A stretch of DNA of 64,000 nucleotides, taken from assembly GCA_040220235.1 (NCBI GenBank), contig JAVJTO010000070.1. The stretch is one strand, 5' to 3'. The notes below the pieces were generated by a model, which was not told where the DNA came from, did not search any database, and was given only the letters and a program-made list of their open reading frames with translations. The position numbers and the translations under genes were made by a program. The DNA comes from Coleofasciculus sp. B1-GNL1-01 (GTDB taxonomy: Bacteria; Cyanobacteriota; Cyanobacteriia; Cyanobacteriales; Coleofasciculaceae). Below, piece after piece: positions 1 through 64,000 of this stretch. Every line of letters starts with the position of its first letter. The stretch's first letter is position 1.

Positions 1-232
1 GGGTAGTGAATCCGAGTCTGACGGTTCTGTATATTGACGAAATATACCTCAAGGGTTACGATCGCACCTGTCAAGCCAAAATCCGGCTAACCCTACCAAG
101 GGTGTACTTCCCGGATTTGGGCGATACTCCTGCACCTTGGTGCGAAAGCTAGCACTCGCGCCCACCCTGACTTATGTGAAGATTCTGTAAAGATTAAACA
201 CTTAACATAAAGACTTGATAAAGATGTAAATT

Positions 233-262
233 CTTAAAAAGTAATTAACCATTTCTTTACAA
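233..262 (+). promoter_or_regulatory. Putative Pho box (SphR/PhoB site) upstream of the 5'-nucleotidase
   Basis: CTTAAAAA (233), ATTAACCA (244) and CTTTACAA (255) at exact 11-bp spacing resemble the cyanobacterial YTTAAYYW triplet; the downstream gene is a phosphate-scavenging enzyme. Confidence 0.5.
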
Positions 263-482
263 AACTTTGGCAAAGTATATTTGTACTCAAAAAAAATAGA
301 AATATTACCAAGTAAGCGGCTTGGCATCTGTAATTTAGGTTACAGAAAAGGACGGGAAAACGAGAAGAGGTCAATTCCGCCGTGATAGCGCTGTGCATAA
401 ATTCCTCGATTCGCTTTCTCTTCCCCTTTATGCCCTAGCTGAGGATAACACCTGAACAACCTGAGTTTTTTGTTAATTAAAC

Positions 483-2981
483 ATGGCTAACTTTACACTC
501 CAGTTACTACATGCGGCTGACCAAGAAGGGGGAATCCCAGCGATAGACGACGCGCCCCGCTTTTCGGCTGTTCTCAACGCCCTGAAAACGCAAGATATTG
601 ATGGTATTCCTGGGGTTGACTTTCCCAATACCCTGGTTTTATCGTCCGGAGATGCCTATATTCCGGGTCCCTTTTTCTCCGCCAGTAGAACCGCGTTTGG
701 TGGTGCTGGACGAGGCGATATCTTAATCCAAAATGAGTTAGGCTTTCAAGCGATCGCCTTTGGTAACCACGAATTTGACCTGGGTACGGGTGCGATCGCG
801 GATGTGATTGCGGCGGATGGTGATTATCCGGGAACTCAGTTTCCCTATCTCAGCGCCAACCTGGATTTTAGCCGTGATGAAAATTTAGCACCCCTTGTGG
901 TTGAGGATGGACAAGAAGCCGATACCATTCCGAACAGTATTGCTGGCAATACCATTATTACCGTTAATGGGGAACGCATTGGTGTTGTTGGTGCGACGAC
1001 GCCAACCTTACCTCAGATTTCCTCTCCCGATGATGTCGGCGTTGCGCCGATTGAATTTGATTCGGCTAATCCCGCCGATATTCAGGCGTTAGCCACAGAA
1101 ATTCAAGACTCGGTCGATACCCTGCTGACCAATAACTCGGATATTAACAAAGTTATCCTGCTGGCGCACATGCAGCAGATTGGGATTGAAGCACAACTGG
1201 CTACCGCTTTGGCAGATGTAGACATTATTGTCGCTGGCGGTTCCAATACGCTGCTAGCTGATGAAACGGATCGCCTTCGCGCTGGCGATGAAGTGGAAGG
1301 TGCTTATCCGATTCTCAAGACAGCAGCTGATGGGAATCCCGTTGCTGTAGTTAACACCGATGGGAACTATAAATACGTGGGTCGCTTGGTGGTTGACTTT
1401 GACGAGAACGGTGTAATTATTCCGGATAGCATCGACCCTACGATTAGTGGTGCTTACGCCACCGATGAGGAAGGCGTCGCCGCTGTGGGTGGGACTCCTG
1501 ACCCCGATATTGTGGACATTACCCAGACGTTGCGGGATGTCATCGCCAGCCAAGAGGGTAACATTTTTGGCAATACCGAAGTCTTTCTTAATGGAACACG
1601 CAGCGATGTCCGCACCCAAGAAACTAATTTGGGAAATCTTACCGCCGATGCGAACCTGGCGATCGCGCAGGAGTCTGACCCCAGTGTGGTGATTTCCCTG
1701 AAAAATGGGGGTGGGATTCGGGATAACATTGGTGTCGTCACCTATCCTCCTGGTTCAACAGATCCCGAAGATATACTCAAACTCCCGCCCCAACCCAATC
1801 CCCTCGCTGGTAAGGAAGAAGGAGATATTTCTCAACTGGATATTTCCAACTCCCTCCGCTTCAACAACGGGTTAACCTTAGTCACTGTCACCGCCCAAGA
1901 ACTCCTAGATATTATTGAACATGGCGTTTCCCAGACAGAACCCGGTGCAACACCGGGACGGTTTCCCCAAGTTGGGGGGATGGCGTTCAGTTTTGATGCC
2001 GATTTGCCAGCGGGCGATCGGGTTCAATCCTTAGCGATTCAAGATGGTGATGGGAATGTCACCGATGTGGTTGTTGCCAATGGTGAACTAATTGGCAATC
2101 CCGATCGCAGCTTCCGTATGGTCACATTAGCCTTTCTCGCGGGTGGTGGTGATGGCTATCCTTTCCCCATGGGAGACTCTGCCAATCAAGTCAACTTGGC
2201 ACAAGCCGACGATGCACCTCGCACAGGGGTAGCCACGTTTGTGCCGGATGGTTCTGAACAAGATGCGTTAGCGGAGTATTTGGCAGACAATTATAGCCAA
2301 ACGCCCTTTGATAATAAAGATGTACCTCCTGCACTCGACACTCGCATTCAAAACCTAGACGTTCGTAGCGATACCGTCCTCGGTGAAGGCGCGATCGCGG
2401 GAACGGATGGGGCAAATACCCTCGTCGGTACCCCAAATCAGGATTTAATTCTCGCCTTTGCTGGGAATGACCTTGCTGCTGGTGAACTCGGTGATGATCT
2501 GATCCGAGGTGGCGATGGTGATGATGTACTGCGGGGAGACCGGAATAGCCGCAGCGCCCAAGTGGGTGAAGCTGGGGGTGATGATATCATCTACGGCGGT
2601 GCAGGGAGCGATCGCATCGGGGGTAAGAGTGGTAATGATACTCTATTTGGTGAAGCTGGTGATGATCAAATCTGGGGCGATGATGGCGATGATATTATTT
2701 ATGGCGGTCTGGGTAATGACACCTTAACCGGTGATGACTTCTCTGGTGGTCAAGGGAGTGATACCTTTGTGTTGGCTGTGGGAGAAGGAACGGACACCAT
2801 TGTTGATTTTGAAGTGGGAACTGACGCGATCGGTTTGGCGAATGGTCTCACCTTCGGTCAGTTGTCCTTTAGTGAACAAGATGGGAATACCTTAATTAAA
2901 TCCGCAGATGATACGGTGTTGGCTATTCTCAATCAGGTAAATGCTGATAGTTTAACTGAGACTTCTTTTCTGGTGATTTAA
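483..2981 (+). CDS. Bifunctional metallophosphatase/5'-nucleotidase with C-terminal RTX (hemolysin-type Ca-binding) repeats
   Basis: LLHAADQE, SGD, GNHEFD and LAH metallophosphoesterase motifs; R-x-x-ETNLGNL and NGGGIR 5'-nucleotidase C-domain; GGxGxD repeats. Confidence 0.9.
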   Translation: MANFTLQLLHAADQEGGIPAIDDAPRFSAVLNALKTQDIDGIPGVDFPNTLVLSSGDAYIPGPFFSASRTAFGGAGRGDILIQNELGFQAIAFGNHEFDLGTGAIADVIAADGDYPGTQFPYLSANLDFSRDENLAPLVVEDGQEADTIPNSIAGNTIITVNGERIGVVGATTPTLPQISSPDDVGVAPIEFDSANPADIQALATEIQDSVDTLLTNNSDINKVILLAHMQQIGIEAQLATALADVDIIVAGGSNTLLADETDRLRAGDEVEGAYPILKTAADGNPVAVVNTDGNYKYVGRLVVDFDENGVIIPDSIDPTISGAYATDEEGVAAVGGTPDPDIVDITQTLRDVIASQEGNIFGNTEVFLNGTRSDVRTQETNLGNLTADANLAIAQESDPSVVISLKNGGGIRDNIGVVTYPPGSTDPEDILKLPPQPNPLAGKEEGDISQLDISNSLRFNNGLTLVTVTAQELLDIIEHGVSQTEPGATPGRFPQVGGMAFSFDADLPAGDRVQSLAIQDGDGNVTDVVVANGELIGNPDRSFRMVTLAFLAGGGDGYPFPMGDSANQVNLAQADDAPRTGVATFVPDGSEQDALAEYLADNYSQTPFDNKDVPPALDTRIQNLDVRSDTVLGEGAIAGTDGANTLVGTPNQDLILAFAGNDLAAGELGDDLIRGGDGDDVLRGDRNSRSAQVGEAGGDDIIYGGAGSDRIGGKSGNDTLFGEAGDDQIWGDDGDDIIYGGLGNDTLTGDDFSGGQGSDTFVLAVGEGTDTIVDFEVGTDAIGLANGLTFGQLSFSEQDGNTLIKSADDTVLAILNQVNADSLTETSFLVI

Positions 2982-3007
2982 CGGATTCATCCCACGCTGT
3001 ATTTTAT

Positions 3008-4294
3008 TCAGCGTGGGGTACTGATCGCCGGATCAGCTAATGTGCCTTCATCCAAAGATACGAAAAACTCTCTGATCTTTTCGTCTCGTAAGTTCAACCA
3101 TTTCTCTAAATGTCTGCTGTAGGCTTTCGCCTTGTCTTTCGCATCCGGGTTATTCAATAGCACCGTTATTGCCTGGTTAATCTTATCTGGATTAATAGTC
3201 GTTCGACGGATTCTCTTGGCAAACCCTTTTCGCACCAGACAGTCGAGATTGTATTCTTGTTCGTACATCATTCCCACCCCGACAACGGGTTTACCCGCCA
3301 ACGCCGCAGTCATGACGGTGCCAATACCACCATGAATCACGGCGATGTCAGCCAGCCGATTCACCTGCAAAGCAGGTAACCAATCGGTCAGAAGCACACC
3401 AACCGGAACGTTTATATTTAAACCTTCTGTTTTTCGCTGCATCGGGGAAATCACATTAAAGGGTTGATCCTTAAACCCTTCCACTATGGCTTTAATTACA
3501 GAAGGTCGTCCCGAACTACCCATGGAAAAATAGACCAGAGGTTTATCTTGATTCACCCATTCAAGTACCGCTTGGGGGATTTCTTTATCCAAGTTGGCAA
3601 TTAATGGACCAATATAATAGTCGGATTGGCGTTGTTTTTCTAATCCGGAAAAGTCCTCGGGTTCAGCCAATAAATTGTAATCGCCTTGCCAAAGTTCGTA
3701 GATGTCTTTGAGGGGCTGAACTTGATACTCCTGTGCTACTGTATTCAACGGTTTGAGAATCGCCTTGCTGAAATAAGCAACAGCCCGCTTGGTTAACCAT
3801 TGCAACATAGTGTCTGGTAGGTGTCTGATCAGGGGACGCTCAAGATCATCCATATAGGAACCCAATCCCTGATCAATCATCGCTTCAATATCCCAGGTGG
3901 ATTGTGTCAGCCACACCAAGGGTATCTTTGCCACACGACAGGATAGGGTTACCGTGGTATTGAAGCCTGTAATCGCGGCGAGAGGACGCAGGTTTTGCAG
4001 GAATGCTACTTCATTTTTTACGCGATCGCGGGTTTCTGCTAACGAAAAAAATGATCCCAGTTTTTCTCCTTGATCAATCTGATAGAGATGCTCGATTTTC
4101 GTGGGGGTCAGGCGAGGCGATAACTTCGTCAGCGCAAATCCTGCATCTTCAATGAGTGGTTCAAACTGTCCTCCGTAGCTAGCAAAGTGTAGATCAAACC
4201 TGGGACGACATGCTTTTGCCACTTCCAGTGTTCGCGTGGTTTCCGCTAAATTCCATGTGGCTGGGAAAAAGACTAAACGACTTCGTTGCATCAT
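3008..4294 (-). CDS. GT-B glycosyltransferase (MGT/GT1/GT28-like)
   Basis: VYFSMGSSG, WLP, HGGIGT and YEQ nucleotide-sugar-binding motifs. Confidence 0.85.
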   Translation of the reverse strand: MMQRSRLVFFPATWNLAETTRTLEVAKACRPRFDLHFASYGGQFEPLIEDAGFALTKLSPRLTPTKIEHLYQIDQGEKLGSFFSLAETRDRVKNEVAFLQNLRPLAAITGFNTTVTLSCRVAKIPLVWLTQSTWDIEAMIDQGLGSYMDDLERPLIRHLPDTMLQWLTKRAVAYFSKAILKPLNTVAQEYQVQPLKDIYELWQGDYNLLAEPEDFSGLEKQRQSDYYIGPLIANLDKEIPQAVLEWVNQDKPLVYFSMGSSGRPSVIKAIVEGFKDQPFNVISPMQRKTEGLNINVPVGVLLTDWLPALQVNRLADIAVIHGGIGTVMTAALAGKPVVGVGMMYEQEYNLDCLVRKGFAKRIRRTTINPDKINQAITVLLNNPDAKDKAKAYSRHLEKWLNLRDEKIREFFVSLDEGTLADPAISTPR

Positions 4295-4469
4295 CTATTA
4301 CCCATTGTTTCATTTAGTTGATTAAAAAAATTGTATATTCATTTAAAACTATTACAAACAAACCCTTTTTAACCGAATAATAATAACGAGTTAAACTTGC
4401 ACTAGGAGTATTTACTTAGAGAGGTCGATCTTTCCAGACACGTTCAATAAGCATTCTAGGAGTAGCTTT

Positions 4470-6488
4470 ATGGTAGGTTACTTTACCTTACCCATGTCAG
4501 AAACTCTAATTCGTGACGCTTATTTCCTGAAACAGATCGACGGCAAAGAACCAGCAACCGATTCAGCATCCGCCGCCACCGCGATCGCCACAGGGCAGAA
4601 AACCGATGCTGGTAACATTGCTTGGTTAACGGGTGATCCAGCCGATGGTGCATTAACGACAATTGCGGAAACATTACGCCGTGACCAAGGCTTCTCAATC
4701 GGTGTCGTTAGCACCGTACCCTTCAGCCACGCCACACCTGCGGCGTTTGTCAGCCATAACGTTAATCGTAACAACTACTTGGACATCGCCAATGAAATCA
4801 TCAACACCACTCAGCCTGATCTGGTGATTGGTGGGGGTCATCCCAATACCTATGGTCGTTTTCGCTATCTCTCAGAGTCGGATTACAATGCGCTGAACTC
4901 CGGTGACGCTGGCTATACCTTTGTGGAATGGACAGCCGGTGTTGATGGCGGCGATGCTTTACTGACAGCCGCCGAGACTATTGATGTTAATGCTGGGGAG
5001 AAACTCTTCGGCTTGTTTGGTGGTGAGGGTGGCAATTTCGATTTCCATCAGGTGTCTGATACCCCAGGGAATCCATCCGTCACTCCCGGTAGTGTGGAGA
5101 ATCCCACGTTGACGGAAGCAACGAATGCGACGTTATCGGTACTCAATCAAGATCCCGATGGTTTCTTCGTCATGTTCGAGCAGGGGGATATCGACTGGTC
5201 AAACCACGGTAATAACTTTGAAACGATGATCGGCGGGGTTTGGGATTTAGACCAAGCCGTGCAAGCCGCAGAAGCGTTTATCGCTCAACCGGGCGATGAT
5301 TTGGACTGGTCTAATACGTTAATGATCGTCACCTCTGACCATTCCAACAGCTATCTCCGCAACAAAGAGGTACTAGGTAAAGGTGACTTACCGCAGCAGG
5401 TGGAAGCCAGTGGGGAGGGTAGTTATGGCAGTCCCTGGCTGTATCCGAATGGGGAAGTCTCCTACCACACCACGAATCATACCAATGAACTGGTAACTTT
5501 GTCCGCTCGTGGTGCAGGTGCGGCGTCGTTCTCGGAGTATGCGGGTTCCTGGTATCCGGGGACAGATATCGTGGATAATACCCAGATCTATCAGGTGATG
5601 GATCAAGCCACTCAAGACGGGGTGGAACATCTGATCCTGTTCATCGGTGACGGGATGAACATTGAGCATGAAATCGCCAGTAGCCGTTATTTGTATGGAG
5701 AAGATAATGGACTTGCTTGGCATGACTGGGGTGAACTGAGTGATGGCTGGACGGGCTTCTCGTCTACCTGGGATGTGACGACCTATAACAAGTATGCCTC
5801 GGTGCATGACTTACCGGCGTATGACGCCACTAACTTTGACCCGACACTGGGTTACGATCCAGACATCGGCGGGGTTGAACCCGGTTATCCCGAAGGTAGT
5901 ATTATCCAAGCCAGTTCTGATGGTGACACGCTGGTTGGTGAGGTTGACCTGGATGACTTGATCGTGGCGAGTGACGGTGATGATACCGTTGCTGGCGAGA
6001 TGGGTCATGACATCATTGTCGGTAAAGACGGTGACGATGTACTGCGGGGCGATCGCAACAGTCGTTCTTCTGGCGGTCAAGTCGGCGGGGATGACGTGAT
6101 TTACGGTGGTAACGGGAATGACCGGATTGGCGGTAAAGGGGGTGATGATATCCTCTTGGGTGAAGACGGCGACGACCAAATCTGGGGTGATGATGGGGAT
6201 GATATCCTGCGCGGCGGTTTGGGTCATGATACCTTGACTGGTGATGACTTCTCTGGGGGTCAGGGGCGTGATACCTTTGTCCTGGCTGCGGGCGAAGGAA
6301 CCGACACGATTGTTGATTTCAATGTTGGTGAAGATTTCATCGGTTTGGTCGGAGACCTGACATTTGGACAATTAACTATCGCTCAGGATGGCGAAAATAC
6401 GCTGATTGGGTTAGACAACGAAACGTTGGCAATTCTGAATCAGGTGGATGCGAGTAATCTGACTCAGGATTATTTCGTAGCGGTCTAA
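4470..6488 (+). CDS. PhoA-family alkaline phosphatase (circularly permuted) with RTX tail
   Basis: TDSASAATA (catalytic Ser32), HATPAA, EQGDIDWSNH, TSDH and HTN, with ILFIGDGM placed after all of them; AGGAG RBS upstream. Confidence 0.9.
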   Translation: MVGYFTLPMSETLIRDAYFLKQIDGKEPATDSASAATAIATGQKTDAGNIAWLTGDPADGALTTIAETLRRDQGFSIGVVSTVPFSHATPAAFVSHNVNRNNYLDIANEIINTTQPDLVIGGGHPNTYGRFRYLSESDYNALNSGDAGYTFVEWTAGVDGGDALLTAAETIDVNAGEKLFGLFGGEGGNFDFHQVSDTPGNPSVTPGSVENPTLTEATNATLSVLNQDPDGFFVMFEQGDIDWSNHGNNFETMIGGVWDLDQAVQAAEAFIAQPGDDLDWSNTLMIVTSDHSNSYLRNKEVLGKGDLPQQVEASGEGSYGSPWLYPNGEVSYHTTNHTNELVTLSARGAGAASFSEYAGSWYPGTDIVDNTQIYQVMDQATQDGVEHLILFIGDGMNIEHEIASSRYLYGEDNGLAWHDWGELSDGWTGFSSTWDVTTYNKYASVHDLPAYDATNFDPTLGYDPDIGGVEPGYPEGSIIQASSDGDTLVGEVDLDDLIVASDGDDTVAGEMGHDIIVGKDGDDVLRGDRNSRSSGGQVGGDDVIYGGNGNDRIGGKGGDDILLGEDGDDQIWGDDGDDILRGGLGHDTLTGDDFSGGQGRDTFVLAAGEGTDTIVDFNVGEDFIGLVGDLTFGQLTIAQDGENTLIGLDNETLAILNQVDASNLTQDYFVAV

Positions 6489-6509
6489 TACTACTACCAA
6501 GTCCAAGCA

Positions 6510-6542
6510 AGATCCCCGACTTCTCCAAGAAGTCGGGGATCT
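6510..6542. terminator. Strong hairpin after the phosphatase (terminator or dispersed palindrome)
   Basis: AGATCCCCGACTTCT-cca-AGAAGTCGGGGATCT perfect inverted repeat. Confidence 0.6.
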
Positions 6543-6754
6543 GGGATAAATAGATAGTTCCCTGTTCCCTACTCTCAACCGTTAACTTTAAATGAAAGTC
6601 CGACTACTTACTCATTAGGATTAGGTAATTTATAACTTCTTTACTTTTTCAGAAAAAATAATTGAGTTATTTTTTTAAAAAACTGTAACAAAAAATACAT
6701 TTTAAAAAAGAAAAAATACAATAGAAATTGCCTGGATTATTATGGAGTAAATTG

Positions 6755-7369
6755 ATGAAAGTTTTACGCATACTTGTCGCTGGATCTGTTGGTGTGGGTA
6801 AGTCTAGCTTTGTGCGAACCGCTAGTGATACTGACTTCATAGAAACCGAGCGCTTAGCTACGGATTCCACGTCCTTATTGAAACCACAAACAACCGTTGC
6901 CTTTGACTTTAACCGTCTGGTACTCAGTCCGGAAATAGAACTGCACATCTACGGCACTCCGGGTCAATCTCGCTTTGATTTTATGTGGGATGTGTTAATC
7001 AAAAGAGCTGATGCCTATATTCTGTTAGTAGCAGCCCATCGTCCAGATAATTTCCCATTAGCTTATGATATTCTCTCCTATATGAATCAGCGCGTGCAAA
7101 TTCCAATGATTGTTGGTTTAACTCATACGGATTGTCCAAACGCCAGGGAAGTAGACGAAATTATTAGAGAGTTGGGCTATCTCGATGAAGAAAAATCCCC
7201 CATCGTGGTGACTGTGAATCCGACTAACATAATTTCCGTGATTGAATCCCTACTAATGCTAAAGTCTCTTATCCTGCAAGAGGATGACTTTTGCCTGGAT
7301 CAATCGTATCACTCAGTAGTGCGTCCCTCTTCGGTTAGTGACCAAACACCTCATTTCATTCTTCGGTAA
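6755..7369 (+). CDS. MglA/conservon-type small GTPase (ATP/GTP-binding protein)
   Basis: GSVGVGKS P-loop, TTVAFDF, GTPGQ-RF and THTD; GGAG precedes the ATG at 6755. Confidence 0.85.
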   Translation: MKVLRILVAGSVGVGKSSFVRTASDTDFIETERLATDSTSLLKPQTTVAFDFNRLVLSPEIELHIYGTPGQSRFDFMWDVLIKRADAYILLVAAHRPDNFPLAYDILSYMNQRVQIPMIVGLTHTDCPNAREVDEIIRELGYLDEEKSPIVVTVNPTNIISVIESLLMLKSLILQEDDFCLDQSYHSVVRPSSVSDQTPHFILR

Positions 7370-7580
7370 GTTTTAGTCCAACCCAGTCGATAAGCGTTTC
7401 AGTCTGTGACCCCTCTTTCTGACAGATACTCGACAACGGGAAACCAAGACAGCCTTGCACTTTGCTGTGTAGTTCTCTTTCTGTACGTCTTTAGAACTAT
7501 CTTCATTTATTTAAGCTCTCATTTTGGCAGCAGGCAAATTTTCATATAAACTTTAAGATTAATCGTATATAGGCAGGAAC

Positions 7581-8786
7581 TTACTCCTTGTACAGATAGC
7601 GCACTCCTAAATGTTGGGCGATTTTTTCCAAAAGCACTTCCTCATGGAAAGGCTGACCGATAAAATCATTGCAGCCAACTGATAAAACCTGGGAACTGTC
7701 TTCAGAAGAAGCACTAACAAACAAACCAATAATCACCGTTGCTTGTTCTTGAGAAAAACTGCGGCGGAACTTCTCCACAGAGCGAATTCGGCGAGTAGCT
7801 TGATAGCCATCCATTATCGGCATTCGCATATTCATGAAAATTAGGTGAGGCAAATAGCTGGAGCGAATGTCCACTGCTTCCTGACCATTTTCAGCTTCGC
7901 GAACACAAAAGCCGATCGATGTCAGCATCTTGACCAAAAAAATCCGCATCTGTGGACGATGTTCAACTAGCAAAATCCGATACTGGGGTTGATCGGGTGC
8001 TAGTCTAATCACCTGGCGATTGTTTTGAGAAGTCTTAATTTTATCGGCTTTGGCAATGGCAATCTGATTATCAAACGCCGATGTTGTGTTTTTCCCCAAC
8101 AGAATCTGATCAAGTAATTCCGAGAGATGTTCCCCTGAGTGCTTTATTACCCCTAAATAGTGCTGGTGTTCAGGAGAAAGGGATGATTCGCGGCTCATTA
8201 GTTGGGTGAAGCCTAGGATAGTACTCAGAGGCGTGAGCAGTTCATGACTCATGTTAGCTAAAAATTCACTTTTCGCCCTGTTCCCTGCATCAGCCGCTTC
8301 TTTGGCTAGGGCGAATAAGCGGGATTGAGCTAAAAGCAATGCCTGCATATTCAGCAACCGTCGCTGCCCATCTTCCCATTTAATCATAATCGGCTCATAA
8401 GCTAACGATGCGGGACGATTGAGCGCTAAGTTTACGGCTTTTTCTATGGAACAAATGTTACTCAGTAGCAGGTACTTTTCGGCTAATTTTTCGGCAGTGA
8501 AAATCCCTTCAGTTTTGGCAATCATCTTCCACAATGAGTGAATCGGGCGTTTGAGGAACGTTTCTAACCCATAGGGGCGACTGAGCCACTCAAAGAATTG
8601 CGTTCTGGAAATCACGCCGATAATTTGATTCGCATCTGTAATTATAACGCCAGGTAGTTCTGGATGCTGCTGGAATTCTTGGGCGACAACCTGACCTAAT
8701 GTGGTTAATTCCACTTGAAAGTCATGGCTAGGGAGGTGAGCCAAGGTTGAATCCAGCGTCAGCTTATCTAATTGTTGAACAAGCAC
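7581..8786 (-). CDS. Degenerate hybrid kinase: CBS-like sensor + HisKA + pseudo-receiver, no HATPase domain
   Basis: EFLANMSHELLTPL H-box is followed directly by a REC domain (ILLVEHR, LIFMNMRMP, GQPF). Confidence 0.75.
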   Translation of the reverse strand: MLVQQLDKLTLDSTLAHLPSHDFQVELTTLGQVVAQEFQQHPELPGVIITDANQIIGVISRTQFFEWLSRPYGLETFLKRPIHSLWKMIAKTEGIFTAEKLAEKYLLLSNICSIEKAVNLALNRPASLAYEPIMIKWEDGQRRLLNMQALLLAQSRLFALAKEAADAGNRAKSEFLANMSHELLTPLSTILGFTQLMSRESSLSPEHQHYLGVIKHSGEHLSELLDQILLGKNTTSAFDNQIAIAKADKIKTSQNNRQVIRLAPDQPQYRILLVEHRPQMRIFLVKMLTSIGFCVREAENGQEAVDIRSSYLPHLIFMNMRMPIMDGYQATRRIRSVEKFRRSFSQEQATVIIGLFVSASSEDSSQVLSVGCNDFIGQPFHEEVLLEKIAQHLGVRYLYKE

Positions 8787-9140
8787 AATTCTAATTCAGT
8801 TTTTTTAGGGTTGACTCAAATCAGGAGATTGATGCACTTGATTGACGTTGTGAGGGGTTTAGTTACGATAATTTTTATGGTTTTGAATTAAATTAATTAT
8901 ACCAAATGCATTTTATTGATGGAATTGACTTAATACAATTTTTACGGGAATAGCTATATTTTTTACCCTGGCTTTTTAAAGTTAAAATTGAATTAATTTT
9001 AGTTTAACGCCTAGTTGTTATAAAAATTTTAGCTAGCGCAAGAATGTCTGTTCAGTAATAAGTAGTCGGACAAAATTAAAGTTGACGGTTAAGATTGGGG
9101 AACTCACGGGCGGGGAACAGGCGTCAACTCAACCTACAAC

Positions 9141-10325
9141 CTATTCGACAAAAAGCCCAATCAGCAAGGCTATAGGCGCTGCGAGTAATATCCACATCGT
9201 CTGTGGCAAACCATACTGTTGAGCAACCCAACCCAGGGTAAGCGGTATTAAACTACCCACTAAACCCGCCAGGTTGTTTAGCGTCATCACTGTACCACTC
9301 TGCCCCAGCATCGCTGTGTACAGTCGCCCCTGAAGAATTGAGTACCAACCTGAATTCAGGAAACCCAATAAACCAAGAATAACCAGCTTGATCGTGATAT
9401 TGGATATAACCAAAAAAGCTGGATAAAGAAACAAAACCAGGATGGCGCTAAATCTCAAATACTTTAATCCCCGCATCCGTTCGAGTAAAGGAATCAGCGA
9501 AAAATCGCCCAATAAGCCAACCCCTAACCAGACGGTGACAGCCAAGCTGGTTTGCGTACTGGTTGCGCCGACAACATCAACAAAATACAGGGCTAAAAAA
9601 CCATGCAAAACATCTAGCATTAAATCCGCAAGTTGTAATAAGGTTAACCAACGCCGTACTTGAGATCGTTTTAAGGCATTGATGGCATGATGGATACCCT
9701 GGTTGAAGCTGTGCAGGGGTTGCTCAACGGTAGCGGATGCTGTTGCAGGTATAATCGGATAGTTCCACAGTATTTTTACCAGTAATACCGTGAGTACCGC
9801 CAATCCGAGAAACACACGTCGCCAAGTTTGATCAAATGCGATCGCACTCGCTAAAATCAAGGGTCCAATCACGTTTCCCACCGAACCCGCCAATGCCCAA
9901 CGTGCCATATTATACTCGTGGTGTGTGGGTTCCATGTCCATTAACGTTGCTTGAGAAAGACTGACAAAGCCGCCCGATGCGGGATAAAATAAGACCAGCG
10001 CGGCTAATAATCCGAAAAAGTGATCACTTAGGGAAATCAGGACGAGCGCGATCGCAAACGCCATCCCTCCCCCTAAAATTAATTGCCGTCGCTGACCTAA
10101 ATCGGCTAAAATACCCAAGATTGGCTCGATCAGGCTACTGACGATAGTGGGTATGGTTAGCAACAGTCCCACTTGCAGGTATGAAAGATGCAACTCATTA
10201 CGAATCAACGGATAGGCTGCACCCCACACGCCATCCACAAGTTCGTCTAATCCTTCAATTGTCAGGAAAATAATCGTTAATCCAATTACTGTTCGAGTCG
10301 GTTTATTTTTACCATCCAATGACAT
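9141..10325 (-). CDS. MFS transporter
   Basis: About 12 hydrophobic segments; motif A GILADLGQRR. Confidence 0.85.
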   Translation of the reverse strand: MSLDGKNKPTRTVIGLTIIFLTIEGLDELVDGVWGAAYPLIRNELHLSYLQVGLLLTIPTIVSSLIEPILGILADLGQRRQLILGGGMAFAIALVLISLSDHFFGLLAALVLFYPASGGFVSLSQATLMDMEPTHHEYNMARWALAGSVGNVIGPLILASAIAFDQTWRRVFLGLAVLTVLLVKILWNYPIIPATASATVEQPLHSFNQGIHHAINALKRSQVRRWLTLLQLADLMLDVLHGFLALYFVDVVGATSTQTSLAVTVWLGVGLLGDFSLIPLLERMRGLKYLRFSAILVLFLYPAFLVISNITIKLVILGLLGFLNSGWYSILQGRLYTAMLGQSGTVMTLNNLAGLVGSLIPLTLGWVAQQYGLPQTMWILLAAPIALLIGLFVE

Positions 10326-10701
10326 CGTGAAATTCTCCCATCCTTAAAATTTGTTCACCAGCGCCACATCTTCACAGCGTTGGTGATGGGAGGGGGAATC
10401 CACGAACAAATCCTCTGCCTTATCTCGTAAGGCAATCGTGGGTTGGATTGGGTTCTAGACGCTTACCAAGGAGGAAACATTTTCAGGCTACGGTATGGAA
10501 ATTATCTGTAATTATCTGAACATGATATCATCCTTTTTTACCTTTGACAGGGCGAGGGCGCAACGCTTGGCGAGGGCGCACGTCGGTGCGCCCCTACGGG
10601 AACTTCAGGTTAAACAGCGATCGCACTTCTTTTGATAACAACGATTCACTACTTACCCCATTGCTCTTTCTTTCTGCTTCGCTTATTTCTGCCGAGCTGC
10701 A

Positions 10702-11214
10702 CTAGGGATTCCTATACAGAATCATTCCACCGACTCTAGGATCATTAGGATCGACGGCTTGCCCACATATTAACCCTATAGACCACTGATATTCTCTATT
10801 AGAATCTATTGCTGGAGCATCAGTTGGCAACTCTAAACGATACGTACCCGGAGTTGTTGGTAGTGGGAGTTGTGCCTGATAAAAATAGTCTTCATCAGCA
10901 TCTTTTAAGCTGAAAAATACTTGTTTAGCTCCGGTTTTGGGAAGATATACAGCAAAACTGGGACGTTCGACATCCGTTTCGCTATGGGTGGGCATTAACG
11001 AGGATAAGCTTTCATTGTTCATCAGTTCATCCCCCGGACAGGTTCCCCGAGATGCGCCACCTGTTGTATCGTATGGAGTTCCTTCTTTGGGCGGCTCAAA
11101 TGTTACCCACAACTGGGTATTAATTGAGTCAGATTGTGCCATTAAATCCAAACCGACTAACACCTCCAAGGATAACGCTATGCCGAATAGGGATAAAGAT
11201 TTAACTACGTTCAT
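10702..11214 (-). CDS. DUF928 domain protein
   Basis: FEPP...GGASRG-C, PSFAVYLP and YQW; GAGGAGG RBS before the ATG at 11214; follows the CHAT gene. Confidence 0.8.
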   Translation of the reverse strand: MNVVKSLSLFGIALSLEVLVGLDLMAQSDSINTQLWVTFEPPKEGTPYDTTGGASRGTCPGDELMNNESLSSLMPTHSETDVERPSFAVYLPKTGAKQVFFSLKDADEDYFYQAQLPLPTTPGTYRLELPTDAPAIDSNREYQWSIGLICGQAVDPNDPRVGGMILYRNP

Positions 11215-11310
11215 GATTTCAATCCTCCTCGGATTTATGTTTGGTTGGAATTGAGCAACCTCTGACCCCAAAATAAGACGTTGTTGAAACCTGCTTTTTC
11301 TGATTAAGAA

Positions 11311-13917
11311 TTACAGCCAATTTCCCACTAAAACAAAAGGTGCCCAGTAATAGGGATGCTGATAGGCTTCTTGCTTTAATAATGATAACTGAGCTTGCCG
11401 CAGGGCTTCAGCTCGGTTGCCATCACCTTGGCGCAAATGGCGATAAAATTTAATCATGGTATCGGCAGTGGATTGGTCATTCACTGACCAAAGCGTAGCA
11501 ATTGTACTGCGAGCGCCTGAACGCACCGCTAATCCAGCTAATCCTAAAGCGGCTCGTTTGTCTCCAGTCGCCGTTTGACAAGCACTGAGAACTAATAGTT
11601 CAATCGGTTCAGAATTGCTTTGTTCTCTCGTTTTAAGCAATTGAGATAAAGTATTGGCATTGAGGCGTTTATCCCAGGTAAGAATAAAGGTGTCTTTGGG
11701 TTGCGAACTAAACTGACCATGGGTGGCAAGATGGAGAATGTTAACGGAGTGGTTTTTGAGTTCCTTTTCTATTTTGGCATGAGTAAAGGTTTCATTCAAT
11801 AGAATTTCTGACGGTAAATCATCACTAATTTCTTTAACTTCTTGCTTAACAGCCGGTAAGGGAAGAAACCCTTGACGGGCTTCCGTTAATCCTGCTGTTA
11901 ACGAAAATAGGGGAACTTGTTTGAGCGATCGCGGTTCGAGTAATTGCAGTCCCGGTGTTAACGCCACACTGTAGTTTTCAATCAAATACTGGTTGCCATC
12001 GTGGAGGGCTGTCATAGGAATATTACGCAAAACACCATCCAGAACAAAGACTAAGGTTTTAATCTGATTACTGGTTAATTGATTGTCAATCGGGCGAATT
12101 AACCAATCATAAACGGTTTGGGACAGTTGAAGCCGTTCTTTATTCGATAACGCCGGATTCATGGTTTGGCGTAAACGGCTGATTGTGGCTTCAATGTCTG
12201 GGGAAGATACATTGGTGTGGTAAGTCTGTAGAGGTTGTCCGGGTAAGGAAAGAATTACCGCTAAACGGTTGGGTAAAATAATCGGGTAAATCACCGCTGC
12301 TTTCGTATCACCTTTTTCGATGACGGTATCAATTTGTTCGGCTTGCGTCTCTAAACAGGCGGTGCGGAAAAAGTTTTCGAGTTCGGCTAATTGTAGAGAT
12401 TCAATTACAGTCCGGGCTTGTTGCAGATGTTCGGGTGAAGGAGAGTCTAATAAAAGACTGACGAGGTGACGATAAATGGGTTCAATTTCCTCTTGAAAGG
12501 AAAATCTCACATCTGCATTCATTGCCACCAGATCCCCCCGAAGGGATTGTACTGTATCAAATGCCTGTTTATTTGCCGCGATCGCGCTTTGTTTATCGCC
12601 CACCTTTGTCAGGATTTGTGCCAGTTGCCAGTACCATTGATAGGATAAGTCAGCCGCGTTGATACTCTGAGACAAAAATAGGGCTTGTTCGGTTAAATCT
12701 TGAGCTTGAGACCATTGTTGGGTTTTGTCGTATACTTTTCCGAGGATGCCTAAACTCAGCGATTCTGCCCGTTTATCGTTTAAGCTTTTTGCCGCTTTCC
12801 GAGTATCGGCTAACTGTTGGGCAATGGTTTGATAATTGGCAATGTTGGGAGAACCTAAGCCGGAGGTTTCGACGAGTTCGATTAAACGTTCGGCGTAGTT
12901 AACCTGGGCATAAATCGTCTCTCGACTCGGAGACAACTGGGACAAATTGCGTTGAATTTGAGGAACTAATTCTTGGGCGTCGGTAAACTGTTCTAAATGA
13001 ATCAGTAGCTTAAGTTGGTTGAGTTTTGCTTGGACTTGAGATAGAGGAGTCGCGGCGATTTCGGCGGCTTGTTGATAGTAGGCTAATGCGGCTGGCATTT
13101 CTGCCAAGTTGCGGCTAATATTACCTAAACTCAATAAAGCTGCACTAATATCTGGGGCAGAATTAAGGCGTTGTGCTACAGCTAAACTGTCCTGTAAAAT
13201 AGTCTGGGCGGCTGACAAATCACCGATAGCTTCCCAGACCCTACCCAGACTGCGTAATCCAGTTGCTTTCATGATAGAATCCGGTTGGGTGGTTAGCTGT
13301 GGCTGTACCGATTCGAGAAGTTGCCGCGATCGCTGAACCATTCCTAAACTTTGCCATGCTTGAGCCTGATTAATTTTGCTCCCCAATACCCCCATTTGAT
13401 CATCGGCTTGGGCGTAAACCGTTTCCGCCTGTTTCCAGGTGTCTAGCGCCGCCTGCGGTTGTCCCATTGCCAGTTGTACACTCCCTTTGGTATTTAAAAT
13501 GGGGGCTAGAATCGCGGGATTGGCTTGGGGTTGGAGTAAATCCAGGCTTTGATTAATTGCGGCTTCTGCTTGTTGCCATTGTCCCCCGTCTTGATAGGCT
13601 AAGGATAAGTAATGTAACGCTAACGCCTGATTCATGCGATCGCCAGTTTTTTCATAATTCTTTACCGCCTCTTGCCAAGTCTTTATTGTATCTGCTAAAT
13701 GTCCAGATTCATCGTCAGTTTTACCTTGACTGACAAGGTTAGAATTCTCTATCTGTCTCCCCTCTCCTTGCAGGAGAGGGGTAGGGGGAGAGGTCAAAAA
13801 ACGGTTAGAAGAATACTGTGCCGCGACAGGACGAACCGTCACCACTACGAAGCAAGTGACTAGGATTAATCCCCAGAAAAATAGTTGCTTTTTACTGCTT
13901 CTTCTTAACCGTTTCAT
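11311..13917 (-). CDS. TPR-repeat CHAT (caspase-like) domain protein
   Basis: TPR helices; HLATHGQF and LSACQTA catalytic His/Cys; HPYYWAPFVLVGNWL C-terminus. Confidence 0.92.
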   Translation of the reverse strand: MKRLRRSSKKQLFFWGLILVTCFVVVTVRPVAAQYSSNRFLTSPPTPLLQGEGRQIENSNLVSQGKTDDESGHLADTIKTWQEAVKNYEKTGDRMNQALALHYLSLAYQDGGQWQQAEAAINQSLDLLQPQANPAILAPILNTKGSVQLAMGQPQAALDTWKQAETVYAQADDQMGVLGSKINQAQAWQSLGMVQRSRQLLESVQPQLTTQPDSIMKATGLRSLGRVWEAIGDLSAAQTILQDSLAVAQRLNSAPDISAALLSLGNISRNLAEMPAALAYYQQAAEIAATPLSQVQAKLNQLKLLIHLEQFTDAQELVPQIQRNLSQLSPSRETIYAQVNYAERLIELVETSGLGSPNIANYQTIAQQLADTRKAAKSLNDKRAESLSLGILGKVYDKTQQWSQAQDLTEQALFLSQSINAADLSYQWYWQLAQILTKVGDKQSAIAANKQAFDTVQSLRGDLVAMNADVRFSFQEEIEPIYRHLVSLLLDSPSPEHLQQARTVIESLQLAELENFFRTACLETQAEQIDTVIEKGDTKAAVIYPIILPNRLAVILSLPGQPLQTYHTNVSSPDIEATISRLRQTMNPALSNKERLQLSQTVYDWLIRPIDNQLTSNQIKTLVFVLDGVLRNIPMTALHDGNQYLIENYSVALTPGLQLLEPRSLKQVPLFSLTAGLTEARQGFLPLPAVKQEVKEISDDLPSEILLNETFTHAKIEKELKNHSVNILHLATHGQFSSQPKDTFILTWDKRLNANTLSQLLKTREQSNSEPIELLVLSACQTATGDKRAALGLAGLAVRSGARSTIATLWSVNDQSTADTMIKFYRHLRQGDGNRAEALRQAQLSLLKQEAYQHPYYWAPFVLVGNWL

Positions 13918-13927
13918 AAGCCCTCAT

Positions 13928-14773
13928 TTACTCTAAGTCGTCAGCATCCGGGTCAATCCCCATTTCCCGTAATCGTGCAGCTAATTTTGCCGCTTTTTGT
14001 TCGGCTTGTTCCGCTCGTTGCCGTTCGGTTTCCGCTCGTTGTCGTTCAGTTTCCGCTCGTTGTCGTTCGTTTTCCGCTCGTTGCTGTTCCAATTCAGCCC
14101 GTTCTTCACCAATAAGTAAAAGATTGCCCTCACTATCCCACCAGCGCAGCCAGAGTTGGGTTTGATTTTGATACGTTCCCTGCCAAAGTCCCAGTTCGAC
14201 TTCTAACGGTGGAATAGAATAATGACCCCGTTCATTGGGTTCTATCCGTTGATAGGAAAAATCTTGCAGATGATACACTTCTAATTTGCCATTTTTAATT
14301 TCGTAAATGGCATAGTAAGGAATGCGAATAATATGTCCATAGACCCAAAATTTACCCGGTTTCGTCGTTTTCCCATCAGCCGAAACCGATAAGGGTGTAG
14401 CATCCCGTTCCTCTTCTCCATTTCCACTAGCAAACTCAATCGCAATCGTTGGTGCCATGAATTCTCGCCATAAAACATAAGAACGGCGAATTTCTCCATT
14501 CAGAAGCGGCGGAACATTAGCAACATAGAACCAATCCGGTGCTTCAGCCCCTTTTTCTGGGGGGTCAGTTTCACGCCAGTAGATACCACAATCTTGTCCA
14601 ATAGCATATTGACCATCAGGATGAAGTTGTCGTAAAACGGAGCCAATAGAATCCGTTAAAATAATGCTTTGGGGATGCGCCTGGAAATTTTTCACAAACG
14701 TACCATCTGATTCGGGAAGTTGAGTATGATCAGGGAATGCTGGGGGTAAATCAGTACGAGTTCCTATTGTCAT
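13928..14773 (-). CDS. Uma2 (DUF820) family endonuclease-fold protein with coiled-coil tail
   Basis: DHTQLPESDG, APDWFYV and IEFASG; ERQRAET heptad repeats. Confidence 0.88.
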   Translation of the reverse strand: MTIGTRTDLPPAFPDHTQLPESDGTFVKNFQAHPQSIILTDSIGSVLRQLHPDGQYAIGQDCGIYWRETDPPEKGAEAPDWFYVANVPPLLNGEIRRSYVLWREFMAPTIAIEFASGNGEEERDATPLSVSADGKTTKPGKFWVYGHIIRIPYYAIYEIKNGKLEVYHLQDFSYQRIEPNERGHYSIPPLEVELGLWQGTYQNQTQLWLRWWDSEGNLLLIGEERAELEQQRAENERQRAETERQRAETERQRAEQAEQKAAKLAARLREMGIDPDADDLE

Positions 14774-14923
14774 TTGTCATTCGTCCTTTGTCCGATCATT
14801 TCCAGTTATTTCCCCAATTCTATAAAATTATCTCCCCATCCTTCAATCACCTCTGCGTACCTCTGCGAAAACCTCTGCGTACCTCTGCGTTAAAAAATAT
14901 AATTGCAATCTCACCCATTAAAT

Positions 14924-17900
14924 TTAGTCTAAGTCATTTCTCCCCCCACAAGAAGACGATCCTTCCCCAAAATCTATCCTTTTTCCTCCATTAGGTTCAG
15001 CCGTCAGAATAACCGTCCCATCTTCATCAACCATCCAACCTTGGGCTTCAATTATCTGCTTTTCAGGTGTCTCAGATGGCAAGTTTACAGCAGGTTTATT
15101 ATCCAAAAATCCTGCAACATTTCGCCGATCTTGCCAAACCGAATTTCCTTGCAAATAGTCACGGGGATTATCGGGAATACCACCGCGTCCGATAGCGGTA
15201 AACCGATTCCCAGTATCAGCCGGACAACCCGCGATAATTTGATTCGACGGATCAGTAAAATTAAACGGTAATTCAGTTAAGCCGCGAGACGGATCAACAT
15301 TGGGAGTATTAATCGTAATCGTACCATCAATGCCTAACTGAGAACTCGCCGTAATATCACTATTTGGGGTAAGTTCATCACTCACCTGTAAGCCAAAAAT
15401 GCCTTGCGTGGTTATGTCAATATTTCCGCCATTTCCTTCAAATGCATTCGCCACAATATCACTATTTTCCTCCAGAACCGCGACGATAAACTTAGCATCA
15501 ATATTGATATCGCCACCATCTCCACCCGTCCCAGCTTGTCCGGCTGTGGTACTGATTAAACTGTTATTTTGCATTAATAATAGATCGGCTCCTTCGAGGA
15601 GAATATTACCACCATTTCCGGATAGCGTCCCTGTACCAATTACAGCGCCATCCCGAAGTTTCACTTGCTCGGCATTAATGTACAAATCACCAGCCCTGGT
15701 ATCACCAGAGGCTAAACTAAACGTGCCTATCCCTCCCTTCCCGCGCAATTCTATCTCAGTCGCATTTACACGCAAGTTTCCGGCAGTTCCGGTACTGGTT
15801 AAATCAGCCGAGGTAACAATTCCAGCACCATCTCGCACCACCAGGCGATCGCTATTAATGGTAATAGTTCCGGCATCTCCACTTCCTTGAGTTCCAGAGG
15901 TAAAACCTGTCACCAAGTTAGTCAACTCTAAAAGGCTATTTAGGTCAGTTGGAGCAACAGCCGCACCGGGTTGATTGCCAATAATTTTTATCGATTCAGC
16001 GTTGATGATTAAATCCCCAGCATCACCACTGCTATAACGTTGGGCTGCGGTAGAAATACCTGTTCCTATTCCTGACTGAATTTTGGTATTTTGAATCAGT
16101 AATTGGCGAGTATTTAGGGTTAAATTTCCAGCATCACCCAACCCATACGTAAGAGAACCTAAGCTACCGTCATCCAGCAGGTTGACTGACGCGGCATTAA
16201 TTCTCACATTGCCCGCCTGTCCACCATTCGCAAAGGTAGCTGTCGCAATATTCGATTCATCTTTCAAGATAATCGATTCTGCACTAACCTGAATATTACC
16301 TCCTGATCCGGAAACATTCCCAGATGGAGTGTTGGGTTGAAAAAATTGCTCGAGTTCTCCAATATCACCAGTCGGTGAGCCAATAATTTCGATAATATTA
16401 GTGATATTATTGATATCATTTATACTAGCTGCAATCGTATTAATATCCGAGTTATCGTCAGCACGAATTGAATCAGCGCTAACCTGAATATTACCTCCTT
16501 GTCCAGAACCAACCGTAACGCTGAAAATTTTCGACCCACCACTCAACACCAGAGACGGGGCTGAGAGTTCAATATCACCACCTTTGCCTAAACTGGTCAC
16601 GCTAGTAATGATTGAATTATCGATAGTTAGGGTTGCACCACTCGTTAGGGAAATATGACCCCCAATTAGTCCATTAGCATGGATATCACTCACTCCAATA
16701 TCACCAACGGCTTGGAGTAATATATCACCCGCTTTCCCCAAAGAACTGGTATCAATTGTACCAGCCGTGGTATCGATCAATCCTTTAGAGTCGATAATAA
16801 TCGTACCCCCTCCCATCATTCCTTGAGTATTGATTGACCCAACCGTTATCCCCCCAGATAACGATAGATTCGGCTGATACTGATTTGTTAAAAATACAGT
16901 TCCTTCTGAGTTCACAATATCGCCAATGGTAATATTAGCACTGGTGGAACTTTCTAGAGGATTGGGGAAAGGTGGAACAATAATTCCCTGCGATGGAATC
17001 CCCTTGATAACTGGAATTCCAAACGCGGTAGTTCCAGCCCGGATATCCAGGGTTGGTTGAGTTTTCCCATTAATTAATATTGATGTACCATCAGATAGAG
17101 TAACATTTTCAACAATGCCATTTTCGGCATCGACGTTATTGATCAAAACACCACCGGGAATCGTCACACTTCCGCCCGCAAAAATATGCAGTGAAGCGCC
17201 TTGATAAGCCCCCATTAAAACATCCCCACGGCTGCGAATAACCGGATCATTAGGACTCCTAAGAATTCCTAGATTCCCATCAAGCTGTTCGATGCGAAAC
17301 TCACCACCACTCCAGAAATAGGCATCTCCTTGCACAGGATTAGCCGAACGGAATACCATCTCCCCATTGGCGAAAAAACCACTATCCGGATGATTCAGGG
17401 CAAAACTATCAATTGTGCGATCGCCTTGTACCTGCATAGTTCCGCCAGCCTTAGCGATGAACGGATTTACCAGACTGTCTCGAATATTTACAGTATGATT
17501 AGCGTGCAGAGTAAGATTATCCCCAGCGATAAGCTGACCTTGTAAATTAAGAGTATTAGCCGCTAGAGTAAGATTCCCTCCCACCGATAAATTTCCCGCA
17601 TTGGTAATCGTTGCCGATTCACCCGTCAAATAATTAAAAAAGAATACCCCTGGCTGAATCGATAGGAGGGTACTTTCTTCAGGTTCTGTTGCCAAAAATA
17701 ATCCCTGTTCACCCAGGCGAATCCCATCCGCCGTACTCGCCACAAATGAACCTGTTACATCTAACCTAGCGTCTTTCCCAAAAATAATTCCATTAGGATT
17801 AATTAAGTATAAACTTGCCGCCCCTTCCACACCGAGAGTGCCAAAAATATTGGATAGATTTGTTCCCGTAACACGAGTTAGAATATGGTCAACCTCCCCA

Positions 17901-18229
17901 GGATTAGTAAAGTAAACCTGCTGTCCGGAATCAACATTGAACTCCTGGAAACTGTGGAACAGATTACTCCCCCGTCTTGCCCCGCCTTGAATCAAATCCC
18001 GCGCCTCTTGGGGAACAACGATTGAATTTTCTGCACCTAACGTATCATCAGGAATCAGTTGGGCATTAATCTTTGCCGCATAAAAAATCTGACTGGATAC
18101 AAGTCCAAAATAGCAGAACCATTGTAACGCTTGCCGACTGTTTAGGCTTTTGAGTAGAAAGTTAAGATTAACTGGATTCATCAGTTGAACTGGATTTGAG
18201 ACAAAAAATCCGGTAAAATTCATTGACAA
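14924..18229 (-). CDS. Filamentous hemagglutinin family (TPS-domain) protein; start uncertain
   Basis: NLFHSFQEFNV and LINPNGIIFG TPS domain; Gly-rich beta-helix repeats; GRGGIP and IIEAQGW C-terminal motifs. Confidence 0.9.
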   Translation of the reverse strand: MSMNFTGFFVSNPVQLMNPVNLNFLLKSLNSRQALQWFCYFGLVSSQIFYAAKINAQLIPDDTLGAENSIVVPQEARDLIQGGARRGSNLFHSFQEFNVDSGQQVYFTNPGEVDHILTRVTGTNLSNIFGTLGVEGAASLYLINPNGIIFGKDARLDVTGSFVASTADGIRLGEQGLFLATEPEESTLLSIQPGVFFFNYLTGESATITNAGNLSVGGNLTLAANTLNLQGQLIAGDNLTLHANHTVNIRDSLVNPFIAKAGGTMQVQGDRTIDSFALNHPDSGFFANGEMVFRSANPVQGDAYFWSGGEFRIEQLDGNLGILRSPNDPVIRSRGDVLMGAYQGASLHIFAGGSVTIPGGVLINNVDAENGIVENVTLSDGTSILINGKTQPTLDIRAGTTAFGIPVIKGIPSQGIIVPPFPNPLESSTSANITIGDIVNSEGTVFLTNQYQPNLSLSGGITVGSINTQGMMGGGTIIIDSKGLIDTTAGTIDTSSLGKAGDILLQAVGDIGVSDIHANGLIGGHISLTSGATLTIDNSIITSVTSLGKGGDIELSAPSLVLSGGSKIFSVTVGSGQGGNIQVSADSIRADDNSDINTIAASINDINNITNIIEIIGSPTGDIGELEQFFQPNTPSGNVSGSGGNIQVSAESIILKDESNIATATFANGGQAGNVRINAASVNLLDDGSLGSLTYGLGDAGNLTLNTRQLLIQNTKIQSGIGTGISTAAQRYSSGDAGDLIINAESIKIIGNQPGAAVAPTDLNSLLELTNLVTGFTSGTQGSGDAGTITINSDRLVVRDGAGIVTSADLTSTGTAGNLRVNATEIELRGKGGIGTFSLASGDTRAGDLYINAEQVKLRDGAVIGTGTLSGNGGNILLEGADLLLMQNNSLISTTAGQAGTGGDGGDINIDAKFIVAVLEENSDIVANAFEGNGGNIDITTQGIFGLQVSDELTPNSDITASSQLGIDGTITINTPNVDPSRGLTELPFNFTDPSNQIIAGCPADTGNRFTAIGRGGIPDNPRDYLQGNSVWQDRRNVAGFLDNKPAVNLPSETPEKQIIEAQGWMVDEDGTVILTAEPNGGKRIDFGEGSSSCGGRNDLD

Positions 18230-18347
18230 GAGGTTAAACCCAATGATTCGGTTCTTTTTCTCTATACAGTCCCGTTGTAACTATACCCGTACTCTTTTGG
18301 AGGAAGATTAAAATTTTTATAAAATTAAAAACGGCATGTTACCTGTA

Positions 18348-18471
18348 AGCTGTCATGCATTTAAATTGGGAATGGGTAGCGAGCAAGATGCAAAGCCTGC
18401 GGCATGGCTTCGCTAAACGCACTACAAGGATTTCGCCCTTATTGATATTAAGGTTTAAATGCCGAACAGCT
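18348..18471 (-). mobile_element. 124-bp MITE (AGCTGT...ACAGCT ends, flanked by TA), copy 1
   Basis: Near-identical to copies at 32483, 57301 and 63882; terminal inverted repeats. Confidence 0.85.
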
Positions 18472-18496
18472 TATGTCAATGTAGTATATTACATCT

Positions 18497-20950
18497 CTAC
18501 TTCTGACAGCGTTGCAGATAGATTTTAGCGGTTTTATCCTCAGGCACAAACTCTAGACACCGTTGAAATAATTTAGCCGCTTTACTAAACTCTCGTTGCG
18601 AATAAAGGCATAACGCTTGTTCAAATATCGTCTTTGTTTTCAGCTTCCGCTGACGAACCGGAGGCGGATCAGCATCAAACACATCAAACACCGACACGGT
18701 TTGGGATTTACCTTTAACCTTGACCCGACCAATGATACGAAACGAATAGTTAGAAGGGTCACGCAAATGGTCAAAGGTGTAATGCGAAATCAGCAGCGAT
18801 ACCCCATATTCTTTAGTCAAATGTTCCAAGCGAGAGGCTAAATTCACAGCATCACTAAGCACCGTACTATTAATATGGGTTTTACCGCCCACTGTTCCTA
18901 ACATCATCAAGCCAGTATTAATACCAATCCCGATTTCGATCGGAGATTCTCCGGCTTTTTGTCGCTCTTGATTGTAGCATTTTAAGTTTTGCAGCATATC
19001 AATTGCTGCGTTGACCGCATCATCGGCACTGCCACTAAATAACGCCATAATCGCATCACCAATGTATTTATCGATGAAGCCTTGATTCTGGATAATGGCA
19101 GGTTCCATATAGGAAAGATAACGATTGATAAAATTAAAGGTTTCTTGCGGTTTAATCGCTTCCGATAGACTCGTAAAGTTACGAATATCCGCAAATAGAA
19201 CTGACATATTTTGCTGAGATTGATCGCCTAACTTAACATCACAAATACTGTCCTTTTTGAGTAACTGCAAGAATTGTCGCGGGACAAACTGGGAGAACGA
19301 TTGATTCAACTTGAAAAGTTCTCTAGTAAATGCTTCACGCTCGACTTGCGCTTGCTTCCGTTCGCTAATATCTTCAATAAATCCCTGATAGTAAAGAACA
19401 TTTCCTTGATCATCACAAACCGATCGCGCATGTTCACAAATCCAAATAATGCTGCCATCCCGACGATAAACTTGCGATTCAAAGCCGACAACTTCTCCCT
19501 GTTGTTCCATCAGTTGAATAAAATAATCTCGACGTTTTGGGTCAACATAAAGCTGAGTTTTTATATTAGTAATACTGGTAATTAACTCCTCTGGAGACTT
19601 ATACCCATAAATCTTTGCCAACGCCGGATTTGCACTGCGATAGCGTCCATCAAGAGTGGTCTGAAAAATACCTTCTAATGCATTTTCAAAAATACGGCGA
19701 TATTTCTGTTGGGCTTCCTGCTGTAACCGCCGACTCTGATAATCAGCCGTGATAACGGCTGAACCGGTTAAGGCGAGTAATGAGGGAATTACAGGTAACC
19801 ACCACCCTGCCAGAAATAAGAGATACGTGCCAATTAAACTACAACCACTTGCTAATACAATATAAATGCCTAGGGCAAGTAATTGAAGTAAGGTTTTGGG
19901 ATTCAACCATTTATTCTTTAGCCAAACTAAACTTCCGACTGTACCCAGAAACGACCAACACAAAACCAGTACCCCTTCGACTGGATTGGGTAAGACTTTA
20001 ATCAAGGGGCGTCCATCAATGGCACTACTAATAATTTGACTGATTAAATTCGCGTGAATAACAACAGCAGCGGCGCGACGGGGAGGGACAAATATGGTGC
20101 TATCATAAGGCGTAAAAAATAAATCGTTGGTACTTTGGGCTTTAGATCCAATTAAGATGATGCGATCGCGGATTTTTTCTGGGGGAACGCGATCGGCTAA
20201 AACATCCCTTAATGAGACGGTATCAAAGCTGTCTGAAACACCGCGAAAATTTAATAGAATCTGATACCCTCCCGCATCTACATCCACGTACCCCCCATCA
20301 TCAGTCTGAAACGGAGTAAAGATAGCTTTCCCCAAGCGATAACGCTGCTGATTCGCATTAATTACCTCTAAACTAATCCCCTCATCCTCTAAATACAGTA
20401 ATGCTAAACGGGCAGCTAAACTTAATTGCACATCTCCATTTTCCCGTTGAATCGACAATAACCCTCGGCGAATCTTGCCATCCGTATCCACCATCAGATC
20501 CGCCAAAGCAACTTGGTTTAAAGCGTCCAGAGTGGGTGGAGACGCCACGCGATCGCCCACTCGTTTTTCTACCCCAATTAGATTCTGCGTAGACTGCATC
20601 ACCTCCACCCATTGTTGATGTCCCGGTTCTACAGGTAAATCCCGATACAGATTTAAACCAATCACTCGTGGTTCAGCCGCTTTCAGCGTAGTAATTAACT
20701 CAGCCAAAACCCCATCCGGAATGGGCCACTGTCCCACCTGATTAATATCAGTTTCATCAATTGAAACCACGAGAATACGAGAATCTGGAGATTCTTGAGG
20801 GCGCAGCCGAAAATATTGATCCAGCGTTGCCCATTCCAATAGCTGAAATAAACCCGCTGCATTCAGGGCAAGAATAATCAGCGTCACACTCGGCGCGATT
20901 AATAATACTCCTTGCCACTGCTTAATCCAGGTTTTCAGCTTTGAACCCAT
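18497..20950 (-). CDS. CHASE2-TM-PAS-adenylate/guanylate cyclase
   Basis: CHASE2 (WPIPD, ADLMVDTDGKIRR), three TM helices, PAS, and a class III cyclase (FADIRNFT, KYIGDAIM, DAVNLASRLE). Confidence 0.92.
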   Translation of the reverse strand: MGSKLKTWIKQWQGVLLIAPSVTLIILALNAAGLFQLLEWATLDQYFRLRPQESPDSRILVVSIDETDINQVGQWPIPDGVLAELITTLKAAEPRVIGLNLYRDLPVEPGHQQWVEVMQSTQNLIGVEKRVGDRVASPPTLDALNQVALADLMVDTDGKIRRGLLSIQRENGDVQLSLAARLALLYLEDEGISLEVINANQQRYRLGKAIFTPFQTDDGGYVDVDAGGYQILLNFRGVSDSFDTVSLRDVLADRVPPEKIRDRIILIGSKAQSTNDLFFTPYDSTIFVPPRRAAAVVIHANLISQIISSAIDGRPLIKVLPNPVEGVLVLCWSFLGTVGSLVWLKNKWLNPKTLLQLLALGIYIVLASGCSLIGTYLLFLAGWWLPVIPSLLALTGSAVITADYQSRRLQQEAQQKYRRIFENALEGIFQTTLDGRYRSANPALAKIYGYKSPEELITSITNIKTQLYVDPKRRDYFIQLMEQQGEVVGFESQVYRRDGSIIWICEHARSVCDDQGNVLYYQGFIEDISERKQAQVEREAFTRELFKLNQSFSQFVPRQFLQLLKKDSICDVKLGDQSQQNMSVLFADIRNFTSLSEAIKPQETFNFINRYLSYMEPAIIQNQGFIDKYIGDAIMALFSGSADDAVNAAIDMLQNLKCYNQERQKAGESPIEIGIGINTGLMMLGTVGGKTHINSTVLSDAVNLASRLEHLTKEYGVSLLISHYTFDHLRDPSNYSFRIIGRVKVKGKSQTVSVFDVFDADPPPVRQRKLKTKTIFEQALCLYSQREFSKAAKLFQRCLEFVPEDKTAKIYLQRCQK

Positions 20951-21346
20951 CAGATATCTCCCTCCTGAATTCCTCCATCTCCAACAGCTAGCTCCAACCT
21001 AGCAATTGGAGGTGACATGCTACCATTACTATCAAGCTCTTTGGTGAAAATTCCGGTAAACTAGATAACTGAATCTAGACTGAGAGACCATTGCTCGCAA
21101 AACCATTAATTCTCTGTAGGGGGGTTAGGCGGTCATTTAATCGATGAAACGAACTGCTGTATTCCCTAGTGCGTAACCCCGTAAAAATAATCTTGATTTG
21201 TCCTATAAATTAATGTAATATTATTCTTTTATAATTTTAAATCATGCTAGCACTAGCGGTAAATAAAAATGATAGAGGACAAGGATTGGCTTAACACACC
21301 TTAATATCTTAGAATAGAAAATAGAACCCTTTAAAATAGCGATAAA

Positions 21347-21658
21347 ATGCTCCAGTCTATCAACTCCCTCCTGGGACGTCATCCCGAACGCATCAACGCT
21401 AACGTAGAAATTTACACCTGGCAAACTTGCCCCTTTTGTATTCGTGCCAAGATATTACTGTGGTGGAAAGGCGTTAACTTCACAGAGTATAAAATCGACG
21501 GCGATGGAAGTGCCAGAATGAAAATGGCAGAACGAGCAAACGGACGGCGAACCGTTCCCCAGATTTTCATCAACAACCAGCATATTGGTGGCTGTGATGA
21601 TCTCTATAGTTTAGATAGTCAGGGCAAGTTAGATCCTTTATTATATCAGCCAGCTTAA
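21347..21658 (+). CDS. grxC: Glutaredoxin 3
   Basis: CPFC active site, TVPQIFI and IGGCDDL. Confidence 0.92.
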   Translation: MLQSINSLLGRHPERINANVEIYTWQTCPFCIRAKILLWWKGVNFTEYKIDGDGSARMKMAERANGRRTVPQIFINNQHIGGCDDLYSLDSQGKLDPLLYQPA

Positions 21659-21762
21659 GCCTGAGAGAGAGTGGGTGAGGAAGATGGGGAACACCTCGAC
21701 TGACCTCGACTTCGCTCGGTCACACGTTCGGTGTGTCAGATGGGGGAAATGGGGAAGAGTGT

Positions 21763-21822
21763 GTAGGGGCGGGTTTTACCATTAACATTTAGTTGTCACC
21801 CTGATATAACTAAACCCGCCCC
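21763..21822. repeat. REP-like palindrome GTAGGGGCGGGTTT...AAACCCGCCCC
   Basis: Same family as 24586-24862 and 41021-41090. Confidence 0.75.
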
Positions 21823-21844
21823 GATTAGAGTGCAGGTGATCTTC

Positions 21845-21956
21845 GACAAATGACAAATGACAAATGACAAATGACAAATGACAAATGACTAATGACTAAT
21901 GACTAATGACTAATGACAAATGACTAATGACTAATGACAAATGACTAATGACTAAT
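21845..21956. repeat. Heptamer tandem repeat (GACAAAT/GACTAAT, STRR2-like)
   Basis: About 16 units between the convergent grxC and Rep genes. Confidence 0.9.
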
Positions 21957-21961
21957 AAAAA

Positions 21962-24900
21962 TCAACAATCCGACAAATTAAGACAAAGCTGCACATAGTC
22001 AACCCCAGCATCAGCATCAGCTTTATTGTTTGCCTCTTTTGAACAAGCATCAAGTCGTTGATGAGACTTCTCTAACACCTCACAACTTTGCGCCAACCAT
22101 TGCTGAAATACCTCAAACCGCCCATCCGAGGGATGAACCACCTGATAGACACGCACCCGATTTAAACGCTTACTTTCACGACCAATACATTGAAGTCCAT
22201 AACCAATTTTATCTAACAAACGCCGCACAATCCGAATCGGTGTGGCATTTCGCGCCAATCCAATTCCCAACGTAGTTTTAATCGACGCCCGATTCGATAA
22301 TGCCAATTGTGCCATCGCCTGCAAATCTTCATCCGTTCCCCTTAATTTACGCCCCCGATCCGTTAACAAAACGGGAACCCCCAAAAGTTCCATTGTCCCT
22401 ACCGCCGCCCCCAATTGAGAACGATTAAAATCGGGCAAGAAAATACTCCCACCGCCTAACTCAATCAATTTACGTGCCATCACTGCATCCCGTTGCGCTA
22501 AATGATCTCGCCCTAAGGTGAGAAAATAATGCAGCAATAGCTTTTGATACCAACCCTCATCATCCTTAGCCACCAGTTGGGCAGTCACTGGAATTCGATA
22601 ACGCTGCTTTAACTCATATTTGCGAATCGCCCGTCGTTGGGCAAGGGTTTTCACTAATCGTTTTTGCCCAGTATGATATTGTTTATCACTCAGATCTTTA
22701 GCCCGCGCGATCGCTAAACATTCGGCTTGATAGTTTTGGTCTTTCACCGCCGCGATCGCAGCCGTCAGCGAATCGGGTTCAATCTTCCCCTCTGTCTGAG
22801 AAGCCGAGGAGACAATCTCCTCTTCCGCAGCCTCAACCACCTGATGCCCTTCCCTACGCAGCGCCGCCAGTACCGATTCCCGATACTGAAACATCGACGC
22901 ATTATGCCTCACCGCCATTCTTGCCCAACACAATAGCGATTCGGCTTGAAACCCCGTCTCAATATCATCAAGGGCATCAAAATCGGATTGTTGTAATAAT
23001 CGAATATTAAGCTGAGTCAAACGTCGTCCCGATGTCAGCAAAGCCGGAATCGACGTAGAACCATTCCCCACCCGATTAAACCCACAAGACGCCACCCAGA
23101 GGAACCGAGGCAGATTTTCCCGCACTCGCCCCAACGCCTGACGCACCGAATTTTCACGTTGCACCCCAATCGCAATTCCCCAAACCGAGGTGAAATGTCC
23201 CTGCAACTCAATACTGACTCCGGTTTCAATCACCGGACTTGCCAGAACAATATCATACTGACTCAACACCCCATCCAAATCACGCATACAGCCATACGCC
23301 GGATGAGTCGGTTCAGTCAGAGATTCGGAATCAATGCGGAGAATCTTTGCCTCAGGAAATCGAGAACGTAGATAGGCTTCCAACGTACAGGTTCCCCACT
23401 GACTCCCCCGTTTCTGGGCGGAAAGGCAAACAAAGGGTTTCCCACCAGCTGCAATGTGTCGTTCCAAATCCTGAATCAAGCGTTCTGGCTTACGTTCTGG
23501 ATAATAGTTTACCCGCCAGGATTCAGACTCACTAGGTTTCCAGGTGTTGTGAATAATATAAGGATGTTGGGGAACCCCCGATAACGAAATCAAGTAATCG
23601 ATAGAAACATCACTCAAATCCGCATCTGCCACATAAACTTGTCCCTCATCTCCCAAAACATTTTGCATCAATGTCTTCAGAGATTTCAGAATCGCCACTC
23701 GGTTACTCCTGCAAGTCTCCGAATCCAACCCATGCCAAAGAACCTGTTCCACTTCATCAATAATCACCACTCCATCTGACCAGTTCACCGCCTCAAAGCC
23801 AGCCTGAGACGTAGGATGGAGAGAGTCAACGCAGAGACCATAGCCTAACCTAGCACCCGTTTCTGTATCCTGTATCTGAGTGACATAGTTCAAGCCAAAG
23901 CGCTGACATAACGCCTCCACGAGTCGCACCCGATGACCAATTACCAAAACCCATTTCTGGCGCTTAATCGCCTCTTTGACAATTGTTTCTAACCACTGAG
24001 TTTTCCCTGTCCCTTTAGGGGATTTAATCCCAATCAATTTGGCATCCTCAGGAATCGATAATTCCCCTACATAGCGACGATTTATCTGTATCGTGGGCGG
24101 ATACGTCAGCCCGGTTAAGGATTGGGCTTTCCAAGTATCTAGGGGGACAGCCGTTTGATAGGCTTCGTCAAATGCTGTTTGAGTCTGGTTGGCAATTAAA
24201 TCATCCACCCCTTTTCCTTGGTCTGGATGCCAACTAATTATCTTGACAGAACATCCCTTTTGGGTTAATAAATATCCCAACTGACGAATCGCGGCATTAA
24301 CAGCTTTGATGGTACTGGGTTTAGTGTCTTGGTCGAAGGCAATATAAATGGTTCTCCCCGGTGTGGCTAATTTGAGTAACTGGGGAATTAGGCGAGACTT
24401 GCCGATCCGATTTCCTTGTTCATCTCTAGGGACACGATAGCCTCCGAATACACCAGGGAGGGCAATTGCCGCATAGCCGGCGGTGAGTAAAGCCCCCGCT
24501 TTCTTTGCGCCCTCAGTAATACACAACGGGATTTCGGGATGGGCAATCAACCACTGCCAAAATTTGCCGGAGACATTGTGAGTTTGTAGGGGCGGGTTTA
24601 GGGACTCGCCTGGGGCGATTGATGATAACGTTTGTACAAAACCCGTCCTGACCGAATGTTCACCCTTGGCGACTATCGAGGGCATGGTTTGTAGGGGCGG
24701 GTTTAGGGACTCGCCTGGGGCGATTGATGGTAACGTTTCCTCAAAACCCGCCCTGACCGAATGTTCACCCTTAGCGACTATCGAGGGCATGGTTTGTAGG
24801 GGCGGGTTTAGGGACTCGCCTGGGGCGATTGATGGTAACGTTTGTACAAAACCCGCCCTGACCGATGTGTCGGCGAGGTTTTCACGATTGTCGATGACGT

Positions 24901-25342
24901 GATTAAACCCACCCCCAGACACATCAAATGGAAGCGTCAGGTTATAGCGATTAGCAATATCCTGCCACAGATGTAGGGGGACACGTAGAGCAAAAACACC
25001 TGTGGGGGCTAGGGGCGGATGTTCGTATTTAATCGGTTTTCCCGTCTGAGTATTGCGCCGAGGAGAACTAGGCTTGAAACAACCCCAAAGGTCATCATTA
25101 CCCGTGAGTACGTCAATTCCGGAACACCACCATCCTCCTTGTTCCGTATGTTCGTAGCGCTTGAGGATGCGGTGACTGACCCGACCATCATTCCGTCGTG
25201 GTAATGTATCCGCGTAGAATAAATAGTTCGATGGGCAAGTGCCAGTTAAAGGGATAACGTTTAAGCGCGTGAGTTGGTCATCGATACAGCTACTGTTCCA
25301 TTCTTGCAGATAATTCACGGGATTTGAGATTAAGGGGTTCAT
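21962..25342 (-). CDS. DUF3854 primase-helicase, CyRepA1-like replication protein; start approximate
   Basis: IKYEHP, CITEGAKKAG, IAFDQD and GKGVDD TOPRIM-like motifs; SPKGTGKT Walker A, IIDEVEQ Walker B and IETGVSI. Confidence 0.85.
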   Translation of the reverse strand: MNPLISNPVNYLQEWNSSCIDDQLTRLNVIPLTGTCPSNYLFYADTLPRRNDGRVSHRILKRYEHTEQGGWWCSGIDVLTGNDDLWGCFKPSSPRRNTQTGKPIKYEHPPLAPTGVFALRVPLHLWQDIANRYNLTLPFDVSGGGFNHVIDNRENLADTSVRAGFVQTLPSIAPGESLNPPLQTMPSIVAKGEHSVRAGFEETLPSIAPGESLNPPLQTMPSIVAKGEHSVRTGFVQTLSSIAPGESLNPPLQTHNVSGKFWQWLIAHPEIPLCITEGAKKAGALLTAGYAAIALPGVFGGYRVPRDEQGNRIGKSRLIPQLLKLATPGRTIYIAFDQDTKPSTIKAVNAAIRQLGYLLTQKGCSVKIISWHPDQGKGVDDLIANQTQTAFDEAYQTAVPLDTWKAQSLTGLTYPPTIQINRRYVGELSIPEDAKLIGIKSPKGTGKTQWLETIVKEAIKRQKWVLVIGHRVRLVEALCQRFGLNYVTQIQDTETGARLGYGLCVDSLHPTSQAGFEAVNWSDGVVIIDEVEQVLWHGLDSETCRSNRVAILKSLKTLMQNVLGDEGQVYVADADLSDVSIDYLISLSGVPQHPYIIHNTWKPSESESWRVNYYPERKPERLIQDLERHIAAGGKPFVCLSAQKRGSQWGTCTLEAYLRSRFPEAKILRIDSESLTEPTHPAYGCMRDLDGVLSQYDIVLASPVIETGVSIELQGHFTSVWGIAIGVQRENSVRQALGRVRENLPRFLWVASCGFNRVGNGSTSIPALLTSGRRLTQLNIRLLQQSDFDALDDIETGFQAESLLCWARMAVRHNASMFQYRESVLAALRREGHQVVEAAEEEIVSSASQTEGKIEPDSLTAAIAAVKDQNYQAECLAIARAKDLSDKQYHTGQKRLVKTLAQRRAIRKYELKQRYRIPVTAQLVAKDDEGWYQKLLLHYFLTLGRDHLAQRDAVMARKLIELGGGSIFLPDFNRSQLGAAVGTMELLGVPVLLTDRGRKLRGTDEDLQAMAQLALSNRASIKTTLGIGLARNATPIRIVRRLLDKIGYGLQCIGRESKRLNRVRVYQVVHPSDGRFEVFQQWLAQSCEVLEKSHQRLDACSKEANNKADADAGVDYVQLCLNLSDC
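24586..24862. repeat. Three tandem REP-like units (105-bp period) inside the Rep gene
   Basis: GTAGGGGCGGGTTTAGGGAC starts at 24586, 24691 and 24796; encodes 35-aa repeats. Confidence 0.9.
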
Positions 25343-25883
25343 ACGCAAAACTACACTACATCTAGTAGTCAAACTGAATAGCTTAGGAAAGGAACACTAA
25401 TTATAGGGCTTGTTGACCAATGCTTGAAGCGTCATGTAAAAAAGTGGCGGTGCAGGGGTGCGGGAAGTACAGGAATGAGATGTTCCAGACGTAGCCTGTT
25501 AGGTCTCTATCGCCAAATTGCTACCAAATTGTCCAAATTTTGGGTAGAGCGATCGCGAAACCAGCTCCCCAACTTCTTCGTTGAACTAGATTTACAAGTC
25601 GCCGATCTACCGGGAGTTGGCAAGAATTGTGGCTTAAGTTGACACGGATGCACCGACGTGCGTCCCTACGGTTTCCGGTTGAGTTAAATTCAGGACTAAT
25701 GGAATTCAGGATAATTGAGGTAACTTTCAAAAAACATTAAAACTTTAGAACAAAAGCCCTAAATCATTAATGTAAACTCTGATTGCGCCTAAATTCTGCC
25801 TTTTAAACTCCTCAATAAAACCGAATTTTATTTGAAATAAGAATGCGACAATAAAAATCAACAACCTACCCCTAGGTCGATAA

Positions 25884-26252
25884 ATGACTAAATGCTTAAT
25901 TCGTCTAGCTAGCACTAGCCTTTTAGGAACTTTAACCTTTGCCACAGCTAGTCATGCTATACCTGCATTTATCGATTTATCAATTAACCAAGCAATTATT
26001 TGTGCTAATTGCAAACAGGTGCTTTTACCCAATCAAAAACCGCTGAATTTTAAACCTACAGGAGATTTAACCTTGAATCAAACAACGACAAGTAGTAATA
26101 AAGAGCCTCGACCTTCCCCGCACAATTTCCTAACCCGTTCTGAATGTCGGGGCAGTTCCCGCAGACAGAAAAAACAAAACTATTCAATTTTATATTTTCG
26201 CTTTTGGATTACCGAAGAAGCCTGTAATGTGGGCAAGCTTTATCAAGATTAA
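25884..26252 (+). CDS. Small signal-peptide protein with an RGSSRR motif (possibly PatX-like)
   Basis: N-terminal hydrophobic stretch ending in ASHA; CRGSSRR in the C-terminal half. Confidence 0.45.
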   Translation: MTKCLIRLASTSLLGTLTFATASHAIPAFIDLSINQAIICANCKQVLLPNQKPLNFKPTGDLTLNQTTTSSNKEPRPSPHNFLTRSECRGSSRRQKKQNYSILYFRFWITEEACNVGKLYQD

Positions 26253-26288
26253 AACCACATAGTTAAGGGCTTAAAAAATATTTTATCC

Positions 26289-26990
26289 TTAATTATTCAC
26301 CGGACTCACTTTAGCCCGATACAATAATTTATCACCTTGCCGATAGCCCACATAACGAACTCGCACCAGCTCTCCGGGTTGAACGGTTCCCGACATTAAT
26401 TGATGCCATTGGGGATCATAAGCCAATTCATCACCAACGGAGGCGATCGCTTCTATGCCCCATTGTTGCAGAAGCTGTTCCACTGGCTTGATTAGAGGCA
26501 ATAATCGGATGGCAGGTAACTGGTCATTCTGAGTTACCGCATAAGCGGCTGTGGGCCACTGTAATAACCATGATTCTAATACCTGCACACTCGATTGCTG
26601 AAATTCCTGTAAAAGGGTTTCGCGTTGTTCGGCGAATTGCTGTTGTAGTCGGTTGTATTCCTGCTTGAGGTTGTCAAGGCTTTGCAATGTGGGAATCTCA
26701 GAACTCGGTGAAGTGCGATCGCGCGGCGGCGTCATCGGGGAGATTGATTCGGGTGAAAATAAGGTTAGCAATTGATCGACCGATATTTGCAATACCTGCG
26801 ATAATTTCAGCAGCGTCTCTACCCGCATTTGCGATACCTCTCCCTGTCGCAGACGTTTCAGTTGTCGTTCAGACACACCACTGACGCGACTCAGTTGGCG
26901 AAAACTGGACACATCCACCTGCTGCATGAGGTATTGTAACTGTTGGGTGTAATTCGGGGCAGACTGATTCTTATGGCTAGATGTGGACAT
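26289..26990 (-). CDS. XRE-type HTH + coiled coil + GrpE-like head domain protein
   Basis: SFRQLSRVSGVS HTH; YDPQWHQ...VRVRYVGY...LLYRAKV GrpE-like head; ATG at 26990 preferred. Confidence 0.75.
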   Translation of the reverse strand: MSTSSHKNQSAPNYTQQLQYLMQQVDVSSFRQLSRVSGVSERQLKRLRQGEVSQMRVETLLKLSQVLQISVDQLLTLFSPESISPMTPPRDRTSPSSEIPTLQSLDNLKQEYNRLQQQFAEQRETLLQEFQQSSVQVLESWLLQWPTAAYAVTQNDQLPAIRLLPLIKPVEQLLQQWGIEAIASVGDELAYDPQWHQLMSGTVQPGELVRVRYVGYRQGDKLLYRAKVSPVNN

Positions 26991-27246
26991 GAGTATGAGT
27001 GATCGGGAATAGTTATAGTATTTTGACAGACTTGAGCTGTTTTCCGTCAAAAGCCTCACGTCAACCTGATGTCCTAACGTATCCTGACGCACCGACACGC
27101 CATAGAGTTGGGGTAGGAGATATCCTACCCCGACAAACAGTAATTCAACAGTACAGCGTAAGTCCTGCAAGAATCGCAAAAATTAGGTTGATTCCTTCCC
27201 CTGTTCTCAGACGCACCCTGATATGTCTGGAACATTCTTCCCTGAC

Positions 27247-27519
27247 TTAATAAACACCCCGTTGAACAAATCGTTGCCAAATAAAGATGGCAATAATCGC
27301 TCCCAAAACAGCCACGACAACACCGGGAATACTCAACGATGTTGCTGTCATGGCTAATTCCCCCGTCGTTAGAAGTGTTGCCAAGGTTCCACCCAGAAAA
27401 GCACCGACAATTCCCAGTAATAGAGTGGAAATAATGTTGCCACCTTGATGACCTGGGTAAATTGCCTTGGCAATTGCACCAGCTAGTAAACCCAAAACTA
27501 TCCAAGCCAAGATATTCAT
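27247..27519 (-). CDS. GlsB/YeaQ/YmgE (transglycosylase-associated) membrane protein
   Basis: WIVLGLLAGAIAKAIYPG...LGIVGAFLGG. Confidence 0.9.
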   Translation of the reverse strand: MNILAWIVLGLLAGAIAKAIYPGHQGGNIISTLLLGIVGAFLGGTLATLLTTGELAMTATSLSIPGVVVAVLGAIIAIFIWQRFVQRGVY

Positions 27520-27962
27520 GGTTTTTTCTCCAACCTAATAGTTATTGATGTTGATGAGTTTATCTTTTTGAGTTTTGATTCAACCTCTATCTCCAGAAAT
27601 AAGCTGGACAAATAAAACCTTCATTTTTTAAGTTTTATCAAAAAAATAACTCATCTTATTGACGAAAACAGCCAGATGCGGACAGCTCAACAACGCCCCG
27701 ACACAATTATGTAAAGCTGATTACGGTACTTTTCGGAGTAAAAAATGCTACATCTTTAGGGTTTGTACTTAGTCCAAAAGAAATATTCCTAAAACAAGCT
27801 AAATTTAATTGAAGCTTTGTTTTAACTAACAATCATCTATCACTTTATATAAGTATAAGTTATTCACTTCGGCAGAAGAAGCCGCTAGGAATCAGAGATT
27901 AAATAGGAAGGGTAGACCAGAAAACGGCATTAAAAAAACCTTTCCTGCTGGGAGAAAAATAA

Positions 27963-29753
27963 ATGACTTTAAGACACCATAAACGAGCGATAGGCACTTT
28001 TCCCAACCGCCAAGACGCTGAATCGGCACTGAGAGACCTAAGAAATTCTCACTACCCGATGGATAAAATTTCCGTGATCACCCAGGATTCTCATCGACCG
28101 AATCAAGTTGGTGGAACAAATGGACATAAGAAAGTAAGTAACAAAGCCGATGAAGGTGCGACAACAGGTGTTGTCACCGGAGGTGCATTAGGAGGTTTGA
28201 CAGGCTTGTTAGTCGGTTTGGGTACCTTAGCCATTCCCGGCGTCGGACCGATTTTACTAGCCGGTGCAACAGCAACCGCGATTGCAACCACCATAGCAGG
28301 CGGGGCTATCGGAGCAGCTGCAGGTGGTTTGGTTGGCGCACTCATTGGGTTAGGCATTCCGGAACACCGAGCCAAAGTGTACAATGAGCGAGTCTCTCGC
28401 GGAGACTATTTAGTCATCGTAGAAGGCACTGAAGCCGAAATCCAACGTGCCGAACGCATTTTGCACCATCGCGGGATTCAAGAGTGGGATATTTTCGATG
28501 CGCCGAAAATGGCTCCCTCTGGTACCCACCCTGTCACCTCCAAGACTTTTGATCATCATTTAGATCACCATCACTCTCGTGCCATTGGTATATTTCCCCA
28601 CTATCACCATACCGATGCTGCCATTCGCGAATTAAACCAGGTGGGTTTTCCTCTCAGTCAAATTTCCATAATTTCCCGTGATCAGGATCGCCATAACTGG
28701 ATACCGGGTTTGAATGTTAGCGATCGCTTCGATAAAACATCATTGGGTTTTCTCAATGATCGTCATCACTTCTTTCATGACCAATTCAAGCGGGGTGAAT
28801 TCCTGATCGTTTTAGAGGGTACAAAAACCCAAATCCGTCGCGCCGAAGCCATCTTGCACCGTCACGGTGTTCGAGAATGGGACAGTTTTAATGCACCGGA
28901 TGACAACGCCTCTGAGACGGATCAACCCCTTGTCTGTACTCCCCATGCTGACACCACTCGCAATCACCATGCCATTGGTGTGTTTAAGAAGCGTCATAAC
29001 CTGGAAACCACCCTCTGGGAATTGAGTAATGTTGGCTTTCCCATGAACCACGTTTCTCTAGTTAGCCGTGACAACAAGCACCACAACTGGATACCGGGTT
29101 TAAGTGTTTGCGATCGCTTTGATCAGACATCCTTAGACTTTCTGGGAGAACGTCATCACGCTTTCCACAACCGATTTAACCAGGGTGAATACTTGCTAAT
29201 CCTAGAAGACAAAGAAGACCAAATCCGTCGCGTCGAACCGATCTTGCACCGTCATGGTGTCCAAGACTGGGAAGTTTTTGACGGACTCAATACTAATCAC
29301 TCTCGTCGGAGTAATTCCATGGCTAATACTTCCCACTCGTTAGGACACCATCATCGGGCGGTTGGTACATTCTCCCATCGCCCTAATATGGATACAGCAA
29401 TCCAGGAATTATATGATGCCGATTTTCCCATGAATCAAGTGTCTGTGATTGCGCGGGACTATCAGCGCCACAACTTGATACCTAATCTTACCATTCGCGA
29501 TCGCTTTGATAGTGCTTTCGGCTTTCTCGGACAACGTAATTCCTTATTCCATGACCGATTCAACCAAGGTGCATTTCTGGTCATGGTAGAAGGCACCCAA
29601 GCCCAAATCCACCAGGCTGAAACCATCTTGCGCCGTCATGGGATGCAGGATTGGGGAATTTATAATTCGACTACGGGTCAGGTTAAGCAACCCCATCGCA
29701 TCAACCGGATTAGTGATGCTCCTGAAGTCGTAATTGTTGACCGTCGCCATTAA
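27963..29753 (+). CDS. General stress protein with four YflT-like repeats, His-rich
   Basis: Repeated RAIG.F...L...FP...S.I.RD units; the Gly/Ala hairpin (IPGVGPI) is present only in unit 1. Confidence 0.8.
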   Translation: MTLRHHKRAIGTFPNRQDAESALRDLRNSHYPMDKISVITQDSHRPNQVGGTNGHKKVSNKADEGATTGVVTGGALGGLTGLLVGLGTLAIPGVGPILLAGATATAIATTIAGGAIGAAAGGLVGALIGLGIPEHRAKVYNERVSRGDYLVIVEGTEAEIQRAERILHHRGIQEWDIFDAPKMAPSGTHPVTSKTFDHHLDHHHSRAIGIFPHYHHTDAAIRELNQVGFPLSQISIISRDQDRHNWIPGLNVSDRFDKTSLGFLNDRHHFFHDQFKRGEFLIVLEGTKTQIRRAEAILHRHGVREWDSFNAPDDNASETDQPLVCTPHADTTRNHHAIGVFKKRHNLETTLWELSNVGFPMNHVSLVSRDNKHHNWIPGLSVCDRFDQTSLDFLGERHHAFHNRFNQGEYLLILEDKEDQIRRVEPILHRHGVQDWEVFDGLNTNHSRRSNSMANTSHSLGHHHRAVGTFSHRPNMDTAIQELYDADFPMNQVSVIARDYQRHNLIPNLTIRDRFDSAFGFLGQRNSLFHDRFNQGAFLVMVEGTQAQIHQAETILRRHGMQDWGIYNSTTGQVKQPHRINRISDAPEVVIVDRRH

Positions 29754-30039
29754 ACCGTCTCATACAAGTAGAAGGCAGACAACTCTGAGGTTAGCAGGTT
29801 AATCAATCGGGTTTCTCAATGTTTAAAGGATGATATTTATTCAGTCCTTAATCAAGAAACCCGGTTCTTGAAATTATCGGCATTGGTGTTCTAATCCTGA
29901 TTATTTCGATAATTGACCTAATCTGCAATACTCAAATCTCGTGAAAATTACCTTACTGGTGTCAGTAAGGAATTTCTTAACCATGCCAAAAATCAAGGAT
30001 TAAAATCCTTGTCTCCTGTTTTCACCCTTAGGAAAAACC

Positions 30040-30516
30040 ATGAAAAAATTCACTCCAGTTCTCTTGGCTAGTGTTATGCTCTTTGGTGCCGTAGCCTGCG
30101 CCGACGGTGCTAAAACCAGTGCAGATGCTCCAAATACAATTACAGACCCCGCAGAAATTCCAGACGCTGACGAGGCTCAAGATAGCCAGAAAGACGCTCA
30201 AAGTCAAGTCCGCCAAAACCAGCTTAATTCTGACATTCGCGCCCGGGAGCAGCGCAATAATGCCTTAAATGACGGTGCGGCTGAAGATAGAAGTGATGAT
30301 GACCTAGAGAGCGAAGTTCGCAGTAAACTCGAAGCGAATCTTCCCGCTGGTGCCTTAGTGATTGAAGCAGAGGACGGTGTTGTAATGGTATCGGGAACGG
30401 TTCCCACTCAGGAACAATTTGAGAGAATTGAACCTTTGGCAAAAGAAATTAAAGGGGTTCAGTCTGTCAATGTTAAAGCTGCCGTTGCTCCCGCACAACC
30501 GAAGGAGAATAATTGA
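30040..30516 (+). CDS. BON domain lipoprotein
   Basis: Lipobox AVAC; SDDDLESEV...GVVMVSGTV...IKGVQSV. Confidence 0.88.
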   Translation: MKKFTPVLLASVMLFGAVACADGAKTSADAPNTITDPAEIPDADEAQDSQKDAQSQVRQNQLNSDIRAREQRNNALNDGAAEDRSDDDLESEVRSKLEANLPAGALVIEAEDGVVMVSGTVPTQEQFERIEPLAKEIKGVQSVNVKAAVAPAQPKENN

Positions 30517-30556
30517 ACCCCTGAAATTGGTTTCAATAATTAATTTAATTAACCCC

Positions 30557-30597
30557 AAAAGCCAAACTTATTGGAAATTAAAGTCTGGCTTTTTTTT
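30557..30597 (+). terminator. Rho-independent terminator after the BON gene
   Basis: AAAAGCCAAACTT / AAGTCTGGCTTTT stem followed by a T tract. Confidence 0.6.
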
Positions 30598-30851
30598 GTT
30601 GTATAGCAGTAGACACATCGATTAGGACCAAAGAACTGTTGTAGAGACGTTGCCTGCAACGTCTCTACCCAATTATGCGTCCTCTAGTGAAACCTGTTTT
30701 ATCAGTAGATCTACTGATACTGATTCAACTAACCCCTTAAGTTGGATAAAATCACGGTGTTTGTTCCTCCAAGTCTCCGCCTATCCTAGTGATGCAATAA
30801 ATCGTTGGCGTTCACCACCTGCCACTTTTTTATTCCAAGGGGGATACATCC

Positions 30852-31067
30852 ATGACGGTAAACTGGAAAGCATTGCTGGCAAAAACAACGGTATGGTTAG
30901 CGGCTGAGATATTGCTCAATCTTCTAGGACTTGATAATCTAGCTGATTACAGCGAGTTTATTTTTGGACGACAACTCACAGATTTATCCCAGCCAGCCCT
31001 GTCCCAGTTGATGCTGTTTACCCCTTCCTCAACGGGAGAGGATAATCCTATGTCTTGGGTGAGTTAA
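30852..31067 (+). CDS. Small hypothetical membrane-associated protein
   Basis: [33 protein letters not shown] resembles a conserved cyanobacterial small protein. Confidence 0.6.
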
Positions 31068-31124
31068 GCTTAGTGGCAAAATCTCTCTTAACGGATGAGG
31101 CAATTTTGAGTTCCTCTGAATCGG

Positions 31125-31214
31125 TAAGTCCTCCACTGTCTTAATGAAGTGGCTATGACCGATAATAATATTACACCCTTCCGGAAGCTCTACGGAAACT
31201 GACTTCAGTTCCAT
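31125..31214 (-). pseudogene. 5' fragment of an adenosine-specific kinase (DUF355-type) gene
   Basis: [30 protein letters not shown] matches the family N-terminus and similarity then stops; good GAGGAG RBS. Confidence 0.75.
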
Positions 31215-31373
31215 AGCTGTCTCCTCACGCGCTACCTACCCTACCCTACAGCTTTTATTTTCATCAGTCAGGGGTCACGGATCACGGGTTAGGCTGCCAC
31301 TTCTTTACAAAACTCAACATCTTTTTTGCAAATAGGGGGTGACACCCCTCACCCCCAATGACTATAATTATGC

Positions 31374-31429
31374 TTAGTAGATGCACCCTGATAATCTAGA
31401 GAGTTGCTTAGGTGACTCTCTTTTTTTTT
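31374..31429 (+). ncRNA. Putative ~55-nt sRNA (NsiR1-like core GTAGATGCACCCTGAT)
   Basis: -35 GTGACA (31339) and -10 TATAAT (31363), then a short non-coding stretch ending in an AGAGAGTTGC/GTGACTCTCT stem with a long T run. Confidence 0.65.
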
Positions 31430-31783
31430 GTCCTTTGTCCTTGGCGAATCAGGACGAACCGATCTCGACATTCATTGAGTAGAGGGCGACCCGATCCAAT
31501 TGAGTGGAATGGAGTTTTGAATTAGTCCAAGCGGGTCGCCCCTACACGGAACAGGTGTTTTGGAGCATTCATCCATAACGGGCGCAATCATGGGAAATTC
31601 TTAACGTATTCGTCTCGCCGCGATCGCAAGTCGTCTCAGCTTGATCAAACTGACGGTAATGCAGAGTCCAGTTAATCGCCAGTAGGTTAAAGCCGTGCTT
31701 TGGCGATCGCTTGTACACCACGCCAGATCAAACGTACTATCTGCGGAACGGTGCGGCGGCGGTGACGGTTTCGGTGAATCATA

Positions 31784-32131
31784 TTAGAGTTCTCCCAGTG
31801 CAGGTTGCAAATGCTGTAAGGCGGTGAGGAATTGTTGCTTTTTCTCCAAGGCTTGCAAGCCAGAACCTGTGATTTTGTAATAACGTCGGCGTGCGCCTGT
31901 GGTTTCCTCAGGCGCTTCATCACCCCAGCGAGAGGTAACAAATCCCCGCTTTTCTAGTTTTCGCAAGGTGGGGTAAAGAGAACTGAAGCCAATGGTGCGT
32001 GCACCTTTGCTGGCTTGCGCGATCGCACTCATAATCTCCAATCCATAGCGTTCTCGATACATCAGCGCATTCAGGATCGATTCTTCGATCAGCGTCAGAT
32101 TCAGCGTGTCGTCTTTGTTGCGAGTGGACAT
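31784..32131 (-). CDS. PadR family transcriptional regulator
   Basis: RYGLEI, SSLYPTLRKLEKRG and RRRYYKIT. Confidence 0.92.
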   Translation of the reverse strand: MSTRNKDDTLNLTLIEESILNALMYRERYGLEIMSAIAQASKGARTIGFSSLYPTLRKLEKRGFVTSRWGDEAPEETTGARRRYYKITGSGLQALEKKQQFLTALQHLQPALGEL

Positions 32132-32164
32132 TGGGTCATCTCTACTATATTCATAGTTTCATTG

Positions 32165-32185
32165 TATATTCAATTTTTGAATATA
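32165..32185. promoter_or_regulatory. Palindrome upstream of padR (candidate autoregulatory operator)
   Basis: TATATTCAA-ttt-TTGAATATA, with an extra half-site at 32146. Confidence 0.5.
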
Positions 32186-32269
32186 GGGGTGTGATCGCTC
32201 CGTTCGTTCGTAGTAGGCGCTGACCGCGCCTCTATAATAAATGGAATCAGCAACAGAAACGCGATCGCG

Positions 32270-32953
32270 ATGGCAATCACCACAGCCAAATGGACAATAG
32301 ACGAGTATCACCGCATGATTGCGGCGGGGATTTTAGTGGATCGGCGAGTAGAACTACTTCAGGGAGAAATTGTCGAGATGTCACCAGAAGGAGAACCCCA
32401 CGCCTACTTCAATAGTGAAGCTGGGGAATATCTAATGCGACAGTTAAGCGATCGCGCGATGGTTCGGTTAGCTAAACCGATAAGCTGTTCGGCATTTAAA
32501 CCTTAATATCAATAACGGCGAAAGCCTTGTAGTGCGTTAAGCGAAGCCATGCCGCAGGCTTTGCATCTTGCTCGCTACTAATACCCAATTTAAATGCATG
32601 ACAGCTTAACACTCCCAAACAACTCTGAACCTGAACCTGATATTGCCATTGTGCAATGATTGGGGCGTGAATACCTAGAACATCACCCTTATCCAGACAA
32701 CATTTTATGGTTAATTGAATATTCAGAGTCCAGTTTAGAGAAAGATTTAGAGATAAAACGTAAAATTTATGCCCAAGTTGGTATTCCTGAATACTGGGTT
32801 GTTAATCTTAAAAGAAGACAACTGATTGTTTTGCGAGATCCCCAAGATGGGAAATACGCTTCCAGAGCTACGTTAACTGGAGGAATAATTTATCCCCTAG
32901 CGTTTCCTGATCTAAATATATCCGTTGATTCTATTGTCACTATTGATACTTAA
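32270..32953 (+). pseudogene. Uma2 family gene disrupted by a MITE and a nonsense mutation
   Basis: Near-identical to 35329-35880; MITE at 32483-32606; CGA>TGA at 32657. Confidence 0.92.
32483..32606 (+). mobile_element. 124-bp MITE, copy 2, with TA target duplication
   Basis: The empty site AAACCGA-TA-ACACTCC is visible in the intact paralog near 35535. Confidence 0.92.
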
Positions 32954-33014
32954 CTGTAGGGACGCAAAGCTGACGCCATGGTATAGTATTCTAAACTAGC
33001 ATTGAGTTTTAGGG

Positions 33015-33662
33015 ATGAAACCCAAAACGCATAAAGGTCAATTAACGGTTTGGAAAGACGAAGGGGGGTTTGGCTTTATCAAACCCGATCATGGCGATCA
33101 AGACGTTTTTCTGCATATCAGTGGATTAAATAACCCTAATCGCCGTCCCCAAGTCGGTGACATTATCCGTTATCAAGTAACCGTTGCCAATAAAGGAAAA
33201 CTTCGTGCTAGCAAGGCTGTCATCGAAGGAAAAGCATCTCCGCCTAGTCCCAAACAGTTAGCCAAAATTTCTCCTAAAAGAAAGCGATCGAAAAAGAGAA
33301 CAAAATCATCTTCTCTAGTCTGGGAAGTTTTGTTTTTATCTCTATTTCCTCTTGGCGGCTCGATTCACTTGGCATCAATAACATCAAATTTAATTCCTCT
33401 CCTGTTGTATTTGATCATGAGTGGGTTAACCTTTGTCCTTTATGCTCACGATAAGTCCCGTGCTAGAACCGGAGAATCGAGGATACCTGAGAAAACGTTA
33501 CATTTGTGCGAACTAGCAGGTGGATGGTTAGGCGCATTCATTGCTCAACGCACCCTACGCCACAAAAGCAGCAAAAATTCTTACCAAGTCTTATTTTGGG
33601 CAATTGTGGCTTTTCATATCATGTTTTGGAGCGCTTGGCTGTTCAAACATTTATTTAATTGA
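33015..33662 (+). CDS. Cold-shock domain + DUF1294 membrane protein
   Basis: GFGFI and DVFLHIS RNP motifs; YAHDKSRA...RIPEKTLH...GGWLGA...RHK. Confidence 0.9.
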   Translation: MKPKTHKGQLTVWKDEGGFGFIKPDHGDQDVFLHISGLNNPNRRPQVGDIIRYQVTVANKGKLRASKAVIEGKASPPSPKQLAKISPKRKRSKKRTKSSSLVWEVLFLSLFPLGGSIHLASITSNLIPLLLYLIMSGLTFVLYAHDKSRARTGESRIPEKTLHLCELAGGWLGAFIAQRTLRHKSSKNSYQVLFWAIVAFHIMFWSAWLFKHLFN

Positions 33663-33676
33663 GTGGAAAAATGAGG

Positions 33677-33768
33677 TTAAAAAACTTTTGTGCTTGGGCA
33701 ATTGCTCAACTTGATATTACTCAATATCCGGATTTGATGGAATTACAAACAAAAATTGAGAACTTATA
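33677..33768 (+). pseudogene. 3' remnant of a second copy of the TOPRIM-like gene (37335-38198)
   Basis: LKNFCAWAIAQLDITQYPDLMELQTKIENL* versus LKNFFNWAIDQLDITQYSDLMELQTEIENL*. Confidence 0.85.
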
Positions 33769-33881
33769 GCGTTGTCTTAATAGGGGACTCTTGGCTTCCG
33801 GGAACGACATCAATCATAATTTTCGCCCAGTCCAGGATTTTGCTAGACTTCAAATGACAGTTGGTATTTGTATCTCCAGCC

Positions 33882-35189
33882 ATGACAGCGACTCCAGTAC
33901 CATCCCAATCCCTCAGCGCGATCGCCCAATCCACTCGCCAAGCCGCACGACAGTTGGCGGTTATGTCCACTGATACCAAAAATCTAGCGATTGAAGCGAT
34001 CGCCAAAGCCTTAGAAACCGCAGCACCGGATATCTTGGCGGCGAATATCGCAGATTGTCAAGCCGCAGAAGCGGAAAGTATCCCTAAACCCCTGTACAAT
34101 CGCCTGAAGCTGGATGAGACGAAACTGAACGCCGCGATCGCGGGAGTGCGGGATGTGGGGAAGTTGACTGATCCCATTGGCGCAATCCAAATTCATCGGG
34201 AACTCGATGATGGATTAGTTCTCAAGCGTGTCACCTGTCCCCTGGGAGTCTTAGGCGTTATCTTTGAAGCACGTCCCGATGCGGTGATGCAAATTAGTTC
34301 CCTGGCGGTGAAATCGGGGAATGGGGTGATTCTTAAAGGAGGAAAGGAAGCGGTTCGATCCTGTGAAGCGATTGTTAACGCGATTCATAAAGGATTATCC
34401 ACCAGTTCAGTTGATCCAGCGGTAGTGCAACTCTTAACCACGCGAGAGGAGACAATGGCGCTGTTGCAATTGGATGACTACATTGATTTAATTATTCCCC
34501 GAGGCTCAAATTCCTTTGTCCGCTTCGTTCAAGACAATACTCGGATTCCGGTATTGGGTCATGCTGATGGAATCTGTCATGGTTATATTGATCGGGCGGC
34601 TGACTTGCAAAAAGCCGTGGAGATTACCGTCGATGCGAAAACCCAGTATCCGGCGGTGTGTAATGCGATAGAGACGCTACTGGTACATCGGGCGATCGCG
34701 CCGAGTTTCCTTCCCCTAGCCGCAAAAGCCTTAAAAGAACGGCTGGTAGAACTTCGTGGCGATGAAGCAACCTGTCAAATGATTGACTGTTCAGCCGCCA
34801 CAGATGCGGATTGGTCTACAGAATACAATGATTTAACTCTGTCGATTAAAATTGTTGATTCCTTAGAAGACGCCATTAACCATATCAATCATTATGGTTC
34901 TGGGCATACCGATGTTATTGTTACCGAAGATTCCGATATTGCCCAGATATTCCTCAATCAAGTCGATGGCGCGAATGTGTTCCACAACTGTTCGACTCGG
35001 TTTGCGGATGGGTTCCGTTATGGGTTTGGCGCGGAAGTGGGAATTAGTACAAATAAATTACCGCCTCGTGGTCCTGTGGGATTGGAGGGATTGGTGACAT
35101 ATAAGTATCAAATGACAGGTCAAGGTCAGGTTGTGGCGAGTTATAGTGGCAAGGATGCGAAATCCTTTACCCATCGGGATTTGGATTGA
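33882..35189 (+). CDS. proA: Gamma-glutamyl phosphate reductase
   Basis: [26 protein letters not shown] and [20 protein letters not shown]. Confidence 0.97.
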
Positions 35190-35328
35190 AGAAAACCTAA
35201 CAATAATTGGTGTTTCATCTTTTGTCTTCAAGTGTTGAATATAGAGGTGCGATCGCGCCATTCGTTCGTAGTTGCGCTTCAGCGCCTCTATAGTTAGCAA
35301 TAAAGCCAGCCAAATAAACGCGATCGCA

Positions 35329-35880
35329 ATGGCAATCACCACAGCCAAATGGACAATAGACGAGTATCATCGCATGATTGCGGCGGGGATTTTAGAGGAT
35401 CGGCGTGTGGAACTACTCCAAGGAGAAATTGTCGAGATTTCACCAGAAGGAGAACCCCACGCCTACTTCAGTAGTGAAGCTGGGGAATATCTAATGCGGC
35501 GGTTAAGCGATCGCGCGATGGTTCGTTTAGCTAAACCGATAACACTCCCAAACAACTCTGAACCTGAACCCGATATCGCCATTGTGCAACGATTGGGGCG
35601 TGAATACCTAGACCATCACCCTTATCCAGACAACATTTTTTGGCTAATTGAGTATTCCGAGTCCAGTTTAGAGAAAGATTTAGAGATAAAACGTAAAATT
35701 TATGCCCAAGTTGGTATTTCTGAATACTGGGTCATTAATCTACAAAGAAGACAACTGATTGTATTTCGAGATCCCCAAGATGGAGAATACGCTTCCCGAT
35801 CTGCCTTAGCGGGAGGGATAATTTATCCCCTAGCGTTTCCTGATATAAGTATATCCGTCGATTCTATTGTCAGTATGTAA
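35329..35880 (+). CDS. Uma2 family endonuclease-fold protein (intact)
   Basis: WTIDEYHRM, VELLQGEI, EPEPDIAIV and EYWV. Confidence 0.9.
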   Translation: MAITTAKWTIDEYHRMIAAGILEDRRVELLQGEIVEISPEGEPHAYFSSEAGEYLMRRLSDRAMVRLAKPITLPNNSEPEPDIAIVQRLGREYLDHHPYPDNIFWLIEYSESSLEKDLEIKRKIYAQVGISEYWVINLQRRQLIVFRDPQDGEYASRSALAGGIIYPLAFPDISISVDSIVSM

Positions 35881-35932
35881 ATAATGTATAACCTAGTTTT
35901 TTTGTGATAAATGTATCAAATCGAATTCGTAA

Positions 35933-36241
35933 TGCTGTTCGAGATTTACATTACTTCAAGAAGAAGGACGCTATTCAATTCGTGAGGTATTTTATGAGCC
36001 AGATGGTACGATTGTCGCTTATAGTAAAGCACCTGTTGTTGTTGTTGGCGCTTCGCTGGAAGAATTGATCCAACTGGTCAAATGGTTTAAGGATGCATTC
36101 GACTTACCTGTGTTATCAATAGAAGAAGTAGATGCTCAAGTTGCAGAAAAACCGACAGATGCCAAGTCAAAGCACGAGAACAATATTCCCTTAAACGATC
36201 TAATTGCCCAACTATCTACTGAGACTGAGTCAGGTGACTAA
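35933..36241 (+). pseudogene. Start-less 102-codon reading frame (5'-truncated hypothetical gene)
   Basis: Open frame ...GRYSIREVFYEPDGTIVAYSKAPVVVVGASLEEL...; in-frame TAA at 35930 and no start codon nearby. Confidence 0.55.
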
Positions 36242-36267
36242 ACACGTAAATAGTTAAATAATTTGCC

Positions 36268-37332
36268 ATGAAAGTTCAATCGGTCGAGTTAAAGTATTTC
36301 AAGAAATTCAGAAATCCGCCTGTATTTGATTTTACGGATTCGGAAACGGGTTTAGCACGAGATATTATTGTCCTAATTGGCATGAATGGTGCGGGTAAAA
36401 CCAGTCTTTTACAGGCAATTGCGGCGACGCTAGGAGTAGCAACTGGACGATTACAAAAACTTCCTGATTTAGATTGGGTAGGATTTAATTATGAACTGTT
36501 AGGAAATAACTGGGGTCGATTTGAGCCAGATGTAACTCTAAAGGTACAATTTTCATCTGAAGAACTCCACGCTGTTCAGGAATTCCATCACAAGTTACAC
36601 GAAATGGGTCGTCATTTACCCGTTACTCCAGCAGAGGATTACCTAGCAACTTTGAAATGGCAAGGTGAGCGAGTCCAAGCAGATACGGCGCCTCAATTGT
36701 TTCAATTTAAAGGGCGAGATTATGCCAAACAACTGCGGCGATCTGAAGGGTTTCAGGTGTTTGAACGAGTGGGTACAGTATTCTGGTATACCGATCAAAG
36801 AACGTCAACAAGTTTAACCAGTGAAGATCCCGATCAAAAAATTGAAATAACTGAAAACATTTTACGCGATCGCCTATCAAAATGGCGTCAGTTCCATCAA
36901 GATATTGAAATAGGTAGAATTAAGCAACTACGTCCAGGACAAAAAGATGTGTACGCTGAAATTGAACAAGTTTACCAGAAGGTTTTCCCCGAACGTAGTT
37001 TTGAAGGTCCGGTTCCCCGCGAAAATATTGATGATATCCTGAGTGAACCATGGTTTTATCTCTACGATGGCAAAAACCAGTATGAAATTTCGGAACTCTC
37101 TGGCGGAGAACGGGCTATATTTCCCATGTTAATGGACTTTGCCAACTGGAATATTCATAATTCAGTCATCTTGATTGATGAACTTGAATTACATTTACAT
37201 CCGCCAATGCAACAAGCATTGCTGAGGACTTTGCCAAAGTTGGGTAAAAATAATCAATTTATCATCACAACTCACTCTGATTATGTAGAGCAATTAGTCC
37301 CTGAAGCACATATTATCCGGTTAGAGGTGTAA
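36268..37332 (+). CDS. ABC/AAA_21-type ATPase (OLD/AriA-like)
   Basis: GMNGAGKT, LSGGE signature, LIDELELHLHP and ITTHS. Confidence 0.9.
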   Translation: MKVQSVELKYFKKFRNPPVFDFTDSETGLARDIIVLIGMNGAGKTSLLQAIAATLGVATGRLQKLPDLDWVGFNYELLGNNWGRFEPDVTLKVQFSSEELHAVQEFHHKLHEMGRHLPVTPAEDYLATLKWQGERVQADTAPQLFQFKGRDYAKQLRRSEGFQVFERVGTVFWYTDQRTSTSLTSEDPDQKIEITENILRDRLSKWRQFHQDIEIGRIKQLRPGQKDVYAEIEQVYQKVFPERSFEGPVPRENIDDILSEPWFYLYDGKNQYEISELSGGERAIFPMLMDFANWNIHNSVILIDELELHLHPPMQQALLRTLPKLGKNNQFIITTHSDYVEQLVPEAHIIRLEV

Positions 37333-37334
37333 CT

Positions 37335-38198
37335 TTGAGTGTCTCTGATAAGGTTATTTTCTGTGAGGGGAAACAAACCAGTTTAGATATCAAGCTTCTA
37401 GAGCGCATCTTAGCAGAACAACCAGGACAGAGACCAACAATTGTGTCGGCTGGTGGGAAGTTTACCTTTTCAGTTTTTGCTCAAGGTTATTTTTTTCCTG
37501 ATGAAGCGATCAACCAACGATACATCATTTTTAGGGATAGAGATTTTGATGTTCAACCAACCGCAAACGTTAAATTACTACAACTGGGACAACGCTGCTT
37601 TTTAACTCATCGTGCTTGTGTTGAAAATTATCTTTTAGATGCTGATTTAATTCATAAGTATTGGCAGGCTAAGTTTACAGAGAAATCGGAAAATCCTTTA
37701 TCCAAGTGGGGACATGGCGATTCACCGGGAATTGAGACAATTGCAGCATGGATTGACAGTGCAGCAAGGACGCTGACAGACTATCAAGCAGTAAGATGGG
37801 CATTGGCTGATGTAGCGAAGCCAAGTGTGGCGCGATCGCAGCTTGAAACAACTTGGACAAAAGGTAGTGGTAACCTTCCAGCTTCTTTAGATTTACAACA
37901 CTGTCAAGCTGAAGCCAAGAAACTCATTCAGACATTTAAAGAAGCTGTTGATCAAGTCACCCAAGATAGATTTGAAGAAAGTCTCGTTATCTATCAGACT
38001 CAGTTTGACCAAGCTGAATTTTGGCAACAGAAACAGTATTTGATTTGGTTTCATGGTAAAGATTTGCAAAAAGCTATGCAGCGACAAGAATCTCAATACA
38101 TTTCTTTAAAAAACTTTTTTAATTGGGCAATTGATCAACTTGATATTACTCAATATTCTGATTTGATGGAATTACAAACAGAAATTGAGAACTTATAA
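37335..38198 (+). CDS. TOPRIM-like partner protein (DUF4435/AriB-like)
   Basis: VIFCEG, RDRDFD, VENYLL and HGKDL; starts 2 bp after the ATPase stop. Confidence 0.7.
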   Translation: MSVSDKVIFCEGKQTSLDIKLLERILAEQPGQRPTIVSAGGKFTFSVFAQGYFFPDEAINQRYIIFRDRDFDVQPTANVKLLQLGQRCFLTHRACVENYLLDADLIHKYWQAKFTEKSENPLSKWGHGDSPGIETIAAWIDSAARTLTDYQAVRWALADVAKPSVARSQLETTWTKGSGNLPASLDLQHCQAEAKKLIQTFKEAVDQVTQDRFEESLVIYQTQFDQAEFWQQKQYLIWFHGKDLQKAMQRQESQYISLKNFFNWAIDQLDITQYSDLMELQTEIENL

Positions 38199-38258
38199 GT
38201 AGATGGACACAATTAAACTTAACGGTAGAGACGTTCCAGGGAACGTCTCTACACCAAC

Positions 38259-40889
38259 CTATTTTGTGGTACTCTTACGACTCTTCGAGGATTTCGAGGA
38301 TTTCGAGGATTTTGAGGATTTTGATTTTTTGGAACGACTGCTGGATTTTTTCGCCGCCAATAGTTCCAAGGCTTTTTCTAGGGTAATCTCCTCAACCGAT
38401 AAATCCTCCGGGAGTCCCGCATTGGTTTTACCATGTTTAACATACGTTCCATAAGGACCCTCGTAGACATTGACGGGTTCTTTGTCCTCCGGATGTTCCC
38501 CTAATTCCTTTAAAGGAGTCTTAGACTTGCTGCGACTACCCCCTTTAGATTTCTTCGGCTGAGACAAAATTTCCAATGCACGATCCATGGAAATTGTCAA
38601 TACATCATCGTCTTTTTTCAGAGAACGATAATCTTTTCCCTCTTTCCCCTGGTTGTGGACAACATAAGGACCAAAACGTCCCAATCCCGCCTGAACTTTA
38701 CCCCCAGTGGCGGGATGAACCCCTAAGGTACGGGGGAGGGCTAATAAACCCAGCGCCATGTCCAGAGTGACATCTTCCAGGTTCACCCCTTTGGGTAAAG
38801 ACATCCGCTTCGGTTTCTTATTCTCCTCCGAGACTTCACCCAGTTGCACATAAGGACCATAACTCCCGATTAACAGATAAATCGGTTCACCTGTTTCCGG
38901 ATGCAGCCCCAATTTTTCCGGTCCTTGGGTTTTTTGCTTGAGGATTACCCCCACCTGTTCAGCATCCAGTTCCGAGGGGGTCAAATCTTGGGGAATGGAC
39001 GCGGTGATGGAACCATCGCCATTTTCGGCTTCGATGTAGGGACCAAATTTACCAATGCGAACTTTGACATCCAGATTTTCCAGTTCGATACTCCGGGCTT
39101 CGTTGGGATCAATTTGGTCTTCCCGTTCGCGAACTTGGGTTTCTAAGCCGTTGTCACCCCGATAAAATTTCTCCAGATAGGGTAGCCATTCGGCTTCTCC
39201 GGTGGAGATTTCGTCCAGGGTTTGTTCCATTTTGGCGGTAAAGCTGGTGTCTACCAAGTCAGGGAAATGTTTCTCTAATAAACTGGTGACGGCAAAGGCG
39301 GTGAAGGTGGGGATGAGGGTCTTTTTTTGCATTTGGGCATAGCCGCGATCGATAATTGTACCGATAATGCTGGCGTAGGTACTGGGACGCCCAATTCCTT
39401 CACTTTCTAGGGTTTTGACCAGGGAGGCTTCGGTGTAGCGCCCTGGGGGTTGGGTTTCATGACCGACGGCTTCTAACTCTTTGCACTCGGGATGATCTCC
39501 GACGGCTAAGGCGGGAAGGACGACTTCTTGGTCTTCTAAGGCGGCGTCAGGATCATCGGAACCCTCTACATACGCCCGCAGATAACCGGGAAAATCAATA
39601 CGTTTACCTGTAGACCGAAATCCGGCATCTTCGACTTCCAAGTCTACGGTAATGTGGGTTTGGCGCGAATCTGCCATTTGGCTGGCGACGGTGCGCTTCC
39701 AAATTAACTCATACAGTTGTAATTCACGACCCGATAGTCCAGTATCTCTGGGGGTACGGAACGTATTTCCGGCGGGGCGAATCGCTTCGTGGGCTTCTTG
39801 GGCGGCTTTACTTTTGGTGCTGTACTGACGCGGTTTGGGGCTGAGGTATTGCTGACCATACATTTGTTCGACGCAACTCCGGGCTGCCGCGATCGCTTGT
39901 GCGGATAAATGCACCGAATCCGTCCGCATATAGGTAATATACCCCTGTTCATACAAGTTTTGAGCCGTCCGCATCGTATCTCGCGCCGATAGGCTTAATT
40001 TGCGGTTGGCTTCCTGTTGCAGGGTGGAGGTGGTAAACGGGGGGGCGGGTTTGCGGGTGATGGGGCGTTCGTCTAGGTCAGTCACCGTCCAGGTTTTGTC
40101 TGTCAGCCGCGCCTGTAAGTCTCGCGCTTCGGCTTCATTCAGCAGCCGCACAGTCCGCCCTTCAATAATTTGCCCGGTGTTGGCGTCGAAATCACTTCCG
40201 GTGGCTATTTTTGTCCCCGCTAGGGTGACAAGTTTGGATTCAAAGGGCGTATTGTCTTGGTCTAAAAGGGCTTTTAAATCCCAATAACTCCCTTGACGGA
40301 ACGCACGGCGTTGGCGTTCTCGATGCACCAGCAGCCGTACAGAAACGGACTGAACCCGACCGGCTGATAATCCCCAGGCGATTTTTTTCCACAGTAGAGG
40401 CGAGAGGGTATAGCCCACCAATCGGTCTAAAATTCGGCGGGTTTCTTGGGCGTGTACCAGTTGGTCATCAATATCCCGACAGTTTTGCAGGGCGTCACGA
40501 ATGGCTTCTTGGGTAATTTCATGAAAAACCATGCGTTTGCAGGGAATTTTGGGTTTGAGGACTTGCAACAAATGCCAACTAATGCTTTCCCCTTCCCGGT
40601 CTTCGTCTGTGGCGAGTACCAACTCTTCGGCGTTTTTCAAGGCGTCTTTGAGTTGTTTGACAACTTTCTTTTTATCCTTGGGGACAACGTAGATGGGTTC
40701 AAAATCTGCCTCTACATTGACCCCCAACTGCGCCCATTTTTCTCCCTTGACGGCTTCGGGGATCTCACTAGCCGATTGAGGGAGGTCACGAATATGACCC
40801 ATTGACGCTTCTACTTGATAGTCCGAAGGCAAGTAGTTACGAATGGTACGGGCTTTGGTGGGAGATTCGACGATGACGAGGGTGGTCAT
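38259..40889 (-). CDS. topA: Type IA DNA topoisomerase I
   Basis: [26 protein letters not shown] and YITYMRTDS; Toprim_C repeats; basic SKS tail. Confidence 0.98.
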
Positions 40890-41020
40890 GGGAGTCCTCA
40901 AAATAGCAGCCTAGCTGAACAGTCTAATCTAAGTCGTTTATGCAGGGTCTCAAGTCATTGATCCGTAATCCGGGCGTTTGAACCTTTCCCTTCGTTCAAG
41001 AGAACCGGGTGCGTGAGTGC

Positions 41021-41090
41021 GTAGGGGCGGGTTTAGGGACTTTCTTGTCGCTATTGATGGTAACAGTTGTACAAAACCTGCCCTGACCGA
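41021..41090. repeat. Free-standing REP-like unit matching those inside the Rep gene
   Basis: GTAGGGGCGGGTTTAGGGAC...GTACAAAACCTGCCCTGACCGA. Confidence 0.85.
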
Positions 41091-41407
41091 TTCTTCACGT
41101 CGCTTAAGGACATGGTTTTGAGTGGGAGTGATGTTCATGGGTGTTGGCGTATGCGGTGCATGATGGCTAGGTTAGGCGGTTGGTGCATCCCCAAAGTTGT
41201 AATTAGCAGGGCTATGCCAGGAATACAGTCCCAGTTAGTCCCATACTAAGCTACTGCTTTGGGTCGATCATTTATCCGATGTCTCTTCTTCTCTTATATA
41301 TCCCATCTCAACGGTAACTGCACTTTTTCCAGAGGAAAGGTGGGGAGTTGGGGGAGATGGGGGAGATGAGGGAGATGAGGGAGAAAATGTAATACTGAAC
41401 CAAGACT

Positions 41408-41635
41408 CTAGGTAGGGTTGGCTGCACAACTCCAAAACCCTTATCTATCAAGGCTTTGAGTAGCATGGACATTGGCTCATCTTCAAGAACATAATGTAAA
41501 ACCCTTTCATACCCCTGCACCGCTATCAGGGAAAATGTATCATTGCTTCCCCTGCTTCCCCTGCTTCCCCTGCTTCCCCTGCTTCCCCTGCTCTCTACCC
41601 CACCACAAGACTTATTCAGCAGCCCCTAGGTAGGG
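41408..41635. mobile_element. MITE-like element with an internal CTTCCCCTG tandem repeat
   Basis: Bounded by the direct repeat CTAGGTAGGG (41408, 41626) and imperfect ends GGGTTGGCTGCACAA / CTTATTCAGCAGCCC. Confidence 0.45.
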
Positions 41636-41775
41636 AGCAAGATGCTCCCACTACGAACATCTAATTGCCAAAAGGGTGATGATGATTGATTGTAAGAGGG
41701 GGATTAAAACCCAAGGGATATATTTTTTATATTCATCATAAATATGATGATTATTGCTAATTTATAATAGGTTAC

Positions 41776-42006
41776 TCACTGTGCAAAACTAGCCACTTCT
41801 ACAGGACGTTCAACCGCTAAGGATTTACGTTGGCGTTTAATCCGCTCAATTTCGTGAAGGGTTTGTGCGGTAAAATAGCTCTCACCACAATCAGGGCAAC
41901 TGAGGATTGGAATATTTTCGATCACGAGTAGGTCTTCACCCTTGCCGTATGCCCTAGTAATCTGGCGGATGATTACATTTTCACTTCCACAAATATCGCA
42001 CATCAT
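41776..42006 (-). CDS. YgiT/MqsA-type zinc finger protein (putative antitoxin)
   Basis: CDICG...VIENIP..CPDCGESYF. Confidence 0.88.
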   Translation of the reverse strand: MMCDICGSENVIIRQITRAYGKGEDLLVIENIPILSCPDCGESYFTAQTLHEIERIKRQRKSLAVERPVEVASFAQ

Positions 42007-42023
42007 ATAGCATTTTCCCGTTT

Positions 42024-42305
42024 TTAAGGTACATATACTGTAATGATAACTAGCTTCCCAGTTGGACTCAGCTTGGCAATTAACTCGACTTCCCCACCAT
42101 CAAGAGTTGTACCTCGAATGCGGTATTTCGATTCGGCGGTCGCCCTATCTTTTTGACGTTCCAGTATCTCGCCTGTCAGAATGCCTTGTTCAATATCATA
42201 GATCGTGAGGGTATCCTCGCTCATTTCTTCTTCAGCGTGGAGTGTCATTACATATTTTCGTGAGCGAATCTTTTCTCGCATTCGTTGCAAGATTTCATCG
42301 AACAT
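42024..42305 (-). CDS. DUF4258 protein (putative toxin)
   Basis: TLHAEEEM, ILTGEILE and LVIITVY; upstream of the YgiT zinc finger gene. Confidence 0.85.
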   Translation of the reverse strand: MFDEILQRMREKIRSRKYVMTLHAEEEMSEDTLTIYDIEQGILTGEILERQKDRATAESKYRIRGTTLDGGEVELIAKLSPTGKLVIITVYVP

Positions 42306-42367
42306 AGCATTACTAATTTCATCGACCTGTGTCCAAAATGATTATCCTAGTTTTCAGGGATTTGTTA

Positions 42368-42474
42368 TATAGCATTACGGGCATACGTTAGGACATTACT
42401 CTGTTGCCTATTGCCTATTCCCTATTGCCTTTTCACCTAATTTTATTGTCCTAACCTCAATGCGTAGTGCTATA
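42368..42474. mobile_element. MITE with ~28-bp terminal inverted repeats and an internal TTGCCTA repeat
   Basis: TATAGCATTACG...GTTAGGACA / TGTCCTAAC...CGTAGTGCTATA; related ends at 30602 and 63033. Confidence 0.7.
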
Positions 42475-42582
42475 ATAGAAATCTTTAGCCGATCGCACTC
42501 CCAATCATCGCCAATCATCAGTTGCTAGACCCGCCTCGATCAGGAGTCGGATAGGCATTGCCCACCCGACATCACATCCTTT

Positions 42583-43938
42583 TTAACAAGGGGCTAAGGT
42601 TAACGCTTCACCCGTGAGACTGAACGCCCGAACTTCGGTAATTTTCACCTTAACTAACTGTCCTTTTAATTGATTAATATCCCCGCTAAAGAAGGTCAAC
42701 CGATTTCCTCGCGTGCGCCCCATCACTTGGCTGGAATCCTTGGGATTTTGATCTTCGACAAGAACTTCTTCAATTCGCCCGAAATATCGTTGCGATCGCG
42801 CGGCGGCTTTTATACTAACTAAATGGTTGAGTCGTTGTAGGCGATCGCTCTTAACTTCCTCACTCAGTTGATTCTCCCATAAGGCGGCGGGTGTACCGGG
42901 GCGAGGCGAGTAAGCGGCGGTGTTTAATTGGTCAAATTCAATATCTTCCACCAGTTTTAACGTATTCTCAAACTGTGCCTCGGTTTCCCCCGGAAAGCCG
43001 ACAATTGCATCCGCACTAATCGACGCATCGGGCATATAATCGCGAATCGTATTAATAATTCGGCGATATTTTTCCTGGGTATATCCCCGCGCCATGGCTT
43101 TGAGGATGTCGTTATCCCCGGATTGGAAGGGAATATGGAAATGTTCGCAAACCTTGGGCAATTCCTTGCAAGCGCGAATGAGTCGTTCCGTGAAATAGCG
43201 GGGGTGACTCGTGGCAAACCGAATCCGTTCAACTCCGGGGACATCGTGAACATAATAGAGTAAATCTGTCAAGGTGTGCTGATGTCGTCCCGATTCAGTC
43301 ACGCCGGGTAAATCTCGCCCGTAAGCATCAATATTTTGTCCCAGTAGGGTGATTTCTTTATACCCTTGCTGTCCTAATTCCGCCATTTCTGCCCGAATCG
43401 CCTCTGGGGTGCGGGATTGTTCCACGCCGCGCACATTGGGGACAACGCAGTAGGTGCAGCGTTCGTTACAGCCGTAAATCACATTCACCCAAGCGGTAAC
43501 GGTGCTATCGCGGCGGGGTTTGGTAATGTCTTCAACGATATGGATGGGTTCAGTGGCGACAACTTGGTTTCCGTCGGAGACTTGTTCGAGTAAGTCTTTT
43601 AGGCGGTTAGCGTGTTGAGGTCCCATGACTAAATCCAATTCGGGGACACGCCGCAGCAGTGATTCTCCTTCCTGTTGAGCGACACATCCGGCAACAATTA
43701 AGGTAAGGTCAGGTTGTTCTTGTTTCCGCTTTGCTTGTCTACCCAGGTAGGAATAGACTTTTTGTTCGGCGTTATCGCGAATCGTGCAGGTATTGTAGAG
43801 GATCAGGCTGGCGTCGTTGGGGTCTTCTGACCACTCAAATCCCATATCTTCTAAGATACCAGCCATGCGTTCCGAGTCGGCTTTGTTCATCTGGCAGCCG
43901 AAGGTGGTGATATGGTAGCGACGGGGAGAGGTGGTCAT
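42583..43938 (-). CDS. miaB: tRNA-i6A37 methylthiotransferase
   Basis: TFGCQMN, radical-[11 protein letters not shown] and a TRAM domain. Confidence 0.97.
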
Positions 43939-44076
43939 GTTAAGTAGCAGGGTTTTGAGATAACGTTAGATTTTCATTATAGGTTTTGGTTGTTGAACAA
44001 GCTGATGTTGAATCGAATCAGACTGGAATCGAGTAAGCTGTAGGTGTAAATTCTGGCAATTTGGGGACGTGCAATT

Positions 44077-44292
44077 ATGTCACTAGCTGAGGTGCTTCCT
44101 GCTGCACGACAACTCACCGCAACGGAAAAGCTCAAACTGATCCGAATTCTGGCTGAGGATTTGGAGATGGCTAAGGATATTTTACCGTTGGAACCCTTTA
44201 AAATCTATGACTTGCCCACCCCTTATGATTGTTTTGGGGCAGGTGCAGTTTTAATGGAAGCCTTCAAACCCTCCGATGCAAGTCAGCAGTGA
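44077..44292 (+). CDS. Small hypothetical protein (antitoxin-like partner)
   Basis: LTATEKLKLIRILAEDL; lies 3 bp upstream of the protease gene. Confidence 0.65.
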   Translation: MSLAEVLPAARQLTATEKLKLIRILAEDLEMAKDILPLEPFKIYDLPTPYDCFGAGAVLMEAFKPSDASQQ

Positions 44293-44295
44293 TAT

Positions 44296-44703
44296 ATGCG
44301 GTTTAAATATTCAACCACTAGCCCAAATCAAAATGAGTTTGACAGCCTGCCGAGACTTCCGCTAATTCTACATCAGGAAGACCAGAGAATTGAAGCAATT
44401 GGGCTAGTGGATAGCGGTGCTACAGTTAATGTTTTACCTTTTGAACTCGGTCTTCAATTAGGGGGAATTTGGGACGATCGCAGCGCTATTATTCAGTTAG
44501 CGGGTAATCTTAGCAATCAGCCAGCAATGCCCTTTTCTGCGATCGCCAAAATCGGAGACTTTCCCCAGACAAAATTGCTGTTTGCATGGGTGCAGCGTCC
44601 AAACACACCATTGATTTTGGGTCAGACCAACTTTTTTATTGAATTCGATGTTTGCTTCTACCGTTCTAAATTAGAATTTGAAGTCAAGCCAAAATCTCCT
44701 TAG
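44296..44703 (+). CDS. Retropepsin-like (clan AA) aspartyl protease
   Basis: GLVDSGATVNVLP and LILGQ.NFF. Confidence 0.8.
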   Translation: MRFKYSTTSPNQNEFDSLPRLPLILHQEDQRIEAIGLVDSGATVNVLPFELGLQLGGIWDDRSAIIQLAGNLSNQPAMPFSAIAKIGDFPQTKLLFAWVQRPNTPLILGQTNFFIEFDVCFYRSKLEFEVKPKSP

Positions 44704-44997
44704 CCAGCCAGCTAACTCTACCATTGCACACCAAATTTTCTCATAAATTATCGTGCCAAAAAGCAAGAGAGTAATTCATCTGAATCTTAGTTTTCACGGT
44801 ATGGCTCTTGCTCCCCTCTCCCCGGCGTGGGAGAGGGGCTGGGGGTGAGGGGTTGAGCTTAAGTTGATACGGATGGTTTCACAACTATCTTTTCGGTTGC
44901 ACCCAGATGTAACTAAACCCGCCCTGACTCAGGTGTCTAAACTTGCCATGAAACGTTCGCATCTGAAGGAGTAAGCGGGTTGGTGAGTCTTTAGATT

Positions 44998-45102
44998 GTG
45001 GCTGGCGAGTCTCTATACGTGGCTAGCGAGTCTTTATGTGTGGCTAGCGAGTTTTTATGTGTGGCTGACGAGTCTCTATGTGTGGCTGACGAGTCTTTGA
45101 GC
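44998..45102. repeat. 21-bp tandem repeat, 5 units
   Basis: GTGGCT(GG/AG/GA)CGAGTCTYTATGT-like units at 44998, 45019, 45040, 45061 and 45082. Confidence 0.85.
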
Positions 45103-45233
45103 CTGGAACAAGCCCTGGCGAACCGCCTAAACGACTCAATCAACATAATCCGTCTATCCTAACGGGTGAAATGGCAAGAAATAGGAAAGGAACTTCACCT
45201 TCAGCGTGAATCGAGATACAATCGGAACTTGGA

Positions 45234-47348
45234 TTATCCGTTGTCGGGAACCCGCAACATCCGTTCTTCAATCGCTGCCCAGGTTTTGGGCGATACCCGC
45301 ACAGCTGATTTTTTGCACTGAATTATTAGGTAATTTACGTAAAAATAATTGTGAAATGCGCTTGTTTCTTTTACAGATAATTGGATAATATGTTTTTTTA
45401 AATTAAATGCTTTTAACCAAATCTGCAAGAGTTTATTCGCAAATTCCTTGTGTACTTTATATGGTTGATTGCTGTCTGGTAATTTAGTTTTAAGAGATTC
45501 TATTCTTGCAATCATTAAAGTGAAATCTATATTCTTGAATATTTTTATTTTTTCTAAATCGCGGGTGAGATTTTTGGCAATCTTCAGACTAACAGCACGA
45601 TCTCTGACATAACTAAGGTTGAGGGTAGATACGAAATCATCAGCATTAGCCAAATTTCTGGAAAAGCCAAGAGTCCGGGCTATCGCTCTGGCGTAGATAT
45701 TAAGATGAAGGTAGTTAGCATAATCAAGGGTGATAGCATTGGCAAGAGTATTCGCAATAACGTAGGCGATCGCACGTTTTGCTACAGGCTTCATATTGCT
45801 TTCAGAATCAGCCGTTATCCAATCTGCCCAACGTAATAAAGCTTGTAACCGGGGAGTATTAATATAGGTTTGCGCTTCTTTTTCCATCAACAAGAGTAAC
45901 TCATCTGCCCCACCCCGCATTAATCCAGAAACCAACAAGAACACCTCTCGCCAGCGCTGATCAGTAAGATGTTCCTTGACTAACTTTTCAATTTGGCGAT
46001 GATCATCAATATATTGCGCCGTCAAATATTCCTGAAGCGTCAAATGAGAAAACGAGTAAACCCCTTCTGCCCGTTGGACTAATACCCCATGTTGTTTTTC
46101 AATTGACCTTAAAACCGCTTCTCCATCAATAAACGTTTCATCCGGGAGCATTTCTGCCAAGAGTTCCTCAATCTGATCCGTAATTTCCCGTCTAGGTAAA
46201 AATAAATGATCTGCCTGAAACGCATCATGGGCAATTTCAGACAGGATCATCTCCTTGCGTTTCGTATCTAATCCTTTATAAACGTCATCTTTAAACACAC
46301 CTTTTTCTGCTGCCCATTCTTCCAGCAAGACACGCAATGCTCGTTCATACAGCGTAGCGCGGTTGGTGGGAAATTTCCGCGATCGCTGATAGAGCAAACA
46401 GACTAATGTCAGCAACAATGGTGTCTGGGTGAGTTCCTTTGCCGCTTTATTGTCTTGATGATTCAGCTTTTGCCAACATTCTTGACCAGTTTGTGGTTCA
46501 CGCCCAAACCAATTGCTAATAAATTTTTCAATCTGATCATCATCAAACTCTGCCATTGCTACATCGGTAAAGCGGCGGAAGTTGTTGCGATAAGCGGCAA
46601 CCCGACAGGAGGCAATAAAGCGATTCTTATCATGTAAATCGACAAAGTTCTGAATATGCTGAATTACTTGATTCATCCGCTCCGTTGGCACTTCATCCAA
46701 TCCATCCAACAAAATCAGCAGTTTCCCTTGTTCCAAGGCTTTAGCAGTAAATGCCGGGTACGAGGGAAAGCCACAGATGCGGAATTCTTCAGCAATTTTA
46801 TGTTCGATATCAATATCACCCTGGTTAAATGTCTTAAGTTCAATCAATACCGGAATACAAGCGTGTTTAAATTTTCCCTTCTTTCCCTTCAGCGCTTCCA
46901 ATCCCATCCGCCGCAAGAAGGTAGACTTTCCTGAACCGGGACTTCCTAACACCATCAAATACTGCTTTTGATTGGCGACAGTAATTCCGGGTTGCTTGGG
47001 GCAATCTTTAGACTGAAAACTCCGCTGTTTTGCTTCCCGATAGACAGTTTCTAGGGTTTCAACGGATTCAAAACTCCGAATCGCAGCGTCATTCAAAAAT
47101 TGCACCGTTGTATAGACGGATTCCAAAGAAACAGGTTCTCGCATTCCTAAGACTTTCAGAATGCCATGACGTTCTGTATAATTCTGTGCATATTGTCGAG
47201 AGGCTTTAAAAATCGCTCGTTTAGCTTTTTCATCCAGAGTTTTGCCAAATAATCCCAGAACTTTACCACCTTGTCCCCAGAGGGTTTGGAAAACGGGAAC
47301 GGCGATGCCGCTAATCGCTTGAGCGATGAGAGCTTCAGATCCAGTCAT
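45234..47348 (-). CDS. NACHT (STAND) NTPase
   Basis: GSPGSGKS, LLDGLDEV, TPLLL, FSHLTLQEY and WREVFLL. Confidence 0.92.
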   Translation of the reverse strand: MTGSEALIAQAISGIAVPVFQTLWGQGGKVLGLFGKTLDEKAKRAIFKASRQYAQNYTERHGILKVLGMREPVSLESVYTTVQFLNDAAIRSFESVETLETVYREAKQRSFQSKDCPKQPGITVANQKQYLMVLGSPGSGKSTFLRRMGLEALKGKKGKFKHACIPVLIELKTFNQGDIDIEHKIAEEFRICGFPSYPAFTAKALEQGKLLILLDGLDEVPTERMNQVIQHIQNFVDLHDKNRFIASCRVAAYRNNFRRFTDVAMAEFDDDQIEKFISNWFGREPQTGQECWQKLNHQDNKAAKELTQTPLLLTLVCLLYQRSRKFPTNRATLYERALRVLLEEWAAEKGVFKDDVYKGLDTKRKEMILSEIAHDAFQADHLFLPRREITDQIEELLAEMLPDETFIDGEAVLRSIEKQHGVLVQRAEGVYSFSHLTLQEYLTAQYIDDHRQIEKLVKEHLTDQRWREVFLLVSGLMRGGADELLLLMEKEAQTYINTPRLQALLRWADWITADSESNMKPVAKRAIAYVIANTLANAITLDYANYLHLNIYARAIARTLGFSRNLANADDFVSTLNLSYVRDRAVSLKIAKNLTRDLEKIKIFKNIDFTLMIARIESLKTKLPDSNQPYKVHKEFANKLLQIWLKAFNLKKHIIQLSVKETSAFHNYFYVNYLIIQCKKSAVRVSPKTWAAIEERMLRVPDNG

Positions 47349-47536
47349 GGCGGTAAGAATGCGATGGTAGGGGAATTATTAACCAGATTAACGACTATTC
47401 TAGACGAATTGCCACTTTAGTTTTCAGACGCTTCAAAAGCAAGACGTTCCACCGGAACGTCTCTACATGGCTCCCCTCTCCCAAGCTTGGGAGAGGGGCT
47501 GGGGGTGAGGGCTGGCTTGGGTGAAAGCTAAAATCC

Positions 47537-47770
47537 CTACAGTTTTGGCTTAACCACTAGCGCGGCTATCAACGCAGGTGTACCGCCAATTAACCCGATA
47601 ATCAACCAACGACGAAAATCAAACCCCTTGCGTCGAGCCAGGAGCGCCGCGATAATACCAATGATGCAGTGAAGCGTTAACAGAAGATAGGGATTAGGTT
47701 GTAGCGGTAAATTAGATAGCAAAGCAACTCCTTGGAATCGATGCGACGGATATCCAGTTGTTATCAACAA
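47537..47770 (-). CDS. Small two-TM hypothetical protein; start uncertain
   Basis: HCIIGIIAALLARRKG...WLIIGLIGGT. Confidence 0.6.
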   Translation of the reverse strand: MLITTGYPSHRFQGVALLSNLPLQPNPYLLLTLHCIIGIIAALLARRKGFDFRRWLIIGLIGGTPALIAALVVKPKL

Positions 47771-47858
47771 TAGCCTATTTTGTCACAAAGGCTTTCACTC
47801 GAAAAGGCAGAAGAAAAAACACCTTTTTTACGCTTCACTTTGTTTAAGGGTATACTTT

Positions 47859-48407
47859 TTACATTTTACTCTGCTCTCCTGGATTCCGTTCATTTGACCG
47901 GGCAAAAAAGTCAACCATAATCGATTGTTTGTCTTGAACCTCTAGTAAAATTACTGAATAGGCGATTAATTCGTCAATCGCCAAACAAATTACTCCTACT
48001 AATACCAGAAACATTCCGGTGATAAACAAAAAAATGGGGACTCGTTCCAGGAGAGTGATCCCCATGAAAAAATGCAGGGCAATAGCAAATGAGGTCAGCA
48101 CAAAAAAAACTACTGCTAATGTATCGCAAAGGGTTGAATTCCGAACATACCAGGCGCGGCGCAACAGATTATTCAGTTGATGTTCTAAGCTTAAAAAGCG
48201 AATATCTTCTCCCGAATCGAACTGTCCTTGATGCATTAATTCTCGCGAAAGGATTCTTCTCTCGTTGTTCAATAACCGGATACGATTTAATAAAGAAGAC
48301 TGTCTCGCATTTAATCCCAAAAAAAATAATCCACTGGAGGAAATCATCACGGCTGGTGCAAGAATAGCTTGAATGACTTGAGTGACAGTGAGAGACATTT
48401 GATCCAT
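47859..48407 (-). CDS. DUF2721 membrane protein
   Basis: IQAILAPAVMISS...RIR...L.RRA, three TM segments. Confidence 0.8.
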   Translation of the reverse strand: MDQMSLTVTQVIQAILAPAVMISSSGLFFLGLNARQSSLLNRIRLLNNERRILSRELMHQGQFDSGEDIRFLSLEHQLNNLLRRAWYVRNSTLCDTLAVVFFVLTSFAIALHFFMGITLLERVPIFLFITGMFLVLVGVICLAIDELIAYSVILLEVQDKQSIMVDFFARSNERNPGEQSKM

Positions 48408-48445
48408 GATTTTCCTGGGTGCTACCTAGCTAAATCTTGAGCAGT

Positions 48446-49865
48446 TTGACATCCTCCCCACCTTACTTCGTTGAAGGTAGGGATTCCCATCATCACTGAC
48501 GGGGTTTCCTGGCTCTACGAGCAACCTTACTTTTTTGGGTTTCCCCATCCAAGCAGAGGGTCATCTCATCCCCAGGCGTAACTTTCCGAGTGCCCCTCGG
48601 TAGTTGGGCTAGCCCTTGCAATGCTTTCATCAAAATGTTGATGGCAGCATTTACGTCTCGACAGTCAACATACCCACAATGAGGACATTTATGGGTGCGA
48701 GTGGATAAGGCTTTCTTCACTTCTTGCCCGCAATTAGAACAGTCCTGGGACGTGTAATCAGGTGCAACGGCAATTACTGGCACATCAAACACTTTCCCAA
48801 AATACTCCAACCACTGCCTAAACAATGTCCAGCTAGCATCAGATATTGATTTGGCTAAATGATGGTTTTTGACCATGTTTCGCACTTTTAGGTCTTCAAT
48901 AGCTACCAAGTCTGCCGACTGGACAAGCGCCCTTGCAGTCTTTACCGCAAAGTCTTTACGCCGCCTTGACACCTTGAGATGCGTTCTACCCAACTTCTGG
49001 ATGGCTTTGATGCGATTTTTGGCACCCTTAGCTCTACGGGAAACACGTTTTTGCGCCTTTTTCAAGGCTTTCTCCGCCTTCCTCAAAAACCTAGGGTTTT
49101 CAATCTTGTTGCCATCAGAGTCAGTGTAAAAGTGGTTTAAACCGACATCTATCCCTACCATCCTATTAGTGGGTTCATGGCGTTCTTTTCGCTCCTGGTT
49201 GATGGAAAACTGAACGTAGTATCCATCCGCCCTACGAACAACACGGACTCGCTTAATCTGCTCTTTTTGGTAAAAGTGCACGTCACGAGTTCCCCACATC
49301 TTGAACGTTCCAGCTTTGAAACCATCCCTGAATGTAATGGTTAATCGGTCATCCGATAATACCCATCCATCAACTTTGTACTCGACTGAGCAATGAGTTT
49401 GATGTTTTTTGAATTTGGGAAAGCCTTTCTTGCCTGGAACTTTTTTCTTGCAGTTATCAAAGAACCTAGCGATGGCACTCCATGCTCTCTCGGCACTAGC
49501 TTGACAGGCTTGTGCCGAGAGCTTCTTACACCATTCAAATTGTTCTCTAAGGACTTTGCAATATTTGTTGAGGTCGTACTTGTTGACCCCTCTATTGTCC
49601 ATCCAGTACCGAAGGCAGCTATTTTGAACAAAACGAGCAGTACGGATCATCTCGTTTAAGATGACGTACTGCTCGTCTGTTCCTCGTAATTTTGCCTCGA
49701 ATACTAGCATGGTTAACTCAATTCTATGTCGAATATATTAGTATAGAGTATTAGATAGTGCAAAAAGCAGGCATAATTGAATACCTGCTTTTTGCTTGGG
49801 GGAGTGAAGGCATCCCCACCCTACTCCACTTCGTTACGTTGAGGATGGGGTTCTATCGCTCCCCC
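48446..49865 (-). mobile_element. IS200/IS605-family solo-tnpB element; left end approximate
   Basis: Right end ...GGGGAGGATGTCAA at 48446; related subterminal hairpins at ~48455-48487 and ~49813-49853; no tnpA. Confidence 0.75.
48493..49710 (-). CDS. tnpB: RNA-guided endonuclease TnpB
   Basis: RuvC-I GIDVG, RuvC-II AIEDL, zinc finger CSNC/CPHC and RuvC-III RDVNAAIN are all intact. Confidence 0.95.
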   Translation of the reverse strand: MLVFEAKLRGTDEQYVILNEMIRTARFVQNSCLRYWMDNRGVNKYDLNKYCKVLREQFEWCKKLSAQACQASAERAWSAIARFFDNCKKKVPGKKGFPKFKKHQTHCSVEYKVDGWVLSDDRLTITFRDGFKAGTFKMWGTRDVHFYQKEQIKRVRVVRRADGYYVQFSINQERKERHEPTNRMVGIDVGLNHFYTDSDGNKIENPRFLRKAEKALKKAQKRVSRRAKGAKNRIKAIQKLGRTHLKVSRRRKDFAVKTARALVQSADLVAIEDLKVRNMVKNHHLAKSISDASWTLFRQWLEYFGKVFDVPVIAVAPDYTSQDCSNCGQEVKKALSTRTHKCPHCGYVDCRDVNAAINILMKALQGLAQLPRGTRKVTPGDEMTLCLDGETQKSKVARRARKPRQ

Positions 49866-49929
49866 AAACGCACCCTACAATTGGGCGACAATTGAACTGA
49901 ACGACAATTTGCTGGGTGGAAAAGGGTAT

Positions 49930-52836
49930 TTACTCTGCCATCGATTGCAAAGGTAACATCACCGTAAACGTTGTCCCTTTGCCAACTTCACTTTCAACTG
50001 TAATCAATCCACCATGCAAATCCACGCATTTCTTGACAATGGCTAATCCTAAACCCGTTCCCTGAATTGTGCCAACATTACCGGCGCGTTGAAACGACGA
50101 GAAGAGTTTTTTGATATCCTCTGGCGGAATACCAATCCCTTGATCTTGAATATGGAAAATCGCCGATTCTCCTTCGCAAGTTAACTCAACCTCCACCTCA
50201 CTCCCCTGGGAAGAATACTTAATCGCATTAGAAATTAAGTTGTTCAAGATATGCTGTAAAAGCTTCTCATCCATTTGAGCATCACCACAGTCGCCATGAC
50301 TGATAAAGTTAATCGAATGCTGTTGACTGATGCTCATTTCCAGCGTGTCTACAATTTCCCGGCAGAAGGCAATTAAATCCATTGAGGCTGGCTTAAACGT
50401 AAGTTTCCCCGCCTCAGCTTTCCCAATTGTCAGCACATCATCCAATAACTGCGTCATCCGACTAACCGCGATTTGAATGCGCTGATAATGAGCCTTTTTC
50501 TTCTCATCCGTTAACTTTTTACTGTAACGCTCTAAAAGTTCTGACGATGACAGAATTGCCGTCAGAGGGGTGCGGAATTCATGAGACACCAAGGAAACAA
50601 AGCTAGAGCGTAGTTCACTCAGTTCTCGTTCCTTTTCCAAGGATTTAATAATTTCTGCTTCTGCCTTTTTCAACGGTGTAATATCCCGTCCAACTCCCTG
50701 AAACTCGACAATATTCCCCTCATTATCGAACATCACTCGTTCGGTCCATTGTTGCCAGCGAATCTCATTGTCTGGCAAAATGACTTGGTGTTCGTAGGTG
50801 ACGATGGGCTGTTCAACGGAAAGGGTTTTAAATTGCTGGTTGACAAATTCCTGGTCAATTTCCGGAATCTGGGGTTTAAATCGATATCCGATTAATTCGG
50901 AGCGTTGTTTGTTGAAATAGCGACAGTAGGCATCATTGACAAAGGTGAATGTGCCATCGGCTTTAAACCGACAAATCAATTCAGTTTGATCTTCAACAAT
51001 GGCTCGATACCGTGCCTCACTTTGACGCAGGGCTTCCATGGCTCGTTTGCGTTCGGTGATATCCTCCACCATGGCTAAGGTATAGAGAACTTCCCCCTTT
51101 TGACCTCGCAAGGCGATGAGGGTTAAATTTACCCAGACTAAATCGTTATTCTTTTTGATATAACGTTTTTCCAGTTGAAAGCTGTCAATCTCCCCGCGAA
51201 TTAACTGCTGCATATAAGGAACTTCCATCGCCAACTCGTCGGGGTGGGTAATATCCTTAAAGCTGAGTGCCATGACTTCCGATTGACTGTACCCCAGCAT
51301 GGTATAAAATGATCGATTCACGCGAATGTAGCGATCATTTAAGTCTGCCAATGTCATGCCAATGGGTGCTTCATCAAATACCCGGCGAAACTGTTGTTCA
51401 CTATTGCGTAACTCGGCTTCGGTTTGCTGATGCTGAAGAATTTCCGCTTGTAGTTGCGCGTTTGCCTGCTGGAGTTCGTGAGTTCGTTCTTCAACTCGCT
51501 GTTCTAAATCCCCCATCGCCGTTTGCAGTTTTGCTTCTGCTTGCTTACGATCGCTAATATCCCGACCTTCGGCAATTAAGAGTTCGATTTCGCCGTTTTC
51601 CTTTCGCAGGGGTTTGAGGGAAAAGTCAATCGTGATCACGGACTGATCGGGGGCTAATATATCGGCTTCATAGCGAATGGTTTTCCCTGTCGCCGCTTCA
51701 GCAATCGCCGTTTGCAACTGCTGTTGAGTTTCGGCAGAAATTGTCCAACATTTTAATTGCCAGAAGGGATATCCGATTACTTGAGAACTATCTAGTTGAC
51801 AAAAGTCGGTAGCTGTCTGGTTATCAGCGACAACATTCCCCTCTAAGGTTAACAAGCTGGATAATTGGAAAGTTTGATTGAAAACCGCCCGAAATCGCCG
51901 TTCACTTTCTCGCAGTTGGGATTCGGCTTGCTGGCGACTCAAGGCGTTGGCAAAAATACCGCCAATGATTTGTAAGAGGGAGAGGTTATCGTCTGACCAA
52001 GTTTTTTCGGCGTTAACCGCAGAACACCCTAAATATCCGATTAGATGATTACCTTGGGCAATGGGAACGAGGGTGATAGATTTAGCCCCGGTTAATTCCA
52101 GCGCTTGTTTCAGGGAATTGGCTTCGGGGGGCAAATCGCTGCGGTGGGAAATTTGAATCGCTTCTAAGTTTCTCAGCTTTGCTATTCCCCAAGGGTAAGA
52201 GGCGGTAGGGAAATCTTGCCATTGAGGTTGGATGGAACTCACGCCCGGTGCATCCCATTCCTGAATGATACTGGCGGTAGCAGCATCTTCTGAGAATAAT
52301 GCCATATAAGTGCGATCGCACTCGCAAAATTCACCGATTTTTTCCAGGGTATGCTGAATCGCCTCATCAATGCCATCAGAGGACAAGTGGATGAATTGAT
52401 GGGATAGGCTAGTGATTAACTCCTCAAACTCGATGCGTTCTTTGAGCTTGGCTTCTGTGTGCTTGGTTTCGGTGATGTCTTTGCCAACACCATACAACCT
52501 ACCATCTTCCACCGGAATGAGTTTCCACGCCAGCCAGCGATAACTCCCGTCTTGGTGGCGAAGGCGATGTTCACACTCAACCGCCTCGGTTGAGTTAAAA
52601 TGGGCGATGGTGCTGTCGCGATCATCGGGATGAATCAGTTCCTGAGAAGTATGCGATCGCAACTCCTCCTCTGTCCAGCCCAAAACCTTTTCCCATGCCG
52701 GATTCAGCGGCTGCCAATATCCCTGTTTGTGCCATATTCCGAATAAATCATCTGATACGCTTAAAAATAAAGTTTGAGTGAATTCCTTGTTGGCTGGTTG
52801 ATCCATGGATTCACTAGGCGTTTGAAAACTATTCAT
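49930..52836 (-). CDS. PAS/GAF multi-sensor histidine kinase; alternative GTG start at 52893
   Basis: PAS-GAF-PAS-PAS-PAS, SHEFRTPL, NAIKYS, DQGIG and GTGLGL. Confidence 0.93.
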   Translation of the reverse strand: MNSFQTPSESMDQPANKEFTQTLFLSVSDDLFGIWHKQGYWQPLNPAWEKVLGWTEEELRSHTSQELIHPDDRDSTIAHFNSTEAVECEHRLRHQDGSYRWLAWKLIPVEDGRLYGVGKDITETKHTEAKLKERIEFEELITSLSHQFIHLSSDGIDEAIQHTLEKIGEFCECDRTYMALFSEDAATASIIQEWDAPGVSSIQPQWQDFPTASYPWGIAKLRNLEAIQISHRSDLPPEANSLKQALELTGAKSITLVPIAQGNHLIGYLGCSAVNAEKTWSDDNLSLLQIIGGIFANALSRQQAESQLRESERRFRAVFNQTFQLSSLLTLEGNVVADNQTATDFCQLDSSQVIGYPFWQLKCWTISAETQQQLQTAIAEAATGKTIRYEADILAPDQSVITIDFSLKPLRKENGEIELLIAEGRDISDRKQAEAKLQTAMGDLEQRVEERTHELQQANAQLQAEILQHQQTEAELRNSEQQFRRVFDEAPIGMTLADLNDRYIRVNRSFYTMLGYSQSEVMALSFKDITHPDELAMEVPYMQQLIRGEIDSFQLEKRYIKKNNDLVWVNLTLIALRGQKGEVLYTLAMVEDITERKRAMEALRQSEARYRAIVEDQTELICRFKADGTFTFVNDAYCRYFNKQRSELIGYRFKPQIPEIDQEFVNQQFKTLSVEQPIVTYEHQVILPDNEIRWQQWTERVMFDNEGNIVEFQGVGRDITPLKKAEAEIIKSLEKERELSELRSSFVSLVSHEFRTPLTAILSSSELLERYSKKLTDEKKKAHYQRIQIAVSRMTQLLDDVLTIGKAEAGKLTFKPASMDLIAFCREIVDTLEMSISQQHSINFISHGDCGDAQMDEKLLQHILNNLISNAIKYSSQGSEVEVELTCEGESAIFHIQDQGIGIPPEDIKKLFSSFQRAGNVGTIQGTGLGLAIVKKCVDLHGGLITVESEVGKGTTFTVMLPLQSMAE

Positions 52837-53394
52837 TTTAATTTGGGTTGTAATCCCTCTGGACGACGGCAAACGATAATGTATTAGATGCACCCCTCTT
52901 AATTTTTCAGTATAGTCACGTCATACAGAAGCTAAACATTGTACTACATCAACACCAGATATAGGGAGACTGCTCGGTAATGTAGAGACGCGCCATGGCG
53001 CGTCTGGAAGCAGGGGAAGCCCGGAAAAATTCCCCGTATTTCTTTAAAAAAGGTTTACATAAATTCATATATTTGCGTTTATACTAAACATTAAGACTGT
53101 CAAATTAACGCAAGCCTAGACCTTCAGGGCAAAATTTTCCCATCCGTTCACCAAAGCAGGGAGAGTAATCCCCAACTCAGACGTACCATGGCACGTCTCT
53201 ACATAACTTTTTCCGGGGAACCTTCTGCCATCTGCCATCTGCCATCTGCCATCTGCCATCTGCCTTGTCTCTACCCAAAACGGGAGAATTAACCCGAATT
53301 TAGTCCAAAAGGGGATCTACCAGCCAACGATAGGTTCGACGGATGCCAATCATCCGATTTGTTGACTATCCTCACCCCAAACTAGGAGTATTTC

Positions 53395-54471
53395 ATGCTG
53401 GTAACCACCCCATTAGACAAAAGTATCACAGTTAAACGCCTACTTAAACTGTGGGCAGCCCGTTATGTCCCTGACTTATCCACGCTTTCCTTAACCACTA
53501 ACAAATGTACAACGATTGAGTTAATGGAAGCCGCCTCTCGTCAAGGGCGAGAGAAAACGGCAACTAAACTCTCTCGACTGATAGAAATTCACTGTAAGTG
53601 TGCGGGTATTCGGACAAGTATTCTCTTCTCCTATATTCCCAACGTTGTCAACTTAACCGAATCCCAGGGTATCGCCACATCCTCAGCGCAGGTTTATGAG
53701 AAGGTTTTATCTGTCTATCGAAAACAGTCACCAAGTCCATCTTTAATGGAGGCGTTATCTGCAGCAGATACTGTGGATATTTCGACCGATTTATATAAAG
53801 TCTCGGTCATGCCCAAATTAGAACTACCCGAAGTTTCCTCCCTGGTTACAATTCTGACCCCAGAATTAATGCAATTTCAGTCCCAGCATTTATCTACCAA
53901 TAATCAGAATACGCTGGGATTTATGAGTACCCAGTTTCATCTCAGTTCCAAGGTGTTACTGAATCGGTTAAGCCTACCGGAACAGTTATTGCTCTCTCCT
54001 TACTTTAAATTTATTGAGGAGCAAGTCTGTATTCCCTGGCAACGGGTATGCACAGCGGCGGCTCAACATTCCCTGAATTCTCCTATACTAGCCTTAGTCG
54101 AGCAACTCATTCCCAAGAGTCAGGAAATTGCCACCAGGGTTTATCGCCAAGCATTAGAGCGATTCCCCAATTATCGCAGCCGTCGCGGGAAACTGGATCA
54201 TCCAGAAGTTAAAACTTCAAGTATTCGTGATGTCGAGATGTTTCAAGCCTATCTATGGGTTTGTGTATTGGAACAGAGTATGGCAGCAATGGAGAAAGAA
54301 CTCTATCCGTTATGTGAGATGGTTTATCCCAGTGTGAGTGTTAGTTGGGAACTGGTAGAAAAAATGGTTGGACTTTTGACAGAAAAAATTATCATTCGTC
54401 TAGACTCTGAGCAACAATCAATCATTCAGCCTTATACCACCGCGATGAATAAATTGTTTGCTTGTCGTTAA
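53395..54471 (+). CDS. Conserved cyanobacterial hypothetical helical protein
   Basis: AGGAG RBS; GFMSTQFH, YFKFIEEQ, SSIRDVEMFQAYLW. Confidence 0.75.
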   Translation: MLVTTPLDKSITVKRLLKLWAARYVPDLSTLSLTTNKCTTIELMEAASRQGREKTATKLSRLIEIHCKCAGIRTSILFSYIPNVVNLTESQGIATSSAQVYEKVLSVYRKQSPSPSLMEALSAADTVDISTDLYKVSVMPKLELPEVSSLVTILTPELMQFQSQHLSTNNQNTLGFMSTQFHLSSKVLLNRLSLPEQLLLSPYFKFIEEQVCIPWQRVCTAAAQHSLNSPILALVEQLIPKSQEIATRVYRQALERFPNYRSRRGKLDHPEVKTSSIRDVEMFQAYLWVCVLEQSMAAMEKELYPLCEMVYPSVSVSWELVEKMVGLLTEKIIIRLDSEQQSIIQPYTTAMNKLFACR

Positions 54472-54600
54472 AGGAAACGGGGAACCGCCGATTTCAATGG
54501 ACATCAGTTGAACCGGGAAGGTAGAGATCTAGGTTATGTCTCTACCTTCCTATCTGGCTTATCTCCTACAATAGAGACATTAGAGTTGGTGCAAGTCTCT

Positions 54601-55452
54601 ATGGAAACCATTATTGGCACAGTGTTCGGAATCATCCTGCTGGCGGGACTCAGCGGATTTAAGATTGATCGCGAATATGAACGCGGCGTCATCTTCCGCC
54701 TAGGACGGTTCAGCAATGTCAAAGGACCAGGTATGTACTGGATTTTACCGCTGATTGACCAAAAAGCTCAAGTCGATATCCGCACCAAAACGGTGGATAT
54801 TGCCCCCCAAGAAGCGGTAACGGCTGACAGCGTGACGATTAAAGTCAATGCGGTTTTATATTATCGCATCATTGATCCCTCGCGGGCAATTAATAAAGTC
54901 GAAAACTACGAAATCGCAGTTTATCAAGCCGCAATGACAACATTACGGAATGTCGTGGGACAAAATATCTTAGATGATGTCTTGCAAAACCGCGATAAAA
55001 TCAACCTGCGTGTGCAAGAAATTGTAGACGAAATCACCGAATCATGGGGAGTCGTGATTGAACGGGTAGAAATTAAAGATGTAGAAATTCCCACGAATAT
55101 GCAACGGGCAATGGCAAAAGAAGCCGAAGCCGTGCGGGAAAAACGGGCGCGTCTGATTAAGGCTTCCGCCGAACAAGAAGCGTCAATTAAGTTAGCTGAA
55201 GCATCGCAGAAGATTGTGGAAAATCCAGCCGCTTTGGAGTTACGGCGTTTACAAATGCTGACGGAAATCGGCGCGGAAAATAACACCACAACCTTGATTA
55301 TGATGCCATCAGATTTTATTACCTTAGCCAAGCAATGGACAGAGGTATTAGATCAGGGAAATAAGGTTGGGAGTAATGGGAGTGTTCAGGTTAAATCGTC
55401 GGATGAACCAATTCCCTTAGATTTGTCTTCCATTCCAGAGAATAACCCGTAG
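54601..55452 (+). CDS. SPFH/stomatin (slipin) family protein
   Basis: YERGVIFRLGR, TTLRNVVG and AMAKEAEA.RE.RA. Confidence 0.93.
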   Translation: METIIGTVFGIILLAGLSGFKIDREYERGVIFRLGRFSNVKGPGMYWILPLIDQKAQVDIRTKTVDIAPQEAVTADSVTIKVNAVLYYRIIDPSRAINKVENYEIAVYQAAMTTLRNVVGQNILDDVLQNRDKINLRVQEIVDEITESWGVVIERVEIKDVEIPTNMQRAMAKEAEAVREKRARLIKASAEQEASIKLAEASQKIVENPAALELRRLQMLTEIGAENNTTTLIMMPSDFITLAKQWTEVLDQGNKVGSNGSVQVKSSDEPIPLDLSSIPENNP

Positions 55453-55574
55453 TTCGTAGTAAGGGCTTTAGCCCTATCATCGTATTTTATCCAGGGATCA
55501 ACCTGACAATTAAATCGGGCGCACGTCGGTGCGCCCCTACGTTTTCTTGGTGTAATTATCATCCTCTCAAGTAG
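55452..55574 (+). repeat. REPIN-like direct repeat A
   Basis: GTTCGTAGTAAGGG...ATCCAGGGAT...GGGCGCACGTCGGTGCGCCCCTAC...; also at 56279 and 57191. Confidence 0.85.
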
Positions 55575-55623
55575 GAATTTACCTGATTCAGAATGGCACA
55601 TTTTTAGTAACGAGGATTCGATA

Positions 55624-56253
55624 ATGACCCATTCAAATCTTAATTCAGTTCTAGAAGATCTTGGGACGACCCAGATTGAAAAACAAGTTCCGGCGTTAGA
55701 ACAAGCTGTAGACATTGTTGATTCTATTGCTATCCAAGCCGTTGCTGCTTTAAGAACAAGTCCGAATCGCTTTCTAATTGCCGAACGCCTTAAACGTTTG
55801 GGTTCAGTGGTTGTGCCGCATCTAGAGAAACTATTCCAGGAATCGGATGATTCAGAAACTCAAATTCTGGCAGCACTTGTGCTACTGCAATTTAACTCAC
55901 GGGTAGGAGTACCGTGTCTGTTAGATGCCGTAACTCAGGATAAAGACTATGCTGGTTTAGTTGCTGAACATTTAGCTAAACTAGGAATTAAGGAAGCGAA
56001 TGAACCAATTCTTAATCGTCTCAGAAATTGCCATCTCAAAGAAGTGGATTTAGTGGTTAATCTTCTAGATGCCTTAACCCAACTCGGTGGTGTCTTACCC
56101 TCGGACTTGCAGCAACGGTTATCTGCGGCTGATGTGCCTTGGCAAATCCGTACAATGTACCAAAATAATTTGGTTACTCTCTCGAATCCTGAATCTCCAG
56201 ATTTGAATGATTCTCCGAAAGATCAGTTAACCTTGACCTTCAAGGCTTATTAA
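55624..56253 (+). CDS. HEAT-repeat-like helical protein
   Basis: AERLKRLGSVVVPHL...AALVL...GVPCLL...AEHLAKLG pattern. Confidence 0.65.
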   Translation: MTHSNLNSVLEDLGTTQIEKQVPALEQAVDIVDSIAIQAVAALRTSPNRFLIAERLKRLGSVVVPHLEKLFQESDDSETQILAALVLLQFNSRVGVPCLLDAVTQDKDYAGLVAEHLAKLGIKEANEPILNRLRNCHLKEVDLVVNLLDALTQLGGVLPSDLQQRLSAADVPWQIRTMYQNNLVTLSNPESPDLNDSPKDQLTLTFKAY

Positions 56254-56278
56254 TCAATCATTTTAGCTCCAATCTCAG

Positions 56279-56360
56279 AGTTCGTAGTAAGGGAACTTTA
56301 GCCCTATCATCGTATCATATCCAGGGATAGATTTTACAATTAAATCGGGCGCACGTCGGT
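56279..56360 (+). repeat. REPIN-like direct repeat B (truncated by another element end)
   Basis: Matches repeat A up to GCACGTCGGT, then continues CATTGGTGTCAACTTAAG. Confidence 0.8.
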
Positions 56361-56544
56361 CATTGGTGTCAACTTAAGGTGAAAGCAATACTGACAAGGT
56401 TTTAAGCTGTGTTTATCTACTCCTTGACATTTTCCCCCTCATCCCCTAACCCCTTCTCCCACGGTGGGGAGAAGGGGAACCCTCTCCCCCAGCCCCTCTC
56501 CCGTGCAAAAAAAGCGAAGCATCCTCTGTATTCCCCCTAAACCT

Positions 56545-57180
56545 ATGACGAAAACCCTAACAATTACTGAAGTCGTTACTTCGCTCAACGAAGCCGAATC
56601 GCGGTTCAATATTCGCCGAAATGATCATCTTGAGTTCTTTTCAGAATGGCAAGATTATCTTCCTGAACTCACCCAATCTGAACAGGACACCCTCAACCGG
56701 ATTAAAACGAGTTACCTCTACAATAGTGCTGATGGTTCAATGACCGAAGCGACCGTTAATTTACTCCTCGTTTCCCCACTATTGTACCTAGCCGGCTTTT
56801 GTGATCCGCCCTATAAACTTAAAGGAGAAAAATCAGTCGAATTTACGGTTGAAGAACGAGATGAAACCTATCGCGGACGCATTGACGCTCTCGTGTTAAA
56901 AAATCAATTTTGGCTAACCCTCATTGAATCCAAACAAACTAAATTTTCCTTTTCAGTCGCCATTCCCCAAGCCCTCGCCTACATGATGGCTAATCCTCAT
57001 CCCACACAACCGTCTTTTGGCTTAGTCACTAATGGGGATAACTTCCTTTTCCTTAAATTAATTCAAGAGCCTGTCGGCTACTATGATTTATCCACTGATT
57101 TTTCCATCTTTGCCCGTCCGCATAATGAACTATACAACGTTCTGCAAATTATGAAACAAATTGGCACGTTAATTACATGA
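56545..57180 (+). CDS. HsdR-N-like PD-(D/E)XK restriction-endonuclease-fold protein
   Basis: GRIDALV, IESK, AIPQALAYM and GLVTNG. Confidence 0.8.
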   Translation: MTKTLTITEVVTSLNEAESRFNIRRNDHLEFFSEWQDYLPELTQSEQDTLNRIKTSYLYNSADGSMTEATVNLLLVSPLLYLAGFCDPPYKLKGEKSVEFTVEERDETYRGRIDALVLKNQFWLTLIESKQTKFSFSVAIPQALAYMMANPHPTQPSFGLVTNGDNFLFLKLIQEPVGYYDLSTDFSIFARPHNELYNVLQIMKQIGTLIT

Positions 57181-57190
57181 ACAAACCCAG

Positions 57191-57500
57191 GTTCGTAGTA
57201 AGGGAACCTTAGCCCTATCATTGTATTTTATCCAGGGATAAACCTGACAGGTTTGTAGTAAAGGAACTTTAGCCTGATCATCGTATTTTATCCAGGGATA
57301 AGCTGTTCGGCATTTAAACCTTAATATCAATAATGGCGCAATCCTTGTAGTGCGTTTAGCGAAGCCATGCCGCAGGCTTTGCATCTTGCTCGCTACCAAT
57401 ATCCAATTTAAATGCATGACAGCTTAAACCTGACAATTCAATCGGGCGCACGTCGGTGCGCCCCTACGGTTTCTGGGTGTAATTCTCATCCTCTAAATAG
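57191..57500 (+). repeat. REPIN-like direct repeat C with an internal 60-bp duplication and a nested MITE
   Basis: 57191-57250 is repeated at 57251; the 3' part matches repeat A through ...CATCCTCT. Confidence 0.85.
57301..57424 (+). mobile_element. 124-bp MITE, copy 3, with TA duplication
   Basis: The empty site CAGGGA-TA-AACCTGAC is present at 57233-57248. Confidence 0.9.
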
Positions 57501-58559
57501 TTAAACGCAACGGATAATCTCAGCCGCAATATTGGGTAACGGAATCACCCTATCCGCTAACCCCGAATTTGCCACCATTCCTGGCATTCCCCAAACAACA
57601 CTGGTGGCTTCATCCTGCACCCAAACCTGACCCCCAACTTGGCGAATACATTCACAGCCTAAACGTCCATCTTGCCCCATTCCCGTTAAGATAATGGCTA
57701 AGGTATTTGCCCCATACAATTTAGCCACGGAACGAAATAACACATCAACAGCCGGACGACAGGAGTTTTCTGGCGCGTCTTGATGGGTGCGAAGTTGTAC
57801 ACCTTTACCATTTCTCTCGATAATCAGGTGATAGTCTCCTGGTGCTATCCACGCTAACCCTGGTTCTAATTGACCCGATGTATACCCCTCAACCACTTTA
57901 ATTTGGCATTTTTGCGCTAATCGTTCAGCTAAACGGGTGGTAAATACAGGCGGCATGTGCTGTACGATCACAATCGGTATGGGAAAATTAGCGGGAAACT
58001 GGGGTAAAATTGCCTCGAGTGCTTTGGGTCCTCCAGTTGATACGCCGATCGCTAAAATTTTAATCTGAGACTTTACATCAGAGACTGTATCCGTTTGATG
58101 CTGTGGAGATGTCGCTGGCAATGGTTCTACACCAGCTTTAACCGGAGTCGAGGGCGAATTGGCACAAAATGCCTTAATTTTGGGAACCAGGTGTTCCTGA
58201 ATATGTTCGACGGCTTCCTCTTTGCTTTTCGTTTGTGGCTTGGCGACATAATCCGTCGCCCCCAGAGACAGTGCATCCAACGTAGCCGCCGCCCCACGTT
58301 CGGTTAGGACACTATACATAATCACAGGTAACTGATGATCCTGCTGGCGAATTGCGGCTAATGTTTCCAAGCCATCCATTTCTGGCATGGCAACATCTAA
58401 TATCACCACATCTGGTTTTACTTGAGCCAGTTTAGCCAGGGCGATTTTACCATTCGCCGCGACACCGATGACGCAAAGGGCGGGATCAGCTTCGAGTACG
58501 TTACTAATCATGCGCCGCGCTAGCACCGAGTCATCAACAACAAGGATATTAATGGTCAT
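57501..58559 (-). CDS. cheB: Chemotaxis response regulator methylesterase
   Basis: REC domain plus the GVSTGGP, QHMPP and GMGQDG catalytic triad motifs. Confidence 0.95.
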   Translation of the reverse strand: MTINILVVDDSVLARRMISNVLEADPALCVIGVAANGKIALAKLAQVKPDVVILDVAMPEMDGLETLAAIRQQDHQLPVIMYSVLTERGAAATLDALSLGATDYVAKPQTKSKEEAVEHIQEHLVPKIKAFCANSPSTPVKAGVEPLPATSPQHQTDTVSDVKSQIKILAIGVSTGGPKALEAILPQFPANFPIPIVIVQHMPPVFTTRLAERLAQKCQIKVVEGYTSGQLEPGLAWIAPGDYHLIIERNGKGVQLRTHQDAPENSCRPAVDVLFRSVAKLYGANTLAIILTGMGQDGRLGCECIRQVGGQVWVQDEATSVVWGMPGMVANSGLADRVIPLPNIAAEIIRCV

Positions 58560-58614
58560 TTGTCATTTGTCATTTGTCATTTGTCATTCGTCATTTGTCA
58601 TTCGTCATTTGTCA
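58555..58614. repeat. Heptamer tandem repeat (TTTGTCA)
   Basis: About 8 units between the MCP gene and cheB. Confidence 0.9.
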
Positions 58615-58622
58615 AGAGTCCG

Positions 58623-60737
58623 TTAATATTTAAATTGCCCGACAAGTTGTTCAAGTTCATTCGCCGTTTTTGAGAGTTCTAGGGCTGAATTTTGAGTGTT
58701 GCTGGCACTTTGGGCGGTGTTTTGCGCCGCATCCGCGACACCTGTAATGTTGCGGGCAATTTCTTGAGAACCGAGGGAGACTTGGTTAATGTTACGGGCG
58801 ATTTCATTCGTCGTGGCGGTTTGTTCCTCCACCGCACTGGCAATCGTGGTCTGAAAATCGTTGATTTGATGAATAATGGTAGTAATCTGGGCGATCGCAT
58901 CCACGGAATGCTTGGTGTCTCCTTGTATGGCTTCGACTTTCTGGCTGATGTCTTCTGTGGCATTGGCGGTTTGTTTTGCCAATTCTTTCACTTCGTTGGC
59001 AACCACGGCAAATCCTTTCCCGGCTTCTCCGGCGCGGGCGGCTTCTATGGTGGCGTTGAGGGCGAGGAGGTTGGTTTGTTGGGCAATTGAAGTAATTAAC
59101 TTGACAATTTTGCCAATTTCTGTACTGCTTACCCCTAACTGGGCAATGGTTTGATTGGTGGTTTCAGCGGTGGTGACGGCGGAGGTGGCGACGGTGGTGG
59201 CTTCGGCGGCACTTTTGGCAATTTCTTTGATGCTGGCGTGCATTTGTTCCATACCAATGGCGACGGATTGGGTATTGGTACTCACTTGTTCAGCAGCGGT
59301 GGAAACGGTAGCGGCTTGAACGGAGGTTTCCTCGGCTGTCGCCCCCATGGTTTGGCTTTCTAGCGTCAGATGTTCGGAAGCATTACTGAGTGCGATCGCA
59401 ACTTGGGCAATTTGTTTAACTTGATCGGTCAGATTGCCTGCCATCAGGTTAACATTATCGGTTAATTCTTTCCATGTCCCGTCAACCCCTTCCACCACAG
59501 CTTGACCCCCAAGTTGTCCATTGATAACGTCTTGAGTTAATTGGGTGACTTCATGGGCAAAGGTATTGAGTTGATCCACCATCCTATTCAGCGTTGTTTT
59601 CAGGGCTAAAATTTCCCCCTTCGCCTCTACAGTAATTTTTTGGGACAAATCTCCCTGGGCGACAGCCGTAGAAACAGCGGCAATATTGCGGACTTGTTCG
59701 GTTAGATGTGCCGCCATAAAATTGACAGTCTGGGTTAAACTTAGCCAGCTACCGGATAAGTCGTCAACTGTGGCTTGTCCGCCCAATTTACCTTCAATAC
59801 CAACGTCTTGGCTGACTTGAGTGATCTCCGTGACAATTGTATGCAAGCGATCAACCATTTGGTTCAAGGTATCTTTTAAGGCTAAGATTTCTCCCTGTGC
59901 CTCAACGGTGATTTTTTCACTAAAATTCCCCTCACTAATCGCCGTAGCAACGGTGGTAATACTGCGTACCTGATCAGTGAGATTTTTTGCCATTAGATTT
60001 ACGTTATCGGTGAGTTCTTTCCAGATCCCGGAAACCCCTGGCACCTCAGCTTGTCCGCCCAGTTTTCCTTCAATGCCTACGTCACGGGCAACCTGGGTAA
60101 CTTCCACGGCAAAGGTATTCAATTGATCAACCATTTTATTCACCGTTGTACTAATCCGGCGAAAGAGCCCTTTTAAGGGTTTTCCTTCAATTTCTAAGGC
60201 AATTTTTTGGGATAAATCACCTTTAGCAACGGCATGGAGTACTCGGGCAATCTCAATCGTGGGGTTAACTAAGCTATTAATAATTTCATTAACGGTATCC
60301 ACATTAGTCCGCCATGATCCTTTAAGTTCTGGACGGGAATACTGCTTATTGACTTTACCCTCTTGGGCAACCATTTTGCCCATGCTAACTAGGTCAGTGG
60401 TAAAGGTTTGGTTAACCGTCACCATTTGATTAAAAATAGTCGCCAATTCTCCGAAGCCGTTATCAGCAGAAAGGCGAACAGAAAAGTCCCCATCTCTTAC
60501 CGCTGCCAGGGCGTTTTTAAGGTCTTGTAAGGATTGGGAACTGAGTTCAGTTTCTAGAGAGGGTTCGGATGGCGATGGTTCACTTGGCGGATCGACAGGA
60601 TCAGGGTCATTGGCTGATAAATGATTGGATTCAGTGGTAACCGTTTTTGCGGGTTCCTGATTTTCGACACCCTCCGGATCTTCAAAAAAAACAGCACGTC
60701 CAGGTTTACGGTTTTTGATGAGTTTGTTATTTGTCAT
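58623..60737 (-). CDS. Soluble poly-HAMP methyl-accepting chemotaxis protein
   Basis: Repeated [26 protein letters not shown] units; [31 protein letters not shown] hairpin; no TM segment. Confidence 0.92.
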
Positions 60738-60781
60738 TTGTCATTCGTTATTCGTCATTTGTCATTTGTCATTTGTCATTT
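60729..60781. repeat. Heptamer tandem repeat (TTTGTCA)
   Basis: About 7 units between cheC and the MCP gene. Confidence 0.85.
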
Positions 60782-60797
60782 GGGTATCCCTAGCCGA

Positions 60798-61397
60798 TTA
60801 AGCAACCGCCGCGATCGCGTTGAGTAATAACTGAAATGAATTGACATCAAAAAACAGGACAATATCACCCTTAACTTGGAGTTCTTCAATATCAAAATGA
60901 GTCTGTGCTAAAAGCACATGAGCCTCGTTGTAGCCCATTTTAAAGGACAGAATATGGTCAATATCTTCCTCTTCGTAGCAAGGAATCGCATAGTCCAGTT
61001 GTTGCTCCAGTATATTACTAATTGAACCCATAACGCCATTGAGGAGAATATTCCCAACTTCACTCAAGGTACTAATTTTTAGAGAATCCAGATCCGGACT
61101 TTCTACATCTTCACCCGTGAGAACTGAGACTAACATGGCGGCACTTTCCGTGGGAAAAATAAGCTGGGCATTTCCCGCGAATGAGCCACTAAACGGTAAC
61201 TTGACAGCAGAAAGTGGATCAGATCCTAAGCGTTTTTTTTGTTGGTTTTGCATCTCCAAAAGGGGTAATATTTCCACTTCTGGAATTTGCAACCGGATAT
61301 TATAGTCAATCATTTCGCTCAACATCCCTGCTGCCTGACCCACTCCAATATTAATTAACTCTTTCAAGGCATCTAATTGGTCATGAGTTAAGTCCAC
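60798..61397 (-). CDS. cheC: CheC-family phosphatase
   Basis: DALKELINIGVG and LSEVGNIL (E-x-x-N motifs). Confidence 0.85.
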   Translation of the reverse strand: MDLTHDQLDALKELINIGVGQAAGMLSEMIDYNIRLQIPEVEILPLLEMQNQQKKRLGSDPLSAVKLPFSGSFAGNAQLIFPTESAAMLVSVLTGEDVESPDLDSLKISTLSEVGNILLNGVMGSISNILEQQLDYAIPCYEEEDIDHILSFKMGYNEAHVLLAQTHFDIEELQVKGDIVLFFDVNSFQLLLNAIAAVA

Positions 61398-61409
61398 GCT
61401 GAGGTTCTC

Positions 61410-61778
61410 CTAGTTTGTTTTTATACTCAGGGCTTGGGTGACTGCCTCGATAATTTCTGGCGCTTTTGGGGGTTTTTTCAGCAGCATAAATGCACCTAAA
61501 CTTTCACAATGCTGACGCGCACTGTCCTGAATATCGGCAGTGAGGACAATAACCGGAATTTTTGAGCCGCGATCGCGTAATTCTTTGAGTAAACCAAATC
61601 CATCCATTTCTGGCATTAACAAGTCGGAAATAATACAATCGGGTGTCGTATTTGCCAGCAAATCCAGACATTCACGACCATTAGCCGCTTCTAGTGTTTC
61701 ATGTCCACTTTGTTGGATGGCTTTCTTGATCATCCGCCGAGAAAAGGCAGCGTCGTCTGTAATTAAAATTAATCCCAT
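61410..61778 (-). CDS. Single-domain CheY-like response regulator
   Basis: TDD, DLLMPEMDG, TAD and KP. Confidence 0.9.
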   Translation of the reverse strand: MGLILITDDAAFSRRMIKKAIQQSGHETLEAANGRECLDLLANTTPDCIISDLLMPEMDGFGLLKELRDRGSKIPVIVLTADIQDSARQHCESLGAFMLLKKPPKAPEIIEAVTQALSIKTN

Positions 61779-61824
61779 GATGGTCTAGTCCTTATTTACT
61801 GTTGATTGGATAACTTTAAGCGGA

Positions 61825-62931
61825 TCAACATGATCCAATTTTGGTTTTAGCTGGATTGCCATGGTTATTTAAACAGGTTGGGCAATCCAGTATATAGGTT
61901 TTCATTTGACCCTTTCCTTTTACATCAATTAAACCTCGTTCACGAAACAAATGTGGATTAGATAACTGCTGGTACGTCGCTTCGGTAATCTGAATACAGT
62001 TGGATACACCCTGTTGTTCCATCCGGCTGGCGGTATTAACGGTATCCCCCCACAGATCATAGCTAAACTTTTTAGTGCCAATCACACCCGCCACCACTGA
62101 ACCCGTATGAATACCAATTCTTAAACTGAGTGGATCTCCTGTTTTTTGCATTAGCTGGGTCATGGATTCCTGCATCGCCAGTGCCATTTCTAAACTGACA
62201 TCAGCATGGTCATCACGGGGAATAGGGAGTCCAGCGGCAACCATATACCCATCGCCAATAGTTTTAATTTTCTCTAAACCATACTGTTCAGTTAATTGAT
62301 CAAACTCCGAAAAAATGGCATTCAGTTTCACGACTAACTCTCTGGGGCTAACTTGGGCAGAAAGTTGAGTAAATCCTACCATATCCGCAAATAAAACGCT
62401 GACATTTTCAAAGTAATCCGCAATCACACCTTCTGACTGTTGCAGCCGTTGAGCAATGGGTTCCGGTAAGATATTCAGCAATAACCGTTCCGTTCGCTCT
62501 TGACTCTGAATCAGTTGGATATACAGTTGAGATTGTAGAATTAAGCGACGCACCCGTTGTAGCAGGACGGGCCAATGAATGGGTTTGGTTACATAGTCAA
62601 TGGCTCCGGCTTCAAAGGCTTGATTAACGGATTTTTTGTCCTCCAGGGCTGTAATCATTAGCACCGGAACTTGACTCATTTTTGGATTTTTTTTGAGTTG
62701 TTGACAGCAGGTAAAACCATCCATCAATGGCATCATCGCATCCAGTAAAATAATATCGGGAGACGTATGTTTACAGGTTCTGAGACAGTCTAAACCGTTG
62801 GATGCTTCCAGAATCTGATATCCTTCCTTTTCTATCACTCGTCGCATCAACAGTCGCTGAGTTTCTTCATCATCGACGATGAGGACTTGGGGGGACGGTT
62901 TTTGATTGTTATTGAAATCAGAAATCAGCAT
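61825..62931 (-). CDS. Response regulator-adenylate/guanylate cyclase
   Basis: REC domain plus FADMVGFT, KIKTIGDGYM and YDLWGDTVNTASRME. Confidence 0.93.
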   Translation of the reverse strand: MLISDFNNNQKPSPQVLIVDDEETQRLLMRRVIEKEGYQILEASNGLDCLRTCKHTSPDIILLDAMMPLMDGFTCCQQLKKNPKMSQVPVLMITALEDKKSVNQAFEAGAIDYVTKPIHWPVLLQRVRRLILQSQLYIQLIQSQERTERLLLNILPEPIAQRLQQSEGVIADYFENVSVLFADMVGFTQLSAQVSPRELVVKLNAIFSEFDQLTEQYGLEKIKTIGDGYMVAAGLPIPRDDHADVSLEMALAMQESMTQLMQKTGDPLSLRIGIHTGSVVAGVIGTKKFSYDLWGDTVNTASRMEQQGVSNCIQITEATYQQLSNPHLFRERGLIDVKGKGQMKTYILDCPTCLNNHGNPAKTKIGSC

Positions 62932-63586
62932 GGAATTATTGAGAAAGCTAAAGAGTTCGTCATTCGTCTTTTGTCATTTGTCCTTTGTAAGGGTTTGAGG
63001 TTTGTTGGCAAAACATTAGTACGGTTTTGTTTTATAGCAGTCGCCAAGGCGATTAGGACACAGCAAAATGCTGAAACCTTGACCAGTCAATCTTTTCCCT
63101 TCTGCCTTCTGCCCTCTGCCTTCTGCCTTTTGCTATATTTTGTCCAACTACTGATCACGCCAAACGCGAACGTTTAGCGATACCTTTTTGTACTTAGGTC
63201 TTACGCAAAGCCTCTATTCTTTAGGGTGGACTCTTGCGAAGTCGAATTTAGGGTGCAGATATGATGTACCTGCGTAAGGTACTGATAATGAAGAACCCTC
63301 GTTAGCCAATTTCTTCCATTCGTTACCAGAATGGAATGCACGGTTTATTCTTTGCCGATAGGGAATAAGAAAATGGTAGATTTAGACTGATACACGTAGA
63401 CGTTGACGCACCGCTTGTAAGGTTTGATGCACTCCCTGGATGAGTTAGCGATTCAGTCTATACCCTGTTTTTGCGCTTATGTTAAATTTTATCAAATTTT
63501 CTCTCTAGGTCAAAAGGTTGAGCCTACGCCAAATGTCGTAACTTTTCTAATAGATCTGTTCTAGACGAAAATTTTACCTCGCTGCA

Positions 63587-63823
63587 TCACCAATTTTCCT
63601 CAGATAACGTATGAGCTTGTAGCTGTACAAAAAGAGGATCAAGACTGCTGCTTTCATTGGCATAGACGGCATCTAACTGTTGAGTAATCTGATCCTGTTT
63701 ATGCGCTTGCAAGTAGTCTTGAAGTGCCACCGCATAAAGCTGACTCCGAGATAATCCCATGCGTTTTCCAAATTGTTCCGCTGCGTCAAAAAGCGGATCA
63801 GGAATTGAAATGGCTGTTTTCAT
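63587..63823 (-). CDS. RHH (ChpI/MazE-like) antitoxin
   Basis: MKTAISIPDPLF...GLSRSQLY..AL. Confidence 0.85.
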   Translation of the reverse strand: MKTAISIPDPLFDAAEQFGKRMGLSRSQLYAVALQDYLQAHKQDQITQQLDAVYANESSSLDPLFVQLQAHTLSEENW

Positions 63824-63827
63824 GATA

Positions 63828-63847
63828 AGTATAACTATAGTTATACT
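63828..63847. promoter_or_regulatory. Perfect 20-bp palindrome, candidate antitoxin operator
   Basis: AGTATAACTATAGTTATACT immediately upstream of the ATG. Confidence 0.65.
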
Positions 63848-63881
63848 CGTAGAGTATCGAATTTTTACAACTAGCGCAATA

Positions 63882-63980
63882 AGCTGTTCGGCATTTAAAC
63901 CTTAATATCAATAACGGCGAAAGCCTTGTAGTGCGAGCATCTTGCTCGCTACTAATACCCAATTTAAATGCATAACAGCT
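63882..63980 (+). mobile_element. 99-bp short variant of the TA-flanked MITE (copy 4)
   Basis: Same ends as the other copies; lacks the 25-bp internal insert. Confidence 0.88.
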
Positions 63981-64000
63981 TAGGTGATACTAAAGACCCT

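What the first reader, a model, noticed from the sequence alone, without database searches (positions are those of the whole stretch)
4470..5900. Circularly permuted alkaline phosphatase
Seen: the catalytic TDSASA motif is at residues ~30-35, followed by HATPAA, EQGDIDWSNH, TSDH and HTN. The ILFIGDGM strand (Asp at residue 394, nt 5649) comes after all of them. Established: in PhoA-family enzymes IGDGM (E. coli Asp51) is the first motif and precedes the Ser nucleophile. The upstream DNA is AT-rich intergenic sequence with an RBS, so no N-terminal part appears to be missing. Inference: this is a natural circular permutant in which the normally N-terminal ~90 aa sit at the end of the domain, just before an RTX tail, with no Sec signal peptide (possible type I secretion).
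Basis: partly seen in the sequence, partly recalled or inferred. Interest (0 to 1): 0.8.

Follow-up and report, generated by a model that had tools for sequence, protein, structure and literature searches.

The report
Naturally circularly permuted PhoA alkaline phosphatase
This gene encodes a PhoA-type alkaline phosphatase whose normally first ~88 residues, including a metal-binding aspartate, sit at the end of the enzyme domain; it is predicted to fold and work normally, and relatives preserve what are likely the steps of its origin: doubled genes, half-decayed doubles and the trimmed rearranged form.

Summary
ORF 4470-6488 (672 aa) has Ser32 ... His337, then the IGDGM strand (Asp394, nt 5649), then an RTX tail. 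It is the only PhoA-family gene and only such strand in the genome. It is a true circular permutation: of 370 proteins retrieved, 74 are permuted, 212 are in normal order and 11 are full normal-order tandems. All 51 permuted domains tested keep every catalytic residue, the moved segment is under purifying selection, and AlphaFold2 folds the domain as one unit (pTM 0.92) that matches PhoA (Z 31). Tandems share the same tight junction. One tandem has lost its inner pair of segments, one its outer repeat, and one permutant keeps a relic of that repeat, which points to duplication then deletion, possibly more than once. The permutation is not tied to the RTX tail: 23 of 57 permutants have a signal-like N-terminus instead. 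Not shown: activity, secretion, dimer state, Asp394 coordinates. Some near relatives carry deleted copies. An engineered permutant of E. coli AP is in print (title seen only); my searches found no natural one. The scan had noted permutations in other branches (PafA/NPP), none in PhoA.

The parts
4458..4462 (+). Ribosome-binding site AGGAG, 7 nt before the ATG
   Evidence: sequence; same N-terminus in 7 of 7 other full-length cluster members
4470..6488 (+). ORF, 672 aa: permuted PhoA-family domain (aa 1-472) plus RTX tail
4470..5621 (+). Segment A (aa 1-384): normally the C-terminal four-fifths of PhoA. Carries D31, S32 (nucleophile), H87, T89, R100, E237, D242, W243, H246, D290, H291, H337. 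Model 25-384 aligns to E. coli AP 95-449, the natural C-terminus
4563..4565 (+). Ser32, aligned to Vibrio AP Ser65 (E. coli Ser102)
5616..5627 (+). Four-residue joint (aa 383-386) between the ancestral last helix (370-382) and the ancestral first strand (387-393)
   Evidence: model secondary structure; length fixed within 5-9 anchor-to-anchor in 109 of 110 such junctions
5622..5885 (+). Segment B (aa 385-472): the moved ancestral N-terminus, first strand plus the subfamily's long insert
5649..5651 (+). Asp394, aligned to Vibrio AP Asp12 (E. coli Asp51), the metal-bridging aspartate
   Evidence: invariant in 51 of 51 permuted domains
5910..6485 (+). RTX tail (aa 481-672) with 7 nonapeptide-like repeats (aa 509-590) and a C-terminal segment; likely type I secretion signal
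   Evidence: PF00353; repeats; 59-66% identical to tails of five other ORFs in the genome

Best explanation
The gene encodes a circularly permuted PhoA-family alkaline phosphatase that is predicted to fold as one normal domain, likely hydrolyses phosphate monoesters outside the cell, and is likely exported by a type I system through its RTX tail. SHOWN: the chain starts just before the catalytic Ser, runs to the ancestral C-terminal helix, and continues through a four-residue joint into the ancestral first strand carrying Asp394; all metal ligands are present. INFERRED from PhoA chemistry (established knowledge, E. coli numbering recalled): Zn1 on D242/H246/H337, Zn2 on D394/D290/H291, Mg on D394/T89/E237, R100 holding phosphate, S32 forming the phosphoseryl intermediate; H87 and W243 give the His/Trp pair of Vibrio and TAB5 enzymes. 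INFERRED origin: in-frame tandem duplication (B1-A1-B2-A2) fused the old termini; the short joint docks B2 into A1, so the inner pair A1+B2 is already a complete permuted domain and B1 pairs with A2; loss of the outer pair released the permutant, with new ends in a subfamily-specific loop before the Ser. The freed unit was then fused to RTX tails, signal peptides and other phosphate-scavenging domains.
For: Both orders plus tandems in one subfamily: 212 normal, 74 permuted, 11 full tandems, 7 doubled permutants among 370 proteins. All 12 key residues in 51 of 51 permuted domains, against 118 of 124 normal ones for the 11 scored. dN/dS of the moved segment 0.00-0.08 in the closest pairs, as low as or lower than the rest. 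AlphaFold2 pLDDT 90.6, pTM 0.92, strand at 387-393; model 27-384 on Shewanella AP Z 31.4, rmsd 2.2 over 281 residues. Joint length fixed in permutants and tandems alike. Paired decay: tandem P0024 has dead A1 and dead B2 with B1 and A2 largely intact; P0170 has dead A2 with B2 and the visible part of A1 intact; permutant P0157 ends in a decayed piece of A2 whose best matches are tandem junctions. HlyB/HlyD genes in the genome. Permuted units sit in proteins with 5'-nucleotidase, phytase-like and choice-of-anchor I domains.
Against: No assay. The structural aligner is sequential and covered only residues 25-384, so the place of Asp394 was not measured. The tandem model could not be run. The paired-decay argument rests on three single database proteins, one N-terminally incomplete. 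The window's own clade has no tandem as its sister in any tree, so its tandem ancestor is not observed. Only 2 of 8 congeneric genomes have the gene and both copies are broken; 3 of 4 runs laid show deletion alleles. No significant Pho box upstream.
Confidence: 0.85

Rival explanations
1. The protein is the stump of a tandem gene: segment B is a leftover start of a second domain, and segment A is inactive without its first strand.
For: Full tandems exist (11 of 370) and P0157 shows that relics of a second repeat can persist. Congeners carry broken copies.
Against: Asp394 and all other ligands are invariant in 51 of 51 permuted domains; B is under purifying selection; B ends at the same place across the main clade; the unit is itself repeated as ABAB and ABABAB; the model packs B with pLDDT 93-98 over residues 381-460.
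Confidence: 0.03
2. The order is real but segment B completes the active site of the other subunit of a homodimer (swap in trans) rather than its own chain.
For: PhoA enzymes are usually dimers (established knowledge; passages on the Vibrio dimer). Not excluded by sequence.
Against: A single chain folds as a closed domain with pTM 0.92; the joint is four residues and length-fixed, which suits docking in cis.
Confidence: 0.07
3. The permutant is active but arose by fragment shuffling (fission and re-fusion, or recombination between two different PhoA genes) rather than by decay of a stable tandem.
For: The main permuted clade (99/97 support) is not sister to any sampled tandem; a few permutants have A and B segments that fall in different places in the two trees (the B tree has only 79 columns).
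Against: Tandems with the same joint, tandems with one dead pair, and a permutant with a relic of the second repeat all exist; P0157 groups with first repeats of tandems (84-92 SH-aLRT).
Confidence: 0.2
4. The family is functional, but in this cyanobacterial lineage the gene is a recent acquisition on its way out, so the window copy may have little role.
For: 2 of 8 congeners have it, both broken; none of the 16 other genomes of the family searched has a close intact match; at least three different deletions seen; three PhoX genes are present; no RTX-independent sign of phosphate regulation.
Against: The window copy and 7 other full-length proteins at 95.5-99.7% identity keep all 12 residues; one independent-looking contig spans the whole gene without gaps.
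Confidence: 0.15
5. Assembly artefact.
For: None found.
Against: Seven other 672-aa proteins from NCBI, ENA, JGI and Logan assemblies have the same order; a 6585-nt contig spans 4301-6523; the same order occurs in Prosthecochloris, Leptolyngbya, Chlorobaculum and Anaerolineae records.
Confidence: 0.005

Closest known systems
PhoA-family Zn/Mg alkaline phosphatases (Pfam PF00245; Vibrio AP 3E2D, Shewanella 3A52, TAB5 2IUC, E. coli 1ALK)
   Same: Fold (Z 25-31), full ligand set, His/Trp pair as in Vibrio AP
   Different: First strand with the bridging Asp comes last; Asp-to-Ser interval of the subfamily is about 98 residues in normal-order members against 53 in Vibrio AP; RTX tail and no signal peptide
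Normal-order members of the same uncharacterised subfamily (e.g. P0041, P0051; ~500-530 aa, signal peptide)
   Same: 53-61% identity over segment A and 43-61% over segment B
   Different: Order B-A instead of A-B; 72 of 74 close ones have a hydrophobic N-terminus and none has a fused domain over 100 aa, against 21 of 35 close permutants with such a fusion (related sequences, not independent)
Engineered circular permutants of E. coli alkaline phosphatase (Kojima, Ayabe, Ueda 2005, PMID 16198264)
   Same: Title reports a circularly permuted E. coli AP with high specific activity, so the fold tolerates joined termini
   Different: Laboratory constructs; I saw only the title in two reference lists, the paper is not held, so cut sites could not be compared
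Permutation by duplication and deletion (general model; Peisajovich, Rockah, Tawfik 2006, PMID 16415885)
   Same: Tandem, partly decayed and trimmed forms
   Different: Model named in passages of PMC2395249 and PMC9763678; the 2006 paper seen as a reference title only, its DNA-methyltransferase subject is recalled. Here the intermediates are natural database proteins of a PhoA subfamily
Permuted PafA/NPP/PhnA-type phosphatases noted earlier in this scan
   Same: Same superfamily fold with old termini joined
   Different: Other families, and the last ~100 residues moved to the front rather than the first ~88 to the end; unchecked AI notes

Membership tests
PhoA-family alkaline phosphatase (PF00245) | Pfam gathering score | tested here: met
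   140.6 bits, cut-off 24.4
PhoA-family alkaline phosphatase (PF00245) | Ser nucleophile, Arg and the nine metal ligands of the three sites | tested here: met
   D31 S32 T89 R100 E237 D242 H246 D290 H291 H337 D394 by alignment
PhoA-family alkaline phosphatase (PF00245) | Alkaline phosphatase fold | tested here: met
   predicted model, residues 27-384: Z 31.4, rmsd 2.2, 281 aligned to 3A52
PhoA-family alkaline phosphatase (PF00245) | Canonical order, GDGM strand before the Ser | tested here: not met
   Asp394 follows His337; this is the finding
PhoA-family alkaline phosphatase (PF00245) | Bridging Asp lies in the metal site | tested here: inconclusive
   strand 387-393 modelled at high confidence, but no coordinates and a sequential aligner
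PhoA-family alkaline phosphatase (PF00245) | Homodimer | not tested
PhoA-family alkaline phosphatase (PF00245) | Phosphomonoesterase activity at alkaline pH | not testable with these tools
   needs an assay
E. coli-type PhoA equivalog (NF007810/PRK10518) | NCBIfam cut-off | tested here: not met
   86 bits, cut-off 540
Circular permutant | Homologues align as two blocks in swapped order covering the whole domain | tested here: met
   74 of 120 first hits in B-A order, 35 in A-B order; cut at canonical profile positions ~84-89
Circular permutant | Old termini joined by a short link | tested here: met
   model 384 = E. coli 449, strand starts at 387
Type I secretion substrate (RTX protein) | C-terminal RTX nonapeptides, no N-terminal signal | tested here: met
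   PF00353 46 bits; 7 repeats, low N-terminal hydrophobicity by a crude window score
Type I secretion substrate (RTX protein) | HlyB and HlyD exporters in the genome | tested here: met
   one HlyB and four HlyD over the cut-off, on other contigs; outer-membrane channel not searched
Type I secretion substrate (RTX protein) | Export depends on the tail | not testable with these tools
   needs secretion assay
RTX pore-forming toxin (NF033943) | NCBIfam cut-off and toxin domain | tested here: not met
   57 bits, cut-off 1000, match confined to the repeats
SphR (Pho) regulon gene | Three tandem CTTAACCT-like boxes upstream | tested here: inconclusive
   best site 4368-4397 scores 18 of 24; 23% of 3000 GC-matched genome windows score as high; the simple score also failed on several pstS genes

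The most novel reading that the evidence does not exclude
This PhoA subfamily is a natural, still-visible assembly line for circular permutation: its tandem genes fold as swapped single-chain dimers in which the inner segments (A1+B2) already form the permuted enzyme, either pair can decay independently, and permutants were released several times with different cut points, after which the permuted unit spread as a module into secreted multi-enzyme phosphate-scavenging proteins of cyanobacteria, green sulfur bacteria and Chloroflexota.
Probability: 0.55. Interest if true: 0.75.

Novelty: new variant of a known kind. Interest (0 to 1): 0.63.

Why it matters
PhoA is a textbook enzyme and a common reporter, and in the papers I could search no natural permutant is described. 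Standard annotation hides the rearrangement, because Pfam matches only the un-moved part. The family supplies natural proteins for each step of the duplication-deletion model, including tandems with one dead pair, so the model and the swapped-fold prediction can be tested directly with wild sequences. It also offers evolved, compact permutants with both ends next to the catalytic loop, of possible use for fusions and sensors.

Tried and rejected
Pho box upstream: not above background. Sigma-70 promoter and terminator scans: at shuffle level. Segment B alone against PDB sequences: 7 hits at E 0.2-1.5, all unrelated chance matches, no AP; the family profile did align the GDGM strand to Vibrio AP 3-14 as a separate weak stretch. 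Single origin of all permutants: rejected under LG+G4 (p-AU 0.021, 21 against 36 rows) but not under LG+C20 (p-AU 0.063, 11 against 19 rows); main clade plus P0157 as one clade rejected (p-AU 0.012; group chosen after seeing trees); the test for main clade plus P0166/P0193 did not finish. So several origins are suggested, not shown. Trees used thinned sets: 171 A segments, 161 B segments, 57 and 30 rows. Search for more tandems added no new full tandem among 89 new proteins. No RNA holder listed: no evidence either way. ESM Atlas: only PF00245 clusters, no model. Complex prediction, Foldseek and the model of a tandem were not available. Literature searches with no natural permuted PhoA; one search found nothing on the His/Trp double change. 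The library lacks most subscription journals. The idea that the permutation serves the RTX tail was rejected: only 10 of 57 permutants have a clear RTX tail by my pattern.

Full report
Observation. The window holds an intact 672-aa ORF at 4470-6488 with a ribosome-binding site 7 nt upstream. Pfam PF00245 matches aa 29-342 from model position 57 onward; aa 385-472 alone match positions 4-60, weakly (E 0.056). A family profile aligns the late GDGM strand to residues 3-14 of Vibrio AP, whose Asp12, Ser65, Thr118 and Trp274 are named in passages of PMC7569297. The genome has one PF00245 gene and one copy of the moved segment, so no other gene can supply the strand. An RTX tail follows.

Not an artefact. 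Seven other 672-aa proteins, 95.5-99.7% identical and from NCBI, ENA, JGI and Logan assemblies, have the same order and all 12 key residues; named members are Coleofasciculus spp.. One of four runs laid has a gap-free contig over 4301-6523 (its length equals that of the contig behind P0269, so these two are probably one record).

The family. I call aa 1-384 segment A and aa 385-472 segment B. Among 260 proteins from two searches HMMs of A and B gave 133 normal-order (BA), 53 permuted (AB, the query included), 10 full tandems (BABA), 4 doubled permutants (ABAB), 17 distant tandems and 43 partial or distant proteins. With cluster mates and a third search the counts are 212 BA, 74 AB, 11 BABA, 7 ABAB of 370 (near-identical mates inflate AB). 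Genome and metagenome loci add ABAB and ABABAB genes. Named permuted records come from Leptolyngbya, Prosthecochloris, Chlorobaculum, Pirellulales, Anaerolineae and Chloroflexota. Normal-order relatives are 53-61% identical over A and 43-61% over B. Their Asp-to-Ser interval is about 98 residues (88-132, n 111), and the main group of permutants is cut at about position 84-89 of that interval, in an insert that solved APs lack.

Function. All 51 permuted domains that passed a coverage filter (of 53) keep all 12 residues including the moved Asp; 118 of 124 normal domains and 17 of 19 tandem domains keep the 11 scored. In the closest pairs of permuted loci dN/dS is 0.07-0.15 for A and 0.00-0.08 for B; across the 45 pairs listed B never exceeds 0.52 (pairs not independent). 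AlphaFold2 on aa 1-477 with 30 permuted sequences gives pLDDT 90.6, pTM 0.92, a helix at 370-382 and a strand at 387-393. Model residues 25-384 superpose on E. coli AP 95-449, its natural end, and on Shewanella AP with Z 31.4, rmsd 2.2. The aligner keeps sequence order and I had no coordinates, so that the late strand fills the slot of the first strand is a strong inference, not a measurement. Permuted units occur in proteins with 5'-nucleotidase, phytase-like, metallophosphoesterase and choice-of-anchor I domains. The metal assignments are transferred from PhoA chemistry (recalled).

Export. The genome has HlyB and HlyD genes. The tail is 59-66% identical to tails of five other ORFs, among them the 5'-nucleotidase at 483-2981, an endonuclease/phosphatase-family protein and a CAP-domain protein. 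Among 57 permutants, 10 have an RTX tail and no hydrophobic N-terminus, 23 the reverse, none both, 24 neither (crude patterns). Type I export is likely, and the permutation does not depend on the tail.

Origin. The A-to-B joint has nearly fixed length in permutants and tandems alike: 5-9 anchor to anchor in 109 of 110 junctions. Three proteins look like intermediates. Tandem P0024 has lost Ser, Arg and five ligands in A1 and the Asp in B2, while B1 and A2 keep theirs (A2 has one Asp-to-Gly beside the Ser): dead and live parts pair as A1+B2 and B1+A2, not as two normal-order domains. P0170, incomplete at its N-terminus, has B2 and the visible ligands of A1 intact and A2 dead. Permutant P0157 ends in a decayed start of A2 whose best matches are the junctions of tandems P0170, P0009, P0276, P0003 and P0006, and its A groups with their first repeats. 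This is the series expected from duplication and deletion, a model named in passages of PMC2395249 and PMC9763678. Against: these are three single records, the tandem could not be modelled, and the window's own clade (99/97) has no tandem sister. Six outlying permutants (P0157, P0166, P0184, P0186, P0193, P0198) are cut 10-15 residues later than the main clade. One clade of all permutants is rejected under LG+G4 (p 0.021) but not under a mixture model (p 0.063), so repeated origin is likely but not shown.

Results against. The gene is patchy and often broken nearby: 7 of 41 genomes searched have any match; 2 of 8 congeners do, one lacking aa ~235-487, the other lacking aa ~199-280 and ending near aa 393. 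Three of four runs show deletion alleles. The genome has three PhoX genes. The best upstream Pho-box-like site is matched by 23% of background windows. No RNA holder was listed.

Known and new. By score, residues and fold it belongs to PF00245; it fails the canonical order and the E. coli equivalog cut-off. An engineered permutant of E. coli AP with high activity is in print (PMID 16198264; title only). Six searches (listings, with passages read for two papers) found no natural permuted PhoA; subscription journals are mostly missing and no supplements were read. Earlier notes of this scan report permutations in PafA/NPP/PhnA-like families with another cut, none in PhoA, and none on similar sequence (unchecked). 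Verdict: real, a new variant of a known enzyme family, with an unusually complete set of natural intermediates. Interest 0.63.

Noticed in passing
window 5058-5314, 5315-6274, 5617-6510; G004 (L003), G007 (L004): Recurrent deletion alleles of this gene in near relatives: 255 nt in frame (3 of 4 runs), 958 nt (2 of 4), 892 nt (1 of 4), and a ~770-nt loss in G004; joints show only 0-4 nt of shared sequence.
   Followed up: partly
window 483-2981: 5'-nucleotidase-family ORF (832 aa) with an RTX tail 66% identical to that of the phosphatase; order nucleotidase, glycosyltransferase, phosphatase is kept in G004 and G007.
   Followed up: partly
window 3008-4294 (-): UDP-glycosyltransferase-like ORF (EryCIII-like C-terminal domain), divergent from the phosphatase across a 175-nt AT-rich gap.
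   Followed up: no
window 6510-6542 and 6557-6591: Perfect 15-bp inverted repeat just after the stop, and a second short repeat; 117 and 49 matches on both strands of the genome at up to 3 mismatches (the palindrome counts twice per site): REP-like elements.
   Followed up: partly
L014, L096 (ABABAB); P0121-P0124, P0282-P0284, L097, L103 (ABAB): The permuted unit is itself repeated two or three times in long secreted proteins; in P0122 the two A segments are identical over the columns used.
   Followed up: partly
P0204, P0208, P0217-P0222, P0230-P0237: A separate, more distant group of ~1000-aa tandem PhoA proteins (17 of 260), one with a Por secretion tail; their repeats pair within each protein in the tree.
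   Followed up: no
   Followed up: no
G000 C11:45139-49353, C131:2872-4557, C109:994-4356, C119:16551-17276: Closely related RTX tails on FG-GAP, CAP-domain and endonuclease/phosphatase proteins: a tail shuffled among passengers; the C119 copy appears interrupted.
   Followed up: partly
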